From contig CAZMQG010000003.1 in the NCBI GenBank assembly GCA_964568625.1, positions 44,166 through 108,165 of the forward strand: a DNA stretch of 64,000 bases, given 5' to 3'. Shown in pieces: positions 1 to 64,000 of this stretch (positions within the stretch are counted from its first letter, which is position 1; the number at the start of each line of letters is the position of its first letter). The notes beneath the pieces were generated by a model that saw nothing but the letters and a program-made list of their open reading frames with translations, was not told the origin of the DNA and did no database searches. Source of the DNA: an uncultured Pseudomonadota bacterium. Lineage in GTDB: Bacteria; Babelota; Babeliae; Babelales; RVW-14. The translations under genes were made by a program, and so were the position numbers.

Positions 1-642
1 AAACCAATCGATTGCAACCAAGGCAAATGGTAGCCCAACAATAATTTCTTTAGATCCTGTTCCAAATGCAGCAAAGATAAATGACACCACAAATAAACAG
101 TATTTTACAATTTGATTTGTACTATAAACTGCACAGGCAAACGCTAAAATGGTTGCAAAAACAAAAAACGCAACAAGCCCCTCCAATCTCATTTGAGTTA
201 TGTAAGTCACAGTTTGAGTTTGAACCGGATGTAGTAGAAAAAGAGCTGTAGTTAAAAGTGAAATTATATATGCATTTTTTTGAACAAATTCATTTTTCTT
301 AAATTTTGAAAGCAATAGAAAGAGTAAACTAAAAATCATCCATGCTATTACCAGATGTAAACATACATCAAAAATACGATATGCAAACGGATTTTGCTTC
401 CAATTAACATAGGTGTACTGATTCAAAATTCTTGAAATCCAACGAGAATTTGCAAAAAACATTCCCTTAATATCCAACGTTCTTGCATGAATGTAGTTAA
501 TAATTGTTGGCAAATCGTCAAAAACAAACCCATAAACTAAAGTTGGATAATAAATTAAAAACGTAACGGCAAGTAAACTCAAAGGTGCCAAAATTTTTGG
601 CACCAAACCTTTCTTACAAATAGTGACAAAAACGTTTGTCAT
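1..642 (-). CDS. TMTC-like GT-C membrane glycosyltransferase-family protein, N-terminal part (3' end lies outside the window)
   Basis: This ORF is missing from the ORF track because it runs off the window edge. My own minus-strand translation from the ATG at 642-640 reads MTNVFVTICKKGLVPKILAPLSLLAVTFLIYYPTLVYGFVFDDLPTI...LLHPVQTQTVTYITQMRLEGL. I checked every in-frame triplet down to nt 1 and found no stop. It is a paralog of the N-terminal multi-TM domain of 663..3062, sharing the F.FDD and LLHPVQTQTV(S/T)Y motifs. Only 20 nt separate it from the upstream stop. Confidence 0.7.
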   Translation of the reverse strand, partial: MTNVFVTICKKGLVPKILAPLSLLAVTFLIYYPTLVYGFVFDDLPTIINYIHARTLDIKGMFFANSRWISRILNQYTYVNWKQNPFAYRIFDVCLHLVIAWMIFSLLFLLLSKFKKNEFVQKNAYIISLLTTALFLLHPVQTQTVTYITQMRLEGLVAFFVFATILAFACAVYSTNQIVKYCLFVVSFIFAAFGTGSKEIIVGLPFALVAIDWF

Positions 643-662
643 GAATTATTCCCTTTTTAAAA

Positions 663-3062
663 TTAGCTCTGCTTAATGCTTTTTTTACCGGATGTTTGTT
701 TTTCAAGGGTAACGGTCTGTTTTAGGGCAACAGCTTTCTTGAAATCAGTCAGAGTAATTTTATTTCCGTTTCTGGATACCTGATCCTGTAATGCAAGTCT
801 CATTTTTTCATTTCCAATAATCTTTTTGAATTCATCTGGGGCGTTAAGTTTTTCAAGCTCGGCCAAATGAGCCTTAGCCTCATCCATCTTATTCATTTTT
901 TCTAAACAGTGAGTTATTCTGAAAAACGCTTGTGGAAGAGGCTGAGGAAGCCCTGTAATCTTTTTAAATAACTCCATAGCTGCAGCATAATCGCCTTTAG
1001 CAAATACAGCCTCAGCCAAATTAAAGAGATAACGACCTTCCAAAGGATTCTTGTTTACTAATTTATTATAAATTTTTAATGCTTGATCATATTTTTGAAG
1101 CATATAATATGCATTGGCAAGATTAAACCAAACATTGTCATTCTCAACCCCACTATTTACAACTGTCTCAAATGCTTTAGCAGCTTCTGCATATTTATGC
1201 ATTCGAATACTCATTTGTCCGAATGTAAAGAATCCATCAGCGTTATCAAGATCACCTTCAACGGCTTTTTTAAAATGCTCCCAAGCCAACTCTTCCTTAT
1301 TTTGCTCTAAGAAAAGACGTCCGAGATTATACCAAGCCTTTCCATAATAAGGTCTAAGTTCAATAGCTTTTCTTAAAATTCTTTCGGCATCATCATACTG
1401 TTTTTTCTTGATAAAAAGAGTTCCAAGATTATTCAATGCTTCCGGATAATTTGGACACAAATTAATCGCAGCTTTTAACGATTCAATTGCTTTATCTGTC
1501 TCTTCTTTTAATGAGTATGCAACAGCCAAGTTACTCAAAGGATCTGAATAATGTTTATCCAACTCAATTGCTTTTAAATAAGCAACAATCGATTCATCTA
1601 TTCGTCCCGCTTCAGAAAGAGCTACTCCAAAATTGTTATGAACTCTAGCTTTTAATGGAGCCTTTTTAACATTATCTTCCCAAAATACAACACATGAAGA
1701 CCACACCAAATTTCTGCTATATGTCGCAACGCCGGAAAGTGCAAGAATTAAGGTCAATGCGGCTAATGGAACATGCTTTGCATATGGAGAATCAGAAACG
1801 GCTTTTATTCTTTGCAAAATCCAAGAAACCGCTGCAACAATTATAACTGCAATCACAAACAACCAACCCATAGAAGCCAAATATGTTTTGTAATCACAAA
1901 CTAGTTCGGGCGAAGGAATGATTGTTACTCTAGGAGCCATTGCAACCAAAAACCAAAACAATCCAAATGTATAAAACGTGTTAATTTTTTTGAATGCAAA
2001 ATAAACAGCAAGACCAATCATACTAAGCAATGCAATCAATGATGAAATTACCTCTGCGCTCCAAAAACTTTTTGCAACAATCCAATCATATTCAACGCTT
2101 ATATTAAAAGGCCAAACAAACATCCACAAATAATGTAAAACAACCTTGAATTCTGAATATAAAAATTGGAATGGGGTAATTATATCATATGGGTCAGGTG
2201 TCAAAATATTTCCCCTGTTATTTCCCGTTACAACACTGAAAGTTATAGCATCAGTTGCAAACTTAGGTGAAAGATAATGAACCATTAATCCAAAGATATA
2301 GCTTGTAAATACAACGTGAACCCATAATCTTGACTTAAAAGAATCCCAGTTTTCCTGCGAAACAAAAAACCAATCAACTAAAATCATCAAAAGCGGAGTC
2401 ACTATAACCATCTCTTTTGTTCCACAGGCAAGCAATCCTGCCACAAACATCAACGTTCCAAGCAAACTCTTTGTTAAAACTGTTCTGGCTGAAACCATTT
2501 TTACAAAGCATAAAACAATTAAAAGCGAAAAAAATGTTGCAAGCCCTTCAATTCTTGCTTGAATAACATAAGAGACAGTTTGCGTTTGCACCGGATGTAA
2601 CAAAAAAAGCCCGGCAGACACGAATGCCAAAATTGTAGAATTTTGCGAAAAAAATGGCTTTTCTGTTAAATGCTCACATAATGCTTTGATCAAATAAAAA
2701 ATCACAACACCTGCAAGAATATGTATTACTAAATTGAATGCTCGGTAATAAAATTGATCAAAACGCCCAATCTCAAAATTCATTCGATTAAGCCAATCAC
2801 CCAACCAACGAGAATTTGTCCACCAACGAGCAATCGGATTATCGAAACGAATCGCAAATTTTTTGGTAATATTTGCAATATCATCAAACTGGAATGGATA
2901 ATTTAACGAAAAATAATAAAAAAATGTTGTTAACAAAACAAGAATTGATGGTGGGATAAGTGCTTGCCAATTAAAAAAATCTTTAAACGACTTGACTGCA
3001 GCACTACTACTACTCTTTTCTAAATCGGTTAACTGCCTTTTTTTAGCCATAGTACTCCTCAT
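663..3062 (-). CDS. Multi-pass membrane protein with C-terminal TPR array (TMTC/DUF1736-like GT-C glycosyltransferase family)
   Basis: 799-aa ORF. The N-terminal ~450 aa are hydrophobic with many TM segments and carry FQFDD and LLHPVQTQTVSYVIQ motifs. The C-terminal ~330 aa are repeated 34-aa TPR units (A..YL.AIELD..Y..A..NLG...). The ATG at 3050 (MAKKRQL) is preceded by GAGGAG and is a plausible true start. Confidence 0.85.
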   Translation of the reverse strand: MRSTMAKKRQLTDLEKSSSSAAVKSFKDFFNWQALIPPSILVLLTTFFYYFSLNYPFQFDDIANITKKFAIRFDNPIARWWTNSRWLGDWLNRMNFEIGRFDQFYYRAFNLVIHILAGVVIFYLIKALCEHLTEKPFFSQNSTILAFVSAGLFLLHPVQTQTVSYVIQARIEGLATFFSLLIVLCFVKMVSARTVLTKSLLGTLMFVAGLLACGTKEMVIVTPLLMILVDWFFVSQENWDSFKSRLWVHVVFTSYIFGLMVHYLSPKFATDAITFSVVTGNNRGNILTPDPYDIITPFQFLYSEFKVVLHYLWMFVWPFNISVEYDWIVAKSFWSAEVISSLIALLSMIGLAVYFAFKKINTFYTFGLFWFLVAMAPRVTIIPSPELVCDYKTYLASMGWLFVIAVIIVAAVSWILQRIKAVSDSPYAKHVPLAALTLILALSGVATYSRNLVWSSCVVFWEDNVKKAPLKARVHNNFGVALSEAGRIDESIVAYLKAIELDKHYSDPLSNLAVAYSLKEETDKAIESLKAAINLCPNYPEALNNLGTLFIKKKQYDDAERILRKAIELRPYYGKAWYNLGRLFLEQNKEELAWEHFKKAVEGDLDNADGFFTFGQMSIRMHKYAEAAKAFETVVNSGVENDNVWFNLANAYYMLQKYDQALKIYNKLVNKNPLEGRYLFNLAEAVFAKGDYAAAMELFKKITGLPQPLPQAFFRITHCLEKMNKMDEAKAHLAELEKLNAPDEFKKIIGNEKMRLALQDQVSRNGNKITLTDFKKAVALKQTVTLEKQTSGKKSIKQS

Positions 3063-3279
3063 TCCCCTTTAAAAAACAGACTTACATTTAAAAGAACAAA
3101 ACTACAATGCAAATTCTAAAGAAAAAAAACAAGATGTCGATAAATTTATTAAATATTAGGTTTATTAAATCTCAATCGATTTGACCATATCCTGTTTATT
3201 TTTTATCCTATGGATTATTAACTAAATTACTTGATAACTAATTTAAATGATATTTTAATAATTAAGTATAGGAATAAAA

Positions 3280-3912
3280 ATGACTCAATCTTTAGCTACT
3301 TTTTTTGCACAATTAGCAATCCTGCTACCCGGAGTTCTTGTAGGTATATCATTTCATGAATTTGCGCATGCATTTGTAGCTTATCTCCTCGGGGATAGTA
3401 CAGCAAAACAACAGGGGCGTATGACGGTAAATCCATTATCTCATATTGATTTTTTGGGAATATTTTGTCTTATTTTATTCAAAATTGGGTGGGCAAAGCC
3501 AGTTCAAATTGACAACAGAAATTTTAAATACCCCAAAATCTCGTCCATTTTAATCTCACTAGCAGGACCATTTGCCAATTTTCTAGTCGCATTATCCATT
3601 ATGTATTTAATGCTGTATTTTCCAATGCAATATTTTAGCAAAACATTTGCTCTTAGCTTTTACCAACTCTTTGGAGAAATGATTTACATTAATATAGGCT
3701 TGGGAGTATTTAATCTCATTCCAATTCCACCACTTGATGGCAGCCATATTCTTACAGTATTTTTAGCCGATAAATTCCCTAACTTTATTTTATGGCTTTA
3801 TCGATACTCATTTATAATTTTATTACTTTTAATACTTCTCCCTCAAACGCAAGGATTCTTGGTAAATTTAATATCTATAGCAGAATTTTTGCTTCAAAAA
3901 TTAGTATTTTAA
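3280..3912 (+). CDS. Site-2 protease family (peptidase M50) integral membrane metalloprotease
   Basis: It has the HExxH motif FHEFAHA in the first TM region and the second M50 signature NLIPIPPLDGSHIL. The protein has about 6 hydrophobic segments. Confidence 0.85.
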   Translation: MTQSLATFFAQLAILLPGVLVGISFHEFAHAFVAYLLGDSTAKQQGRMTVNPLSHIDFLGIFCLILFKIGWAKPVQIDNRNFKYPKISSILISLAGPFANFLVALSIMYLMLYFPMQYFSKTFALSFYQLFGEMIYINIGLGVFNLIPIPPLDGSHILTVFLADKFPNFILWLYRYSFIILLLLILLPQTQGFLVNLISIAEFLLQKLVF

Positions 3913-3993
3913 CACCAATTGTCATCCTGAACTTGTTTCAGGATCCATGGATTAATAAGTCTCCTAATATTAAAATAAACGAAAGAAGTAAAC

Positions 3994-5193
3994 ATGAAGA
4001 TGGATGTAGAAACGGTAATCAAAGTTTTAAGAACCGGAACAATTCAAATAACTCCAGAAGATGATTTACGCAAAAAGCTACAAAAAGGTAAACCTCTTAG
4101 AATTAAACTTGGAATGGATCCTACGGCGCCAGACCTTCATCTTGGTCACGCAGTAGTTTTAAGTAAACTTCGTCAATTTCAGGATCTTGGGCACGAAATT
4201 ATTTTTTTAATCGGTGATTATACCGCCAGAATTGGTGATCCTACAGGCAGATCAAAAACTCGTCCCCCGCTAACTGAAGAACAGATAAAAATAAACGCAA
4301 AAACCTATTTTGACCAAAGCAGTAAAATTTTAGATCCTGCAAAAACACGTGTTCACTACAATTCGGAATGGCTCTCGTTATTAAGTTTTGCTGACTTAAT
4401 TAAAATCGCAGGAACACTTACTCTAGCACGTTTAATTGAACGAGAAGATTTTCAAAAAAGATTGGTCGAAAACTCCCCTATCGGATTCCATGAACTTTTA
4501 TACCCAATCATGCAGGGTTATGATTCTGTTGCATTAAAAGCAGATATTGAACTTGGTGGTACCGACCAAACTTTTAATTTGCTTATGGGAAGATATTTAC
4601 AAGAACAGTTTAACCAAGAGCCACAGGTGATTATAACAGTCCCACTTCTTGAAGGCCTTGACGGCGTACAAAAAATGTCTAAAAGTTACGGAAATTACGT
4701 TGGACTTTGGGAACCGGCAGAGCAAGCGTTTGGCAAACTTATGTCAATCTCAGACACACTCATGTGGCGCTACTACAGCTTACTACTTTTAAGAACGGAT
4801 GAAGAAATTGCAAAGATGCAAAACGCTGTTGCTGCTGCAGAAATGCACCCAATGGCGCTTAAAAAAGAGATGGCATTAGGAATCGTTGCACGTTTCTGGT
4901 CCACGCAAGAAGCAGAAAACGCAAAGAAACAGTTCGAAGCTCTTTTCCAAAATAAAGATTACTCTCAAGCAACCGAAGTTGAATTATCAAAAGACACTCC
5001 AAATCCAATTTGGATCGTTGATTTAATTAAGCAACTTGGAGCAGTTAAGACATCTTCCGATGCTAAACGCTTAATCGAATCAAGCGCTGTTCAAATTGAT
5101 GATGTTCCCGTTCAAGAATTTAAAGCGGAGATAAAGTGGACATCAGGTATGATTGTCAAAGTTGGAAAACATAAAATTTATAAAATTAAGTAG
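3994..5193 (+). CDS. tyrS: Tyrosine--tRNA ligase
   Basis: Class I HIGH motif (PDLHLGHAV) and KMSKS motif ([10 protein letters not shown]). It also has the TyrRS-typical [14 protein letters not shown] and [10 protein letters not shown] motifs and a C-terminal S4-like domain. Confidence 0.95.
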
Positions 5194-5210
5194 TTAATTT
5201 AAAGTTAAAT

Positions 5211-5245
5211 AAAAGAGCCCTAGAAAATCGAGGGCTCTTTTATAT
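5211..5245. terminator. Bidirectional rho-independent terminator between convergent tyrS and 5271..5789
   Basis: Perfect 11-bp stem: AAAAGAGCCCT (5211-5221) pairs with AGGGCTCTTTT (5231-5241), with a 9-nt loop. A/T runs flank it on both sides. Confidence 0.8.
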
Positions 5246-5270
5246 TCAAATATACTGGAATAACCTCGAT

Positions 5271-5789
5271 TTACTCACCTTTATATATTTCATCATAAAA
5301 CATTAACCAGTAACCCCAATTAATACCAATCTGTACACCAAGCATAAACGAACAATAACGTTGCGAAAACCAATTTGTAATTAACATCTGCTTTCCCAAA
5401 GATATGGCTGTCACAAAGCTAATGCCTTGTGCTAATGCATATGAAACCATCATAAGAAGAGCAGTTTCCAAACAAGCTACAATCGTCACAGCGATAGAGC
5501 CAGAAACAATCGGATGCCTTAATAAATTTTTGATTCTCTGAGATAGTGTTACTTTCAACAATTCTTTATCGTTACCACAAGCATCGACTACATCTTTAAC
5601 GTTTTTAGCAGCCTGTTCAACAGCTTGTTGTCGTTCAGTTGAAGTTAATTGAGATGATTGCTCTGCAATTGCAGTTACAACTACCTGATTTACTTGATCT
5701 TGTTTTGCCAAATTTAAATCAGCTACATCTGTTTGCATTGCACAAGCAATACCAGACCATAATACTAAAAATAACAATAACTTTTTCAT
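5271..5789 (-). CDS. Hypothetical secreted/membrane protein
   Basis: I prefer the ATG at 5789 (MKKLLLFLVLWSGIACAMQ, signal-peptide-like), which has a GGGAGG RBS 7 nt upstream. The C-terminal half has 2-3 hydrophobic segments. I recognise no family. Confidence 0.6.
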   Translation of the reverse strand: MKKLLLFLVLWSGIACAMQTDVADLNLAKQDQVNQVVVTAIAEQSSQLTSTERQQAVEQAAKNVKDVVDACGNDKELLKVTLSQRIKNLLRHPIVSGSIAVTIVACLETALLMMVSYALAQGISFVTAISLGKQMLITNWFSQRYCSFMLGVQIGINWGYWLMFYDEIYKGE

Positions 5790-5982
5790 AAGAAAACCTC
5801 CCAATAGAAAACCCCAACCCAAAAACAAAACACAACCTCATTAATTCATGATAAGAGAAAGGGGTTTTGATTGCAAACGCCCACCTGCAAGAGCATACAG
5901 ACATGTTATGATTGAAAATAAACCAGCTAGTCTTCGAATATTTTTTTCGATTTGTAATAATAAAGAAACACTAAGACACATC

Positions 5983-6912
5983 TCATCTGTGTTCAAACAC
6001 TTCTTTCCATGGCGTTACGCCAACAGCTTCATAAATCAATTTTAAATAACACAAAGTTAGCTTCTGGCGTTCTAAATCTGTGCTAGCAAGCTCAAACCCT
6101 AATTTTAGTGCACAAGAGAGTGATGCAACTTTTATCTCTTTTTCTTTTACAGCCCTTGAATAAAGCATGTCGGAACAAGTCACAAATCGATCCTTGTCAC
6201 GATCCGAAGCAATGGATCGTTTAAGTTTGATTTCAATCTGAGACCCTGAAGTGCTAAATTTTGCCGATTCTATACCTCCATTCCCACCAAATGGCACCTC
6301 TAAAAATCCTCCAATAGAATCTCTTAGTTTAATAGAATCACTCCAAACCCCCGATACCATAACATTGCCATTTAAAATATATGATGTTTCTGATTTTTCA
6401 GAGTCCTCAAGACAGTCTTTATTGGAAAACACATACAAACACCGTCCTGTTTGAGCATCCCACAATCTAACGGTATCATCATAAGAGGATGAAAGAAAAA
6501 GTCTTCCATCTGGACTAAAAGCCAATGATGTTATTTGAGCACTATGCCCCAAAAGCTCGCATTTTTTACAACAAGTTACAGCATCCCAAAGAATTAATGA
6601 GTTATCAACCGCTAGAGATGCAACAGTCGTACAATCCAGATTAAATAACAAAGTTTTAACTACTGCACGATGGCCCCAGTATAAACTTTTGGCTCTTTTT
6701 TTTTGAACATCCCAAAAAATTACTTTCCCATTTTTATGCCCCGAGACCGCAATATTCCGCCCAAAATTAACCACTTTTGCGGTTAAATCATTATGATATG
6801 GCGTGAAATCAAATAAATTATCCAATGGATTATCCATGGATAAAAGCATTCTCGTATTAATTAAAAGCAATAGTAAAAATATCAAATCTTTGAAAAACTT
6901 TTTGGAAATCAT
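5983..6912 (-). CDS. WD40-repeat protein with N-terminal signal/anchor
   Basis: WD40 blades are visible: GHKNGKVIFWD, GHRAVVKTLLF...LILWD, GHSAQITSLAFSPDGRLFLSSSYDDTVRLWD. The track start at 7026 is a TTG codon. The first ATG, at 6912, gives MISKKFFKDLIFLLLLLINTRMLLS, a hydrophobic leader. Confidence 0.8.
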   Translation of the reverse strand: MISKKFFKDLIFLLLLLINTRMLLSMDNPLDNLFDFTPYHNDLTAKVVNFGRNIAVSGHKNGKVIFWDVQKKRAKSLYWGHRAVVKTLLFNLDCTTVASLAVDNSLILWDAVTCCKKCELLGHSAQITSLAFSPDGRLFLSSSYDDTVRLWDAQTGRCLYVFSNKDCLEDSEKSETSYILNGNVMVSGVWSDSIKLRDSIGGFLEVPFGGNGGIESAKFSTSGSQIEIKLKRSIASDRDKDRFVTCSDMLYSRAVKEKEIKVASLSCALKLGFELASTDLERQKLTLCYLKLIYEAVGVTPWKEVFEHR

Positions 6913-7123
6913 TGTTATTATCAACCCTTTTTTAAGCTTATATACCAATTGCAACTTAAGTTTATTTTTTTTAAATTTTTTCGACCAATAGAAACATGTC
7001 GCCAGATTATACCTAGAATAGCCCAAAAATCAATTTCTTAATGCCATTTTTTGGTTTTTGCGCTACAATCAAGCACATATTGTACATTAAGAGACAAAAG
7101 CATAGCTAAATTTGGGCAAATAA

Positions 7124-8809
7124 ATGAACAACTTAAAAAGATTATTAATTTATACAAAGCAGTACTGGCAAAGACTGACATACTCATTAATATTTGCAGC
7201 ACTCTTTGGACTTACATCAGCAGCACCAACATATCTTTTAAAACAAACAATTGATGAAGTATTTATAAAAAGTTATAGCCATTTAATTATTCCATTCGTT
7301 TTATTATTTGTGCTTTTCTTCATGCTTAAAGGTATTTTCATGTACCTTTCATCGTACTGTATGTACTGGGTAAGCAACAAGGTTTTAAATGACCTTCGTA
7401 AAGATCTTTTTTCACGAATGATCCATTATCCGATTTCATTTTTCCAGGAAAGATCAACCGGAGTATTACTATCTCATTACTTAAATGATATTCAAATGAT
7501 TCAAAATGTTGCAGCCTTGGCAGTAAAAGATGGAGTGCGCAGTATTTTTGAAGGAACATTTTTACTCGGCTTTGCACTGTACCAAAACTGGAAGCTGTCA
7601 GCAGTGATGCTCATCGTGGGTCCTATCATTATAGGTTCAAGCCGAAGGTTGGGAAAAGCACGAAAAGATGCATCTTTTGGAATCCAAAATGAGATGGGAA
7701 AAGTAAGCAATATGCTAACTGAATCCTTTACAGGTATACGCGAAATTAAAGCATTTAATTCAGAAAATACAGAGTGCTCTCGTTTTACTGATTTACTTTC
7801 AAGATGTTTCAGATCAATTATGCGCAACGTCAGAGTTGAAGCTGCAGCTCCTGCTTTAATTGAGGCAATAGCCGTTACAGGAGGTGGCTTTGTATTCTAT
7901 TTTGCAGCAAAACAAGTTATAAGTGGCGAAATTACGGCAGGAACTTTAACATCATTTTTTGCAGCAATTTTACTTGCCTACCAACCATTAAAAAAATTGG
8001 TTGCTCTTTATTCAGAAGTCCAGTATGGCCTAGCCGCTGCAGATAGAATATTTTCTACAATGGACCTGGTCTATCCTGCCACTAAAAATAGAGACCTTGA
8101 GTTAACAACATTCAAAGACCAGTTGTGTTGTAAGAACGTATCATTTGCGTACAACAATAATACAATTGTATTTCAAAATATTAACCTTACAATCAAAAAA
8201 GGCGAATGTATTGGAATTGTCGGCCCATCAGGTGCCGGGAAAAGCACACTGTGTGATTTGTTACTCGGATTTATCACTCCAACTTCAGGCCAAATAACAA
8301 TTGATGAACAAGATATTTCAAAGGTAACTTATATTAGCTTACGAAATCACATTGGTTATGTCGGACAACGTACATTTCTATTTAATGATACAATTTACAG
8401 TAATGTTTTATACGCACAGCCAAATGCAACTGACCGCGAAGTATTAAATGCATGTAAAGCCGCTCATGTTGATGAGTTTGTAAATGACTTGCCACTTGGG
8501 TACTACACAAATGTTGGAGAGAACGGATCATTACTTTCCGGTGGACAAAAACAACGAATAACAATTGCCAGAACATTATTAAAATCCCCAGAAATAATCA
8601 TTTTCGACGAGGCCACATCGTCATTGGACCAAAAATCTGAAAAAGTCATTCAACAAGCAATTTATGATTTAAAAGGGTCAAAAACTATAATCATTATCAC
8701 ACATAGGCCATCAATGCTAGATGGTGTTGATCGAATTTTCAACGTAAACGAAGGCCAAATAAAAGAAATAGCAAAAAGTACAACAACGCTTTTTGCTCAA
8801 ACAAATTAA
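7124..8809 (+). CDS. ABC exporter, fused permease/ATPase (MsbA-like lipid A/lipid flippase family)
   Basis: N-terminal 6-TM ABC exporter domain. Walker A GPSGAGKST, signature LSGGQKQRITIAR and Walker B IIIFDEATSSLD are all present. The MsbA versus other type I exporter assignment rests only on the diderm context. Confidence 0.85.
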   Translation: MNNLKRLLIYTKQYWQRLTYSLIFAALFGLTSAAPTYLLKQTIDEVFIKSYSHLIIPFVLLFVLFFMLKGIFMYLSSYCMYWVSNKVLNDLRKDLFSRMIHYPISFFQERSTGVLLSHYLNDIQMIQNVAALAVKDGVRSIFEGTFLLGFALYQNWKLSAVMLIVGPIIIGSSRRLGKARKDASFGIQNEMGKVSNMLTESFTGIREIKAFNSENTECSRFTDLLSRCFRSIMRNVRVEAAAPALIEAIAVTGGGFVFYFAAKQVISGEITAGTLTSFFAAILLAYQPLKKLVALYSEVQYGLAAADRIFSTMDLVYPATKNRDLELTTFKDQLCCKNVSFAYNNNTIVFQNINLTIKKGECIGIVGPSGAGKSTLCDLLLGFITPTSGQITIDEQDISKVTYISLRNHIGYVGQRTFLFNDTIYSNVLYAQPNATDREVLNACKAAHVDEFVNDLPLGYYTNVGENGSLLSGGQKQRITIARTLLKSPEIIIFDEATSSLDQKSEKVIQQAIYDLKGSKTIIIITHRPSMLDGVDRIFNVNEGQIKEIAKSTTTLFAQTN

Positions 8810-8949
8810 TCGAATACAACTTAGCTATTCTTAAAATTTTCCACATTACTTGCAAAAGTTATACAACTTACAGAAAATATCTTTTGTAAACGTTTTTAAT
8901 TTTCGCATTTTTTTATTTTTTTATTAAATTTATGTAGAAAGGTCTTGTA

Positions 8950-9585
8950 ATGAAGCTTTTCAATTATAGTCTTTTGCTTGGGTTATTGTTCACGAAATGT
9001 TTTGGAATGGGAACCCCCAACACAGAAACATTCGCTCATCCTAACCCTCTTGTAACCGCTATATTAGAGCAACTAAAAACAAAAACTGCAACACAAACTT
9101 TGCAACCAAAAGAATTCTGGGAAATGATGAAAAAATCCACAGATATGGGATCCTGTTTTTTTGGCGAATTCATTGGTAACGCAGAAGAAAAAGATCTTCG
9201 GATGGTCATTGAATACTTAATCAAATTTGGAAAAACCGATATATATGATTTTTATGAGTGTATTATCGAATGCACAGGATGTGATGGCATAACACCGCTA
9301 AATGAATTAATTCGACGCATACAATCGGAAGATTCATATATTTATAAACTTTTCCTACAACTCCTAGATCTAATTGCCAACCTCGATTCAATACAAATAA
9401 CTGATATATTGAATCAAAAAGACCTTTATGGAACAACCCCTATCATTACAGCACAACGAGAAAATAAATTTTACATTGCTAATGCAATAACCAGAATTTT
9501 TTTTAGTGATACCGGAGCAGCACAGTGTGATTATGAGTGCAGTTTTGATGGCACCCAGATTCAAAGAACAAAATCCCAACCTTAA
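8950..9585 (+). CDS. Hypothetical secreted protein, tandem paralog A
   Basis: Signal peptide MKLFNYSLLLGLLFTKCFG. It shares blocks with the next gene: EFWEMM, CFFGEFIGNAEEKDL..VIEYLIKFG, FYECIIECTGCDGITPLNELIRRIQSE.S.IYKLFLQLLD. It ends in RTKSQP. Confidence 0.75.
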   Translation: MKLFNYSLLLGLLFTKCFGMGTPNTETFAHPNPLVTAILEQLKTKTATQTLQPKEFWEMMKKSTDMGSCFFGEFIGNAEEKDLRMVIEYLIKFGKTDIYDFYECIIECTGCDGITPLNELIRRIQSEDSYIYKLFLQLLDLIANLDSIQITDILNQKDLYGTTPIITAQRENKFYIANAITRIFFSDTGAAQCDYECSFDGTQIQRTKSQP

Positions 9586-9646
9586 TTTTACTACACATCC
9601 ATATTTATCAACTTTTTATTCTCACAATATAGACAAGGATTTGTTT

Positions 9647-10363
9647 ATGAATTTTTTAAAACACAGCCTCTTTTTAAGCTTACTGTTTACACACTGTTTC
9701 GGAATGGAGTTCTTTTTCGAAAAATCTAAAGAACAAATAATAACCGGCATATTTGATAAATTAAAAGAAAAAGATGAAACACAAACATTAAATGCAGCAG
9801 AATTTTGGGACATGATGGCGATGGATACACTGACATCAGCAAAAGACACAGTCCTCTCGACAGATAGCTCAGAAAGAGCTTGTTTTTTGGCAGAATTTAT
9901 TGCCGACGCACAAGAAGATGACATTTGCTTAGTTCTTAGACATATGATTAAATTTGGCCAACAAGGTCAAAATAAATTTTACGAATGCATAACCAAATGC
10001 ACTGGATGCAATGGCATAACACCTATAAACGAATTAATCAGATGTATAAAATCTGAAAACTCAAAAATTTATAAACTTTTTTTACAGCTCTTAGATTTCA
10101 TTAAAACATTTGATAGAAATAGGAAAATTCATATATTAACTCAAAGAGAGCTTCATAAGACAGGGCAACAGTACTGGTATGGAACAGAGGAACCCATGTT
10201 AGTAGCGCAACAGGAGAATAAGATCTATATCGTCAACAAAATAGCCGATATTTTATTTGAGGACACAACCACTGATACGCCAGGCTTTAGTAGTAGGCAT
10301 TCCGATCGCGAAGATGAAACAATAGCCCAGTGGAGTGCTAGACGAACAAAATCTCAACCCTAA
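9647..10363 (+). CDS. Hypothetical secreted protein, tandem paralog B
   Basis: I moved the start to the ATG at 9647 (MNFLKHSLFLSLLFTHCFG), which is colinear with the paralog A leader. The track ORF start at 9506 overlaps the end of paralog A. It has the same conserved blocks and the same RTKSQP C-terminus. Confidence 0.75.
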   Translation: MNFLKHSLFLSLLFTHCFGMEFFFEKSKEQIITGIFDKLKEKDETQTLNAAEFWDMMAMDTLTSAKDTVLSTDSSERACFLAEFIADAQEDDICLVLRHMIKFGQQGQNKFYECITKCTGCNGITPINELIRCIKSENSKIYKLFLQLLDFIKTFDRNRKIHILTQRELHKTGQQYWYGTEEPMLVAQQENKIYIVNKIADILFEDTTTDTPGFSSRHSDREDETIAQWSARRTKSQP

Positions 10364-10368
10364 ATCCA

Positions 10369-12660
10369 TTAAGCGTCAATTTTCTCCGACTCTTTGTATC
10401 CGCACTCTTTTTTGGAACAGGTATACGTAACATTGCCCTCTTTGTCTTTAGTTACAACCATAAATGGATTTGAGCACTTTGGACAAGTTTTTTCTATTAC
10501 CTCTCCAAAAACCGCAAACTTACACTTTGGATAACCTGCACATCCCCAAAAAGTTCCACCTCTCCACCTACGTTTAACAAGGTTGCCTCCACATTGTGGA
10601 CATGGAGTTGAAAGCTTTTCTTGATGTATATACTTACATTCCGGATAACCGGAACAGGCAATAAATGGACCAAATTTACCCATTCTTTTAATAAGAGGTT
10701 TGCCACACTGAGGACAAGCCATATCAACAGACTGAGCCTGTGATGAGGCAGAAGTAAGTTTAATTACTCCACTTTCATCACGTTCAAAATTCGAAGTAAA
10801 TTTACATTCAGGAAAGCCTGAACATCCTAAAAAATTCCCCGTTTTGCCAAATCTGATATAGAGATCTTTCTTACACTCAGGACATTTAACATTCGATTGC
10901 ATAGATTTTTTGGTAATATCTTTGCCACCAAATTCAATTAAATCTTTGCGAAATTTTTCATAAAATTCGTTAAGCACCGCATCACGCTTAACATCTCCGT
11001 TTTCAATTTTATCAAGCTGTTCTTCCATATTCGCCGTAAATGTAACATTTATTATATCTGGCAAATTTTTGGAAAGCATATCACTAACAGCTCGACCAAG
11101 CTCCGTTGGCATAAATTTTTTCTTCTCTTTCTCAACATAACCACGCTTTTGAATTGTGGATAATGTTGCGGCATATGTACTTGGACGACCAATGCCCAAT
11201 TTTTCAAGTTCTTTAACAAGCGAAGCTTCGGTATATCTTGGAGGTGGTTGCGTAAAGTGCTGTTTAGGATCAACTTTTTGTAACTCCAGAGAATCTTTTT
11301 CTTGTAAGCCTTTTGGAAGTTTTATAATATCTTTGTCACCCTCTTCTTCTTCAATTTGATAAACTTTTAAAAAACCATCAAATTTAAGAGTAGAACCGGT
11401 AACTCTAAACAGATATTTTCCACCTGCAATTTCAACTTGTCGGAGTGAATACTCAGCGGCAGTCATTTGGCAAGCAACAAATCGCTTCCAAATCAACTCA
11501 TAAAGCTTAAGTTCATCTTTACCCATAAACTTACCGACTTGTTCCGGCGAACGAGCGACATTAATAGGCCTGATGGCTTCGTGGGCATCCTGAGCTCCCT
11601 CTTTTGAGTATGTATTCGCAGACTTTGGTAGATAATCATCTCCATACTCTTTTGTAATAAATTCACGGGTTGCAGTAAGTGCGGTATCTGAAATACGCAA
11701 AGAGTCCGTACGCATATATGTAATCAAAGCCTCGGTATCCTGCCCAATTTGCACACCTTCATACAAACGCTGTGCAACTGACATGGTTTTATCCACAGAG
11801 AAGCCTAATTTATTATAAGCATCCTGTTGCAACGTACTTGTCATAAAAGGAGGCAATGGTTTTTTTGATCGAATTGAATCGGTAATTTTTGATATAATAA
11901 ACTGCTCTTTACTTAAACCCTGAACAGCTTTTTCAGTCTCTTCTTTGGTTTTAAGCTTAATTTGTTTATCATCAATTTTTACAAGCTCGGCAATCAAAGT
12001 CTGTTTGGCATCAATTTTGAAAATCGCATGTACAGACCAGTACTCATCAGGTTTAAAGTCTTGAATGGCATGTTCACGATTGCAAACCAAAAGTAATGCA
12101 ACAGATTGTACTCTACCGGCAGAAAGACCTTTTTTTATCTTTCGCCACAAAATTGGAGAGACTTCATATCCCACCCAACGGTCAAGAACTCTGCGGGCCT
12201 GCTGAGCCTCAACCTTTTTCATATCAACTTCAGATTTATGCCCAATTGCTTCAATAATTGCGGGCTTTGTAATTTCGTTAAAAGTGATTCTATAAATTTT
12301 GGCATCATCTGCAAAGACTTTTTCTATCTCCTGACCAATGTGCCAGGAAATTATCTCTCCTTCACGGTCAGGATCTGATGCGAGATAAACTTCGCTAGAA
12401 TTTTTGGCCTGCTTACAGATATCATTAATAACTTGAGATTTATCTTTCAAAACCTCATATTCAAGTCCAATTTTGTGAGTTTTTTCATCGATCTCAACGC
12501 CAGTCTTGCTCGGTGGCAAATCTTTGACATGGCCAAAGGTCGACATAATCTTATAGTCTTTACCCAAAAATTTAGATATCGTCTTAATTTTTGCTGGAGA
12601 CTCTACTATTATCAGTTTAGGTCCATCTGGATTCATAGTTTTTTTACTCTTTTTTACCAT
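10369..12660 (-). CDS. topA: DNA topoisomerase I
   Basis: Toprim N-terminus (LIIVESPAKIKTISKFLG), an active-site region ITYMRTDS, and four C-terminal C4 zinc fingers of the type CP.C...GCSG(F/Y)PECK. Confidence 0.95.
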   Translation of the reverse strand: MVKKSKKTMNPDGPKLIIVESPAKIKTISKFLGKDYKIMSTFGHVKDLPPSKTGVEIDEKTHKIGLEYEVLKDKSQVINDICKQAKNSSEVYLASDPDREGEIISWHIGQEIEKVFADDAKIYRITFNEITKPAIIEAIGHKSEVDMKKVEAQQARRVLDRWVGYEVSPILWRKIKKGLSAGRVQSVALLLVCNREHAIQDFKPDEYWSVHAIFKIDAKQTLIAELVKIDDKQIKLKTKEETEKAVQGLSKEQFIISKITDSIRSKKPLPPFMTSTLQQDAYNKLGFSVDKTMSVAQRLYEGVQIGQDTEALITYMRTDSLRISDTALTATREFITKEYGDDYLPKSANTYSKEGAQDAHEAIRPINVARSPEQVGKFMGKDELKLYELIWKRFVACQMTAAEYSLRQVEIAGGKYLFRVTGSTLKFDGFLKVYQIEEEEGDKDIIKLPKGLQEKDSLELQKVDPKQHFTQPPPRYTEASLVKELEKLGIGRPSTYAATLSTIQKRGYVEKEKKKFMPTELGRAVSDMLSKNLPDIINVTFTANMEEQLDKIENGDVKRDAVLNEFYEKFRKDLIEFGGKDITKKSMQSNVKCPECKKDLYIRFGKTGNFLGCSGFPECKFTSNFERDESGVIKLTSASSQAQSVDMACPQCGKPLIKRMGKFGPFIACSGYPECKYIHQEKLSTPCPQCGGNLVKRRWRGGTFWGCAGYPKCKFAVFGEVIEKTCPKCSNPFMVVTKDKEGNVTYTCSKKECGYKESEKIDA

Positions 12661-13029
12661 TTTTGCCCCCCAGCAAATTAGCTAAATAATTTACAAGCCG
12701 AAACTTCAACCCGTAAGTTTTTCTTTTTTACCAGCTACAAAATTTTTGTCAAAGTTTTTCTTAAACTTATCATCATAAGCCTAATCATAATATTGCCAAC
12801 TTGTCAATATGCAATGTTTTTATTCGATTTTATCAATTGAATACAAGAAGAAGCAAAATACACAAGCAAGATATACGTTATACTATTGGTACACATAACT
12901 TTCATGATTTGTTATTCGGACAAAAAATTAAAGAAACCATTGACATGGCTACCAACAAAATTCTAAAAAGATTGTATCTTCAGCGCCAAACAATAAGCCA
13001 CTTATAAAAATTTATCGAAAGAACTAAAT

Positions 13030-15210
13030 ATGCTTAAAAATATGTTCTGTTGCCCAGCCAAGCAATTTATAATTTTTTTTATTGGCATATTAATATTTAA
13101 TAATCAAACAATCAGCCCGGTTGATATAAGTAGCATAAAAGACACTTATTCCATATTATCCGATGATTTTAAGCATTGCTCGCCAATCCACGGAGCTGTA
13201 TGGGCTGAGACTCAACTTTTAAAAAAGTGTTATAAACAAATGAAACCCAAACCTGAAGTTTCAGATGCTACAATCGTTTTGATAAATGAGCTATTCCATC
13301 TAATAGGAGACACATTTAGCGTAACAAACAACAAAGGTATGCCAGCAAAATATTTTTCACCTAAAATAATAGGCTTAATAATAGGAACAATAGAACAAAA
13401 TAAAAATCCAAAAGCTCTGTCTAAAAGTATCCAAGATCTAATAAACGGTAACAAAGACTTTATCGCGTCAAATGAAGCTGTAAAAAAAAGCCCACCAATA
13501 ATAAAAGATCATGAACGAATAATAAAAGATCGTGTCAAAAAACTAGCAACTGCTATTTCAAAATCACTTTGCGAATGCGGCTTTATTAAAGACAAAGATA
13601 TACCCGTTTCTTATCCGCCATACACAACACATACAATTCTTCTAGGTTTTTTATATAAACTATCCACAAGCAAAAACGACTTCCGCGCTTATTTTGAACA
13701 ATTGCAAGCAACAATAACCTCAAAAAGTATATTTACTACCGAAGGTAAAAAAATCTTTGAAAAAACAGATTGGAACGCCAACGTTTTCGACAAAAACCAA
13801 GTAGATTCAATAATTAATATCTGCTCAGATGAAAGCAAAAAACTCCAAACAGATAAAACAATACCTGAATTTTTTAAGAACCAATTTGAAGCAGTTGTTT
13901 TTGCCGAAATAATAAAACAGTTTTACCAGCAATCATTACCACAAGTAATAGATGATAGTAGCGCTGATTTTGATACACTTTTTGAAAATAACGGAAAAAA
14001 CATAGCCGTTGGTTTTGGCGATTGCACCGAAACTACAATAAGAAATTTATGTAATTTTATTTTATATAATCAAGACGAAGGAAAATTCATTCCAATCAAA
14101 ACCGAAAGTTTAAATCCATCCCAAGAGTTATTAGACTTTTATCAAGGAGAAAATGCCGATGCCACCAAACACACAAATCCGGATAAACATGGGCCCTGGA
14201 GTAATTTGATGCAAAATATTCCAGGAGTTATTTATGCCCAAATAATCTCCAAAACTGATCCTGAAAACGAACATTATGAAACTGATCATAATATATTGAG
14301 AGACTATGGAAAACCATGCTACGTATTACTTACACAAGAAGAGCTAAAAAAAATTGATCAAAGCAAAATATCAAAAACGGAGGAAAATCAAACCCCTGAT
14401 GGGTCATCTCAGGATGGGAGGCCCTACTCTGCAACCTTCATGGAACAGACTTGCAAAGTTATGGTTGGTATCGAAGAAGATTATATAGTTGCCGGTCCCG
14501 ACCAGTACATAGCTTACGCACTGTGGCCAAGCTTAAAAAATATTATCATTTTGCTAAACCGTCTTTTTGGGCTTAAGTTATATGAAGACCCGCTTACCCC
14601 ATTCAAAGATGAAAAATTTTGTTCAAAATACTTTCCAATTATGTGTGAAAAGTTTGGATGGACTTATTCTGGTCCAAGCATACCTTCCGGCACTAGGCAA
14701 GTAAACCTCGACACTGCATACTTTAACTGGAATAAGTACGTTTTTCACAGCGATAACTCAGGCAATAATATTCACATAAGCTTAACTCGTAATTCAAAAG
14801 CTAAATGGGATATTAATATATGCAAGTCACATTCAGAAATAAAAAACGTTAAAGGCTCTGACGATGGATCCGGCAAAGATAAAGTATCAGGCAAATATAG
14901 ACCAATATTATTTGATGCTTTTCCGAAGTCCCAAGAATCTATAATTCTGTATGATTTACTAGCATTGTACGCACCAAAAACAATCGATCTTAAAAATCTA
15001 TTTAAAAGTGAAACAATAAGCGAAATTAGAAAAAAATACTTACGTATTTTGACAGGTAGTCCTGACACCGGTAGCTCGGCTGAAAGCGAAGACGAAAATC
15101 CATTAAATTTAAAACTTCAAAAGCTAAAGGACTCGTTATTTAATCTAAAAAGCAACCTTGAATCATTAAAAACAAAATTGGAAGCACTAAAATCAACAAT
15201 CAAGAATTAG
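13030..15210 (+). CDS. Large hypothetical secreted protein with C-terminal coiled coil
   Basis: 726-aa ORF with a hydrophobic leader (FIIFFIGILIFNN). I recognise no domain. The C-terminal heptad segment is LNLKLQKLKDSLFNLKSNLESLKTKLEALKSTIKN. Confidence 0.7.
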   Translation: MLKNMFCCPAKQFIIFFIGILIFNNQTISPVDISSIKDTYSILSDDFKHCSPIHGAVWAETQLLKKCYKQMKPKPEVSDATIVLINELFHLIGDTFSVTNNKGMPAKYFSPKIIGLIIGTIEQNKNPKALSKSIQDLINGNKDFIASNEAVKKSPPIIKDHERIIKDRVKKLATAISKSLCECGFIKDKDIPVSYPPYTTHTILLGFLYKLSTSKNDFRAYFEQLQATITSKSIFTTEGKKIFEKTDWNANVFDKNQVDSIINICSDESKKLQTDKTIPEFFKNQFEAVVFAEIIKQFYQQSLPQVIDDSSADFDTLFENNGKNIAVGFGDCTETTIRNLCNFILYNQDEGKFIPIKTESLNPSQELLDFYQGENADATKHTNPDKHGPWSNLMQNIPGVIYAQIISKTDPENEHYETDHNILRDYGKPCYVLLTQEELKKIDQSKISKTEENQTPDGSSQDGRPYSATFMEQTCKVMVGIEEDYIVAGPDQYIAYALWPSLKNIIILLNRLFGLKLYEDPLTPFKDEKFCSKYFPIMCEKFGWTYSGPSIPSGTRQVNLDTAYFNWNKYVFHSDNSGNNIHISLTRNSKAKWDINICKSHSEIKNVKGSDDGSGKDKVSGKYRPILFDAFPKSQESIILYDLLALYAPKTIDLKNLFKSETISEIRKKYLRILTGSPDTGSSAESEDENPLNLKLQKLKDSLFNLKSNLESLKTKLEALKSTIKN

Positions 15211-15278
15211 CACGCAAGCAAAAAGCTTTAACCAAATTATTAAAGTTTATAGCTCAGAGTTAAAATTATTGGAATAAA

Positions 15279-16031
15279 TTACTCAAATCCGTGAATATCA
15301 ATCTCTTTGATTAATTCCGATGATCCTGACTTGATAATTTTACCAGCCTTCATAATATGAACAAAATCAGGGGCCAAGTGTTCGAGAAGTCTTGGGTTGT
15401 GAGTTATTACCAAAAAAGCAGAATCTTTTTGATTTTGGCGAATTTGATTGATCTGGGTGCATATTATCTTGATAGCATCAAGATCAAGCCCTGAGTCAAT
15501 TTCATCAAGAATCGCTAACTTGGGTTGCAAGACAGCCATTTGCAAAATCTCGGCTTTCTTTTTTTCCCCTCCGGAAAATCCAACATTTGTGGCACGTTCA
15601 ACCAAAATTGGGTCGACTTTTAATTCCTGGATTTTTTGATCTAGAAGTTTATTAAATTCATTTAATCGAAGCTGTTTTGAAGTGTTATCATAAATTTGAT
15701 TATATGCCTGACGAAGTAGCTGCTTTAGTGGAACTCCTTCGATTTCACTTGGATTTTGCAAGGCTAAAAACAGACCAAGTTTGGCGCGATCGTTAGGCTT
15801 AAGCGTATTAATAAGTTGTCCACAAAAGTAAATTTGCCCCTCTTGAATGTGGTATCTGGGATGTCCCATTAGAGTCAAGGAGAATGAACTTTTACCTGAG
15901 CCATTTTGGCCCATGATAACATGAGTTTCCCCTGGATTAATTTGTAAATCAATCCCGTTTAATATATCTTTTTCGTCGATATTTACTTTTAAATTTTTAA
16001 CGATTAATAATGCATCCATTGAAATTGTCAT
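15279..16031 (-). CDS. sufC: Fe-S cluster assembly ATPase SufC
   Basis: SufC-type N-terminus (L.IKNL...I..KDILNGIDL.I.PGE.H.IMGQNGSGKS...L.GHP.Y....G.I.F.G). It has the ABC signature FSGGEKKK, Walker B AILDEIDSGLD and the H-loop motif ITH. Confidence 0.9.
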   Translation of the reverse strand: MTISMDALLIVKNLKVNIDEKDILNGIDLQINPGETHVIMGQNGSGKSSFSLTLMGHPRYHIQEGQIYFCGQLINTLKPNDRAKLGLFLALQNPSEIEGVPLKQLLRQAYNQIYDNTSKQLRLNEFNKLLDQKIQELKVDPILVERATNVGFSGGEKKKAEILQMAVLQPKLAILDEIDSGLDLDAIKIICTQINQIRQNQKDSAFLVITHNPRLLEHLAPDFVHIMKAGKIIKSGSSELIKEIDIHGFE

Positions 16032-16122
16032 ATAGCCTTAGCTTGTGTTTTAAATTAAATCTCTTGATATAAAATTTATTATAGTTAAAAGCCTATAGAA
16101 ATTAGAGTTTTTTTGCAATAGC

Positions 16123-16154
16123 GCAGGAGAAGAGCCAAAGACCCTTCTCCTGCT
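16123..16154 (-). terminator. Possible weak hairpin terminator or processing site downstream of 16202..16459
   Basis: 10-bp GC-containing stem: GCAGGAGAAG (16123-16132) pairs with CTTCTCCTGC (16144-16153). There is no clean U-tract on the minus-strand transcript, so confidence is low. Confidence 0.3.
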
Positions 16155-16201
16155 ATAACTTCCAGTTTTTTCTATAAAATACTCTTAAATAAACTCAACT
16201 A

Positions 16202-16459
16202 TTACTTGTCATCGTGATGATGACGTTTATGTTTTCTATCATCACCAGATTCATGCCCAATGATACCACCAGCAGTACCACCAACAACAGCACCAATTGC
16301 AGCTCCACCTCCACCGCCAGCGGCTCCACCGATTGCAGCACCCGTACCAGCACCAATCAAAACTCCGGTAACGGTTTTTTCTTCCTTTGTACATCCGGAG
16401 AATGAAACCATTGCCCCTAGAGCAAATGTAGCCAATAATAGCTTAATTGCCGTTTTCAT
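16202..16459 (-). CDS. Glycine-zipper lipoprotein with His-rich C-terminal tail
   Basis: ATG at 16459 with a GGGAGGG RBS. The leader MKTAIKLLLATFALGAMVSFSGC carries a lipobox. The glycine-zipper segment is GAGTGAAIGGAAGGGGGAAIGAVVGGTAGGIIG (SlyB / 17-kDa-antigen-like). The tail is DDRKHKRHHHDDK. Confidence 0.75.
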   Translation of the reverse strand: MKTAIKLLLATFALGAMVSFSGCTKEEKTVTGVLIGAGTGAAIGGAAGGGGGAAIGAVVGGTAGGIIGHESGDDRKHKRHHHDDK

Positions 16460-16540
16460 AATACCCTCCCTAAAAAATCCCATTTGAACTATCAACTGTT
16501 TTTATTTTACTTGAAAACAAATCCAATCGTGAAGAGTTTA

Positions 16541-16584
16541 ATAAAAGAAAGAGCGGGAGGCCTGAATCTTCAGGCCTCCCGCTC
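16541..16584 (-). terminator. Rho-independent terminator after 16674..17222
   Basis: Near-perfect GC-rich palindrome GAGCGGGAGGCCTGAA/TTCAGGCCTCCCGCTC (16551-16584). On the minus-strand transcript it is followed by TTTCTTTTAT. It stands out against the AT-rich background. Confidence 0.75.
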
Positions 16585-16673
16585 TACAAATTATTAGCTA
16601 AATATAAAAGTAATTATTAAGTTAACATTAGCAAGTTAGCATTAGCTAATTTTTCTTAAAAAGCTAATTCTTA

Positions 16674-17222
16674 TTAAACTCGTCCGCTAAGCTTAACTCT
16701 TGGACAGTATGGACAGAATCTATAACCACACTGCACTTCAAATTTAGTTCCACATTCTCTGCAGTATCTATATCTAATCAAGTTTCCACCGCATTTTGGA
16801 CAGCTTTGTGCTCCAAGTAAAGTAACTTTCTTCCCACAATCTTGACACCATCTGTCAAAAGTGTGCTTCAAAATTTCATTTTCTTCTCTAAGCTGTTGTA
16901 TTTTGCGCTCTCTGTGGGCATCTTTTTGCTGTTTTATAATACGTTCTTCGCGTTCTTCTTCTTTATCAACATCTTTTCCTACTTCACGTCCAAGCAGGTT
17001 TCCAACAAGTCCGCCAATTACCGCACCTGTCACTTTATCATGCCGACCTGCTACGGCGGTTCCGATTAAAGCACCTGATGCCGCACCAAAAGTGCCGCCT
17101 GCTGATTCATGTTTACCACAACCAGAAAAGAGTTGAAGTAATACCACTGACAGTATAAATAATGATCCAAACTTAACCAATTTACTGTATTTGAAACTAC
17201 ACATGTAAAAATCTTTTTGCAT
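16674..17222 (-). CDS. Glycine-zipper lipoprotein with charged coiled coil and C-terminal double zinc-ribbon
   Basis: ATG at 17222 (MQKDFYM...). Lipobox LLQLFSGC. Glycine zipper GGTFGAASGALIGTAVAG...GAVIGGLVGNLLG. An E/R/K-rich helix follows, then four CxxC pairs (CQDCG, CPKCG, CRECG, CPYCP). Confidence 0.75.
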   Translation of the reverse strand: MQKDFYMCSFKYSKLVKFGSLFILSVVLLQLFSGCGKHESAGGTFGAASGALIGTAVAGRHDKVTGAVIGGLVGNLLGREVGKDVDKEEEREERIIKQQKDAHRERKIQQLREENEILKHTFDRWCQDCGKKVTLLGAQSCPKCGGNLIRYRYCRECGTKFEVQCGYRFCPYCPRVKLSGRV

Positions 17223-17235
17223 AAAAGTCCTTTTG

Positions 17236-17646
17236 TTACTTTTCGCTAGTGCAATTATTATTAACACTCTTCGTATCCACTTGTTTAAGATCTTTTTTTA
17301 GATCATTCGTTTTTATGTCTTTTTCATTTTTTCTTTTTTTCTTATAGGCAAAGTGGTTTACAAGCACACTACCAAGAGTTGTTACTGCGCCATATGCTAT
17401 TGAAATAGCACCACCACCCATAGCAACTGATGCGGCAGTTCCTGCAATACCTCCAACAACGGCTCCTACCATAGCACCCTTTTTCTTATCTTTTGATAAG
17501 GAAGCTCCAACTGTACTACCAATTGACGTTCCTAAAACAGTAGTAAAAATAGATTTACTGTCTTTACTACATCCTGCACAAAGTGCAATTACAAAAAAAA
17601 GAACAATAAATTTTCTAATACCGAACAAAAATCTCAAAATAACCAT
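17236..17646 (-). CDS. Glycine-zipper lipoprotein with basic C-terminal tail
   Basis: I prefer the ATG at 17646, which has a GGGGG RBS; the track start at 17658 is a GTG. Lipobox ALCAGC. Gly/Ala zipper GAMVGAVVGGIAGTAASVAMGGGAISIAYGA. A K-rich tail follows. Confidence 0.75.
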   Translation of the reverse strand: MVILRFLFGIRKFIVLFFVIALCAGCSKDSKSIFTTVLGTSIGSTVGASLSKDKKKGAMVGAVVGGIAGTAASVAMGGGAISIAYGAVTTLGSVLVNHFAYKKKRKNEKDIKTNDLKKDLKQVDTKSVNNNCTSEK

Positions 17647-17687
17647 TATAACCCCCACTTAAAATATATAACCCCATTTAAATAAAC

Positions 17688-18470
17688 TTAAATAACCTCC
17701 ACGGCTTTTTGGCTTATCCAACCGATCTGTCCATTTATTTTAATTTTATAGAATCCATTTGAAGTCTTTTGAATTATGACCTCTTTGGCCTCGCTCACAA
17801 AACTCAATACCTGGTAGTTATCACCTGGACCGGATAAAAGCTTTGCGTTATCAGTTATTACTATTCCAAATTGTTTATATTCAAAATTGTATTTACTAAC
17901 TAACATTAAACCAGAAATGGCTATAAATGTAAACAGCATGGCCGCCAGAAGCCTCTTTCGCAACCTAAATAATTTTCGAATGAACACAAAAAGGAATATC
18001 CATAATATTAAAAATACAATTTGAAAGAAAAATAAAGGAGTTGCGCGAATAAATGAAATTATTTGTATTTTTAAATTTTTTAAATTTTTAAATACAGCTT
18101 CAGTTTTTTTATCTTTTTTCCCAGTTTTTTGCGCCTTAATCTTCTCTTTTACCATTTTAATATTACTCAAAAGCTCAGACCTATCAGAAAATCCCCAATA
18201 TTTTTCCGCTCGTCGCCAGTATAGATGTGCAAATCCAAACCTATTAAGTTTGTAAGCACAGTTACCTAAATTGTAGTTTACAACTGCATTTTTATCTTGA
18301 ATTTTTTTATACAATTCCATTGCTAATTCATACTGACCATCTTTGTAAAGACTGTTCGCTTTATCAAAAATCGCCTTATTATCAAGTTGTTCTTTCTTTG
18401 CGTTTAAACAAACAGATAACAAAAATACCACCAAAAAACCCGTAAAAATCTTTAACCGCTTACTTTTCAT
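17688..18470 (-). CDS. batE: BatE-like protein (TPR + TM + C-terminal bacterial SH3 domain)
   Basis: It has a signal peptide, TPR units (A..LYK.G.Y..A...Y..I), a central hydrophobic block and a C-terminal SH3b-like segment (FYKIKINGQIGWISQKAVEVI). It is the last gene of the bat-type array. Confidence 0.7.
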   Translation of the reverse strand: MKSKRLKIFTGFLVVFLLSVCLNAKKEQLDNKAIFDKANSLYKDGQYELAMELYKKIQDKNAVVNYNLGNCAYKLNRFGFAHLYWRRAEKYWGFSDRSELLSNIKMVKEKIKAQKTGKKDKKTEAVFKNLKNLKIQIISFIRATPLFFFQIVFLILWIFLFVFIRKLFRLRKRLLAAMLFTFIAISGLMLVSKYNFEYKQFGIVITDNAKLLSGPGDNYQVLSFVSEAKEVIIQKTSNGFYKIKINGQIGWISQKAVEVI

Positions 18471-18500
18471 TTATATATCCTTAATGTTTAAGCTTAATAA

Positions 18501-20351
18501 TTAAGCATCTTTATTTGTTAATAACACAATCCAATACTGCCCTTTTTTAAATAAATTAGAGCCCTGCACTTCATCAATTTTCTGTCTTGGTGTAATGAAG
18601 TGCAAACTAGCGCACTCATTTAAATAATCAGTAAAATCATTTGTTTTTTTGAAATCCCATCCCAAATCTAAAAGTTTTTGCTCAATCAAATCTGCTGTAA
18701 TTAATTGTGTTGTAAGATCGAATTTTGCAGCCAGCAGATTTAAAAACAATCCATATATTTGTTCCGGTTTATTTTTATTAACCAAAAGTTCAAACTCTTT
18801 TTGAAATTTTGAAAGTGCTGCTTTCTTAGAAAACAACTTAAAAGCTTTATTATCACGACAGACAGCAAGAACCCTTCTATATGGACTCAAAATAATAATC
18901 CCTGGAAATAGAAGCAAAATAAAATATATCCAAAATGGAATTTGCATATTATTTGGATCACTTGACTTGAAGTCTTCTTCAATAAAACCTATGTCTTTAG
19001 ATATCGGAGATTTTTTCTCCTGATGCTGTTGATCTAACTGTTGGGCTTCTTGCTGATATGATGGGAATATTGGTTGCTGAACAGTCTCACCTGCAGGCTG
19101 TTTTATTGACAACACAATCTCTTCTGTTTTTAATGTTTTATAAGATTTAGAATTCGTATCAAAATATGTAAAACTTTGTGACGGAATTTTTACATCACCC
19201 GCAGATGAAACCTGAATAACATATTCAAATCTCTTTTTGCCACCGAATGCGCCCAAAGACTCGTCTGCCGTAAAATCGTTTTTGGACTCATAATTTTTTA
19301 TAAAATCAGGCATCACAAGCTTTGGTGTTGATATTTGATCAAAATTTCCGGATCCACAAACTTCCAAGGTCAGCTTAATAGCCTCGTTAACCAAAGCCGA
19401 CTGTTTATCAACAGAGATCGTAAACGTCTTAAACATACCAATTCCATCAACACTTCCATCTGTATTAGGCAATGACTTGATATCTAACTTAAGGCTATTA
19501 CTCTGGGACTGCTTTTGTTGAAGTTGCATTTGACCAAAAAGACCGCTTAAAAAATCATCCCCAAATATTCCATTTTGGTTCCGTTTAGTTTTAATCTTAA
19601 CTTGATAAACTGCTGTTGCAGGATTTATTACCTTATTTCCTGGCTGCAGTGAAACTAAAGCAAATTTTTGCTCCACAATCTCAATAGGTTTATTATTTCT
19701 AAGTTCTTGGTGATTTTGTTGCTGTCCGAAAGGCTTGAAGGAAAATCCAGGGAAATTCATTTTATCTTTAAGCCTAATACCGTAAATTTGGTCATAAATC
19801 ATTATTTTTAAAGTTACAATAAACATTTCCCCTTGGAAATAAGTCTTTTTATCAGATAAAAGTTCACAAATAACTTCTTGATCTTCTTGTTGTTTTTTCA
19901 AATTTTTACCTGATGCCGTTTTTATTTTCGATGAATCTTGAGGCTGGTTTATTACTCGAAACTGAACGGTGTTTGATTTAATGGTCGTTCCATTGTTTTC
20001 CGACTGTACCGGTCCTATTGTTAAAGCACCTTCTTGACCAGCAACAACATCCAGGATGATGGTTTGTTCGGATGAAACAGCCCCATTAAAATCGCTTTGG
20101 CTATTCATCTGTGATTCACCAAGCACTTTTAATTTATCCAGTCCAGAAATCTGCAAAGATCCTCCCTCTCCATTTTTTACAATCACTTTTAATTGAAATG
20201 GAGTTCCTACAAAAACTGTAGGCTGTGCTGTTTTTTCATTCTCCAGCATCAAATTTTGAACATCGCTCAACTCCAAGACTAAATCAGTAGCAATTAATCC
20301 TGAAGTTACCGCAAAAATAAGCACAACTATTTGAATTAATTTTATTTTCAT
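18501..20351 (-). CDS. batD: BatD-like oxygen-tolerance family protein
   Basis: A large periplasmic beta-rich protein with a signal peptide (MKIKLIQIVVLIFAVTSG) and one C-terminal TM segment (IPFWIYFILLLFPGIIILSPY). Its position follows batC. I chose the ATG at 20351 because a GAGGA RBS lies 7 nt upstream; the track start at 20393 overlaps batC. Confidence 0.75.
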   Translation of the reverse strand: MKIKLIQIVVLIFAVTSGLIATDLVLELSDVQNLMLENEKTAQPTVFVGTPFQLKVIVKNGEGGSLQISGLDKLKVLGESQMNSQSDFNGAVSSEQTIILDVVAGQEGALTIGPVQSENNGTTIKSNTVQFRVINQPQDSSKIKTASGKNLKKQQEDQEVICELLSDKKTYFQGEMFIVTLKIMIYDQIYGIRLKDKMNFPGFSFKPFGQQQNHQELRNNKPIEIVEQKFALVSLQPGNKVINPATAVYQVKIKTKRNQNGIFGDDFLSGLFGQMQLQQKQSQSNSLKLDIKSLPNTDGSVDGIGMFKTFTISVDKQSALVNEAIKLTLEVCGSGNFDQISTPKLVMPDFIKNYESKNDFTADESLGAFGGKKRFEYVIQVSSAGDVKIPSQSFTYFDTNSKSYKTLKTEEIVLSIKQPAGETVQQPIFPSYQQEAQQLDQQHQEKKSPISKDIGFIEEDFKSSDPNNMQIPFWIYFILLLFPGIIILSPYRRVLAVCRDNKAFKLFSKKAALSKFQKEFELLVNKNKPEQIYGLFLNLLAAKFDLTTQLITADLIEQKLLDLGWDFKKTNDFTDYLNECASLHFITPRQKIDEVQGSNLFKKGQYWIVLLTNKDA

Positions 20352-20386
20352 AATTAGATCCTCATATTTCCCCAAACCCTTATTTA

Positions 20387-21361
20387 TTACCAAGGCTTTT
20401 GCCCGGATTGCAATGGCTTTTGGTCTTTGGTCTGTCTTTGAATAATTAATTTTTGTAAACCATCTTCATCACTTTGTAAATTTTCAAGCATTAATCGCAT
20501 TGATTTCTCTTCAGCGGATTCTTTCTGTGTCTCTTGCCCTGCAGCCTCTTGCGTTTGTATTTGTTGAGCTTGAGCCTTTTGATCAGAAGATTCTTTTGAT
20601 TGTTGTAACTCTTTTTGCTCAGCAGACTTAGCCTGATCTTGTTCTTTTTCTTGCCCGGACGATTCTTTTTGAGATTTGTCGTGCTGATTATCTTGTTTAT
20701 TTTCCCCTGACTGATTCTGTTTTCTTTCATCTTCAGATGATTTATCTTGAGATTTATCTTGCTGACCATCCTGTTTTTGCTGCTGATCTTGTTGATCTTG
20801 TTTAGATTTTTCACCTTCTTGCTGATCTTTTTGGTTCTGATTCTGCTTTTGCTGAGGCTGTTTTTTCATTAATTTTTCTACTAAATCTTTTGCTTTTTTT
20901 AAATTTGTTTTTGCATGCTCATGTTGCTTATTTGACTCCAAAAGACTTTCATAATTTTTCACTGCAGATTTTGCGTTATCAATTGCAACAACAAGTTTAT
21001 CATGCTCTATTTTTGTGCTTTCACTTTCCCAGTTTGCAGGCAAACAAGACAACGCATTTTTATAACAGCTGTTGGCAAGATTAAAATACGAAAACTCTTT
21101 TAATTTCTTATTTTGTGCATTATTGACAGCTCTTTCAAAGTTATTTTTAGCGGCTTCGTATTTACGAGTTTGATATAGAGCAACCCCAAGGTTATAGTTG
21201 ATATATGGATCATTTGGACTATTTATCTGTTCAATTGCCAAATCATTAACATTTTCTTCAGGTGTTTTTTTATCATATCCACTAAATAATCCAGGATAAA
21301 TTTTAGAAAATGTTAACAAAAATAAAATCAGTAATTTATTGCAACACAAAACTTTTTTCAT
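20387..21361 (-). CDS. batC: BatC-like TPR protein with long Q/K/D/E-rich low-complexity tail
   Basis: It has a signal peptide and TPR units (YNLGVALYQTRKYEAAKNNFERAV..., YFNLANSCYK). The ~150-aa tail (KQPQQKQNQNQKDQQEGEKSKQDQQDQQQKQDG...) is seen at the DNA level as simple repeats at 20500-20880. Confidence 0.65.
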   Translation of the reverse strand: MKKVLCCNKLLILFLLTFSKIYPGLFSGYDKKTPEENVNDLAIEQINSPNDPYINYNLGVALYQTRKYEAAKNNFERAVNNAQNKKLKEFSYFNLANSCYKNALSCLPANWESESTKIEHDKLVVAIDNAKSAVKNYESLLESNKQHEHAKTNLKKAKDLVEKLMKKQPQQKQNQNQKDQQEGEKSKQDQQDQQQKQDGQQDKSQDKSSEDERKQNQSGENKQDNQHDKSQKESSGQEKEQDQAKSAEQKELQQSKESSDQKAQAQQIQTQEAAGQETQKESAEEKSMRLMLENLQSDEDGLQKLIIQRQTKDQKPLQSGQKPW

Positions 21362-21393
21362 AATGCTTCCAGTTTATTTTTTAACGTTAATTT

Positions 21394-22398
21394 TTAAAGT
21401 ATAAAATCAATCAAAAGCAATAGCCAGGCAAAACCCAAAAACCATGGGTATTGATCGTGAAACAATGAGAGCTGTTTGTCTGCAAACTTTTCTTTCTCAA
21501 AACCTTTTACTATTGTTACAAGTTGGTCGACATCAGCATCTTGATATGTAGCTCTAATATATACACCATTTAAGGCTTGCGTAACTTCTCTTAATTTTTC
21601 TTCGTTAAGTTTTGTCGTAACAATTTGCCCACTTTCATCAGTCTGGTGCCCCACCTGCTTTCCAAAATTATCTAATACAGGAATTGGTGCTCCTTCCGGA
21701 GTTCCAACACCTAAGGCAAACAACCGTATATTATTGCTTGCAGCCAAAGACTTGATATTACTCAAATTCGTAGAAAAATCTTCTCCGTCAGTTATGATTG
21801 CAACAAGTTTATTCTTGCGATCCGGAATCTGCGAATAAACATTCAATGCTTTTTGTAAAGCAGATTCAATAGAAGTAGTCCCGGAAGCAATTGATTCAAC
21901 ATCAATATTCTTGAGATACATCAAAAATGCCGCATGATCTATCGTTAAAGGACACTGTAAAAAAGCAGTACCAGAAAAAATAATTAAACCAACTCGGTCG
22001 GCACCTAATTTTGAAACCAAATCTCTGATTTTCAATTTCGCAAATTCTAATCTATTCGGCTTTAAATCTTTAGCTAACATACTGCGAGACACATCTAGCA
22101 ATATTAATAAATCACGCCCCTCTTGTACTAAATTCTGCTCTTTTTTTCCCCATTGCGGCTGAAGTATCGCCAAAAATATTGCTAAAATCGCCGTACATAA
22201 AAAGAACGTTTTCAGTTTTAATTTAATTTGTGAAAATCCTGGGAAAACCGTATTTTTTTGTGACTTATGATAAAGCTGCAAGCTTTTATTTTTTACTTTG
22301 AAATAATTTCTAATTATTAGAACACAAAAAAACAAAAATATCGGGAAATAAACAATTTTATCGATTCCTGCCCAGTGTATTCCAAAAGTGTTTATCAT
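21394..22398 (-). CDS. batB: BatB-like VWA domain membrane protein
   Basis: N-terminal TM pair, then a VWA domain with the MIDAS motif DVSRSM, plus IITDGED. There is a C-terminal TM segment. Confidence 0.85.
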   Translation of the reverse strand: MINTFGIHWAGIDKIVYFPIFLFFCVLIIRNYFKVKNKSLQLYHKSQKNTVFPGFSQIKLKLKTFFLCTAILAIFLAILQPQWGKKEQNLVQEGRDLLILLDVSRSMLAKDLKPNRLEFAKLKIRDLVSKLGADRVGLIIFSGTAFLQCPLTIDHAAFLMYLKNIDVESIASGTTSIESALQKALNVYSQIPDRKNKLVAIITDGEDFSTNLSNIKSLAASNNIRLFALGVGTPEGAPIPVLDNFGKQVGHQTDESGQIVTTKLNEEKLREVTQALNGVYIRATYQDADVDQLVTIVKGFEKEKFADKQLSLFHDQYPWFLGFAWLLLLIDFIL

Positions 22399-22399
22399 A

Positions 22400-23392
22400 T
22401 TATAGCCCTCGCCAAATCAAGAATCTTAATAAAAATTCTATCCCTAATAATGCCAAAATTATCCAAATAAAAGTTAAAAAGGCCTCATAGAAATTATGAA
22501 ATAACTCACTTTCAATTTTTGTTTTCTCAAGTTTATCAATAGTATCATATGCCAGTCGCATCTCTTTTGAATTTCCGGCCCTAAAGAATTGCCCCCCTGT
22601 TTTTTGCGCAATATCTTTCAACAATTGAACATTTAAACTGTATTCAGGAACCTGCTGCCAACCAAAAATCGGATGATTGACAAAACAACCCTTCTCATTT
22701 CCAATTCCAATAGTATAAATTTTTATATTAAACTGTTTTGCCATTTCAATTGCAACATCGGGCTCAATTTTTTCCTGCGGAGATGGAGCTCCATCTGTTA
22801 GTATGATAACAATTTTGCTTTTGGCTTGTGAATTACGCAAACGATTTATTGCAGTAGCAAGTCCAGTGCCAAGCCAAGTACCGTCATAATCAATTTCACC
22901 AAGCTGTATATTCCCAATAATTTCTTTTAAAACCGTTTTATCAAGAGTCAAAGGACAGCGTGATATGACCTCCGCCGCAAACATTACAACACCGACAGGA
23001 TCATTTGGTCGTTTTTCAACAAATCTAATGGCCTCGGTCTTGGCGACTTCAATTCGCGGTTTACGCTCTGATATATCATCAATACATTCCATGCTACCTG
23101 AAACATCTATTGCCAAAACAATATCAACTCCCTCAACATTAACTTTGGATCTTTCATCAACCCATTGGGGTCGCATTATCAAAAATAATAACCCAGCCAA
23201 AGTGGTTATGCGAAGGATCATTAGTATTTTTTTAAAAAAATTTGATCTTATAAAATTTGAACCTAAAAATATTCTTATTGCAGGATACTTGTAAACAGGT
23301 GATTTATAAAATTTAAATCGATATAAAATTGCTAAAATAAAGATTGGAATAAGTACATAAATCAGTTGAAAATAAGCCAACCTTAAAAACAT
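22400..23392 (-). CDS. batA: BatA-like VWA domain membrane protein
   Basis: BatA-type N-terminus (F..P..L..L..IP), the MIDAS motif AIDVSGSM, ILTDGAPS and a C-terminal TM segment. It lies 1 nt from batB. Confidence 0.85.
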   Translation of the reverse strand: MFLRLAYFQLIYVLIPIFILAILYRFKFYKSPVYKYPAIRIFLGSNFIRSNFFKKILMILRITTLAGLLFLIMRPQWVDERSKVNVEGVDIVLAIDVSGSMECIDDISERKPRIEVAKTEAIRFVEKRPNDPVGVVMFAAEVISRCPLTLDKTVLKEIIGNIQLGEIDYDGTWLGTGLATAINRLRNSQAKSKIVIILTDGAPSPQEKIEPDVAIEMAKQFNIKIYTIGIGNEKGCFVNHPIFGWQQVPEYSLNVQLLKDIAQKTGGQFFRAGNSKEMRLAYDTIDKLEKTKIESELFHNFYEAFLTFIWIILALLGIEFLLRFLIWRGL

Positions 23393-23395
23393 GAT

Positions 23396-24136
23396 CTACT
23401 CTTTCTGTAATTTTTCCAGTTCCACTCTGAACCAACCCTGAACATGCTTGATAAATTCATCACGTGTTGCAAACGATGAACGCATGATTGGTTTGCCTAT
23501 ACTAATTTTAGCGACTCCAAAATCATAATCAAGGCAGATACTATTTTTAGGAAAAATTTTATGGAATCCATAAATTGCAATTGGTACAACGGGACGATTT
23601 AATTTTTCTGCAAAAATCGTAAAACCAGGGAAAAAATCGTGAATTTGTCCATCATCATAACGCCTCCCTTCAGGGAAAAGTACCAAGTGCCTTTTTTTAT
23701 CCTGAGTCAATGCAACCGCATCAGAGATAACCCTTTTTAGCATTATTGAGCTTTCTCGATTAGCAATTACATGCATCCTTCTTAATATAAATCCAAAAAA
23801 TGGAATTTTTGTATAAGAAATCTTGCTAATCCAAATTTTAGGTTGATCTTTTAAAATCACTTCAACAATTGGAATATCCAAACTTGATGTATGATTCATA
23901 ACATAAATTGCCGGGTCATGTGAAAAATAAAGTAAGTTTTCTTTGCCTCGTATCTCGTATTTTACCGAGCCGAAAAAGAAAAGTAATCTGGAACACGTAC
24001 TTATTAACTTATGGAAAAGTCTACTATCATAACGATATGACTTTGGTAACATCGCAATGGGAAAACAAAATATAGTTGTTACGGTAATAGTTATTGTGCC
24101 AAAAACATAAGCAATAACCGATCTAATCAATTTCAT
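23396..24136 (-). CDS. plsC: 1-acyl-sn-glycerol-3-phosphate acyltransferase
   Basis: Acyltransferase motifs NHTSSLDIP (HX4D) and LFPEGRR. The start at the ATG at 24136 (MKLIRSVIAYVFG) gives a 14-nt overlap with the upstream gene. Its stop lies 3 nt before the batA start. Confidence 0.85.
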   Translation of the reverse strand: MKLIRSVIAYVFGTITITVTTIFCFPIAMLPKSYRYDSRLFHKLISTCSRLLFFFGSVKYEIRGKENLLYFSHDPAIYVMNHTSSLDIPIVEVILKDQPKIWISKISYTKIPFFGFILRRMHVIANRESSIMLKRVISDAVALTQDKKRHLVLFPEGRRYDDGQIHDFFPGFTIFAEKLNRPVVPIAIYGFHKIFPKNSICLDYDFGVAKISIGKPIMRSSFATRDEFIKHVQGWFRVELEKLQKE

Positions 24137-24962
24137 TTTCTTCGTGCTCAAAAATACTCTTGCTATAAAATATGTTTCTATTTTTATCATAAAACAAAAA
24201 TAAAATGCATAACCAGAAAATTTCACCTAGCGTTTTTACATATTTTACAAAAATTAGTCGAAACTCCGGAAATCGTGAATTGATTGGCTGGAATAACTGA
24301 GATGAATCGCTATCTAAAAGTAAAAAGTCATAAATTCCATATCCCGAAAATTTCATTAAATAGCCAAGACCAACTAACAATCCAAAAAATATTAAAAATA
24401 CAGGCATATTGTAAAAAATAAGATTTGCAACTTTTTCGATACAAGCAATAAAATCTGTAAATTTGCCGGGTGAATCAAACCAATAAAAAATCATAAGCAT
24501 TTCAAATATTTGGAATATGATTTTAAAAACCCAGTGCACTGTCGGGAATTGAGTTATGCCCAAAATTATCAACAATGCAAAAAAGATCAGTTGTAATATC
24601 ATAAAAATAAATAACCCGTTTATATATTTAAAAAACATGTTTTTTAAATATGTTTTTGCATCCAACTGATCTTCACGGCTACAAATTAAAATTATGATAG
24701 CACTATAAATTATAAACCAATTAAAATTCGTAATTTCAACTAAAAATGTAAGGCCTATCCCTGTGTTTATTTTTTTTGCCATTGCCTCTGCCAAAATTGC
24801 TGTTAAAAACAGATCTGCAACAAAAAACCAACGCATGGCAAAAACTGCGTTTTTTACGACACTTATATAATTTTTTACTACATCAATTAATCCAGATTTA
24901 ATTCTGTTGGGCAAAAAAGTCGCCAAGGATTTTTTCCATGCCTGCAAAACTTGTTGTATCAT
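24123..24962 (-). CDS. Hypothetical multi-pass membrane protein (paralog 2)
   Basis: About 6 TM segments. The N-terminus MIQQVLQAWKKSLATFLP matches the neighbour's LLKYWKESLGIFAW. I recognise no family. Confidence 0.7.
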   Translation of the reverse strand: MIQQVLQAWKKSLATFLPNRIKSGLIDVVKNYISVVKNAVFAMRWFFVADLFLTAILAEAMAKKINTGIGLTFLVEITNFNWFIIYSAIIILICSREDQLDAKTYLKNMFFKYINGLFIFMILQLIFFALLIILGITQFPTVHWVFKIIFQIFEMLMIFYWFDSPGKFTDFIACIEKVANLIFYNMPVFLIFFGLLVGLGYLMKFSGYGIYDFLLLDSDSSQLFQPINSRFPEFRLIFVKYVKTLGEIFWLCILFLFYDKNRNIFYSKSIFEHEENEID

Positions 24963-24965
24963 GAT

Positions 24966-25679
24966 TTATTTTGCTCCAAACAGATCTGGATATGCATGCT
25001 TAAATCTTAGGTATAATATTGATAAAAATGAAAGCTGCATAAAACGTAAAATTATTAAAATAAAATTTGATGAGCAAGTTAACACAATTTGCAATGCACT
25101 TACATGTCGGACTTCTACAGGCTCAAACAACATTCCGGAGCTGTGAAAAAAAATCACACAAACAATTCCCATTGACACTAGCCATAAGGTTAAATCTATT
25201 ATTAATGCCGTTGCTGGAAAATAGAAAAAAAATGAAAATCCATTTTTAATTGAATTTATTAATCCCATAAAATTAATACGCGAATCCATATAAAAAAATG
25301 TACTGATAATAAGAATTGTCCCGATGATAATAAAATCGTATGGAAGTAAGATTAACAATGCCCACGGAATAGCTCTGAAATACTGCCAAAAATAAAACAT
25401 ATCCTTACGCTCTGTTGATGCTCTACTGCAAAGTATGTAAGCAAAAAATACAACGCAGTGTGTTAACCGTATACGCAAAGAGCTGTAGGTATTCATCTGT
25501 ATATTTGAAATAAAAAGATTTGAAATCTCAACTAAACCTAACCACCAAAAATACTTTAGGAATAACTTCATTGAGCGAATAAAATTGTTTAGTGATGCAA
25601 GCACTATCAACTTAAACTGCCCCCAGGCAAAAATTCCAAGCGACTCTTTCCAATATTTTAAAAGTTTTTGGGAATCCAT
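24966..25679 (-). CDS. Hypothetical multi-pass membrane protein (paralog 1)
   Basis: About 6 TM segments, with the same WK(K/E)SL N-terminal motif. It lies 3 nt upstream of paralog 2. Confidence 0.7.
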   Translation of the reverse strand: MDSQKLLKYWKESLGIFAWGQFKLIVLASLNNFIRSMKLFLKYFWWLGLVEISNLFISNIQMNTYSSLRIRLTHCVVFFAYILCSRASTERKDMFYFWQYFRAIPWALLILLPYDFIIIGTILIISTFFYMDSRINFMGLINSIKNGFSFFFYFPATALIIDLTLWLVSMGIVCVIFFHSSGMLFEPVEVRHVSALQIVLTCSSNFILIILRFMQLSFLSILYLRFKHAYPDLFGAK

Positions 25680-25870
25680 AGCTCTCCAAGTTTAAAATTA
25701 TCCAGAATAATCAAATCTGACATACAGAATAGCTTAAAACAAATTGCAGAAATCTCAAACTTTGTTAATAAAAATCATAGGATTGTGCTATATATCGAAT
25801 AACTTGCAAATAAAACTTAAGGCCGTAAGTTTACGGCTATTCCACGGCATATTAAAAGCCACGAATTAAT

Positions 25871-27400
25871 TTAATTTTGCGCCCATGCTGAACATTTATT
25901 ATGCTGCGCAACACTGTCATCAACTATTTTGATAAAATTATCAGCTTGAGCCACGTTTTTGCCTGAACTTATAGTCGAAACCTTAAGCTCTGTAACCATT
26001 TTTTCAATATCTCGTCCGGAAAATCCGTCAATTTTTTGAGCTAATTTTTTATTCAACTCTTGGTTGATATCATCAGCCAAAGACATTGTTTGCTCTTTGG
26101 ATTTGCCATTTATATTGATTTTAAATGTCCCATTCTTAATATACTTATCAAGATAAAGCTTCAGCATTGCTTCGCGCTGCTCAAGTCCAGGTAGTGGAAT
26201 TTCTATTTTTTGATCAACTCGGCTCAAAACGGCAGGATCCAAATCTTCAGGATGGTTTGTAGCCAAGATTAACATATATTTTTCAGAGCTTGAATTTGTG
26301 CGAGAAAGAAATGCATCCACAAGCGCTATCCTAAATGTATCCAAGCCTTTTCTATTTCTCAAAAACGAATCCGCCTCATCAAAAAGAATAATCAAGCCTC
26401 GCTTACCATTTTCTGCCCAATCAAAAATCTCGTGCAACTTTTGAATCGCAAGTTGTTCAGAGTACTGCAATAACCCTGCGCCCTTTATAATTGCATAATT
26501 CATACCACTCTTACGTGCAATAATTCGCGCAATCATTGTTTTACCTGTACCGGGCTTTCCATATAAAATCATGTGTCTGTATGGAATACCCCATTCATGG
26601 GTTTTTTGAGTTTCATCAGCCAAACGTGTTATTTTTTGTTTTATATCAGGTGCTAAAATCACATCATCAAGTGTAAATTTATGTTCAGCAGGAAGTTTGG
26701 TTATTCCAAGCTTTAATTTTACCTGTTCATTTAGGCTTTTAATTGAAGTTTCTTGAACTAGAGATGGAATACTTACAAATGATTCCAAGTACTTAAAGCC
26801 AAACTCAAAGCCATAATAACTTGCAAATACTCCTGCCGAAACGGCGGTTAGCAAAACGCCATAACGAATCATAGCGTCTTTTTCAAGAGCCAAACGCATA
26901 CGTTCCAAAGCACCTTCATTTTTAACTGCTTGAGTTGCAACTGCCGTTGCAACCTGTGTTCTTCTGATAGCCTCTTCCTGTTGCTTGGCCAAAATCATCT
27001 GCCATCCACCTTTTAAAGCATCTTGAATATTGTTATTCCAAACTTCACCGGTTTTTTCAGCTTTTTCAATATCAGATTCAAGCTTTTTCATTCGCGCATC
27101 AACATTTTCTACTCGAACTTGAAACTCAAGATCTCCAATTGCGCCCTGCTCTTTTTTCTTTACAAGCATAATCTTTTCTTGCTCCAAGGCAGTACGTTTA
27201 CGATCAAAAGCCTCTCGTGTATCACGCGAAATTTCATCAAGAACTTTCGCCGTTTCTACCGCTACTTTTGCAGCATCATCAAGTTTTATATTAAAACCAC
27301 CAATATTAAAGGCTGCTACATCGGACGATTTTACTGCATAAACTTGTGTATTTAATAAAAATATATTTAATAAAAAAGAAAAGATTATAAACAAAAACAT
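25871..27400 (-). CDS. ATAD3-like membrane-anchored AAA+ ATPase (signal peptide, coiled coil, TM, AAA domain)
   Basis: Signal peptide MFLFIIFSFLLNIFLLNTQVYA, a ~150-aa coiled coil and a TM segment YGVLLTAVSAGVFASYYGF. Walker A ILYGKPGTGKT, Walker B LIILFDEADSFL and ILATNHPEDLDPAVLSRVD are present. Blocks such as IPSLVQETS, HEIFDWAENGKRGL, VDAFLSRTNSSSEKYMLILATN, LPGLEQREAMLKLYLDKYI and GFSGRDI run parallel to my recollection of human ATAD3A. Confidence 0.85.
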   Translation of the reverse strand: MFLFIIFSFLLNIFLLNTQVYAVKSSDVAAFNIGGFNIKLDDAAKVAVETAKVLDEISRDTREAFDRKRTALEQEKIMLVKKKEQGAIGDLEFQVRVENVDARMKKLESDIEKAEKTGEVWNNNIQDALKGGWQMILAKQQEEAIRRTQVATAVATQAVKNEGALERMRLALEKDAMIRYGVLLTAVSAGVFASYYGFEFGFKYLESFVSIPSLVQETSIKSLNEQVKLKLGITKLPAEHKFTLDDVILAPDIKQKITRLADETQKTHEWGIPYRHMILYGKPGTGKTMIARIIARKSGMNYAIIKGAGLLQYSEQLAIQKLHEIFDWAENGKRGLIILFDEADSFLRNRKGLDTFRIALVDAFLSRTNSSSEKYMLILATNHPEDLDPAVLSRVDQKIEIPLPGLEQREAMLKLYLDKYIKNGTFKININGKSKEQTMSLADDINQELNKKLAQKIDGFSGRDIEKMVTELKVSTISSGKNVAQADNFIKIVDDSVAQHNKCSAWAQN

Positions 27401-28659
27401 TAACTTACTTTCGTGCTAGCGTTATTACCCGTGTTTTGACTCATGTTATAAACCCACACACTAAGCTTAAAAATAGCTGGGGTTAACAGAGCCATATTTA
27501 ATAGAACCTGCCACTGCGCAAAATGTTTGCGTTTATTAGACTCCCAAAATGCAAATGAGCATTGTTGCATACTTTCCAAAATATGCTCAATCTCTTTTTC
27601 TGATACTTTTTGTTTTTCCAAATCGTTGCTGGATAATTTTTCTAAAACAGATATTAAGTTCTTTCTGTTTGAAACCAGATAACTAAAAAGTATTGGCTTA
27701 TAAATATTCTTGTTTGCCCACCAAACAAAGACACTTGCAAAGGCAATGCGCCGGGCCAAGTCAAATTTATTACCCATAACCCATCCAGGAATGATCTCGT
27801 ATTCACACAAAAATGATGTTGCAATATCCAGAACGGTAGTTTGAACTAAATCAAAATCAAGTCCAGCTAAAGATTTACCATTTAAAAATTCCGTCAATGA
27901 ATGATCAATTGGAGCCTTATTTTTATTGCAAAGAATATTAGCAAACGCAAAATCTACTAAATTCTGTTTAAACATAGAATTTAAGCAATAATAATTTTGT
28001 GCACGATAAATTACGTTTGTTGATGCGACAAATACTGCTATTGCTTGAAAATATTTAAGCCTACTGGTACGCACAACTTTACCAACAATATTTTCTATTT
28101 CTAGCGCATATTTCTCCGCTTCTTCGCCATTTTTTTGCGCAATTGATATATCAAAACTTTTAAGTATTTCCAAAAATTCTTTTGGCTCTTGCAAACAAAT
28201 GTCTCTTAATGAAGTTTGCATAGAGTTGCAAAGCATTTTAAAAAAAATAAAATCTACAATCCACTGACTTGAGACAGCAAGCAGCAACATCCAATCTCTA
28301 TTGCAAATGTTTATTTGAATTCCATTTTCATTAATTGGCAAATTTACGCCAACAAGAACCTTACGGTTAAACTGTTCTTGTTGTTCAATGCGATTTTTTT
28401 CTTTATTTAAAATTTTGTCTGTAAATTCGGATGCTGAGTATTTTTCACTGAGCTCATCACAACGCACCAAAAACTCTGGCTGAGTATATTTTTCGCAAAG
28501 CGTATCATAATATTCCAGCCTTGGAGCTAAATTTGCAGCAAATAGAAATATGGTTGATAAATTTACCCATAAAAAAACTGTCATCAACCAAAAAAAATAT
28601 AGTATTACTTTTTTATTCTTTAAAGCACACACAATAAATCCATCCCACCCAAAACTCAC
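27400..28659 (-). CDS. Hypothetical membrane protein translationally coupled to the ATAD3-like ATPase
   Basis: 419-aa ORF with an N-terminal TM segment (ILYFFWLMTVFLWVNLSTIFLF) and a C-terminal TM segment (VLLNMALLTPAIFKLSVWVY). Its TAA stop overlaps the downstream ATG (TAATG at 27398-27402). I recognise no domain. Confidence 0.7.
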   Translation of the reverse strand: MSFGWDGFIVCALKNKKVILYFFWLMTVFLWVNLSTIFLFAANLAPRLEYYDTLCEKYTQPEFLVRCDELSEKYSASEFTDKILNKEKNRIEQQEQFNRKVLVGVNLPINENGIQINICNRDWMLLLAVSSQWIVDFIFFKMLCNSMQTSLRDICLQEPKEFLEILKSFDISIAQKNGEEAEKYALEIENIVGKVVRTSRLKYFQAIAVFVASTNVIYRAQNYYCLNSMFKQNLVDFAFANILCNKNKAPIDHSLTEFLNGKSLAGLDFDLVQTTVLDIATSFLCEYEIIPGWVMGNKFDLARRIAFASVFVWWANKNIYKPILFSYLVSNRKNLISVLEKLSSNDLEKQKVSEKEIEHILESMQQCSFAFWESNKRKHFAQWQVLLNMALLTPAIFKLSVWVYNMSQNTGNNASTKVS

Positions 28660-28730
28660 TCAAAAAAACAGTGAAAGATTATGGTAGCATAGAATACCTT
28701 AAATTCAATGAATATCACTTAGAATTCAAC

Positions 28731-28765
28731 AAAAAAGGCCCTTGTAAAATTACAAAGGCCTTTTG
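28731..28765 (-). terminator. Rho-independent terminator after the 28959..29363 / 28800..28928 unit
   Basis: 13-bp stem with one mismatch: AAAGGCCCTTGTA (28734-28746) pairs with TACAAAGGCCTTT (28751-28763), with a 4-nt loop. The A6 run at 28731-28736 gives a U-tract on the minus-strand transcript. Confidence 0.6.
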
Positions 28766-28799
28766 AATAAGACATAATTCTAACTGAATTTTTACCTAT

Positions 28800-28928
28800 T
28801 TATTCATTCATAAAGTACGCCGCATACGACTTTAGAAGTCCCTCTCTTCCCGTCCCAGTCTTTGCCAAAAATGCAAGAGAACTAAAGCAAAAGACAAGAA
28901 ACAACACGAAAAATAGAAATTTCTTCAT
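28800..28928 (-). CDS. Possible small secreted peptide (42 aa)
   Basis: It falls below the ORF-track size cutoff. My translation is MKKFLFFVLFLVFCFSSLAFLAKTGTGREGLLKSYAAYFMNE*. An AAGGGAG RBS lies 7 nt upstream of the ATG. It sits between the stop of 28959..29363 and the terminator. Confidence 0.35.
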   Translation of the reverse strand: MKKFLFFVLFLVFCFSSLAFLAKTGTGREGLLKSYAAYFMNE

Positions 28929-28958
28929 GAAAAACTCCCTTAAAACTTATTCCGGGAA

Positions 28959-29363
28959 TTAGCTGCCCTTCTTCCTATGTATCATTGCCGCAATACCTAC
29001 TCCAAATAATGCAAGAAGTAACGCTGCTATAATTCCAAGAACAATAAATGTAAGCATACTTTTATACTCATTTTCACGTTGTTCAGACTTGATACGTTGT
29101 TCTTCTATTTTGCGCTCTAATTCTTTTTGTTCAAGCTTTCTTTCCAACTGGCTCACTTTTTCTTGATCACGTTCACGCTGCTCTTGCTCAAGTTTCTCTT
29201 CAACTCGATCACTTCTGTCCGATCTAGCGGATGCATGCCCAATCATCGTTCCTACAGCAAGCCCACCCAGAGCTCCCGCAACTGCAGCACCACCTTCATG
29301 CCCACATTTTACAGGTGAAACTAAAGCCAAAGCTGTAATTAATGCCAAAACTTTCTTTTCCAT
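28959..29363 (-). CDS. Glycine-zipper / coiled-coil protein with C-terminal TM anchor
   Basis: Leader MEKKVLALITALALVSPVKC. Gly zipper GGAAVAGALGGLAVGTMIG. An E/R/K/Q-rich helix (EEKLEQEQRERDQEKVSQLERKLEQKELERKIEEQRIK) follows, then a TM segment LTFIVLGIIAALLLALFGVGIAAMI. It resembles 16674..17222 in its first two modules. Confidence 0.7.
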   Translation of the reverse strand: MEKKVLALITALALVSPVKCGHEGGAAVAGALGGLAVGTMIGHASARSDRSDRVEEKLEQEQRERDQEKVSQLERKLEQKELERKIEEQRIKSEQRENEYKSMLTFIVLGIIAALLLALFGVGIAAMIHRKKGS

Positions 29364-29498
29364 AAATCCCCCCTAAACATAACCCTACCCAAACATGCTT
29401 AATTTTGGTTTCCCTTGTCTTTTATATTACGAGGGTGTAGAAATATTAGTCAATAATTATAAATTAAGCAGATCTTTACAAAGTAAAAAAGGAATTTT

Positions 29499-30737
29499 AT
29501 GAAAAATGTTATACAAGCATTGATTCAAAAAGAGTTAGAACGCCAAGAAGCAACAATAAATCTTATTGCATCAGAAAATTACGCAAGTAACGACGTATTA
29601 AACGCTGCTGGATCAGTTCTAACTAATAAATATGCTGAAGGATATCCCGGCAAACGTTACTATGGCGGATGCGAAATTATTGATCAAGTCGAAAATATTG
29701 CAATAGACTTGGCAAAAAAAATATTTAACGCTGATCATGCCAACGTTCAACCACACTCAGGATCATCTGCTAATTTTGGGGTTTATTTTAGCCAACTAAA
29801 AACAGGTGACACGATTTTGGGAATGAATCTTGCTGCAGGTGGACATTTAACCCATGGCCACAAAATAAACTTCTCCGGATCAATTTTTAACGCAATTGGT
29901 TATGGAGTTAACAAAGAAACGGAAGAGCTTGATTATGAAGAGATAGACCAGCTTGCAAGCAAACACAATCCAAAACTTATTATCGCGGGCACATCAGCCT
30001 ATTCAAGGCTTATTGACTATAAACGGCTTGAAGAGATTGCAAAAAAACATAATGCTAAACTTTTGATCGACATGGCTCATATTGCGGGATTAATTGCAGC
30101 CAAGCTTATTCCAAGCCCAGTACCTCATTCAGATTTTGTAAGCACCACCACACATAAAACATTGCGCGGCCCACGAGGTGGAATGATTTTATGTAAACAA
30201 CAACATGCCGCACAGATAGATAAAGCAATTATGCCCGGCATTCAAGGCGGACCTCTAATGCACATCATTGCAGCAAAAGCAGTGGCCTTTGAAGAGGCTT
30301 TAAAACCTGAATTCAAAACATATCAAGAACAGGTAATCAAAAATGCAAAAACCATGGCAAAAGCTTTTGCCGATCTTGGTTATAGAATTATTTCCGGCGG
30401 AACCGACACCCACCTATTTTTAGTTGATATTAAGAGTCATAAAGATTTTGGCAGTCAAATTTCCGGGCGAGATGTCGAAACGTTATTACAAACACATTGC
30501 AATATTATTTTAAATCGAAACATGATCCCGTTCGATACACAAAGCCCAACAAATCCAAGCGGAATACGCGTAGGCACACCTGCGGTTACAACCCGAGGTT
30601 TTAAAGAAAATGATATTATACAAGTAGTAGAATGGATTGATTTTGCAATTAAAAACAGAGAAAATGAAAACGCGCTTAAATCAATTAAAGAAAAAGTCAT
30701 GAAAATTTGTAAACAAAAACCAATTTATAAAAATTAA
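29499..30737 (+). CDS. glyA: Serine hydroxymethyltransferase
   Basis: The N-terminus is typical of SHMT (ELERQ...I.LIASENY.S..V..A.GS.LTNKYAEGYPGKRYYGGCE). The PLP-lysine region is VSTTTHKTLRGPRGG. Confidence 0.95.
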   Translation: MKNVIQALIQKELERQEATINLIASENYASNDVLNAAGSVLTNKYAEGYPGKRYYGGCEIIDQVENIAIDLAKKIFNADHANVQPHSGSSANFGVYFSQLKTGDTILGMNLAAGGHLTHGHKINFSGSIFNAIGYGVNKETEELDYEEIDQLASKHNPKLIIAGTSAYSRLIDYKRLEEIAKKHNAKLLIDMAHIAGLIAAKLIPSPVPHSDFVSTTTHKTLRGPRGGMILCKQQHAAQIDKAIMPGIQGGPLMHIIAAKAVAFEEALKPEFKTYQEQVIKNAKTMAKAFADLGYRIISGGTDTHLFLVDIKSHKDFGSQISGRDVETLLQTHCNIILNRNMIPFDTQSPTNPSGIRVGTPAVTTRGFKENDIIQVVEWIDFAIKNRENENALKSIKEKVMKICKQKPIYKN

Positions 30738-30752
30738 AATTCCATAAAAAAT

Positions 30753-30787
30753 AAAAAGGGCTGAAAAACTCAGCCCTTTTTATTTTT
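30753..30787. terminator. Bidirectional rho-independent terminator between convergent glyA and kdsA
   Basis: 11-bp stem: AAAAGGGCTGA (30754-30764) pairs with TCAGCCCTTTT (30770-30780), with loop AAAAC. T-runs follow it on both strands. Confidence 0.8.
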
Positions 30788-30793
30788 ATAAAT

Positions 30794-31636
30794 TTATGAA
30801 ACAACAGGAACCGGCTTTTGTTTAGCCCAAGCATCAAGCTCCATCAAATAAGTTAAGAAGCCTTCAAGCTCAGAAAGTCTAATCATATTCGGCCCATCAC
30901 TAAGTGCCGCTTCAGGATTGTCATGCACTTCCATAAAAAGTCCCGCAATCCCTTGCACAACAGCAGCTGCTGCAAGACTAGGAACGAAAATTCGGTCTCC
31001 ACCAGAAGCCATCCCCATTCCTCCAGGTCTTTGAACTGAATGCGTTGCATCGAAAACGATTGGTTTTCCCAAAGCCTTCATGATGAAAAAATTACGATAA
31101 TCTACAACCAAATTATTATAACCAAAAGTGTATCCGCGTTCGCAAATCCAAATATTTTTATTGCCTGCAGATTCAACTTTTTTAACAGCATGTTCTATTG
31201 ATTCGGCTGCAAGAAACTGACCTTTTTTGATATGAATCACCTTATCAGTTTGCCCGGCAGCAATCAAAAGATCAGTCTGTCTGCAAAGAAATGCAGGAAT
31301 TTGTAAAACATCTGCAAATTCTGCAGCTTTTTCTACCTGCCAACTTTCATGCACATCTGTAATAACCGGAATATCAAGCTCAGACCTAACCTTACCCAAA
31401 ATTCTCAATCCATCATCAATTCCACTGCCCCGATAATTCTTTAATGATGTACGATTTGCTTTGTCGTATGAACTCTTGAATACAAACTTAAAATTAAGCT
31501 TTAAAGAAAGCTTTTTTAAAGTTTCAGCAATTTTTAGTGTGTGATATTCGCCTTCAATAACACAGGGCCCTAAAATAAAAAATAGAGGCGTCGCATTAGA
31601 AATTTGGCCCTTAAGCCATGAAAATTCTTCTCTCAT
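30794..31636 (-). CDS. kdsA: 3-deoxy-8-phosphooctulonate (KDO-8-P) synthase
   Basis: KdsA-typical blocks: GPCVIE, FKSSYDKANRTS...YRG, VITDVHE, QIPAFLCRQTDL, NIWICERG..FGYNNLVVD, FDATHSVQ.PGG. Confidence 0.92.
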   Translation of the reverse strand: MREEFSWLKGQISNATPLFFILGPCVIEGEYHTLKIAETLKKLSLKLNFKFVFKSSYDKANRTSLKNYRGSGIDDGLRILGKVRSELDIPVITDVHESWQVEKAAEFADVLQIPAFLCRQTDLLIAAGQTDKVIHIKKGQFLAAESIEHAVKKVESAGNKNIWICERGYTFGYNNLVVDYRNFFIMKALGKPIVFDATHSVQRPGGMGMASGGDRIFVPSLAAAAVVQGIAGLFMEVHDNPEAALSDGPNMIRLSELEGFLTYLMELDAWAKQKPVPVVS

Positions 31637-31640
31637 AATT

Positions 31641-32201
31641 TTACTCCGGTTTTACTAGCCCATTTTGTTTACAAAATTCGTCTAAAAGACCATTAACAAA
31701 CTTATATGCGTCTTTTTCTGCAAATAGTTTTGCTAGCTCTACTGCCTCATTGATAACTATTGATGGAATTGGATCAGGTTGTGAAAGTTCCCATAAAGCG
31801 AGTCGTAATATTAAACGCGTACAACACCCAAGACGCTCCAGTTTCCAATTTTTAAGGAAGGGAACCATTTGGGAATCAAGCTCATCACGATTATCTGCAG
31901 CACCCTGAGCCATTTTAAAAGCAAACGAATTCTTTGGAATCACCAAATTAAATCCGCGTAAATAATTATCAGATACAGATTCCAAACTAACATCGTAATC
32001 AAACCGATCAAGCGCATAAATCAGTAAAAATGAAACTATACGTTCATCTTTTCGTGAATCAAGATTTATTTGCCTTAAATAATCCTCAATTTCAAACTCA
32101 GCTGCCTGCTCTTCCTGCTCCGTTAAGCCAGACTGCTCTTGTTCCAACTCCGCATCAACCGGAGTTGAGTTAAGATCATCTGTCTTAAAATTTTCATTCA
32201 T
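31641..32201 (-). CDS. nusB: Transcription antitermination factor NusB (with acidic N-terminal extension)
   Basis: The NusB core has RLALWEL and VINEAVELAK.F......KFVNGLLD. The first ~47 aa are D/E/Q-rich and additional to the usual ~140-aa NusB. Confidence 0.85.
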   Translation of the reverse strand: MNENFKTDDLNSTPVDAELEQEQSGLTEQEEQAAEFEIEDYLRQINLDSRKDERIVSFLLIYALDRFDYDVSLESVSDNYLRGFNLVIPKNSFAFKMAQGAADNRDELDSQMVPFLKNWKLERLGCCTRLILRLALWELSQPDPIPSIVINEAVELAKLFAEKDAYKFVNGLLDEFCKQNGLVKPE

Positions 32202-32235
32202 AAAACATCCACTTTTTTAAAGGCTTAGATAAAAC

Positions 32236-32814
32236 TTAGTCAACTTTTTCAATGTATTTATCGTCTCTAGTGTCGACCTTAATCTTTTGGCCTTCATTTA
32301 AAAAGAGAGGAACTTGAATTACTAGACCGGTTTCAAGCGTAGCGGGCTTTGATCCACCCTGAGCTGTATCGCCTTTAACACCTGGAACAGTTTCTTTAAT
32401 TTGCAATACCATAAAAATTGGTGGTTCAACTAAAATTGGTTTACCTTGAAAATTAATAACGTTGTATATTTCGCTATCTTTCAGATATTTTTTTACAGAT
32501 GTAACATGTTCCGCATCCAAATCAACTTGTTCATAAGTTTCTTTGTCCATGAAATGATACATTTGGCCATCTGAGTACAAAAATTGCATCTCTTTGTATT
32601 CCAAATCAGGTTCTGGAAATTTTTCGGCTGATCTAAATGTCTCTTCAAGCATTCTACCAGAGATCATATTTTTCATTTTGGTACGAAGATATGTACCACC
32701 TTTTCCCGGCTTTACAAGCTGGTAATCAACAATAACCCATGGTTCATTGTTCCAAAGTATCTTTGTAAAACCTTTTTTAAAATCCGAAGTTGAAATCACA
32801 ATTAAACCTTTCAT
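32236..32814 (-). CDS. efp: Elongation factor P
   Basis: EF-P blocks: VKPGKGGTYLRTKMKNMISG, F.Y.DG..YHFMD.ETYEQ, GD.AQGG.KPATLETG..I.VP.F. Confidence 0.93.
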   Translation of the reverse strand: MKGLIVISTSDFKKGFTKILWNNEPWVIVDYQLVKPGKGGTYLRTKMKNMISGRMLEETFRSAEKFPEPDLEYKEMQFLYSDGQMYHFMDKETYEQVDLDAEHVTSVKKYLKDSEIYNVINFQGKPILVEPPIFMVLQIKETVPGVKGDTAQGGSKPATLETGLVIQVPLFLNEGQKIKVDTRDDKYIEKVD

Positions 32815-32963
32815 TCTTCAAAATTAGCCAATAAGACGCCTTTAACCCCATTATTAATGGTAAGGCATTAACTTTAGCATAATAAATAAACAATGAAAAG
32901 ATCAGATTTCAAAGCCTTTACGACACTTTCAAACAAACAAAAACACTCAATCTGAAATTTAAT

Positions 32964-33488
32964 TTAAATATTACCCTTAAATTCAGCCACAATTTCTACA
33001 AGTTGTTCTATTATTTCTTCAACAGGAAGAATAAACTTGGCAAATGCCCCATTCATAACCAATTTTTTCGGCAATATAATAGCTGAATTTAAAATCCTAC
33101 CAGCCCTACATTTATCAATATTTAACGTATAGTAAGCGGATTCAAAACAATAAACAAGTTTAACTGAAATTAAAACTCTAAGAAAAGTATCTTCCGTCAT
33201 CTTTAAAATATACAAACCATGCCGCACATTCGTAACAATGGTGCCACAATCATCTTTAAAAATTGACCCATACAGTCCACCGAAAATAAACTCATCCCTT
33301 AAAATATTTATACTCGATGGCAATTCTGGAAAAACACCTAATTCTACTGAATCAATGGGCTTAATACTTTGCTTAGTATTAATAACATATTGAATATAAC
33401 TGTATCCCAAACTCATACATTGCACATTTAATTGAAAAAGAAAGCCTACAAAAAGTGCTCCAAAAAGACCTTGTAACTTGGTTGCCAT
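32964..33488 (-). CDS. Hypothetical secreted protein
   Basis: 174-aa ORF with a hydrophobic leader (LFGALFVGFLFQLNVQC). I recognise no family. It lies directly downstream of the WD40/zinc-finger gene. Confidence 0.55.
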   Translation of the reverse strand: MATKLQGLFGALFVGFLFQLNVQCMSLGYSYIQYVINTKQSIKPIDSVELGVFPELPSSINILRDEFIFGGLYGSIFKDDCGTIVTNVRHGLYILKMTEDTFLRVLISVKLVYCFESAYYTLNIDKCRAGRILNSAIILPKKLVMNGAFAKFILPVEEIIEQLVEIVAEFKGNI

Positions 33489-33512
33489 TGATCAATCCAG
33501 TATTAAGTAAAG

Positions 33513-34589
33513 TTAAAGTCCAAGAGACTTGCAATTTGGGCATATTAAACATGAACACTTACTAGCCCGATCTTTTTCAACAAGATCATCGCGTTCAACA
33601 CCACATTTGGAACACTTTGCAATTCCCAAAATCTCACAGATATGTCTATTAGATAGAACTCTGCCAAAATTCATAATTAAATTATTCCCATCCGTACTAA
33701 ACGCAGCAGCATTTGTAGAATAAAAACCACCAGTTAAATTTCTAAGACATTCACAATTTTTTGCATTCCACAATCTCGCAACTCCGTCTGCAACAGTTAC
33801 AAGTAAATTACCACTTGGATGCCAGGATATAGCACTAATTTCTTTTACATTTTCCTGCAAAGTCACAAAACGTTCAAACCTACAATCCTCACCTTTCTCG
33901 TATATCACAATTTTATTATTTGCCCCAATAGCAAGATATTTAGAATCAGAACTCCATGAAATACACGCAGAGCATTGTCCATTCCCATTAAATTTACAAA
34001 TCATCTGAACATTTTTTATTATTACATCTCCATTTTTAGTGCCATATGCAATATAGTTTCCACAGGGGCTCCACTGCAAAGATGTTATAGGAAACTGAGA
34101 AAAAGGAAGAATCTCCTGCTGAACCTCCACACTATTTAGACCCGCAATGCATACTCTATTTGACGCTGCAACAGCAATTCGGTCACCGGAACAATCAAAT
34201 GTTACCATTTCAATCGGACAATCAAATATCTTCAAAGTACGAATTTTCTCTTTATTTTCCACTTTGATTATTTCCACAGAGCCATCTTGCATACCATATG
34301 CAAGATGCGTTCCTGTTGATGCATCCGGACTAAACGCTACTACACCACTTGTATTTTTAAGCTGCAAAATAGGTCCATCAATCTTCTTTGAATGAAGCTT
34401 AAATACCTGCAAATTTCCATTATTAAAAGTTAAAGCATAGTATGTACTGTTCGGACCGATTGAAATTGAAGAAATAAGCCCAATATTTCTCCTCGGACTT
34501 GTGACCTCTTCTACAGCCATGCCAACCAAAAACGAATTTTGTATAAAAACACAAAAAAATAACATTGTTATTTTCTTCAAATTAACCAT
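33513..34589 (-). CDS. WD40-repeat protein with signal peptide and C-terminal Cys-rich zinc-finger-like tail
   Basis: Leader MLFFCVFIQNSFLVGMA. WD-like blades: VVAFSPDASTGTHLAYGMQDGSVEII, ITSLQWSPCGNYIAYGTKNGDVII, ISWSSDSKYLAIGANNKIVIY, ISAISWHPSGNLLVTVADGVARLWN. The tail is KCSKCG...KCSCLICPNCK. Confidence 0.8.
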   Translation of the reverse strand: MVNLKKITMLFFCVFIQNSFLVGMAVEEVTSPRRNIGLISSISIGPNSTYYALTFNNGNLQVFKLHSKKIDGPILQLKNTSGVVAFSPDASTGTHLAYGMQDGSVEIIKVENKEKIRTLKIFDCPIEMVTFDCSGDRIAVAASNRVCIAGLNSVEVQQEILPFSQFPITSLQWSPCGNYIAYGTKNGDVIIKNVQMICKFNGNGQCSACISWSSDSKYLAIGANNKIVIYEKGEDCRFERFVTLQENVKEISAISWHPSGNLLVTVADGVARLWNAKNCECLRNLTGGFYSTNAAAFSTDGNNLIMNFGRVLSNRHICEILGIAKCSKCGVERDDLVEKDRASKCSCLICPNCKSLGL

Positions 34590-34811
34590 CTGCTTCCTAT
34601 AAAATTAGCCTAAATTATTTACAAACTTAGTTCAGAACTCTAACTCTTTCGATATAAAAAAGCAAACATTAATCAGCTCACTAAAAAATTAAAAACTAAT
34701 CGATATAAATAAATTTCATGTAAAAAAACAAAATCTTGTTTAGCTGAACGATATTTTATACTCTCAAAAATCATAGCCACTATTAATCTTAATCATTGAA
34801 AGGCCGGTAAG

Positions 34812-35732
34812 ATGAAAAAATTAAATGTAAAAAATGTTAATATTCCACTAACAGTATCCACAAAAAACAAAAAAATTTATTTAAACAATTATTTAACAGC
34901 TACAAAAAATACCGGCCGTCTTTTTTTATTCGCAGGTGATCAAAAAATTGAACATCTTAATCAAGATTTTTATGGACCAAATATCTCAATTCAAAATGCC
35001 ACCCCAAAACATATGTTTGATATCGCAAGCAAAGGTAATATTGGCGTTTTTGCCACCCAGTTAGGACTGATTTCCAGATACGGCCAAGATTATCCGAAGA
35101 TTAATTACATTATAAAATTAAATGCAAAATCAAATATTGTCCCAGTCGAACAAAAAGATCCTGTTAGTCTTATGCTTACAACAGTTGACGAAGTTGTAGA
35201 ATTCCAAAAAAACTCAAAACTCAATATCGTTGGCGTTGGTTATACAATTTATTTGGGCAGCGAACATGAAGCTGTCATGTTAAGCCAAGCAGCACAAATC
35301 GTTTATCAGGCACATAAGCACGGATTACTTGCAATATTATGGATTTATCCACGAGGCAAATTCGTAAAAAAACAAACTTCTGCAGAAATCATTGCTGGAG
35401 CTGCGGGCGTTGGAGCTTGCCTAGGGGCAGATTTTATAAAAGTTAATCCACCCGAAGCAGACAGTATTTCACTTATGGGCAAGTTGCTAAAACAGGTAAC
35501 ATTAGCCGCAGGAAAATCCGGAATAATATGCTCCGGTGGAACAAAAGAAGATGCTAATTTTTTACTTGAAACACTTCATCAACAAATTCATATCGGTGGA
35601 GCAGTTGGAACGGCAATTGGCCGAAATTTACATCAACGAGATTTAAATACTGCCATAAAACTTTCAAATGCCATATCAGCAATATTATTTGAAAACGCAG
35701 ACGTAAAAACAGCAAAAAACTTGCTAAAATAG
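34812..35732 (+). CDS. Class I fructose-bisphosphate aldolase, DhnA/FbaB (DeoC/LacD) family
   Basis: TIM-barrel aldolase blocks: FLFAGDQKIEH, Y.GSEHE, a Schiff-base lysine context GADFIKVN, SGG and GRN. The family call is reasonably firm but the exact substrate is less certain. Confidence 0.75.
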   Translation: MKKLNVKNVNIPLTVSTKNKKIYLNNYLTATKNTGRLFLFAGDQKIEHLNQDFYGPNISIQNATPKHMFDIASKGNIGVFATQLGLISRYGQDYPKINYIIKLNAKSNIVPVEQKDPVSLMLTTVDEVVEFQKNSKLNIVGVGYTIYLGSEHEAVMLSQAAQIVYQAHKHGLLAILWIYPRGKFVKKQTSAEIIAGAAGVGACLGADFIKVNPPEADSISLMGKLLKQVTLAAGKSGIICSGGTKEDANFLLETLHQQIHIGGAVGTAIGRNLHQRDLNTAIKLSNAISAILFENADVKTAKNLLK

Positions 35733-35744
35733 TGAGGATTTTAA

Positions 35745-36485
35745 ATGCTAAAACGAAGACTATCAGAGTATTTTAAATTTCTAAAAAGTTTGATAAAAAC
35801 CAATCTCCTACTTCTAAAAGGAATGTGGAAGCTCACAAAACTACCTCAACCTGCTATCACCGTGTTTGGAGGATCAAGAGTCCCACTTGAAGGAAAAGCT
35901 GCTCAAGATGCAAGAAAAATTGGATATCTGCTTGCACGAGAAGGATTTGCTATTATAACAGGGGGTGGCCCGGGAATAATGGAATCTGCAAACATGGGTG
36001 CTGTTGAATATGTTTCAGAAAATTTAAAATTTTGTAAGTTAAATGGCGAGGAAAGATGTAAGCCTCTCTTCATATCTGCCGGAATAAATTTAATCAAGTT
36101 AAATAAAGAACGAACAAACCCTTACGTTCAAGACAATATTATTACAGGACACTTTTTTGCAAGAAAGTGGCTTTTGGTAAGATATTCTGTTGGATTTGTA
36201 GTTTTTCCAGGGGGATTTGGAACAATGGATGAACTTTTTGAGATAATCACTCTAATCCAATGTAACAGAATGTCAAAAGTTCCTATTGTTTTAATGCATA
36301 AAGATTATTGGGCTCCATTGGAATTGTGGATCAGAACAAGAGCACTTGAAAACAATTTAATAAATCCTGAAGATATAAACATTATTTCCATAACAGATAG
36401 CGTAGAAGAGGCTGTAAATATTATAACCGCCCGTAGCAGAACGCATGCAGAATCTGTGCTACAAGACGAAACTACAAAGCGCTAA
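35745..36485 (+). CDS. LOG family (TIGR00730-type) Rossmann-fold nucleotide-binding protein
   Basis: Signature motifs ITGGGPGIMESANMGA and PGGFGTMDELFE. Confidence 0.85.
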   Translation: MLKRRLSEYFKFLKSLIKTNLLLLKGMWKLTKLPQPAITVFGGSRVPLEGKAAQDARKIGYLLAREGFAIITGGGPGIMESANMGAVEYVSENLKFCKLNGEERCKPLFISAGINLIKLNKERTNPYVQDNIITGHFFARKWLLVRYSVGFVVFPGGFGTMDELFEIITLIQCNRMSKVPIVLMHKDYWAPLELWIRTRALENNLINPEDINIISITDSVEEAVNIITARSRTHAESVLQDETTKR

Positions 36486-36515
36486 TCAACCCTTACCCAC
36501 TCATTTCGAATTTCT

Positions 36516-39239
36516 TTAATTCAAAGTAACAGTACTTGTTGCAACCTCTTCCATCTGTTCTTTTTCTCTTTTCCGCTTAACCTTTTCCTCATACTTGGCC
36601 AATTCCTCTGAAACTTTATAGTATGAATCGGCTTTTATATTAACCATTCGAGGCATTGATTTTGCAAAAACAAAATCATCAAGAGGTCTAATAACACCAT
36701 TCTTAACATCAGAAAGTTTTTGCTTAATCGATTGGTCAGCAGGCCTAAAGAACCAACGCTGAATTGGATCCTTGTCTTCCAAGAATGTATCATTTTTTAA
36801 CAACTGATATTTGGCATAATCAAGTTTAAGTTGTGTATACTCATCAGCGGCCCCTTCAAAACGTGGTTTGATAATACTTGGCCGAATAAAAATGTAGAGA
36901 TTAGACTCTGTCTGTTGTTTCTTTTTATTTTTAAAAAATATTGAACCAATTAGAGGAATATCTCCAAAAATCGGTGTCTTATATGTGTTCTCAGTATCTT
37001 TTCGCTTGGTTAGTCCCCCTAAAACTAAAACTTCACCCGCAAGCATACTCGCCTTTGTTGTAAGTTTGCGAGTTGCTTTTTTTGCAACGGTAGGAGTAGG
37101 ATCTAGCATTTCATCAACTTCCGCTTTAATATCTAAATCAACAACCCCATTCAAATTCATTTTTGGCGTTATTTCAACCATCGTTGTCGCAGGATCATCA
37201 ACAATTTTTAATTTAGAGTCTTCACCTTTTCTTGAATCAAGCTCCCCATTCACTCTATAAGTATTTGTAACTTCAACTCTACACGACTGATTATTATTTG
37301 TAACCAAAAATGGCTGGGCTACAACATTGGAGTTGTCAACGTTAATATAAGCTTTTATTATCGACCAAATGTTCTCATTTTCATAGCCAGACAACTGCGT
37401 TGCAGCTCTTCCCAAAGTCACAAAGGTAGGATGCCCTTTACCCTCATACTCAGGAGTTGCCAACTCAATATAATTTTTTATTTCTGCACTTTCACTATTT
37501 TTCCCGGCACTCAAATTCCTGGCCTCAAATTCATGTATACCCATCCCCGGCCTATGCCCAAACAGTTGATATAACTGTGAGCCAAGTTGTTTAGCCTGAT
37601 CAACTTCAACATTTATAATCATAACTTCAAGGGCAACTTGCGGCTGAGGCTTATCCAATTTTGATATTAATTTTTCAAGCCGCTTCCAATCATCCCTATT
37701 ACATGCAATAATCAATCTGTTCCCACCACCTCGCGTACTTGAGCTATCTCCTGACGCCGAAGCCTGTTCTGCCGCAATAATAACATCTTCAAAAAATTTA
37801 AATTCTCCGACTACAACACTTTTATCAGATCCTTGCCCAGAAGGCGGTTTTATTACCCCTTCAATTATAGGCTTTAAATCCTCAGCCTTTGCATATCGAA
37901 TTTCTTTTATGTGTAATCTTGATTCGGCCCCACCAATTGGTATATCTATGTATTTATAAATAAAATCTGTAATTTTATCCAAATTTGTCTGTGTACCCAA
38001 AAGTATTAATCTATTTTGTATTGGATCAGAAAAAATCTTTGTTGCCGACGAGAAATATGCCCGTTCTTTTTTTGAATCCCTATCTGCAAAACGAATCACC
38101 CGACTGTCTGTTCCTGAGGCTAATCCCAAAACTTCCTGAAATAACGTTGACACAGTATCTGCATTCGCATTTTTCAACTGAATAATTTTAATTTGTTCAC
38201 TCAGCCCACCCATATCAAGCTGCTTCACTATTTTCATGGCAGATTTAATATTAAAACATTTTTCTTTTATTATGCATGCATTCAGATCCGCACTTATCAA
38301 TATCCCCTCTCTGTCAAGCATGCTTCCCAAAATATCTCTGGCTAACTCCGCCTTGATATTTTTGAATAAATAAATATAGCGCACGACCATATCACTTTGT
38401 GGTAAATCTTCGGGTTCCGTACCAGTTCCTGATGAGTATATTGGCAGCGGTTCATAGCGATTATCTTTGTTTGAAACAACACGATAAACATTTCCAACTT
38501 TAACCATACTAAAACCATTCATCTCAAGCAAAGTCAAAACAACATTCCATGCACGATTGAGAGTAAGGCCCTTACGAGTAGACATAGTCACATTTGCCGC
38601 GGCCAAGTCTTTATGAGGAATGACATTTATTTTTTTTTGCTCACCAATATAATTAACAATGCTTCCAAGCGATGCATTATCAAAATTTAGATAAATATCA
38701 GCATCTTGTCCCGCATCAATAATCTCATTATCATTTTTTGGTTTTAAAACCTCACCCCCAACAATACTTTCGTTCACGGATACCGTGGCAAGATTTTTTG
38801 GAACAGCAGAAGATTCTAAAACAACAGGCGCAGCGGACTGATCTTGAATTGCCACATTAACTCCATTTGGCATACCTTGTGAAACGGGCAACTGTTGTTG
38901 GGCAATTTCAGGCAAAGAAATTTGAGGTAAAATAGCCTGAGGAGAAACTACCTGAGACGAAACTATTGGAATTCCCGAATCGTTTTTTTGTACAACTTGC
39001 TGTAAAATGGGTTGCTCTGCCGCAATTTGATTCGCTACAACCTGTGCAACATCAGGATTTTTGCCTAAATCCTGTCTAGCTGGCATTTGTGAAAATGACA
39101 CATTAGGAATAACAGGTGACTGAGGTACGACGGGTGCCTGGTTTTGACACAACAAAATTACTGGATTTGATAATATCAAAACAATCATAACAACTGTTTT
39201 TAAAAATTTTTTACGAAAATTTGTGGCCATGAAATTCAT
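36516..39239 (-). CDS. Secretin, second GspD/PilQ-family paralog (907 aa)
   Basis: Signal peptide, then a ~150-aa P/Q/V-rich spacer. The N0 domain reads DIYLNFDNASLGSIVNYIGEQKKINVI. Repeated N-domains follow. The C-terminal secretin core reads GEVLVLGGL....TENTYKTPIFGDIPLIGSIFFKNKKKQQTESNLYIFIRPSII. Confidence 0.9.
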   Translation of the reverse strand: MNFMATNFRKKFLKTVVMIVLILSNPVILLCQNQAPVVPQSPVIPNVSFSQMPARQDLGKNPDVAQVVANQIAAEQPILQQVVQKNDSGIPIVSSQVVSPQAILPQISLPEIAQQQLPVSQGMPNGVNVAIQDQSAAPVVLESSAVPKNLATVSVNESIVGGEVLKPKNDNEIIDAGQDADIYLNFDNASLGSIVNYIGEQKKINVIPHKDLAAANVTMSTRKGLTLNRAWNVVLTLLEMNGFSMVKVGNVYRVVSNKDNRYEPLPIYSSGTGTEPEDLPQSDMVVRYIYLFKNIKAELARDILGSMLDREGILISADLNACIIKEKCFNIKSAMKIVKQLDMGGLSEQIKIIQLKNANADTVSTLFQEVLGLASGTDSRVIRFADRDSKKERAYFSSATKIFSDPIQNRLILLGTQTNLDKITDFIYKYIDIPIGGAESRLHIKEIRYAKAEDLKPIIEGVIKPPSGQGSDKSVVVGEFKFFEDVIIAAEQASASGDSSSTRGGGNRLIIACNRDDWKRLEKLISKLDKPQPQVALEVMIINVEVDQAKQLGSQLYQLFGHRPGMGIHEFEARNLSAGKNSESAEIKNYIELATPEYEGKGHPTFVTLGRAATQLSGYENENIWSIIKAYINVDNSNVVAQPFLVTNNNQSCRVEVTNTYRVNGELDSRKGEDSKLKIVDDPATTMVEITPKMNLNGVVDLDIKAEVDEMLDPTPTVAKKATRKLTTKASMLAGEVLVLGGLTKRKDTENTYKTPIFGDIPLIGSIFFKNKKKQQTESNLYIFIRPSIIKPRFEGAADEYTQLKLDYAKYQLLKNDTFLEDKDPIQRWFFRPADQSIKQKLSDVKNGVIRPLDDFVFAKSMPRMVNIKADSYYKVSEELAKYEEKVKRKREKEQMEEVATSTVTLN

Positions 39240-39257
39240 GCTCCCTGCTTACTTTTG

Positions 39258-39818
39258 TCACAACCCCTTAACATCAAATCCACTTTTCAGAGATTTTGTA
39301 GCAATGGTTATATTGAACGATATTTTTTTATCAGGTTCCTGCTTAACATTTAAACTCTTGATGTAAATTATCTCTTTTTTATAAAAATCTTCCAATATAC
39401 GTACCAATTTTTCAGTGGTCTGTCCCTTGAATGATGCCGTCAATGATACCTCATCAAATTTATCATTTAATTCTTCTGTTCTGGCATCCCCCCACCCTTG
39501 ACTAGGCAAGCCCTGAGTTTGACAAAATCCTTCAAAATAACTTTTAATATTAAAATTTCTATCAGCATCAAGCATTGCCTGAATGCGTTGTTCCTCAATT
39601 TCCATTTTTTGATTTTCTTCAAGTATACTTGTTGCCTTATTCGCAAGCGATTCTAATCGCTTTATCTCAAAAAGTAATTCCACACTTTTTGAATGAACAA
39701 AATAAATTAAACCTGAAACAACACCACCCATCCCTAGAAGAAAAACAAGAAAATACTGCTGTACCTGCTTTTTAGTTAGAGACTGAAGATAATTTATAAA
39801 ATTTAGAATAATTTCCAT
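39258..39818 (-). CDS. Bitopic GspM/PilO-like assembly-platform protein
   Basis: 186 aa. It has a short cytoplasmic N-terminus, one TM segment (YFLVFLLGMGGVVSGLIYFV), a coiled coil and a small alpha/beta C-terminal domain. It sits between the GspL-like gene and a secretin. The call rests on architecture and position only. Confidence 0.5.
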   Translation of the reverse strand: MEIILNFINYLQSLTKKQVQQYFLVFLLGMGGVVSGLIYFVHSKSVELLFEIKRLESLANKATSILEENQKMEIEEQRIQAMLDADRNFNIKSYFEGFCQTQGLPSQGWGDARTEELNDKFDEVSLTASFKGQTTEKLVRILEDFYKKEIIYIKSLNVKQEPDKKISFNITIATKSLKSGFDVKGL

Positions 39819-39822
39819 AGCT

Positions 39823-41508
39823 CTACTTTTCTTTTTCTTTCAACTTCAGTTTTACTGAAAATTTTACACCACTATCAGGAATAATAGTAGCACTTATCGG
39901 ATCCTCAAGCAGTGTAAACATAAGTGATTCTTTAAATCGCAATTCAATCGGAATCCAATCATTAAAATGTGATCCACTACCTTTTTTAGATTTAAAAAAT
40001 CCATCAACATCAATCTCAACTCCTCCCTTATCTTTTGAGTTGATCGACAAATCAGTAAAATAAATATTATTTCGCGTTTTATCTGCAATATTTGTCAGTT
40101 CAAGCATTATTTCGAGTGGATTTAAACGCTCTTTTCGGAATGCAGACCACAAGTCAGTTTTTTCTCTTACCAATTTTTGAGCCTCTTGAACAAATGCCTG
40201 CAGTGTTTGTTTTTTAGGCATGTGATCTTTGGGAAATATAGCTTTTAATCTAGAAATTTCAGTTTTTTCCGTTTTATCGAGTGTATTACGCAACGTCGAT
40301 ATCTGCATATAACCATGAACTCCAATTGCCAGAAACATTGTTGTCAAAAGCACAACAACTGCAATAATTTGCTTGCTAACCAATTTATAGTCGACTAAGA
40401 CAAAACTTTTTCTTCGCAAGTCAAATTGATCTTGTTCATAACAAGGTATTGCAGTACCAATCGCGGTAACAAAATCAACTGCTCCATAGTCAATGTTCTT
40501 AAGATGTTTTTTAACAGATTTAATTTCAAAAACTTTGCGCCAATCAAAACTTTCACAAGGAATTTGCAACGTATCACTGCAAAGCTTAACAAAACCCTTT
40601 ACCTGATTCGCTTTTTGAGTAAAAATTATTTTTGTTATCTCATCATAAAAATTAAGCTTTAAGCTGAATGAATTCAATGTAAATTGAATGTCATTGAAAA
40701 AATTTATAAACTGATTTTGAAAAATTTTTGCTAATGCATCACCGCCAAGTGAATTAACTCCATTTAAATCTAAATGCTCTTTAACTTTTTCTACATCCAT
40801 GCCTGACTCTTCGCTTATATTCTTCACAATTGATATAATTCCGCGAGGCATTGTACGAGTTAAGCGAAGTTCTCCATTTTGCAAAAATGCAATTCTTGTT
40901 GACGTTTCACCAACTTCAACCAAAATACTGCCTTTTTCAATTGATGCATAATCAGAAATCTGTTTGTATAAACCATATGTAGCAAAAAGATCGATAGTTA
41001 TATGACTGGGTTCAACCCCTGCTTGCGTGTAAATATCAAGCTCGGCCTGCAAATCTTGGTTTTGAACGGCAGCAACCAAAACTTGTGTCGATTTTTGTTC
41101 TTTATTATGCTTAGTAATTATGAAATCTATAACTGCGTTACTAATTGAAAACGGAAGCATTGATTCAATTTCATAATCAAGCACCATTCGAATTTTTTCA
41201 ACATCATCAAAGGGAACCTGTAATTCTTTAAATGTTACAATTGACGCCGGAATTGCAATGCGTATCTGATCAAAATTTTTGACATGTAACATTATTTTTT
41301 TAATTGCTTCAGATGCTCGCTGAGCATATGACAGATTGATATCAGAAGATAGTTTTTCCGAGAGAAGCTCCTCAACAATTGTCTTACTACGCTTTGCATA
41401 AACAAGCGCAAGCGTAACCATCTCATCCTGAAGAGAAAGTCCAACTATTCGCTGTGCAATTATTCTTTTATTCCCAATTTTTTCAGGCAAAAAAATATTT
41501 TTTATCAT
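39823..41508 (-). CDS. GspL-like protein (PilM actin-like ATPase-fold domain + TM + PilN-like periplasmic domain)
   Basis: The N-terminal ~370 aa look like PilM (IVGLSL.D..V.L...., ILVEVGETSTRIAF..NG.L...R....G). A TM segment IIAVVVLLTTMFLAIGVHGYM follows, then a coiled coil and a C-terminal domain. An ATGA overlap links it to the upstream secretin stop. Confidence 0.7.
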   Translation of the reverse strand: MIKNIFLPEKIGNKRIIAQRIVGLSLQDEMVTLALVYAKRSKTIVEELLSEKLSSDINLSYAQRASEAIKKIMLHVKNFDQIRIAIPASIVTFKELQVPFDDVEKIRMVLDYEIESMLPFSISNAVIDFIITKHNKEQKSTQVLVAAVQNQDLQAELDIYTQAGVEPSHITIDLFATYGLYKQISDYASIEKGSILVEVGETSTRIAFLQNGELRLTRTMPRGIISIVKNISEESGMDVEKVKEHLDLNGVNSLGGDALAKIFQNQFINFFNDIQFTLNSFSLKLNFYDEITKIIFTQKANQVKGFVKLCSDTLQIPCESFDWRKVFEIKSVKKHLKNIDYGAVDFVTAIGTAIPCYEQDQFDLRRKSFVLVDYKLVSKQIIAVVVLLTTMFLAIGVHGYMQISTLRNTLDKTEKTEISRLKAIFPKDHMPKKQTLQAFVQEAQKLVREKTDLWSAFRKERLNPLEIMLELTNIADKTRNNIYFTDLSINSKDKGGVEIDVDGFFKSKKGSGSHFNDWIPIELRFKESLMFTLLEDPISATIIPDSGVKFSVKLKLKEKEK

Positions 41509-44500
41509 GTCAAAGCCTCTTTTTTATCCGCTACCACCGGCCCACGGCTTTTGGTCAAAGATGGATTTTTTGATAAAAATTCTTTTAATCTATTTCGTTT
41601 TTGAATATCAAAATTTAAATCCTGAGAACGTCGCGCATTAACCTTAATCTCGGGAGAGATAAAACGCTTAAATTCATCACGCTTAAACTCTGTTTGTGGA
41701 TTAGCCTGTGGAACTTGGTTAGGAACAGTAGGTTTAACAGGTAGAGGCTCTTGTGTTAATAAATTTTTAAACTCTTCTCTTTTTGCCTGTTCAATTACAG
41801 GTTTTGGTAAAACGCTTTGTGTTTGCGTTTGCATCTCAAGCGGTTGCATCAAAGATGCTTGGGGGATTTGTTGACCTTGTGCAATAGATTCCTGCATAGG
41901 TTGTTGCAGAGGCAAAGCAGACGCATTTTCAATTTTGATTGGCGGCTCCATAAAAGCCAACCCATCACCTGGCATTTGATCAACAGACTGAACTTCCGGA
42001 TTTTCTAATGTCGAAACTGATGGCAACAAAGTAGTCTGTGGTAAACTTGATTGCAACACACTTTGTTGTTGAACATTGGAGGCTAGAGCCGATTTTGTCT
42101 CTTCCGGAATCACTGTTTTTATCCCACTACTTTCAACAACTTTTGATGTCTCAATATTTTTTTGTTTTTTTATTGCTTGAATGTCACCATCTTCATCCTC
42201 ACCATTACCATGTTTTTCTCCCTCAACTTCTGCTCGTACCGTTTGAGCACGATAAAAAGGATCATTTTGAATATCAACAGTTGTTGGTTGATAACGAGCA
42301 TTTGCAAAATCAATAACTTTGTGTGAGTAATTTTCTTTATCAGGATTGAAGAACCAGTTATGAACAGGATCCGGCGTTCTCTTAGTCGTTATTCCATCCT
42401 CAATACTATCAGTTGCCTCATGCAGTTTCATTTTGGTATACAAATTCATACCGGGAGTTTGACGAGGTTTTACGATTGTTGGGCACAAGAAAATAAATAG
42501 ATATTCCTTGGTAATAATACGTTTTTGGTCCTTAAAAAACCATCCCAAAATTGGAATATCACCCAATAGCGGAGTCTTGTATTTTGTCTCTGCAATTTTT
42601 GTCTTAACAAATCCACCCAAAACAAGAACCTGGCCATCTGCAACAGCAACATTTGTTTTTAAATTTCGCTTAATTTTTTGTGTTGCCTCAGCATTTGCAA
42701 ATTCATCAATTTTCAAATCTATGTCAAGCCTAACAAGCCCATCCAGATTTATTTGAGGCACAATAGTTAAATCTGTGTTTGCTGTTACAGACTCATATCC
42801 CTTCAAACCTCCAGTTCCACCTTGTTCTTCTTGTATTATTCGCTGCTCAGATCCAACAACAACATTAGCCGATGTCTTGTTCGCAATTGTCATGAATGGC
42901 TGAGACAAAACAGATGTATTAGTCTGCGTTTTAAGAGCCTGTAAAATCCCCCATATATTTCCAACTTTCCCGAACGTCAATGTAGTCAAACCCTGCTGCG
43001 GAGCTATTTGACTAATCATATTCCCTAGCAAACTTAGCGGGTTAGTGGAGGAATCATACTCAAGCGTGGGAGAAGTGGAAACACCTGCAGATTGAGCATC
43101 AACATTTATTCCAAGCATTCCATGTTTCTTGTTTCTAACTGCACCGCCAAGTTCTTTTGTATCTGTCACATCAACCGTTACAATCATAGACTCAACAGCA
43201 ATTTGTGGTTGTGGCTTATCTAAATCTTTAATTATCTTTTTAAGTAATTTCCAATCAACCTTATCGGTACTTGAAACTACTAACCTATTCCCATCTTTAT
43301 CAACCTTAAAAGTCATACTCTTAAAATATTTAACGCCACCACGAATTGCTCCATACTTACTTGCATTTTGTCCTGCAACACTTTCAGGAACAGCTGTTGC
43401 CTCTTGCAAAATAGTTGCAATTTGTGTTGCATCGGTATACTGCAATTCATAAACATGTAATGGCGATTTAGCCTGCTTAAGCTCGGTATCAAGATGATTG
43501 ACAATAAAATCTTCAATTTTTTTTATTACCTTTGGGCTACCCAACAAAATCAAAGAATTTGTACGTTCTTCAGCGATAACTTTGGTTCCGGGAGGAAAAT
43601 ATGATGTTGAACCCTCAGCTGTTTTGCCAAGTAAACGCGCCAACGGACTTACTTCAGGTTGCTTTATTAAACCTTCAAGAAGAGTCTTAACGTCCACAGC
43701 ATTTGCACTTTTTAGCTTAATTACGGTAACAGCTTCTGCCGTTCCCATTTGATCAAGTTCAAGCAAAACTTTTGCAGCAGCTTTGACGTTAAGAGATTTA
43801 TCTGTAATAACAAAACCATTTACATCTTTAACCGGAAGCTCAAACCCCTTGTCACTCAACATGCTTTTTAAAAGCTCTTCTAAATCTGCAACATTCATAT
43901 TTGTCAGAAATAAAACATAACGAATATTTATATCATTATCCGGTAAAGTATCCGGCGAAACGTTTATATACGCAGGTAATGGTTGGGTTTGTTTTTGATC
44001 TTTAGGAATCACTTTGAATATAAGTGGATCTGAATCCAAATCTCCGGGTATTTTTATGATACTAAAACCACCCATTTCTAGAACGGTTAAAAAGACGTTC
44101 CACGCACCTTCGGCAGTAAGCGGTTCACGTATGGTTAACGAAATTTTTACAGATTCAATTGTTTTATCAACAACCAAATTCATCTGTCTAATTTCAGCAA
44201 TATAATTTACAAAATTTAAAAGATCCGCATTATCAAAATTTAAATAAATGTCTTTTTCTGATGAATTTAAATCTTTTGGTTTATTGTTATTGGCTGTAGG
44301 TTGACCAATAACTTCTGGAATAACATTTGTTGGCAGAATGTTTGTGTTGGATGACTCTTGTGTTGGTAAAAAATTATTTGGTTCAACGATTTGCTCGGGA
44401 ATACCCAGCTGCTCTGGCGTTTCTGAAGCCATAACGGTTGGAGCAGTTTGCGTTGGTAGTGCGGCTGGTGCAACCGGAGGCATGGAAGCATCTTGGATAG

Positions 44501-44744
44501 TCTGAGCAGGAGCAACTGGAATCATTGGAACTGGTGCCACTGGCATAGCCGGAACTGTTGGAATAACTGGAATATTCGGCGTAACTGTCATAGGCTGGGC
44601 CTGCTGCACTCGTTGCGGAAAAGGCAGCAAATCAGGTTGAGCCGCCGGCATACCCATTACAAATCGCGCAGAAAATAAAAAGAGTAATGCTAACCCAAAA
44701 ATTTTAGTCGATCTTTTCATATAAATTCCCGATTTGTAGCGCAT
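41505..44744 (-). CDS. gspD: Secretin, GspD family (1079 aa) with long low-complexity N-spacer and ~320-aa C-terminal tail
   Basis: Signal peptide. N0 domain DIYLNFDNADLLNFVNYIAEIRQMNLVV, followed by N-domains. The secretin core reads GQVLVLGGF....AETKYKTPLLGDIPILGWFFKDQKRIITKEYLFIFLCPTIV. It lies immediately downstream of the GspC-like gene. An alternative start is the ATG at 44720 (MKRSTKIF). Confidence 0.9.
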   Translation of the reverse strand: MRYKSGIYMKRSTKIFGLALLFLFSARFVMGMPAAQPDLLPFPQRVQQAQPMTVTPNIPVIPTVPAMPVAPVPMIPVAPAQTIQDASMPPVAPAALPTQTAPTVMASETPEQLGIPEQIVEPNNFLPTQESSNTNILPTNVIPEVIGQPTANNNKPKDLNSSEKDIYLNFDNADLLNFVNYIAEIRQMNLVVDKTIESVKISLTIREPLTAEGAWNVFLTVLEMGGFSIIKIPGDLDSDPLIFKVIPKDQKQTQPLPAYINVSPDTLPDNDINIRYVLFLTNMNVADLEELLKSMLSDKGFELPVKDVNGFVITDKSLNVKAAAKVLLELDQMGTAEAVTVIKLKSANAVDVKTLLEGLIKQPEVSPLARLLGKTAEGSTSYFPPGTKVIAEERTNSLILLGSPKVIKKIEDFIVNHLDTELKQAKSPLHVYELQYTDATQIATILQEATAVPESVAGQNASKYGAIRGGVKYFKSMTFKVDKDGNRLVVSSTDKVDWKLLKKIIKDLDKPQPQIAVESMIVTVDVTDTKELGGAVRNKKHGMLGINVDAQSAGVSTSPTLEYDSSTNPLSLLGNMISQIAPQQGLTTLTFGKVGNIWGILQALKTQTNTSVLSQPFMTIANKTSANVVVGSEQRIIQEEQGGTGGLKGYESVTANTDLTIVPQINLDGLVRLDIDLKIDEFANAEATQKIKRNLKTNVAVADGQVLVLGGFVKTKIAETKYKTPLLGDIPILGWFFKDQKRIITKEYLFIFLCPTIVKPRQTPGMNLYTKMKLHEATDSIEDGITTKRTPDPVHNWFFNPDKENYSHKVIDFANARYQPTTVDIQNDPFYRAQTVRAEVEGEKHGNGEDEDGDIQAIKKQKNIETSKVVESSGIKTVIPEETKSALASNVQQQSVLQSSLPQTTLLPSVSTLENPEVQSVDQMPGDGLAFMEPPIKIENASALPLQQPMQESIAQGQQIPQASLMQPLEMQTQTQSVLPKPVIEQAKREEFKNLLTQEPLPVKPTVPNQVPQANPQTEFKRDEFKRFISPEIKVNARRSQDLNFDIQKRNRLKEFLSKNPSLTKSRGPVVADKKEALT

Positions 44745-44747
44745 AAA

Positions 44748-45899
44748 TTACCTTGCCCGATTTCTTGCATTTCTCAATTTTTCTCTTAAATTTTCAAGAA
44801 ATCTTGATCTTAAATCTGATACAGTGTTTTGGTCTCTTGTGTCGCCACCATGTCGTTTTGCAAATTCCCTAGTGCGTTTTTCTCGCTCTTGCATTTGATT
44901 CAAAGGCAAAGCATCAGCACCAGTTTTCGCCGGTTCTTTTCCTGCAAGTGCTGCCATCGCCTTAGATATTCGAGGAAATTTTGCAAGCTCATAATCTACC
45001 GAAACTTCATTTCCAGCTCGAAGCATATTCACCGTAATGTTATCGCCAACTTTCATTTTTGAAATAGCATCATATAAACGCATTCTATCCTTAACATCAG
45101 CAACACTTATTCCATTAATTGTGGTAACAACATCATTTTGTAAAATTCCAAGAGAAGATGCAACATCTCTATCTTTTGTGTCGCCAATTTTTACACCAAC
45201 TGATTTACCATTACTGTATGCTGTCCCAAGAACTCCAACTCTCTCAATAAAATTACCCAGCGACTCTACTTCAAGTTTAAAGGCATGTGGATCAATTTTA
45301 TATTTCTGATCACTAATTTTTTTTACTATATTTTCCCACTTATCCGAAGAGGGTAAAAATAAATCATCTTTGATCAAATAAAACGACTCCTGTTGACCAT
45401 TGGCCCGCAAAACTACAACTCTGTTTCTTGATATTTTTATGATTTGAGCATCTTTGATTTTGTCACCAAGGTAATACATATGTTCTTTATTTGTCTCATC
45501 TGCAACCATGGCAGCACTCTTTTGCTCATCACCGGTAACAATAATTCCTTTAAGAGTTATATTTAAAGGAGCAACAAATGATGGAATTTTGGGTTCAGGG
45601 GGAACCGTAAACTGGATTGGCTTTAATTCAGGAATAGGCGTAACAAGAGGAACTTTCTCTGGCGGTGGCGTAACTTTTTCCACGTATGTTCCAAAGACAT
45701 CTTCCTGATAAATTTTTCCCCAATTTTGAGCCGCAACAACAGGTTTGACTTCTACCGGTTTAACAACTTCAGCAGAAACAGCCTTTACCTTTAAAGAAGG
45801 CGGTTCTATTTCTAAAAATCTGCTAACCAATAAAGCCAACAAAAATATTAGAATCAAAAAACTATTTATTATCCATAATTGCAGCTTCATTCCTACCAT
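44748..45899 (-). CDS. gspC: GspC-like protein (TM + Pro-rich linker + HR/PilP-like domain + PDZ)
   Basis: N-terminal TM segment LWIINSFLILIFLLALLV. The HR-like block reads LKGIIVTGDEQKSAAMVADETNKEHMYYLGDKIKDAQIIKISRNRVVVLRANGQQESFYL. The PDZ-like block reads GVKIGD...SSLGILQNDVVTTINGISV.D......YDAISKMKVGDNITVNMLRAGNEVSV. Confidence 0.7.
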   Translation of the reverse strand: MVGMKLQLWIINSFLILIFLLALLVSRFLEIEPPSLKVKAVSAEVVKPVEVKPVVAAQNWGKIYQEDVFGTYVEKVTPPPEKVPLVTPIPELKPIQFTVPPEPKIPSFVAPLNITLKGIIVTGDEQKSAAMVADETNKEHMYYLGDKIKDAQIIKISRNRVVVLRANGQQESFYLIKDDLFLPSSDKWENIVKKISDQKYKIDPHAFKLEVESLGNFIERVGVLGTAYSNGKSVGVKIGDTKDRDVASSLGILQNDVVTTINGISVADVKDRMRLYDAISKMKVGDNITVNMLRAGNEVSVDYELAKFPRISKAMAALAGKEPAKTGADALPLNQMQEREKRTREFAKRHGGDTRDQNTVSDLRSRFLENLREKLRNARNRAR

Positions 45900-45987
45900 T
45901 CCTTTTTATAGCTTTTTAAGATAATTGCCGGATGCATGCAATGTCAAGAAAATAATCAGAGACAATTTATTTTTCATTTAATCACGC

Positions 45988-46977
45988 TTATGGCGAAGGA
46001 ACTACTTGTAAAATTTTATGTATTATTGTATCCGTTGTAACTTGCTCAGCTTCAGCCTCGTAAGTCAAAATAATTCTATGACGTAAAACATCGCATGCTA
46101 CAGCCTTTACATCATCAGGCGTTACAAAATGTCGTTTTTTAATAAAAGCATGAGCCTTTGATGCATTAGTCAAAGCAAGCGTCGCACGAGGAGACGCCCC
46201 ATATTCAATGAAATTTTTAATATCGTCAAGCTTATGTTCTTTAGGACTTCTTGAAGCAAATACTATATTCAAAATATATTCAATAACTTTATCGTCAATA
46301 TAAATCTGATCAACAATTTTCTGCGCTTCAAAAATATCTTCTTTTTCAATTACTTTATAAATTTTTTGTGGATTTAGAACCCTGTTTATGACTTCACGTT
46401 CTTCGTTCATTGTTGAATATGAAACAATAATCTTAAACATAAAACGATCAACCTGAGCTTCAGGCAACCTATACGTTCCCTCTTGATCAATTGGGTTTTG
46501 TGTTGCAAGAACTAAAAATGGTTCTTCTAACGCAAACGATTTATCGCCAATGGTTACCTGATGCTCTTGCATTGCCTCAAGCAACGCTGATTGAACTTTT
46601 GCAGGAGCTCTATTAATTTCATCAGCTAAAATAAAATTTGCAAAAATAGGACCTTTTTTTGTCTGAAATTCTTGCGTCTTGGGATTGTAAATTAATGTTC
46701 CAATTAAATCCGCAGGAAGAAGATCGGGAGTAAACTGAATTCGCTGATAATGTAAACCAATTGCTTGAGCTATTGATTTAATCAACGTTGTTTTGGCAAG
46801 CCCGGGAACACCCTCGAGAAGAATATGTCCGTTACACAAAAGACCAATAATTATTCTGTCGACAACAAGATCTTGTCCGACTATTACTTTTTTAACTTCA
46901 TTTCGTAAACCTTGCCAGACAAGGCTTTTTTCTTTAACTAGTTCTGCTATTTGCTGTGTACTCATGGAATCTGCCAT
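45988..46977 (-). CDS. moxR: MoxR-family AAA+ ATPase
   Basis: AAA_3-type blocks: HILLEGVPGLAKT, RIQFTPDLLPADLIG, ILADEINRAPAKVQSALLEAMQE.QVT, VLATQNPIDQEGTYRLPEAQVDRF. Confidence 0.92.
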   Translation of the reverse strand: MADSMSTQQIAELVKEKSLVWQGLRNEVKKVIVGQDLVVDRIIIGLLCNGHILLEGVPGLAKTTLIKSIAQAIGLHYQRIQFTPDLLPADLIGTLIYNPKTQEFQTKKGPIFANFILADEINRAPAKVQSALLEAMQEHQVTIGDKSFALEEPFLVLATQNPIDQEGTYRLPEAQVDRFMFKIIVSYSTMNEEREVINRVLNPQKIYKVIEKEDIFEAQKIVDQIYIDDKVIEYILNIVFASRSPKEHKLDDIKNFIEYGASPRATLALTNASKAHAFIKKRHFVTPDDVKAVACDVLRHRIILTYEAEAEQVTTDTIIHKILQVVPSP

Positions 46978-47391
46978 GACTCGCTCCCAAATTTATAAAT
47001 TAATTAAATAAAGAAACAACTGGCAGTTTAAAATTTAATCGATTGAGGTATGAATGTAAATATTAATTTAAAATTAACGTCTTTTGATTGAAACTTTTTC
47101 TCTCAAAATAAAATGTAATTTAAACATATTCCCGTGATAAATTTTACATAACAAATTTATATTCATGTAAAACAAAAGTAAAAAATAAAAGACAAAAACA
47201 TAACAAAATAATTCTGAAAAAATGCAACGTAATATTCGAGATCCCAAAAACCAATTGTAATAATGCGAAAAATGACATTATTTTAGGTCTTTTTACTTAA
47301 TTTTTAAATTATTTCAAATAGAGTATATAATATTACATATATCGATATGATACTATAATTTTATTTTAAATTTTAATCAGGGGGTTATGTC

Positions 47392-48861
47392 ATGAAAAAT
47401 ATTTTACTTAGAAATTCAATTACGCAACGTTTCTTATCGTCACTTATTGCAAGTATTTTCATCACTAATATTGCCGCTCAAATGAAAAGTACTTTCAGTG
47501 AGCAACAAGATGAATCGCATGCTCAGGAACTCTCAGCTCCCTCAAGGAAAAAACAGAAGCAAATGCATCCTGAAGAAATGCAAAAACCTATCCTCATTCC
47601 TGGCAACATAGCACAAATATCATTACTCGCTGTAAGTGCTTTTACTATTGCAACTCAAACGCTTGATCATATCGATAACATTGACCCTAATACATATTTT
47701 TCAAACTTAACTTGCGATTACCAAGAAATTTTGTATTACGAAATTTTAACACAAGCACAACAACGTTGGCCTAATGCTCATTGGTACGATATCTATACCA
47801 TTAATAGTCGCAATGATGGAATCACTTCAATAGCATTCAGCCCTGATGGTAAATCTCTTGCTGCCGCATCATGGGATAACACCATCAAAATATACAAGCA
47901 AAATTCATCTGGAGCTTGGGATCTTGTAGATTCCTTCGATAGCCCTAGTGCCCTTTCAATAGCATTTAGTCCTGATGGACGACATCTTGCATCCGGGTCA
48001 AACGATCAAAGCGTCAGAATTTATCAACGAAACGCATCGGAAACTTGGACACTTCTACAATTCTTCGATAACACCAACGGAGGACACTCTAATGTTGTAT
48101 CTTCAGTAGCATTCAGCCCTGATGGACAGAAGCTTGCATCCGGGGCATGGGATAACACCATCAAAATATACAAGCGAAATTCCTCTGGAACTTGGAACGT
48201 TATTCAAACTTTTGATCACACCAACGGCGGACATACTAATGTGATCAATTCAGTAACATTCAGCCCTGATGGAAATACTCTTGCTTCCGGGTCAAATGAT
48301 AAAACCGTTAAAATTTTTCAACAAGATGCATCTGGCACTTGGAACGCTATTCACACGTTTGATGCAACCAATGGGGGGCATACCAATTCGGTCCTATCGG
48401 TAGCATTCAGCAATGATGGACAACAACTTGTTTCCGGTTCATTGGATAACACCGTAAATATTTACAAGCAAAATACCTTTGGAACTTGGAACGTTACCCA
48501 CTCCTTCGATCACTCAAATGGAGGACACACAGATATTGCTTACGCCGTAGCATTCAGTCCTGATGGACACCACATTGCTTCCGGATCAAACGATCAAACC
48601 ATTAAAATTTATAATCAAAATTTCTCAAGAAACTGGCACATCATTCACACCTTCGATAAAAATAACGGAGGTCATACCGGCTGGATTATGTCATTAGCAT
48701 TCAGTCCTGATGGACGATATCTTGCTTCCGGATCAATTGATCATTCAATCAAAATTTATAGACAATGCTTTGGAAAATTTGAAGACCCTGCATTTGAAGG
48801 TCATGCTCTTGAAGCACTTTTAATTTTTATAAAAAATCTGCCGCAAGCTAACGGACGTTAA
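47392..48861 (+). CDS. Seven-bladed WD40-repeat protein with N-terminal signal/anchor
   Basis: Leader FLSSLIASIFITNIAAQ. Seven very regular ~47-49-aa units of the form V.S(V/I)AFSPDG..LASGS.D.T(I/V)KIY.Q..SGTW....TFD..NGGHT... follow. Confidence 0.9.
   Translation: MKNILLRNSITQRFLSSLIASIFITNIAAQMKSTFSEQQDESHAQELSAPSRKKQKQMHPEEMQKPILIPGNIAQISLLAVSAFTIATQTLDHIDNIDPNTYFSNLTCDYQEILYYEILTQAQQRWPNAHWYDIYTINSRNDGITSIAFSPDGKSLAAASWDNTIKIYKQNSSGAWDLVDSFDSPSALSIAFSPDGRHLASGSNDQSVRIYQRNASETWTLLQFFDNTNGGHSNVVSSVAFSPDGQKLASGAWDNTIKIYKRNSSGTWNVIQTFDHTNGGHTNVINSVTFSPDGNTLASGSNDKTVKIFQQDASGTWNAIHTFDATNGGHTNSVLSVAFSNDGQQLVSGSLDNTVNIYKQNTFGTWNVTHSFDHSNGGHTDIAYAVAFSPDGHHIASGSNDQTIKIYNQNFSRNWHIIHTFDKNNGGHTGWIMSLAFSPDGRYLASGSIDHSIKIYRQCFGKFEDPAFEGHALEALLIFIKNLPQANGR
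47809..48771 (+). repeat. Intragenic tandem coding repeats (WD40 blades, period ~141-147 nt) with stretches of DNA identity
   Basis: The 30-nt string catgggataacaccatcaaaatatacaagc is identical at 47870-47899 and 48146-48175. The string (g/t)ta(g/a)cattcag(c/t)(c/a)(c/a)tgatgg recurs once per unit. Confidence 0.85.
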
Positions 48862-48900
48862 GAAAAACTATATACAGAAAAGTCTAAGCGTAAATTGAAC

Positions 48901-50229
48901 TCAATCTATGTTTAGACTTTTTAAATTTATATTTAATTTGGAAACTTTATCTGATAAAGAAGTGATACTTAAATTTAATCGTTCTGATGTCTGCTGCAAA
49001 TCAAAATTGCTTTTACGCAAAACATATAACAGATATTTTTTTTCAAAACTTTTAGCCGCTTCATCAAATGAGCTGAAACTTAAAAAGGACTGTTCTTCAA
49101 TAAAATCAACATCACGTTCTCCAACCAAATGTTCTAACATTCGCATTGAAATCTTAGAATCGCTATTTTCTGCAAGAATAACAACCTTTTCAATCAAATC
49201 CCTAATTTGAGAGATATTCCCAGGCCAGAAGCGATTGCGTAAGTATCTTATAGATTCCGCATCAATCGTAATATTTTTATTATAAATATCATTAAACTTT
49301 TTAACCCAATGATCTAACAAAAGCGGAATATCATATCTACGCTTATTTATAGAAGGAACTTCAACCGGAGTTATATTCAGTTTATAAAATAAATTACTGT
49401 TAAATTTATCTTCTCGCATTAATCTAAATAAAGATCTAGTACTTGTAACAATAATTTTTACAAGCCCGGTATTATTTTTTAATTTATACCCATCGCTATC
49501 TAAATAATTAACAAATTTCTTTTGCTCATCAAGCAAAAGATTATCAATATTCTTAACAAGAATTGTTCCATCCAAATCACAAATTTTTGAATTAACATTA
49601 GTCTCGGATAAACAGTCAATAACCGTAAAAGACCTATCTTTAAATTGAGAACTCAATAGATTATAATTTAAATGAACAAATCTAGAAATTAATGTTTTCC
49701 CTGTTCCATGCTCACCATAAATTAGTAGCGGCAATTTAATATTGGCTATATTTTTAATCTGAGTCATTAACTCCAAAAACAGGAAGCTTTCGCCCACTAT
49801 CTCTAGTTTTTTAATCTCAGTTAAAATAACAGAATCTGTATTATTTTGTTTTGAGCTCTTTGAATTCTCTTTCAAGAATGAAATCTTTGAAAAAATTTCA
49901 TCAAGATTAAATGGCTTTTCAATAAAATCCATTGCACCATTTTTGATTGCTTCGACGGCTAGCGATATATTTCCAAAACCCGAAATAACCATAACTTTTT
50001 GCGATGGATACTCTTTTTTGATTTTAGTAAGCAACTCCAAACCGTTGCAATTTGGCATAAAAATATCAAGAAAAATAAGATCTGGGACTAACTCTCCAAT
50101 TAAATTAAGTGCCTTATTACCATCCGAAAGCGTCTCCACTCGGAACCCTTCGTCCATGAGAGACTCTTTTAATGTTTGCAAAATTGCAACTTCATCATCC
50201 ACAATCAAAATAAGAGGAGAATAGTTCAT
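48901..50229 (-). CDS. NtrC-like response regulator (REC + degenerate AAA+ + Fis-type HTH)
   Basis: The REC domain has LIVDDE, LIFLDIFMP (Asp acceptor) and FIEKP. The central domain has GEHGTGKT and WPGNISQIRDLIE, but the GAFTGA segment is missing and Walker B reads ILVKNIDNL. A C-terminal HTH is present (LQQTSERLNLSITSLSDKVSKL). Confidence 0.85.
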   Translation of the reverse strand: MNYSPLILIVDDEVAILQTLKESLMDEGFRVETLSDGNKALNLIGELVPDLIFLDIFMPNCNGLELLTKIKKEYPSQKVMVISGFGNISLAVEAIKNGAMDFIEKPFNLDEIFSKISFLKENSKSSKQNNTDSVILTEIKKLEIVGESFLFLELMTQIKNIANIKLPLLIYGEHGTGKTLISRFVHLNYNLLSSQFKDRSFTVIDCLSETNVNSKICDLDGTILVKNIDNLLLDEQKKFVNYLDSDGYKLKNNTGLVKIIVTSTRSLFRLMREDKFNSNLFYKLNITPVEVPSINKRRYDIPLLLDHWVKKFNDIYNKNITIDAESIRYLRNRFWPGNISQIRDLIEKVVILAENSDSKISMRMLEHLVGERDVDFIEEQSFLSFSSFDEAAKSFEKKYLLYVLRKSNFDLQQTSERLNLSITSLSDKVSKLNINLKSLNID

Positions 50230-50279
50230 AGCCGTATCTTTACCTTATTTTAAACCTATAAAACTTTTAGATAATAAAA

Positions 50280-51038
50280 CTAATCTTTTACAAACCCAAT
50301 TTGTTCTATCGGACCTTCGGTTAACCCCCTAATAAATTGGTATATATATGGATCCTTACATTCCCAAATATCTTTTGTAGGGCCCTTATAAACGATCTTG
50401 CCTTGGTGCAACATCGCAACCTGAGTGGCATAATTAAAAATATCAATATCGTGAGAAATAACAATTGTTGTTGTTTTTTGTTCTATATGCGTTTTTTTAA
50501 TCAATTCATGAATTAATCGAACCGTAATTGGATCAAGTCCCGTTGTTGGTTCATCATAAATCAGTACTTTAGGACTCAACATCAAGGTACGCGCCAACCC
50601 AACACGTTTTTTCATACCTCCAGAGAGTTCATTTGGATAACGATCCAAGATGCTTTCATCAAGTCCAACATTACGCAATTTTTCAACAACAAGTGGTTTA
50701 ATTTTTTCCTCAGGCCAATCTTCCTCAATAAGAGTTATTCCAACATTTTCAAACACATTTAATGAATCCAAAAGTGCTGCAAACTGGAAAACGTATCCAC
50801 ATTTTTTGAAAACAGCCCTTAACTCATGTTTTGATAGCTTTGTAATATCTTGCCCATCAATAATTACACTTCCACTAGTCGGATGAATTAACCCAATAAT
50901 TTGTTTTAAAAGAACGGATTTCCCCTCTCCAGATCGACCAATTATGGCAAGAAATTCTCCATCTTCGATCGTAAGATCTAAGTTTTTTGTTACAGTTTTA
51001 TCGCCAAAAGATTTGGTTAAATTTTTTAATTCTATCAT
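50280..51038 (-). CDS. mlaF: Mla-type phospholipid ABC transporter ATP-binding protein
   Basis: Walker A GRSGEGKS, signature LSGGMKKRVGLAR and Walker B LIYDEPTTGLDP. An ATGA overlap links it to the mlaE-like permease. Confidence 0.8.
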   Translation of the reverse strand: MIELKNLTKSFGDKTVTKNLDLTIEDGEFLAIIGRSGEGKSVLLKQIIGLIHPTSGSVIIDGQDITKLSKHELRAVFKKCGYVFQFAALLDSLNVFENVGITLIEEDWPEEKIKPLVVEKLRNVGLDESILDRYPNELSGGMKKRVGLARTLMLSPKVLIYDEPTTGLDPITVRLIHELIKKTHIEQKTTTIVISHDIDIFNYATQVAMLHQGKIVYKGPTKDIWECKDPYIYQFIRGLTEGPIEQIGFVKD

Positions 51039-51814
51039 TTTATAAACATCAAAGAGGTTAGAATATAGTCAGCTACTACAACTGTTAATATTGAGTATAC
51101 CACGCTTTGAGTAATTGCAATGCCAACTCCTGTGGCTCCTCCCTTAGCATAAAACCCCTTATAGGTGGTAATTATTGTAAGCAAAAAACCGAAAACTATA
51201 GCTTTAATCAAACCATTCACAATATCTGTGAGCTCAACATTCTCAATTATCGCCTGGGTATAAACTTGTGGATTAATTCCAAGAACATAAACTGCTACAA
51301 CATATCCAGCAGCTACACCGAATAACGTACAAAAAATTGAAAGAAAGGGCATAATGATTGTCGCTGCAACAAGCCTAGGCACAACCAGATACTGCTTCGT
51401 ATCAATACATAAAGTTTGCAACGCATCAATCTGTTCGGTAATCCGCATGGTTCCCAACTCTGACGTAATTGCAGACCCGGCCCTACCAATGACCATTATT
51501 GCCGCAAAAACCGGTCCGAATTCACGAGTCATAGCTATGTAAACAATTGGACCTATAAATTGGCTGGCTCCAAACCTCTCAAGCCCTATATAACTTTGCA
51601 TTGCAAGCGCTGCACCAACTGTGCCTCCGACCAAGCCTACAACACCAACTGAATTCACACCTATGTAATTCATATGGTAAAAAACTTTTTTAATCTTGAG
51701 CTTAGTACTAAACAAGGCTTCAAGCGTTTCATAGCCAAATAAACCAAGGTCACCAAGCGCTTGGCAAAACTCAATTGTTTTTTTACCTAGGACATCAATA
51801 AAATTGATCCCCAC
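51035..51814 (-). CDS. mlaE: Mla-type ABC transporter permease
   Basis: MlaE/TGD1-family blocks: REFGPVFAAIMVIGRAGSAITSELGTMRITEQIDAL, LVVPRL.A. The start codon is a GTG at 51814. Confidence 0.8.
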   Translation of the reverse strand: MGINFIDVLGKKTIEFCQALGDLGLFGYETLEALFSTKLKIKKVFYHMNYIGVNSVGVVGLVGGTVGAALAMQSYIGLERFGASQFIGPIVYIAMTREFGPVFAAIMVIGRAGSAITSELGTMRITEQIDALQTLCIDTKQYLVVPRLVAATIIMPFLSIFCTLFGVAAGYVVAVYVLGINPQVYTQAIIENVELTDIVNGLIKAIVFGFLLTIITTYKGFYAKGGATGVGIAITQSVVYSILTVVVADYILTSLMFIK

Positions 51815-51839
51815 ATTTTTGCCCTTTTAATTTTTCAAA

Positions 51840-52190
51840 TTATTCTTCGTCAGTTGATTCTTCTGGCACTGAATTTACTGGTGCTGAATTAATAGGAAAA
51901 GACGACTGTTTTGTTGTTGAAGAAGTATCAGCTTTAAATCCTGAAAGGCTTGAGTATTGTCTCTCATTTGATTTAATCAAAGAAAGTCCAAGCGCACCAA
52001 AAATAAATAGTGCCGCCATAACCCAAGTCACTTTCTCAAAAAAGCTACGCCCGCCAGACCCACCAAACAAAATTTGTGAACCACTTCCAATACTACCTAA
52101 TCCCATGTCCCCTTTACCTGGCTGAATTAATATAATAATTGCAAGTAAAGCGGAAAGAATTACAAAAAGAACCATCAAGAACGTATACAT
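51840..52190 (-). CDS. secG: Preprotein translocase subunit SecG
   Basis: Two TM segments with the SecG loop IILIQPGKGDMG...FGGSGG. The conserved tpiA-secG synteny supports the call. Confidence 0.85.
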   Translation of the reverse strand: MYTFLMVLFVILSALLAIIILIQPGKGDMGLGSIGSGSQILFGGSGGRSFFEKVTWVMAALFIFGALGLSLIKSNERQYSSLSGFKADTSSTTKQSSFPINSAPVNSVPEESTDEE

Positions 52191-52232
52191 CTTCTCTCTC
52201 TTCGAAAATTTAAAGGTTAAACGGAATTTATT

Positions 52233-53018
52233 TTAGTTATTATTCCCAAGAATAGTCGATTTTACGATTTTTTCAAATAATTCAAAGTTTGTACTCATTT
52301 TTCCTATTAAAAAACCGCTGATATGGCTTATTTGACCGATTATTGCAGCATTTTCAGCGTCTACGCTACCTCCATATAAAAATTGCCAATTTGAGATTGA
52401 ATCACTCTTCTGAATTTGAGCATTAATCCAAGCAAAAATTGTCTCCAATTTCTCATTAGATGGCGTTTTGCCAGACCCAATACACCATTCCGGTTCATAT
52501 GCTATAAATATTGGTAATCCATTTAACTTTTTTATCGAATGGCTTACAATTTCAATAACTCTTTTTAATTGTTCATTAATAATTTCCAGAGTTTTTCCAT
52601 TTTTATGATCTACTTCTGATTCTCCAATACATATAACAGGAGAAATTCCATCATCAATAAGCTTCTCAATTTTTTTTGAAATCATCTCATCTGTTTCGCT
52701 TTTATACTTACGAATTTCGCTGTGCCCAATAATACATATCTTACATCCAACCTGAGCAAGAGTTTTTGAACCAACTTGTCCCGTAAAAGGACCTTTTATA
52801 TGCTCCGAACAATTTTGCGCACCAACTTGAATTTTCGTTTGCCTAAAAATTTGCGTCATTGGATAAAGCATAGGAAATGACGGACATAAAATAATGGAGA
52901 CATTTGGCAAATCGGCTAATGTTATCATTTGATCAAAATTTGTAGTTGCATAATTTATTGATTCATTAAAATCGAAATACATCTTCCAATTTGCGATGAA
53001 TGTATAACGCTTCTTCAT
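52233..53018 (-). CDS. tpiA: Triose-phosphate isomerase
   Basis: TIM motifs ANWKM, IIGHSE.R, YEPEWCIGSGKT and LYGGSV. Confidence 0.92.
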   Translation of the reverse strand: MKKRYTFIANWKMYFDFNESINYATTNFDQMITLADLPNVSIILCPSFPMLYPMTQIFRQTKIQVGAQNCSEHIKGPFTGQVGSKTLAQVGCKICIIGHSEIRKYKSETDEMISKKIEKLIDDGISPVICIGESEVDHKNGKTLEIINEQLKRVIEIVSHSIKKLNGLPIFIAYEPEWCIGSGKTPSNEKLETIFAWINAQIQKSDSISNWQFLYGGSVDAENAAIIGQISHISGFLIGKMSTNFELFEKIVKSTILGNNN

Positions 53019-53259
53019 TTATCCCCTTTTTAAAAATCATACAAATAAAAACTTTAACAAATTATAAATGGTTGCAACGCGAAAAGAAAGGAAAAGTTAA
53101 TCGCATAAATTAAAGCTTAAAAATATGGGCTTTACTCTCGGCTTTCCCTTGACTAAAGCCAAATTTAAAGTAAGCTCAGTGCTTAACACAAGCTGTTTTT
53201 TCTTTAATTAATAAAAATGACGAAACTTTTAAAATTTTGTACAAAAATTTGGATAAAAA

Positions 53260-54612
53260 ATGATTTCAAGCAGAGCTTACTCTTTAATTTTATTAATCTT
53301 TTTAATCCCAACTGCGGCTTTAGCAACGCATACAGGTAACAGGTATAGCATTTTTCTTGAGAAGCCAGAGCTTTATGTAACCAAACAGAAATCTTTTATT
53401 GATGCATCTGTATTTTATGCAACAGCTTCAACAGCATGTAAACGCTACGGTGGAACATGTGGAATTCCAGAGTTATACGGATCTTATGATTTAAAAGATG
53501 TAATTTCAAGCTTACAAAAAGCAAATCCGGGAGAGTATGAAGGAGATAATAACCCAATTTATGAAATTACTGGCTCAAACGCACTTGAAGGCCAAGAGTT
53601 GAAATTTGGTGTTTCAGGAAAAGTAAACACTGTCGGATTAATTCTGGCATATGAACAAAATTTAAAATTTGCCAACTTAAAAAATGTCACTTTTGGCATT
53701 TGGCTTCCGATAATGAATTCAGATATAATTAGTAGATTTGATTTTAATAGAAAAGAATATTACAACACATATCACATCAATTTAAGTGATGCAGAAGTTC
53801 AAAAAATCGATGCAATCAGAAGACTTACACATAAAGAAATTGGATTCAAGGGAACAAATATTTCACGAAGTGGAGTAGGTGATATTGATTTACACTTACG
53901 TGGAAATTATTTTATAGATCATAAATTAATGATGCGAGGTATTGATCTAAATTTACAATGCGGTGTAGTAATACCTGCAGGTCGTAAAATGAACATTGAT
54001 TATCCAGCGTCGGTTCCATTTATGAATGATGGGCACTGGGGAGTTTATCTCGATTTTATTCCAGAATTTGAGTTAAAACAGGATCTAAAAGTGGGTTTGA
54101 TTCTTGGTGGACTTTGGCAATTCAATGATACTCAAAATCGCAGAATTGCAATTTACAAAGAACCATCTAATTATAGCGCTCTAGTTGGAAAAGTTGAAAT
54201 AGATCCAGGAAATGTATTTAAATTTTCACCATATGTAACACTTGAAAATCTTTCTGATGGAGTACATATCCAACTTCGTTATACATATTTAAGGCATGGC
54301 ATGGATAAATGGAGCGATGAGCGAGACAACAAATCAATTGCTTGTTACTTAGAAACAGAAAAAAGAATAGATCCAACAGATCCAACAAAAGATATAACTC
54401 ATGAAGATCTTGAAAAAAATTTGAATTATAAAAATCAGTTGTCCAAATGGAGAGCTCATTATTTTACAATTCAAACGGCATATGACTCAAAGATTGCATT
54501 AAAAAATTGGTTTATGAATCCCAAGTTTTATGCATCTTATGATATGCCAATTAATGGTAATGGTTTTTGTAAAACACATTTAGTTACACTAGGTGCGCAA
54601 CTTTTCTTTTAA
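53260..54612 (+). CDS. Putative outer-membrane beta-barrel protein
   Basis: Signal peptide LILLIFLIPTAALA. Alternating beta-strand-like segments run throughout. The C-terminus LVTLGAQLFF ends in an aromatic residue, typical of an OMP. I recognise no specific family. Confidence 0.55.
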   Translation: MISSRAYSLILLIFLIPTAALATHTGNRYSIFLEKPELYVTKQKSFIDASVFYATASTACKRYGGTCGIPELYGSYDLKDVISSLQKANPGEYEGDNNPIYEITGSNALEGQELKFGVSGKVNTVGLILAYEQNLKFANLKNVTFGIWLPIMNSDIISRFDFNRKEYYNTYHINLSDAEVQKIDAIRRLTHKEIGFKGTNISRSGVGDIDLHLRGNYFIDHKLMMRGIDLNLQCGVVIPAGRKMNIDYPASVPFMNDGHWGVYLDFIPEFELKQDLKVGLILGGLWQFNDTQNRRIAIYKEPSNYSALVGKVEIDPGNVFKFSPYVTLENLSDGVHIQLRYTYLRHGMDKWSDERDNKSIACYLETEKRIDPTDPTKDITHEDLEKNLNYKNQLSKWRAHYFTIQTAYDSKIALKNWFMNPKFYASYDMPINGNGFCKTHLVTLGAQLFF

Positions 54613-54637
54613 ATAATTACTAATAAGGTTATTTTAT

Positions 54638-55675
54638 ATGAAATTTCTTCCGGCAACGAAACTGTTTAGTTTCTTTTCTAATGATATGGCGATTGATCTT
54701 GGAACTGCAAACACCGTAATTTACGTTAAAAATCGCGGTGTTGTTCTCAATCAACCATCTGTAGTAGCTGTAAAATCTACCTCAAATGAGGTTTTAGCTG
54801 CAGGCGATAAAGCAAAGTGTATGTTAGGTAAAACGCCTGAAAGTATCACTGCAAGCCGTCCAATGAAAGATGGCGTTATCGCTAATTTTGAACTTACAGA
54901 AAGCATGCTGCGTTATTTTATTAGCGAAGTTCACAATAATCGTCGCACACTAGTAAGACCACGCATGATTATCGGTGTTCCGTCTGGAATTACACAAGTT
55001 GAAAAACGTGCTGTTGAAGACTCTGCAAAACAAGCCGGTGCTCGTGAGGTTTTTACAATTATGGAGCCAATGGCAGCAGCAATTGGTTCTGGCCTTCCTG
55101 TAAATGAACCAACAGGAAACATGATCGTTGATATAGGTGGTGGCACAACTGAAGTTGCCATTATCTCATTAAAAGATATTGTTTACTGTAAATCGGTAAG
55201 AGTTGGCGGCGACGAAATGGATCAAGCAATTGTCCAGTACGTTAAGAAAAAGTATAATCTGTTGATTGGCGAAAAAACAGCCGAAGACATTAAAATGAAA
55301 ATCGGAACAGCCATGTTAACAGATGAAGTAAAACAAGTTGAAATCAAAGGTCGTGATCTTGTAACTGGAGTACCAAAAACCGCAAGACTTACATCTTTGG
55401 AAACATTTGAAGCATTGACAGAACCAATTTCTATCATTGTTGATGCCGTAAGATCTGCTCTTGAAAATACACCTCCTGAACTTTCATCTGATCTGGTAGA
55501 TCGTGGAATTATGCTTTCAGGTGGCGGTTCACAACTTAAAAATCTTGCAGAGCTGCTTTCAAAAGAAACCGGTCTGCCTGTTAAAGTTGCACAAGATCCA
55601 CTTTTATGCGTAGTTCTTGGCGCTGGACAAGTACTGGAAGAATTGGACAATTTTAGAGAAGCTTTAATGCGATAA
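54638..55675 (+). CDS. mreB: Rod shape-determining protein MreB
   Basis: MreB blocks: DMAIDLGTANT.IYV, RPMKDGVIA.FE, VPSG.T.VE.RA, IVDIGGGTTEVA.IS, GGDE.D.AI, GI.L.GGG..L..L. Confidence 0.95.
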   Translation: MKFLPATKLFSFFSNDMAIDLGTANTVIYVKNRGVVLNQPSVVAVKSTSNEVLAAGDKAKCMLGKTPESITASRPMKDGVIANFELTESMLRYFISEVHNNRRTLVRPRMIIGVPSGITQVEKRAVEDSAKQAGAREVFTIMEPMAAAIGSGLPVNEPTGNMIVDIGGGTTEVAIISLKDIVYCKSVRVGGDEMDQAIVQYVKKKYNLLIGEKTAEDIKMKIGTAMLTDEVKQVEIKGRDLVTGVPKTARLTSLETFEALTEPISIIVDAVRSALENTPPELSSDLVDRGIMLSGGGSQLKNLAELLSKETGLPVKVAQDPLLCVVLGAGQVLEELDNFREALMR

Positions 55676-55709
55676 ATTTCCAATAACTTGCACTTTTATA
55701 ATTTTTTTT

Positions 55710-55747
55710 AATAAGCTCGTCTGTAATAGACGAGCTTATTTTTTTTG
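55710..55747 (+). terminator. Rho-independent terminator after mreB
   Basis: 13-bp perfect stem: AATAAGCTCGTCT (55710-55722) pairs with AGACGAGCTTATT (55728-55740), with loop GTAAT. A T8 run follows. Confidence 0.85.
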
Positions 55748-55783
55748 AATTATTTTTTGTTTTTGTCTAGGAAATGAATATTT

Positions 55784-56728
55784 ATGAAAAAATTTATAAA
55801 ACTTATTTTATTCCTAACTTTTATAACATCAACACAAGTTTACCCTATGCAGGATACCAAACCAAAACTGGTAGAATTGAAAAAATCGCTTAGAGATTTG
55901 AAAATTAAGCTAACAACTTTAAGTGAAGAGCTTGACGACCTTCGTGTCCGGCTTGAATTTGAACAACTTGCATCACAAATGGCCCCTGCAACAAAGAACA
56001 CATTCATGCATACTCTTAACAATATAAACGGTAATGCAAAACTTCATAAGATATTAACAATGGAAAAAGATGGGCTTACGATAATTACACAACTTGCCCA
56101 AAATATATTTACAAGTATTCAGGAAAAGAATGATGCCGATACGGATGCTTACACAGAAATGTCTGTTAATATCTTTAAGAAAATTAATAAAATTAATAAC
56201 AATCAAATTCTAACAAAATTAATGACTGAATCAAAAGATAATAACATCAACCCTTTTTGTTTAATCGCAACTGGATTTGCTCAATACCAAAACATTGAAG
56301 AAGATCTATCTACTGAACAAATTAAATCCATAAATGAAAATGCAACACTTTTCGCACAATTGATTGGTAAAATAGACAAGGACTCACTTGCAAATGTTTT
56401 AGTTAAACCATTAACTATTAAAGACCAAAATTTAATACCACTCAAAATACTCCTGGCTCCCGCCATTTCAACAGAAAAATTAGTTGTTGCTTTCCAAATA
56501 ATTTTGGGGGAAATATTAAATAAAACAGAAAATTTCACAAAAACTCAACGCATTGCTATTGCAAATATTAAAATCAGTAGGGAAGAGTTACAGCACCTTG
56601 GTATCCAAGGTATCGCGAATGAAATAACATTGAACCAGTTTATAAATAGTTTTACCCCAGATGTTACATTTCCTCCAGAATCGCAAAAAATGATTGCCAA
56701 ATTCAAGGAAATTTTGAATAAAAAATAA
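55784..56728 (+). CDS. Hypothetical secreted protein with N-terminal coiled coil
   Basis: Signal peptide MKKFIKLILFLTFITSTQVYP. The heptad segment is KPKLVELKKSLRDLKIKLTTLSEELDDLRVRLE. I recognise no family. Confidence 0.7.
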   Translation: MKKFIKLILFLTFITSTQVYPMQDTKPKLVELKKSLRDLKIKLTTLSEELDDLRVRLEFEQLASQMAPATKNTFMHTLNNINGNAKLHKILTMEKDGLTIITQLAQNIFTSIQEKNDADTDAYTEMSVNIFKKINKINNNQILTKLMTESKDNNINPFCLIATGFAQYQNIEEDLSTEQIKSINENATLFAQLIGKIDKDSLANVLVKPLTIKDQNLIPLKILLAPAISTEKLVVAFQIILGEILNKTENFTKTQRIAIANIKISREELQHLGIQGIANEITLNQFINSFTPDVTFPPESQKMIAKFKEILNKK

Positions 56729-56743
56729 ACCAAACTTAGCAAT

Positions 56744-56977
56744 TTATTTGCTACCATCAATACCAAATTTTTCGATCTTGCGATAAAGCTTGCTTCTGCT
56801 AATACCAAGAATTTGAGCTGCACGAAAATAGTTATTTTTAGTTTCTTGCAAAGTTATCTCTATAATGATTCGTTCAACTTCATGAACGACCAAAGGATAA
56901 ACATTTCCTTTTTCATTTCGCCCTAAACTACTTATCATTTTTTGAACATCACGTTTTAAAATATCAGACAACGACAT
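56744..56977 (-). CDS. Fis-family small DNA-binding protein (HTH_8)
   Basis: 77 aa. The C-terminal HTH NNYFRAAQILGISRSKLYRKIEKFGI is typical of Fis/NtrC-type HTH domains. Confidence 0.75.
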   Translation of the reverse strand: MSLSDILKRDVQKMISSLGRNEKGNVYPLVVHEVERIIIEITLQETKNNYFRAAQILGISRSKLYRKIEKFGIDGSK

Positions 56978-56980
56978 TTT

Positions 56981-57958
56981 TTAAATCCCACGGCTCAAAT
57001 TTTTATTGAAATAATTTAAATAAAAAAGATCTAGCGAGTAAAATGTTGAACCTTTTTTTATTGCAAAATCAATTTTATATAAATTTTCATACAAACAAAG
57101 TAAATCAGCCAATTTAAAATTTTTAAAATCTTTATTGATAAATGAAAAAGGCAATCCATAACTTATCTGTTTAGCCTTAACAAAACTATTTTGATTTAAA
57201 AACAAAATAACATTGTAAGCCTTCCACACCTGTTCGGACCAAAATATTACCCAGAAAACTTCTGGATACGATGATTCTATCTTTTTCCAAATATTAAAAA
57301 AATCTTTTGTATTTTTTGTCCAGAAAGCATTTGATAATTGACTTAAAACAGGTTGTGACCCAAAAATATTAGCGATATACGCAAATGAGTCATCTAATGC
57401 ATTTATGCTAATTAGTTCAAAATAATTTATTAGCATACAGACTGAATCGATATCAATATCATTTTTACCATTAAAAATTTTGCCTAGCATGGCAATTTTT
57501 TTGTCTGGCATTTTTGGACTAAAAAGAGTTATTACTTTCTTAGCATCTTCAATATCAATATTTGAATCAATCTCGATTTGAACAGCATTTGTTGAACATT
57601 TAAAATTCTTAAAATCATTTGGAATAAAAAATGAAATTGTATGCAACCCGTCATAATTAGAAATATAATTCAAAAGTTTTGTATTTTTTGCATGTTCAGA
57701 TAAATTTCCCAACCAATAAAAATTATAATTTCCTAGAATACTCTGTTCTAAATACGAATGATAATCATTTTTTAAATTTTCAGCGAACAGGTTTTTCTTA
57801 GAATATGGCAGCTTCTGATCTCGTTCTAAAAACTCAAATAATTCACTAAAAAAAACTGAACAAAAATCCGAACCCTTAAAACAAAAAATTTTTGACGATT
57901 TCCAAAAATCTTCTCCCTGAGCATTTTGTAAAAAATTTTTAAAGCTCATCACTGTCAT
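56981..57958 (-). CDS. holA: Probable DNA polymerase III delta subunit
   Basis: The size (325 aa) and helical C-terminal half are loosely colinear with HolA. An ATGA overlap links it to an LptE-like lipoprotein gene, matching the lptE-holA synteny known from proteobacteria. Sequence similarity is weak by eye. Confidence 0.45.
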   Translation of the reverse strand: MTVMSFKNFLQNAQGEDFWKSSKIFCFKGSDFCSVFFSELFEFLERDQKLPYSKKNLFAENLKNDYHSYLEQSILGNYNFYWLGNLSEHAKNTKLLNYISNYDGLHTISFFIPNDFKNFKCSTNAVQIEIDSNIDIEDAKKVITLFSPKMPDKKIAMLGKIFNGKNDIDIDSVCMLINYFELISINALDDSFAYIANIFGSQPVLSQLSNAFWTKNTKDFFNIWKKIESSYPEVFWVIFWSEQVWKAYNVILFLNQNSFVKAKQISYGLPFSFINKDFKNFKLADLLCLYENLYKIDFAIKKGSTFYSLDLFYLNYFNKNLSRGI

Positions 57959-58518
57959 TTTTCTACCAAATATGATCTAAAATATTGCTCGATTTTAGGA
58001 ATGGCTTTTCTTAGTAATTTTCTATATTCAAAATCCAAAAAATCGCTACTTGTTTCAGGAATCTTTGGCTTCGAGATTAAGTGGTAGAAATAAAATAACT
58101 TAGAAGCAACAACAGATTGATTAAAATTGAGCAACTGACACTCCAATTCTAATTTTATTGTTGAGTGAAATAGCAAAATATCAGGTGAAACATACTTTTG
58201 TACAGGATCAAGACTTTTGATCGTAATTTTTAAAGAATATGCATCTCTCCGATTACAAGAAATTTTATATCCAACCAATTCAAAATATTCAACAACGGAA
58301 TCATATACAAGCGGCGCAATATTTTCATAAACCTGGTTACTAGTTGGCATTTGAACAAAGATAGGAACTGTTTGTTTTTTTATAGAAAAACTTCGGCATG
58401 TTGCATGCTTAAAAACACATCCCGGCAAAAATAAAATAGAATATGCTACAACTATTAACATTACACGTGATAAAAAAACTTTGAGCGCCTTATGTACAAA
58501 AATATAAAATTGATTCAC
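57955..58518 (-). CDS. lptE: Probable LPS-assembly lipoprotein LptE-like
   Basis: It has a lipobox (ILFLPGC), is ~187 aa and lies immediately upstream of the putative holA. The call rests on context and architecture only. Confidence 0.4.
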   Translation of the reverse strand: MNQFYIFVHKALKVFLSRVMLIVVAYSILFLPGCVFKHATCRSFSIKKQTVPIFVQMPTSNQVYENIAPLVYDSVVEYFELVGYKISCNRRDAYSLKITIKSLDPVQKYVSPDILLFHSTIKLELECQLLNFNQSVVASKLFYFYHLISKPKIPETSSDFLDFEYRKLLRKAIPKIEQYFRSYLVEK

Positions 58519-58537
58519 TTGGCACTCCGTAAAAAAT

Positions 58538-59410
58538 TTAAGATTTTTTTATTCTGTTGGATAAACTAAATATACCAGGAGCTTGCTCTCTATGAATTGA
58601 CTCTCGTTTTGAATCAACTTGTTTATTATGCTTTTCTTGATACCTATTTTCAGTAAATTGATTTACTCGCGATAAAATTTTACACGGAGGAACAACTTGA
58701 GAACAGACATTAAAAATTTCCTCAACAGACTTTAATGCCAAGTTTTTTAACTCTTCAAATTGCGTCCATAATATAGGATTTTTCTCTGAAGTTCCTTGAA
58801 TTTCAACTAATTTACCGCTATGTGAAATGACAAAATTAAAGTCTGCCTCAGCATCTTTATCTTCAAGATAATTCAAATCTGTTACAAGTTGACCATCAAC
58901 AACACCAACTGAAATTGCAGCTATTAATTCGTTTACTATATTTCCATCAATCAATCCTGCCTGCATCCAACGCTGAACCGCCAAATTTAAGACTAAACTA
59001 GACGCGGTAATTGCAGCAACCCTCGTCCCTCCATCAGCCTGCAACACATCACAATCGATGAGAATACTTCGTTCACCAAGCATATTCATATTTATACAAG
59101 ATCGTAAACATCTTCCAATCAATCGCGAAATTTCAACACTTCGCGCATTACGTTGTGCTAAATTAGACTCCCGAATCGTACGCTGCTGTGTTGCACATGG
59201 AAGCATTGAATATTCTGCTGAAATCCAACCCGTCCTTTGACCTTTCAAAAAATTAGGCACAGACTGTTGTAAACTTACTGATACAAGAACTTTAGTTTGT
59301 CCCAACTCAAACAATAATGATGCATCGGCATAGCCATATGCATCATATTGTAATTTTATAGGCCTAATTTGGGCCACGCTGCGACCATCACACCTTGATA
59401 AAGTATTCAT
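58538..59410 (-). CDS. rph: Ribonuclease PH (with ~50-aa basic C-terminal extension)
   Basis: RNase PH blocks: R.DGR...Q.RPI, GSLLFE.G.TKVL, ERS..IDCDVLQADGGTR.A.IT.. Confidence 0.9.
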   Translation of the reverse strand: MNTLSRCDGRSVAQIRPIKLQYDAYGYADASLLFELGQTKVLVSVSLQQSVPNFLKGQRTGWISAEYSMLPCATQQRTIRESNLAQRNARSVEISRLIGRCLRSCINMNMLGERSILIDCDVLQADGGTRVAAITASSLVLNLAVQRWMQAGLIDGNIVNELIAAISVGVVDGQLVTDLNYLEDKDAEADFNFVISHSGKLVEIQGTSEKNPILWTQFEELKNLALKSVEEIFNVCSQVVPPCKILSRVNQFTENRYQEKHNKQVDSKRESIHREQAPGIFSLSNRIKKS

Positions 59411-59431
59411 AATCTACTTTAATTAATTGAC

Positions 59432-61525
59432 TTAATCTTTTTCGAGAGTTGGAGCAACAAGCCTAATTCGATCTGTTTCTCGATCATATGCAGTAACAGT
59501 TACTTTAAGAGTATCATTAACTCTGCAAATTCTGTCTATGTCCCTCTGCTTTGATCTAGAAATTGTTGAAACGTGCACCAATCCTTCTTTTCCTGGAACA
59601 AGTTCAACAAATAATCCAAAATCTGCTATACGTTTGATAATTCCTTCAAATGAAGATCCTATTTGTATATCTCCAGCAATTATTTTAACCCAGCCCTCTG
59701 CATGCGAGGCAGCTGCACTATCCTTGGAATATATTTTAACAATTCCATCATCTGAAATATCAACTTGTGTGCCGGTCTTTGCAACAATTTCTTTAATGAT
59801 TTTTCCGGCAGGTCCAATAATCGCACCAATCTTATCTGTTGGAACCTTAAAAGAAACAACACGCGGTGCAAGCTCTGAAAGTTTTTTACGAGGTTCTGTT
59901 AAAGTTTTATGCATTTCATTCAAAAGAAATAACCTAGCAACACGAGCTTTTTCAAGCGCAGTTTCAAATACTTGACGTTGAAGCCCTACTTTATCCTTGA
60001 TATCAAGCTGAAATGCCATAATTCCGCGAGATGTTCCTGTAACCTTGAAATCCATCGCACCGAAGCCATCCTCTTTGCCTGTTATATCTGTTAAAACATG
60101 AAAATTGCCCGATGAATCTCGTAAGGCACCCATTGCAATACCTGCAACAGAATCTTTAATTGGCACACCTGCATCCATTAATGCCAAACATGTTGAGCAA
60201 ACAGTAGCCATTGATGACGAACCATTAGACTCCAATACATCAACAACCGAACGAATTGTGTATGGAAATTCTTCTTGTGACGGTAATACATTCATAAACG
60301 AAGTTTCAGCCAAATAACCATGTCCGATTTCACGTCTTCCTGCTCCACGAATTGGCTTTACCTCACCGGTTGCAAATGGAGGGAAATTGTAATGTAGCAT
60401 AAACAAACGCTCTTTAACTCCACCCATCAATGTTTCAATTTTTTGCGCATCTTGAGATGTTCCAAGGGTTATACTTGCAAGAGCTTGCGTTTCACCTCTT
60501 TGGAAAACAGAAGATCCATGCGAGCAAGGAATTGAAGATACTTCAGAATAAATTGGACGAATTTGATCAAAATTTCTACCATCAAGACGCGATTGACGCT
60601 TAATAATTTCTTCAGGCATCTCTTCTTTTATTAATGCATCAGTCAAATATAAAATAATAGACTTAAGCTCTGAATCGTCACCAATCTCTTCTTTAAATTT
60701 TTCAACTGTATCTTTGATAAGATTTTCAAAAGCAGAATAACACTCTTGTTTTGTTGGAGCAAATAGTCCATTCAAATAATTTTGAGGAAAAGAATCTTTT
60801 ATCTTTTTCTTCCAACCGACCCAATCCACTTTTGTATCAATTTGATTTTTTGTTTTTCCAACTTCAGCTTGAATCTGTTTTTGCCACTTAATTTGATCTT
60901 TAATCAATTCATGCGCCAAAAATAAAACATCAATCATCTCTGATTCTACAACATTATTACAATGTCCTTCGACCATTGATATTCCAGTTTCGGTACCAGC
61001 TATAATAATATCTGAATCAGATTTAGATGTTTGTTCATAATCTAAATTAAATTTCCATTGACCATCAATTTTACATGCATGAACAGCCCCTACTGGACCA
61101 AAAAAAGGTATATCGGAAATTGTCAAAGCAAGGGAAGCTCCAATAAGCCCCAAAATTGAAACAGGAAACTTGCCATCAGAAGAATATACCGTACAAAGCA
61201 ACTGAACTTCGTTGAAATATGTTTCAGGAAATAATGGACGAATAGGTCTATCAATTATTCGAGATGTAAGAACTTCGTTATCACTTAGCTTACCTTCTCG
61301 CTTAACATATCCTCCAGGAATCTTTCCGACAGCACCAGGACGTTCACGATATTCAACGGTTAAAGGAAAAAATCCCTTAAAACCCTGAGCCTCTTTTGAA
61401 GCCACAGCTGTTGCCAATACAACATTATCACCGACTCTAATCCACACTGAACCATCTGCTTGACGAGCAAGCTTGCCAACCTCTGCTACCAACCCAATCT
61501 CGGGTAAAGTAAAAATCTTATGCAT
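59432..61525 (-). CDS. pnp: Polyribonucleotide nucleotidyltransferase (PNPase)
   Basis: Two RNase PH-like domains are present (R.DGR..D.IRPI, GSS.F.RGETQAL, MHYNFPPF..GE). KH (IGAIIGPAGK.IKEI) and S1 (G.I.RI.DFG.FVEL.PGKEGLVH.S) domains follow. Confidence 0.95.
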   Translation of the reverse strand: MHKIFTLPEIGLVAEVGKLARQADGSVWIRVGDNVVLATAVASKEAQGFKGFFPLTVEYRERPGAVGKIPGGYVKREGKLSDNEVLTSRIIDRPIRPLFPETYFNEVQLLCTVYSSDGKFPVSILGLIGASLALTISDIPFFGPVGAVHACKIDGQWKFNLDYEQTSKSDSDIIIAGTETGISMVEGHCNNVVESEMIDVLFLAHELIKDQIKWQKQIQAEVGKTKNQIDTKVDWVGWKKKIKDSFPQNYLNGLFAPTKQECYSAFENLIKDTVEKFKEEIGDDSELKSIILYLTDALIKEEMPEEIIKRQSRLDGRNFDQIRPIYSEVSSIPCSHGSSVFQRGETQALASITLGTSQDAQKIETLMGGVKERLFMLHYNFPPFATGEVKPIRGAGRREIGHGYLAETSFMNVLPSQEEFPYTIRSVVDVLESNGSSSMATVCSTCLALMDAGVPIKDSVAGIAMGALRDSSGNFHVLTDITGKEDGFGAMDFKVTGTSRGIMAFQLDIKDKVGLQRQVFETALEKARVARLFLLNEMHKTLTEPRKKLSELAPRVVSFKVPTDKIGAIIGPAGKIIKEIVAKTGTQVDISDDGIVKIYSKDSAAASHAEGWVKIIAGDIQIGSSFEGIIKRIADFGLFVELVPGKEGLVHVSTISRSKQRDIDRICRVNDTLKVTVTAYDRETDRIRLVAPTLEKD

Positions 61526-61576
61526 AAAAACCTCTCTCTAAATCAGTAAACCAAGCTTGCTTTTTCAACAAATTTG

Positions 61577-61837
61577 TTACCCTTTAATCATCTTTGTTAA
61601 ATTCTCATAAGCTGAAAAATCTTTTCTTTTAAGATAATTCAACAAGGTACGACGCTGTCCAACAAGCATTGAAAGGCCTCTTTGAGAATGATAATCTTTT
61701 GGAAAATTCTTAAGATGGGTAGAAATTTGTTCAATTCTTTCTGTCAACAAAGCAATTTGAACATGGCTCGAACCAGTATCATTTGCATGAATTGCGTACT
61801 GCTTTATAATTTTATCTTTTACTTCTTTATTTAACAT
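61577..61837 (-). CDS. rpsO: 30S ribosomal protein S15
   Basis: S15 blocks: DTGS..VQIA.LT.RI..(L/I)..H.K....D.HS.RGL...V.(K/Q)RR.LL.YL. The conserved rpsO-pnp synteny supports the call. Confidence 0.95.
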   Translation of the reverse strand: MLNKEVKDKIIKQYAIHANDTGSSHVQIALLTERIEQISTHLKNFPKDYHSQRGLSMLVGQRRTLLNYLKRKDFSAYENLTKMIKG

Positions 61838-61903
61838 TTACGTTTGACCTCGTTAATTAACTTAAATTAACCTAAACAAAACTTTTTACTTTACTAAAAC
61901 TAA

Positions 61904-61976
61904 TAGGCGCGTGCGGATTCGAACCGCAGACCCTTGCTACGTCAAAGCAATGCTCTACCAACTGAGCTACGCGCCT
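61904..61976 (-). tRNA. tRNA-Val (anticodon GAC)
   Basis: The minus-strand read is AGGCGCGTAGCTCAGTTGGTAGAGCATTGCTTTGACGTAGCAAGGGTCTGCGGTTCGAATCCGCACGCGCCTA. It has a 7-bp acceptor stem, a D-arm GCTC/GAGC, an anticodon stem TTGCT/AGCAA with loop TTGACGT, and a T-arm TGCGG TTCGAAT CCGCA. No CCA is encoded. Confidence 0.9.
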
Positions 61977-61991
61977 GATTGACCACTTTTT

Positions 61992-64000
61992 TTATTTTAA
62001 AGATATCTTATCTAAACCGGCTTCTAGTTGCTCTTCATCTCGAGCCTGTTTTTCAAAATCTGTAACATCTTCACCAATATATTTTTTCTTGAATGTAGAT
62101 ATTCCAGTTCCAGCAGGTATTATCTTACCAATTATAATATTTTCTTTCAAGCCATATAAATAATCAACCTGTCCTGCGAGAGCCGCCTCTGTCAAAACAC
62201 GAGTTGTCTCTTGGAACGAAGCCGCTGAAATAAAGCTCTCTGTTCCAAGCGAAGCCTTTGTAATACCCATTAATATAGGTTTTGCCGTTGCTACTTTTTT
62301 ACCTTCTTTTGCCAAAGCCTTATTTATGGCCTGCAACTGCAACTTATCAACTCGATCGCCAACTACAAAATTTGTATCATTTGGCTCAACAATTCGCACT
62401 TTTCTTAACATTTGACGTACAATTGTCTCAATATGCTTATCATGGATATCCACACCTTGCAACGTGTAAATTTCCTGAACCTCTTTAACGAGATAACTTT
62501 GTACAGCATCTGGTCCAAGAATTTTTAACACATCATGAGCATTTGGAACACCAAATGTTAATGCGTCGCCAGCCTTCACGTGTTCACCATCTTCAACGTT
62601 TAGATGTCTATTTCTAGGAACGTTATATTCAAACACTTCACCTTCATCAGTTGTTACTGTAATTTTGCGTTGACCACGATGAACTCCGCCAAATTTCACA
62701 ACACCATCAACTTCACTTAAAATTGCAGCGTCATGCGGCACTCGCGCTTCAAATAACTCTGTTACACGAGGTAAACCACCGGTAATATCTTTCGTTTTCT
62801 TTTCCTCACGATGAAGTTTGGCCAAAATATCTCCGGGATAAACATCTGCACCATCTTCTATGGTTAAAATTGCTCCAGTAGGAAGATAATATCTTGCAAT
62901 TTCACCATTTTCGTTATCCATTACGGCAACGCATGGTTGACGTCTTTCGTCTCGCTTTTCAAGAATCATTTTATTGGAACGTCCGACGGTTTCATCAAAC
63001 TGCTCTTGATATGTAACATTTTCAATTAAATCAATAAATTGAACACGTCCAGCTCTTTCAGTCATAATAACCTTGAACGGATCCCATTCAGCAAGTTTTT
63101 TACCTTTTTCAACCTTATCACCATCATTTACCAGCAACCACGTTCCATACTCAATTCTGTATTCTTCTAGCTCACGACCATCTTCCGAGATTATGGCTAT
63201 TTTTGATCTACGATTAACTACAACCCAAACGCCATTTCTATTTTTGACGGCATAGATTCCCTTAAAGACAACCTTTCCGGCAAACTTAGATTTGTAAAAG
63301 TTTTCCTCGACAAGACCACTAGCTGTTCCTCCAACGTGGAACGTTCTCATCGTAAGCTGTGTACCAGGTTCACCGATAGATTGTGCAGCAATAATTCCAA
63401 CTGCAGTTCCAACATCCACAAGTTTTTGTGTTGAAAGATCCATTCCATAACAATTGGCACAAACACCACGTTTTGCTTGGCAAGTTAAAACAGATCTTGC
63501 CGCAACCTCTGTTACAGCTGAATCTTTAAGAATCTCAACAACTGCATCATCAATCAAATCACCCTGTTTTGCAATTAACTTACCTGACACGGGATCTTTG
63601 ATATCTTCTGCAGCAACCCTACCAAAAACACGTTTTGTAAGAGGCGCCAATACCTCACCTGATTCTCTCAATTCGCTTAAACTTAAATATCCAAGAGTCT
63701 GACAATCATGTTGTGATATAACAACATCCTGTGAAACGTCTACAAGTCTACGTGTTAAATACCCAGAATCAGCCGTTTTTAATGCAGTATCTGCCAATCC
63801 TTTACGTGCACCGTGAGTTGAAATAAAGTATTCAAAAACATTCAACCCTTCTTTAAAGTTTGCAAGAACTGGAGTTTCCATAATTTCACCAGATGGAGTT
63901 GCCATTAAACCTCTCATAGCAGCCAACTGACGAATTTGCTGTCTGGAACCACGAGCTCCTGAATCAAGCATCATAAATACTGGATTAAATGGAATATTAC
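61992..64000 (-). CDS. rpoC: DNA-directed RNA polymerase subunit beta' (C-terminal part; 5' end outside window)
   Basis: RpoC blocks: SGARGS..Q.RQLAGMRGLMA-like, [43 protein letters not shown]. The reading frame stays open to the window edge. Confidence 0.95.

Follow-up and report, generated by a model that had tools for sequence, protein, structure and literature searches.

Does ATAD3, an AAA ATPase of the mitochondrial inner membrane, have relatives among bacteria? The question is raised by a gene for a 509-residue protein within the 64,000-nucleotide stretch of DNA analysed here (the window), which an initial annotation had described as a full-length ATAD3-like ATPase. Eukaryotic ATAD3 (ATAD3A/B) combines the Pfam domains ATAD3_N (PF12037) and AAA (PF00004); animals and Plasmodium alike depend on it for survival, and mutations in its gene occur in human neurological disease. 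To our knowledge, it is widespread among eukaryotes but lacking in fungi, and it is treated in the literature as exclusively eukaryotic; no mention of bacterial relatives was found in the literature on ATAD3. According to PMC13249166, ATAD3 was initially believed to exist only in multicellular eukaryotes, and the first study of it in a unicellular one dates from 2026. A bacterial sister or parent family would provide a comparative handle on ancestral features, such as the architecture of transmembrane (TM) helix, linker and AAA module and the aromatic residue of the pore loop, and would inform the origin of ATAD3 and the exchange of genes between intracellular parasites and their early eukaryotic hosts.

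Architecture of the ATPase and its kinship with ATAD3

The ATPase gene (25871..27400, minus strand, as are all features below) is assigned to the bacterial branch of the ATAD3-family AAA proteins by its reading frame, its Pfam AAA match, its matches to ATAD3 and its position in the tree. Both this frame and the 419-residue frame of its neighbor lie where the initial annotation had placed them, and the proposed layout of signal-like N-terminus, helical ectodomain, one TM segment and one AAA domain was recovered, the coiled coil appearing as a helical hairpin in the structural model. Specifically, residues 1-22 (27335..27400) form a Sec-type signal-peptide-like segment, MFLFIIFSFLLNIFLLNTQVYA-V, recognized by hydropathy and family comparison; hydrophobic residues 2-20 are followed by VYA-V (Kyte-Doolittle 2.04), and we infer that the segment is cleaved. 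Such a segment is found in 100 of 111 N-complete members of the bacterial family, versus 11 of 28 eukaryotic ATAD3 proteins. Residues 23-173 (26882..27334) comprise a helical, coiled-coil-like ectodomain, presumably periplasmic, which AlphaFold models with moderate confidence as a long hairpin over residues 41-154 (helices at 41-84 and 90-154; core pLDDT 60-85). A single Gly/Ala-rich, ATAD3-like TM helix follows at about residues 176-203 (26792..26875), as indicated by hydropathy, model and hhalign; it is moderately hydrophobic (Kyte-Doolittle 1.46), is modelled as a helix from 174 to 209, and is flanked by residues that do not clearly satisfy the positive-inside rule. Next come the ATAD3-specific juxtamembrane motif SFVSIPSLVQETS, conserved across the family (residues 207-219; 26744..26782), and a predicted cytoplasmic AAA module with lid and C-terminal helix, delimited by motifs, model and PDB folds (residues 243-509; 25874..26674).

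The AAA module, modelled at pLDDT above 90, holds a single AAA domain (PF00004, residues 277-403, E=1.3e-26) and displays the hallmarks of the classic AAA clade, namely Walker A (GKPGTGKT, 281), Walker B (IILFDE, 337), sensor 1 (N382), an arginine finger (R394) in the second region of homology (SRH) and an alpha-helical lid carrying GFSGR (R463). The Walker motifs, the arginine finger and the arginine of GFSGR do not vary in any of the 148 family sequences (115 bacterial and 33 eukaryotic), while the sensor-1 column is N in 147/148 and A in one bacterial sequence; the catalytic residues of the window protein are all intact. Searches of the PDB by sequence and by fold, in a set devoid of any ATAD3 structure, returned FtsH, p97 and Rpt only, with fold matches to the AAA module at E~1e-16.

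On the evidence of its sequence, the 509-residue protein is a genuine relative of ATAD3, and the relationship extends beyond the generic AAA core as the initial annotation had claimed. Among 1.84 billion proteins searched, the best matches outside its own family are eukaryotic ATAD3 proteins, which are 34-35% identical to it across roughly 330 residues, beginning at the TM helix and ending at the C-terminus (BLASTP against Solanum ATAD3: 35%, 337 aa, E=9e-60; against fish ATAD3: 34%, 328 aa, E=5e-54). An exhaustive HMMER search yielded 569 representatives at E<=1e-30, the top single-domain matches being signal-peptide proteins of ~500 residues and eukaryotic ATAD3; Solanum ATAD3 scored 203 bits over query residues 174-502. 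By comparison, the best single p97 domain scores about 65 bits. Consistent with these searches, hhalign aligned the TM/junction segment of the window protein's close family to eukaryotic ATAD3 over 58 columns (probability 97%, E=1.1e-10), and likewise the C-terminal lid (98.5%, E=2e-15). The juxtamembrane motif, IPSLVQETS in the window protein and G.P.LVRE(S/T)S in the family consensus, has an invariant P212 and at least 90% conservation of L214, E217 and S219 among 32 family members; it is present in eukaryotic ATAD3 but absent from FtsH, p97, ATAD1, katanin and Vps4-type sequences.

Further motifs reinforce the assignment. The window protein carries the ATAD3-specific motifs LH..FDWA, NAFL.RTG..S, LPG..ER...LY.DKY and GFSGR, together with the single-Arg SRH D.A...R(I/V)D, and the human ATAD3A motif pairs quoted in the annotation were compared with a fish ATAD3 (P0245), whose counterparts, LPGQEERERLVRLYFDKF among them, each align with the quoted motifs of the window protein. 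These derived motifs, DYA..(S/T)G.D among them, are common to the bacterial family and ATAD3, while other AAA clades lack them. In a neighbor-joining tree (287 columns, 148 family sequences, 17 outgroup domains), a distance method with few outgroups, the bacterial family groups with ATAD3 on a long branch (0.42) in 88% of 200 bootstraps, and distances from the window AAA sequence are 1.16-1.4 to ATAD3 versus 1.8-2.3 to other clades.

The likeness to ATAD3 encompasses the order of parts (helical N-domain, Gly/Ala-rich TM, G.P.LVRETS linker, single AAA domain, LY.DKY/GFSGR lid), yet the "full-length" resemblance stands only from the TM helix, where the region in common begins, to the C-terminus. 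For the ectodomain, Pfam ATAD3_N (PF12037/DUF3523) gave no match to the window ATPase at E<=0.1, and a pre-TM ectodomain profile showed no significant similarity to eukaryotic ATAD3 N-regions (hhalign E=0.31). An ad hoc HMM of the eukaryotic N-domain did match residues 42-224 at 22 bits; this match was not accepted as a sign that the ectodomains are homologous, since hhalign gives a null result when the pre-TM part is taken by itself. Seven full-length bacterial relatives do pass the 25-bit gathering score of ATAD3_N (P0017, 26.1; P0036, 42.9; P0040, 44.2; P0259, 44.3; P0253, 40.4; P0201, 35.7; P0252, 28.7), one bacterial relative matching over profile positions 40-264, and these were counted toward homology with ATAD3; the juxtamembrane linker itself corresponds to the C-terminal end of that profile, positions ~190-265. 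The window protein also differs from ATAD3 in its cleavable-type signal peptide, the N-terminus of ATAD3 being uncleaved, and in an N-domain that is about 80 residues shorter, not detectably similar and devoid of the proline-rich motif.

The bacterial family comprises over 100 clusters at 50% identity and, in contrast to ATAD3, often has several paralogues per genome. Where a source is named, it belongs to Babeliales/Dependentiae (TM6), a group of diderm bacteria that live as obligate parasites within protist cells, except for two metagenome-assembled genomes labelled Pseudomonadota (L004) and Epsilonproteobacteria (P0030); the closest homologues of the window ATPase carry the name Candidatus Babeliales. 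A scan of GTDB genomes found at least four full-length loci, of which, among the matches listed, three are from Babeliales/TM6 and one is labelled Pseudomonadota, figures that set a lower bound on taxonomic spread since generic AAA patterns dominate those matches. Automatic annotation at JGI already names some proteins of this family "ATAD3A/B".

A recurrent two-gene module

Immediately upstream of the ATPase gene lies a gene encoding a helical membrane protein (27400..28659), 419 residues as called and delineated by its reading frame and its upstream homologues. Translation probably begins at the GTG codon at 28632, giving 410 residues, because homologues begin at the equivalent of residue 10. 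The hydrophobic segments described at both ends were seen (residues 22-40 and 385-403), while "bitopic" may undercount the TM segments, as a third hydrophobic stretch occupies residues 125-143 (Kyte-Doolittle 1.65). Searches of Pfam, NCBIfam, PADLOC and PHROG assigned this partner to none of their families; its model is all-helical and of low confidence (pLDDT 52.6), and a fold search with that model returned nothing below E=0.4. Word-indexed protein searches, started from the partner sequence by itself and from its profile, retrieved 10-11 close clusters and no eukaryote, and a metagenome scan starting from it found 3 close loci.

The annotated TAATG overlap of the two genes is present in the sequence (27398..27402): in the junction ...AGT TAA TG TTT..., the partner's stop codon (TAA, 27402-27400) and the ATPase start codon (ATG, 27400-27398) share one base. 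In 7 of the 11 genes first checked, the ATPase start codon overlaps the reading frame upstream of it by 1 or 4 nt. The partner is the overlapping frame, by 1 or 4 nt, in L003, L001, L004, L002 and L006, and by 11 nt in L089, while in L005 a 132-aa frame located after the partner overlaps the ATPase start. A partner gene lies upstream in 13/18 family genes examined; the remaining five (L091, L083, the middle L002 paralogue and both L084 genes) have no recognizable partner. When a partner-family profile was run against 402 reading frames, it matched only those adjoining, and upstream of, ATAD3-like genes. The two-gene module recurs across the bacterial family, and since the partner family precedes even divergent ATAD3-like genes, the coupling is stronger than the initial annotation had claimed. 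Sequence comparison reveals within the ATAD3 family an extensive bacterial branch, whose genes are nearly always situated directly behind a conserved membrane-protein gene; this genetic partner may offer a clue to the ancestral substrate or co-factor.

Terminator-like hairpins occur on both sides of the pair. One (25822..25837), found by consensus scan only, lies 34 nt past the ATPase stop codon; the other, a hairpin with a T-run upstream of the partner (aaaggcctttgta-attt-tacaagggccttttttgtt, 28729..28764), was seen in the sequence, was missed by that scan, and likely ends the preceding transcription unit. The inference of an envelope or lipid-organization role from the nearby plsC and bat genes was rejected because synteny breaks directly downstream of the ATPase in relatives with 85-93% ATPase identity, and the plsC/bat surroundings are not conserved among relatives. 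The two membrane proteins called paralogs in the initial annotation share only an 11/35-residue N-terminal motif. The flanks of the pair contain housekeeping genes (glyA, kdsA-like, nusB-sized and efp-sized reading frames); a WD40 protein is encoded in the window, and ankyrin arrays adjoin one family member.

A proposed envelope machine

Taken together, these data make it probable, in our judgment, that the window protein is an inner-membrane ATPase of the bacterial branch of ATAD3, with a periplasmic ectodomain, that works as a complex with its co-translated partner. The N-terminal signal peptide would direct export of the helical ectodomain to the periplasm and the single TM helix would anchor the protein in the inner membrane, leaving the AAA module on the cytoplasmic side. 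This topology, which the initial annotation had argued and which follows from the sequence features above, would be equivalent to that of mitochondrial ATAD3, whose N-domain is placed in the intermembrane compartment and whose AAA domain faces the matrix. The Dependentiae possess both inner and outer membranes (PMC6561590), and a KdsA-type gene lies within the window. As in other classic AAA proteins, the ATPase may assemble into a ring, its ectodomain helices forming a periplasmic stalk, and together with the partner it may constitute a stoichiometric complex in which ATP hydrolysis drives remodelling, insertion or extraction of the partner or of partner-bound envelope components. Threading of a substrate appears more plausible for the bacterial proteins than for ATAD3 because the former keep the pore-loop-1 aromatic residue (Q-F/Y; aromatic in 103/115 bacterial sequences), replaced by P-L/M-G in ATAD3.

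An unlikely variant accepts the same homology but makes the ATPase a non-threading scaffold or organizer of the inner membrane, the adjacent gene being merely co-regulated and its product neither physical partner nor substrate. The functions proposed for ATAD3 are indeed of a scaffolding type, involving the nucleoid, cristae and lipid organization (PMC13249166; PMC7663417), and neither branch has the canonical aromatic-hydrophobic-Gly motif in pore loop 1. Against this, the start/stop overlap and the co-divergence of partner and ATPase across the family suggest stoichiometric co-assembly, the near-invariance of the catalytic residues implies that ATP turnover matters, and the bacterial branch retains its pore-loop aromatic.

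Origin of the bacterial family

The initial annotation had offered two origins, a eukaryote-to-bacterium transfer or a bacterial relative of the ATAD3 lineage. In the neighbor-joining tree, eukaryotic ATAD3 is monophyletic in 94% of bootstraps and bacterial sequences are never nested inside it; bacterial monophyly was recovered in 0/200 replicates, and none placed a bacterial clade as sister to the eukaryotes. Nor do we claim that eukaryotes nest within the bacteria: lineages with a Pfam-detectable ATAD3_N are not consistently nearest to eukaryotes in the AAA region. Pore loop 1 has 13 residues, with a one-residue deletion and P-L/M-G, in 33/33 eukaryotic ATAD3 proteins, as opposed to 14 residues in the window protein, 102/115 bacterial members and 17/17 outgroups. 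The window protein does not have the eukaryote-type loop and so falls outside the eukaryotic ATAD3 clade proper, and the loop length and aromatic residue of the bacterial family are, on this comparison, ancestral.

Non-nesting and the ancestral pore loop argue against a recent transfer from a host. The disfavored scenario, in which a protist ATAD3 was recently captured and now serves as an effector or mimic of eukaryotic type, its signal peptide perhaps allowing secretion so that it acts on host mitochondria, is in our estimation quite improbable, despite several points of appeal: Dependentiae live inside protists and hold many eukaryote-like genes, such as the ankyrin arrays and the WD40 gene noted above; in one Dependentiae isolate, which remodels the mitochondrion of its host, 44% of the proteins carry signal peptides (PMC6561590); and paralogue arrays with a fast-evolving partner are compatible with host-interaction genes. 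However, the mean distance within the bacterial family (1.31) is about as large as that between bacteria and eukaryotes (1.40), an ATPase requires ATP on its AAA side, and the operon partner, which has no counterpart in eukaryotic ATAD3 systems, is a bacterial-type membrane protein for which the partner protein search found no eukaryotic homologue.

A tentative alternative, which we regard as possible though doubtful, is that ATAD3 descends from a bacterial envelope module, made up of the partner and an inner-membrane AAA ATPase with a periplasmic stalk, that survives in Dependentiae. Stem eukaryotes would have acquired the ATPase from such a bacterium, or inherited it from a shared ancestor, and would afterwards have dispensed with the signal peptide, with the partner and with the aromatic residue of the pore loop. 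If so, the bacterial module would represent the ancestral, mechanistically simpler form of the mitochondrial protein.

Least credible, and very improbable, is the proposal that the protein is an ordinary classic-clade AAA ATPase (IetA-like anti-phage, FtsH-like or Msp1-like) that resembles ATAD3 through generic AAA similarity and convergence: Pfam reports PF00004 alone, the highest-scoring NCBIfam and PADLOC models, which match the AAA module only, are those of IteA/IetA anti-phage ATPases (78 and 91 bits), and cassettes that pair an ATPase gene with a membrane-protein gene are characteristic of defence islands, but the IteA score of 78.5 bits is far below the NCBIfam cutoff of 510, ATAD3 scores two to three times higher and reaches the TM/junction and lid, and the family-specific motifs are common to ATAD3 only. 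Defence-system and phage readings were rejected likewise, as the partner lacks a PADLOC or PHROG match and the housekeeping flanks contain no defence island. Compared with the Iet system, which has a similar two-gene arrangement, IetA lacks a signal peptide, TM helix and junction, and it is paired with a protease (IetS), not present here, rather than with a helical membrane protein. FtsH, which supplies the top PDB fold matches, shares with the window ATPase the classic AAA fold and, on the topology predicted here, anchoring in the inner membrane between a domain in the periplasm and an AAA ring in the cytoplasm; the window protein, however, has no M41 protease domain, one TM segment rather than two, neither the canonical aromatic-hydrophobic-Gly pore loop nor the two-arginine RPGR SRH, and a sequence distance to FtsH of about 1.9, against 1.2-1.4 to ATAD3.

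Relationship of the ATPase to eukaryotic ATAD3

The 509-aa ATPase (25871-27400, minus strand) combines a strongly hydrophobic N-terminus ending VYA|V (hydropathy), a long helical hairpin in the predicted structure (residues 41-154), an unbroken modelled helix at residues 174-209 that spans a moderately hydrophobic TM segment, and a single Pfam AAA domain (PF00004); catalytic residues are intact by alignment. The lid carries a beta-hairpin insertion in the AlphaFold model (FKININGKSKEQTM; residues 425-438, 26087-26128, minus strand), where the insertion in eukaryotic ATAD3 is longer and of low complexity. Curated libraries by themselves would say no to any ATAD3 likeness outside the AAA core: PF00004 is the only Pfam match, with ATAD3_N unmatched at E<=0.1; the top NCBIfam model, the anti-phage ATPase IteA, scores far under its cutoff; and the PDB, which holds no ATAD3 entry, returns p97 and FtsH.

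Searched exhaustively with HMMER against 1.84 billion representatives, the ATPase matched 569 proteins at E<=1e-30. The top single-domain matches are ~500-aa proteins with bacterial signal peptides and proteins of 560-640 aa whose alignments run from query residue ~175 through to the C-terminus, several of the latter being named Solanum, Macleaya, Reticulomyxa or fish proteins, or bearing the JGI label 'ATAD3A/B'; one retrieved protein, P0035, reaches 229 bits against Pfam ATAD3_N. BLASTP alignments with the Solanum protein (35% identity over 337 aa, E=9e-60) and the fish protein (34% over 328 aa, E=5e-54) both begin within the TM helix. Profile-profile comparisons with eukaryotic ATAD3, in which the query side was built solely from the close family of the window ATPase, matched the TM and junction (97%, E=1e-10) and the lid and C-terminus (98.5%, E=2e-15). 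Additionally, alignment blocks reveal four motifs common to the bacterial family and ATAD3 (G.P.LVRE(T/S)S, DYA..(S/T)G.D, LH..FDWA and NAFL.RTG..S) that are absent from FtsH, p97, ATAD1, katanin and Vps4-type proteins, and every motif pair that the initial annotation had set against human ATAD3A was found in the fish sequence. Taken together, HMMER, BLASTP, profile-profile and motif data bear out the proposed resemblance beyond the generic AAA core, and homology with ATAD3 is near-certain.

The description of the protein as a full-length ATAD3 is only partly right: the likeness runs from the TM segment to the C-terminus, and the pre-TM ectodomain (~23-176) has no ATAD3_N match and no significant similarity to the N-region of eukaryotic ATAD3 (hhalign E=0.31). 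A 22-bit match to an ad hoc N-domain HMM was rejected as ectodomain evidence, being explained by the TM/junction part. Since several other bacterial members reach the ATAD3_N gathering score (P0252, positions 40-264; P0201, positions 118-264), the N-domain is probably homologous family-wide and diverged past detection in the lineage of the window ATPase.

The bacterial family and its origin

Among 115 bacterial-type cluster representatives (median 510 aa, Walker A at about residue 280), a signal-like N-terminus is present in 100 of the 111 N-complete members and an internal TM-like segment in 93. Where a source is named, it is Candidatus Babeliales, Dependentiae or TM6, apart from two MAGs labelled otherwise (Pseudomonadota and Epsilonproteobacteria, labels as given). 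The members nearest to eukaryotes sit among ordinary bacterial genes, on contigs 0.4-1.3 Mb long. In a neighbour-joining (NJ) tree (287 columns, 200 bootstraps, 17 other AAA domains as outgroup), bacterial and eukaryotic ATAD3 proteins separate from the outgroup with 88% bootstrap; eukaryote monophyly receives 94% and bacterial monophyly 0%, a bacterial paraphyly that long-branch effects could produce in a distance tree. Bacterial sequences differ among themselves by a mean distance of 1.31 and eukaryotic ones by 0.91; the mean is 1.40 between the two groups and 2.17 from either of them to the outgroups. The G307-L322 interval spans 13 residues in all 33 eukaryotic sequences and 14 in all 17 outgroups and 102/115 bacterial sequences, the window ATPase included, the bacterial exceptions being scattered divergent sequences; as a rare change, this length difference provides support independent of the tree. 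The pore-loop position is F or Y in 103 of the 115 bacterial sequences, and L or M followed by G in eukaryotes. Together, tree, distances and pore-loop data argue against recent capture from a crown eukaryote and fit reciprocal sisterhood as well as a bacterial origin of ATAD3.

Several variants occur among the retrieved loci and proteins. Tandem ATAD3-like paralogues, three in L002 (6001-12262; 531, 487 and 485 aa) and two in L084 (7995-11211), suggest lineage-specific expansion. Six of the top HMMER matches (P0129, P0130, P0136, P0137, P0155 and P0162; summed scores 250-340 bits) span 1500-2300 aa and carry 4-6 AAA domains as well as TM segments at the N-terminus. In P0225, P0258 and P0261, an ATAD3-type module with a recognisable N-domain follows extensions of 800-1000 aa beginning with signal peptides; we know of no description of this fusion architecture for ATAD3.

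The partner gene

As initially annotated, the ATPase gene is preceded on the minus strand by a 419-aa ORF (27400-28659, starting at GTG 28659 as listed). The junction reads AGT TAA TG TTT, such that the partner's TAA (27402-27400) and the ATG of the ATPase (27400-27398) have one base in common. The terminator scan reports a terminator-like hairpin 3' of the ATPase stop, and a near-perfect hairpin with a T-run, read in the sequence and unreported by the scan, lies 5' of the partner (~28729-28764, minus strand); with hairpins on both sides, the pair looks like a two-gene operon. A short ORF of about 42 aa (~28800-28927, minus strand), beginning with the signal-peptide-like MKKFLFFVLFLVFCFSSLAFLA, is followed by this near-perfect hairpin and T-run.

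Every partner homologue starts at the position matching residue 10 of the listed ORF (M-C-A-L-K-N-K-K), which makes GTG 28632 the probable true start and the product 410 aa long. Hydropathy marks three hydrophobic segments in the partner, one at each end and one at residues 125-143. The partner matched no family in Pfam, NCBIfam, PADLOC or PHROG, its helical model is of low confidence, and a fold search returned no match. Word-indexed protein searches recovered only 10-11 close clusters and no eukaryotic homologue, yet genomic context reveals more relatives. Specifically, loci were retrieved by way of divergent ATPases, and in 7 of the first 11 genes checked there the ATPase start lies within an unannotated upstream ORF, the overlap being 1 or 4 nt; in L089 it is 11 nt. 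Six of the seven overlapping ORFs belong to the partner family; the exception, in L005, is a short ORF of 132 aa, itself overlapped by 8 nt by a partner-family ORF (L005 2495-3523). Over 356 aa, the window and L001 partners are 24% identical (E=7e-36), against 41% for the corresponding ATPases. When all 402 ORFs from 16 loci were searched with a profile built from the partner family of the window, every match lay immediately upstream of an ATAD3-like gene: L089 (2.5e-39), L005 (1.9e-10) and two L002 partners (4e-6 and 4e-5) in the first round, with upstream ORFs of L006, L092 and L090 added by one iteration and no further matches. Overall, 13 of 18 family genes in the examined loci have an upstream partner-family ORF; L091, L083, the middle L002 paralogue and both L084 genes do not.

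Published accounts describe ATAD3 as eukaryotic (PMC13249166, PMC7663417). A literature search found no paper joining ATAD3 with Dependentiae or describing bacterial relatives, and AAA ATPases go unmentioned in the Chromulinavorax genome paper. Some bacterial family proteins already bear the label 'ATAD3A/B' through automatic JGI annotation, so the similarity is visible in databases, yet it appears undescribed. The protein belongs to a bacterial ATAD3 branch distinguished by its signal peptide, its ancestral pore-loop features and its dedicated partner gene.

Proposed function and genomic surroundings

The cell is presumed diderm because Dependentiae possess two membranes (PMC6561590) and the window contains a KdsA-type gene. 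The helical ectodomain would be exported by Sec to the periplasm, with the AAA module on the cytoplasmic side; the ATPase would form a ring, like other classic AAA proteins, co-assemble with the partner, and use ATP to remodel the partner or envelope components. Homology and mechanism together make a fairly probable picture, the mechanistic part being much less certain than the homology. Because the pore-loop aromatic is kept in the bacterial branch, threading is more plausible here than for eukaryotic ATAD3; a scaffold that does not thread, and whose neighbour is only co-regulated with it, would share the same homology and is considered unlikely. Somewhat less likely still is a recently acquired host-derived effector, which eukaryote monophyly, the distances, and the pore-loop length and residue disfavour. 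A generic or defence AAA protein is highly improbable given the sub-cutoff IteA score, the ATAD3 matches in HMMER, the profile-profile results and the lack of a PADLOC family for the partner.

The initial annotation correctly identified a PlsC-type acyltransferase, two VWA BatA/B-like proteins, BatD and TPR proteins among the neighbours. Its two membrane 'paralogs' (237 and 279 aa; 24123-25679, minus strand) have in common just an 11/35-residue N-terminal motif, match no Pfam or NCBIfam family, and do not occur at the equivalent position in close relatives. Among relatives whose ATPase is 85-93% identical, none of the ORFs that follow the ATPase gene has a homologue anywhere in the 64-kb window. 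Given this unconserved association and the barely alike membrane pair, the lipid role proposed from context is accorded no weight. Upstream, glyA and a 134-aa coiled-coil membrane protein are syntenic in these relatives. The latter (28959-29363, minus strand) opens with a signal peptide and closes with a C-terminal TM, the helical middle between them being E/R/K-rich and highly charged; its gene accompanies the module in close relatives L003 and L086-L088 and was not seen in distant loci.

Elsewhere, three loci have a Pyr_redox_2 thioredoxin-reductase/thioredoxin fusion gene one or two genes upstream of the module (L002 1862-3361, L091 3427-4881, L092 1509-2948), and in L001 a thioredoxin gene lies just downstream, which may reflect a redox link or one orthologous neighbourhood. 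Eukaryote-like repeat proteins are represented in the window by a WD40 beta-propeller (33513-34589, minus strand), and seven ankyrin-like genes form an array directly downstream of the gene for P0252 (L083 9710-17015).
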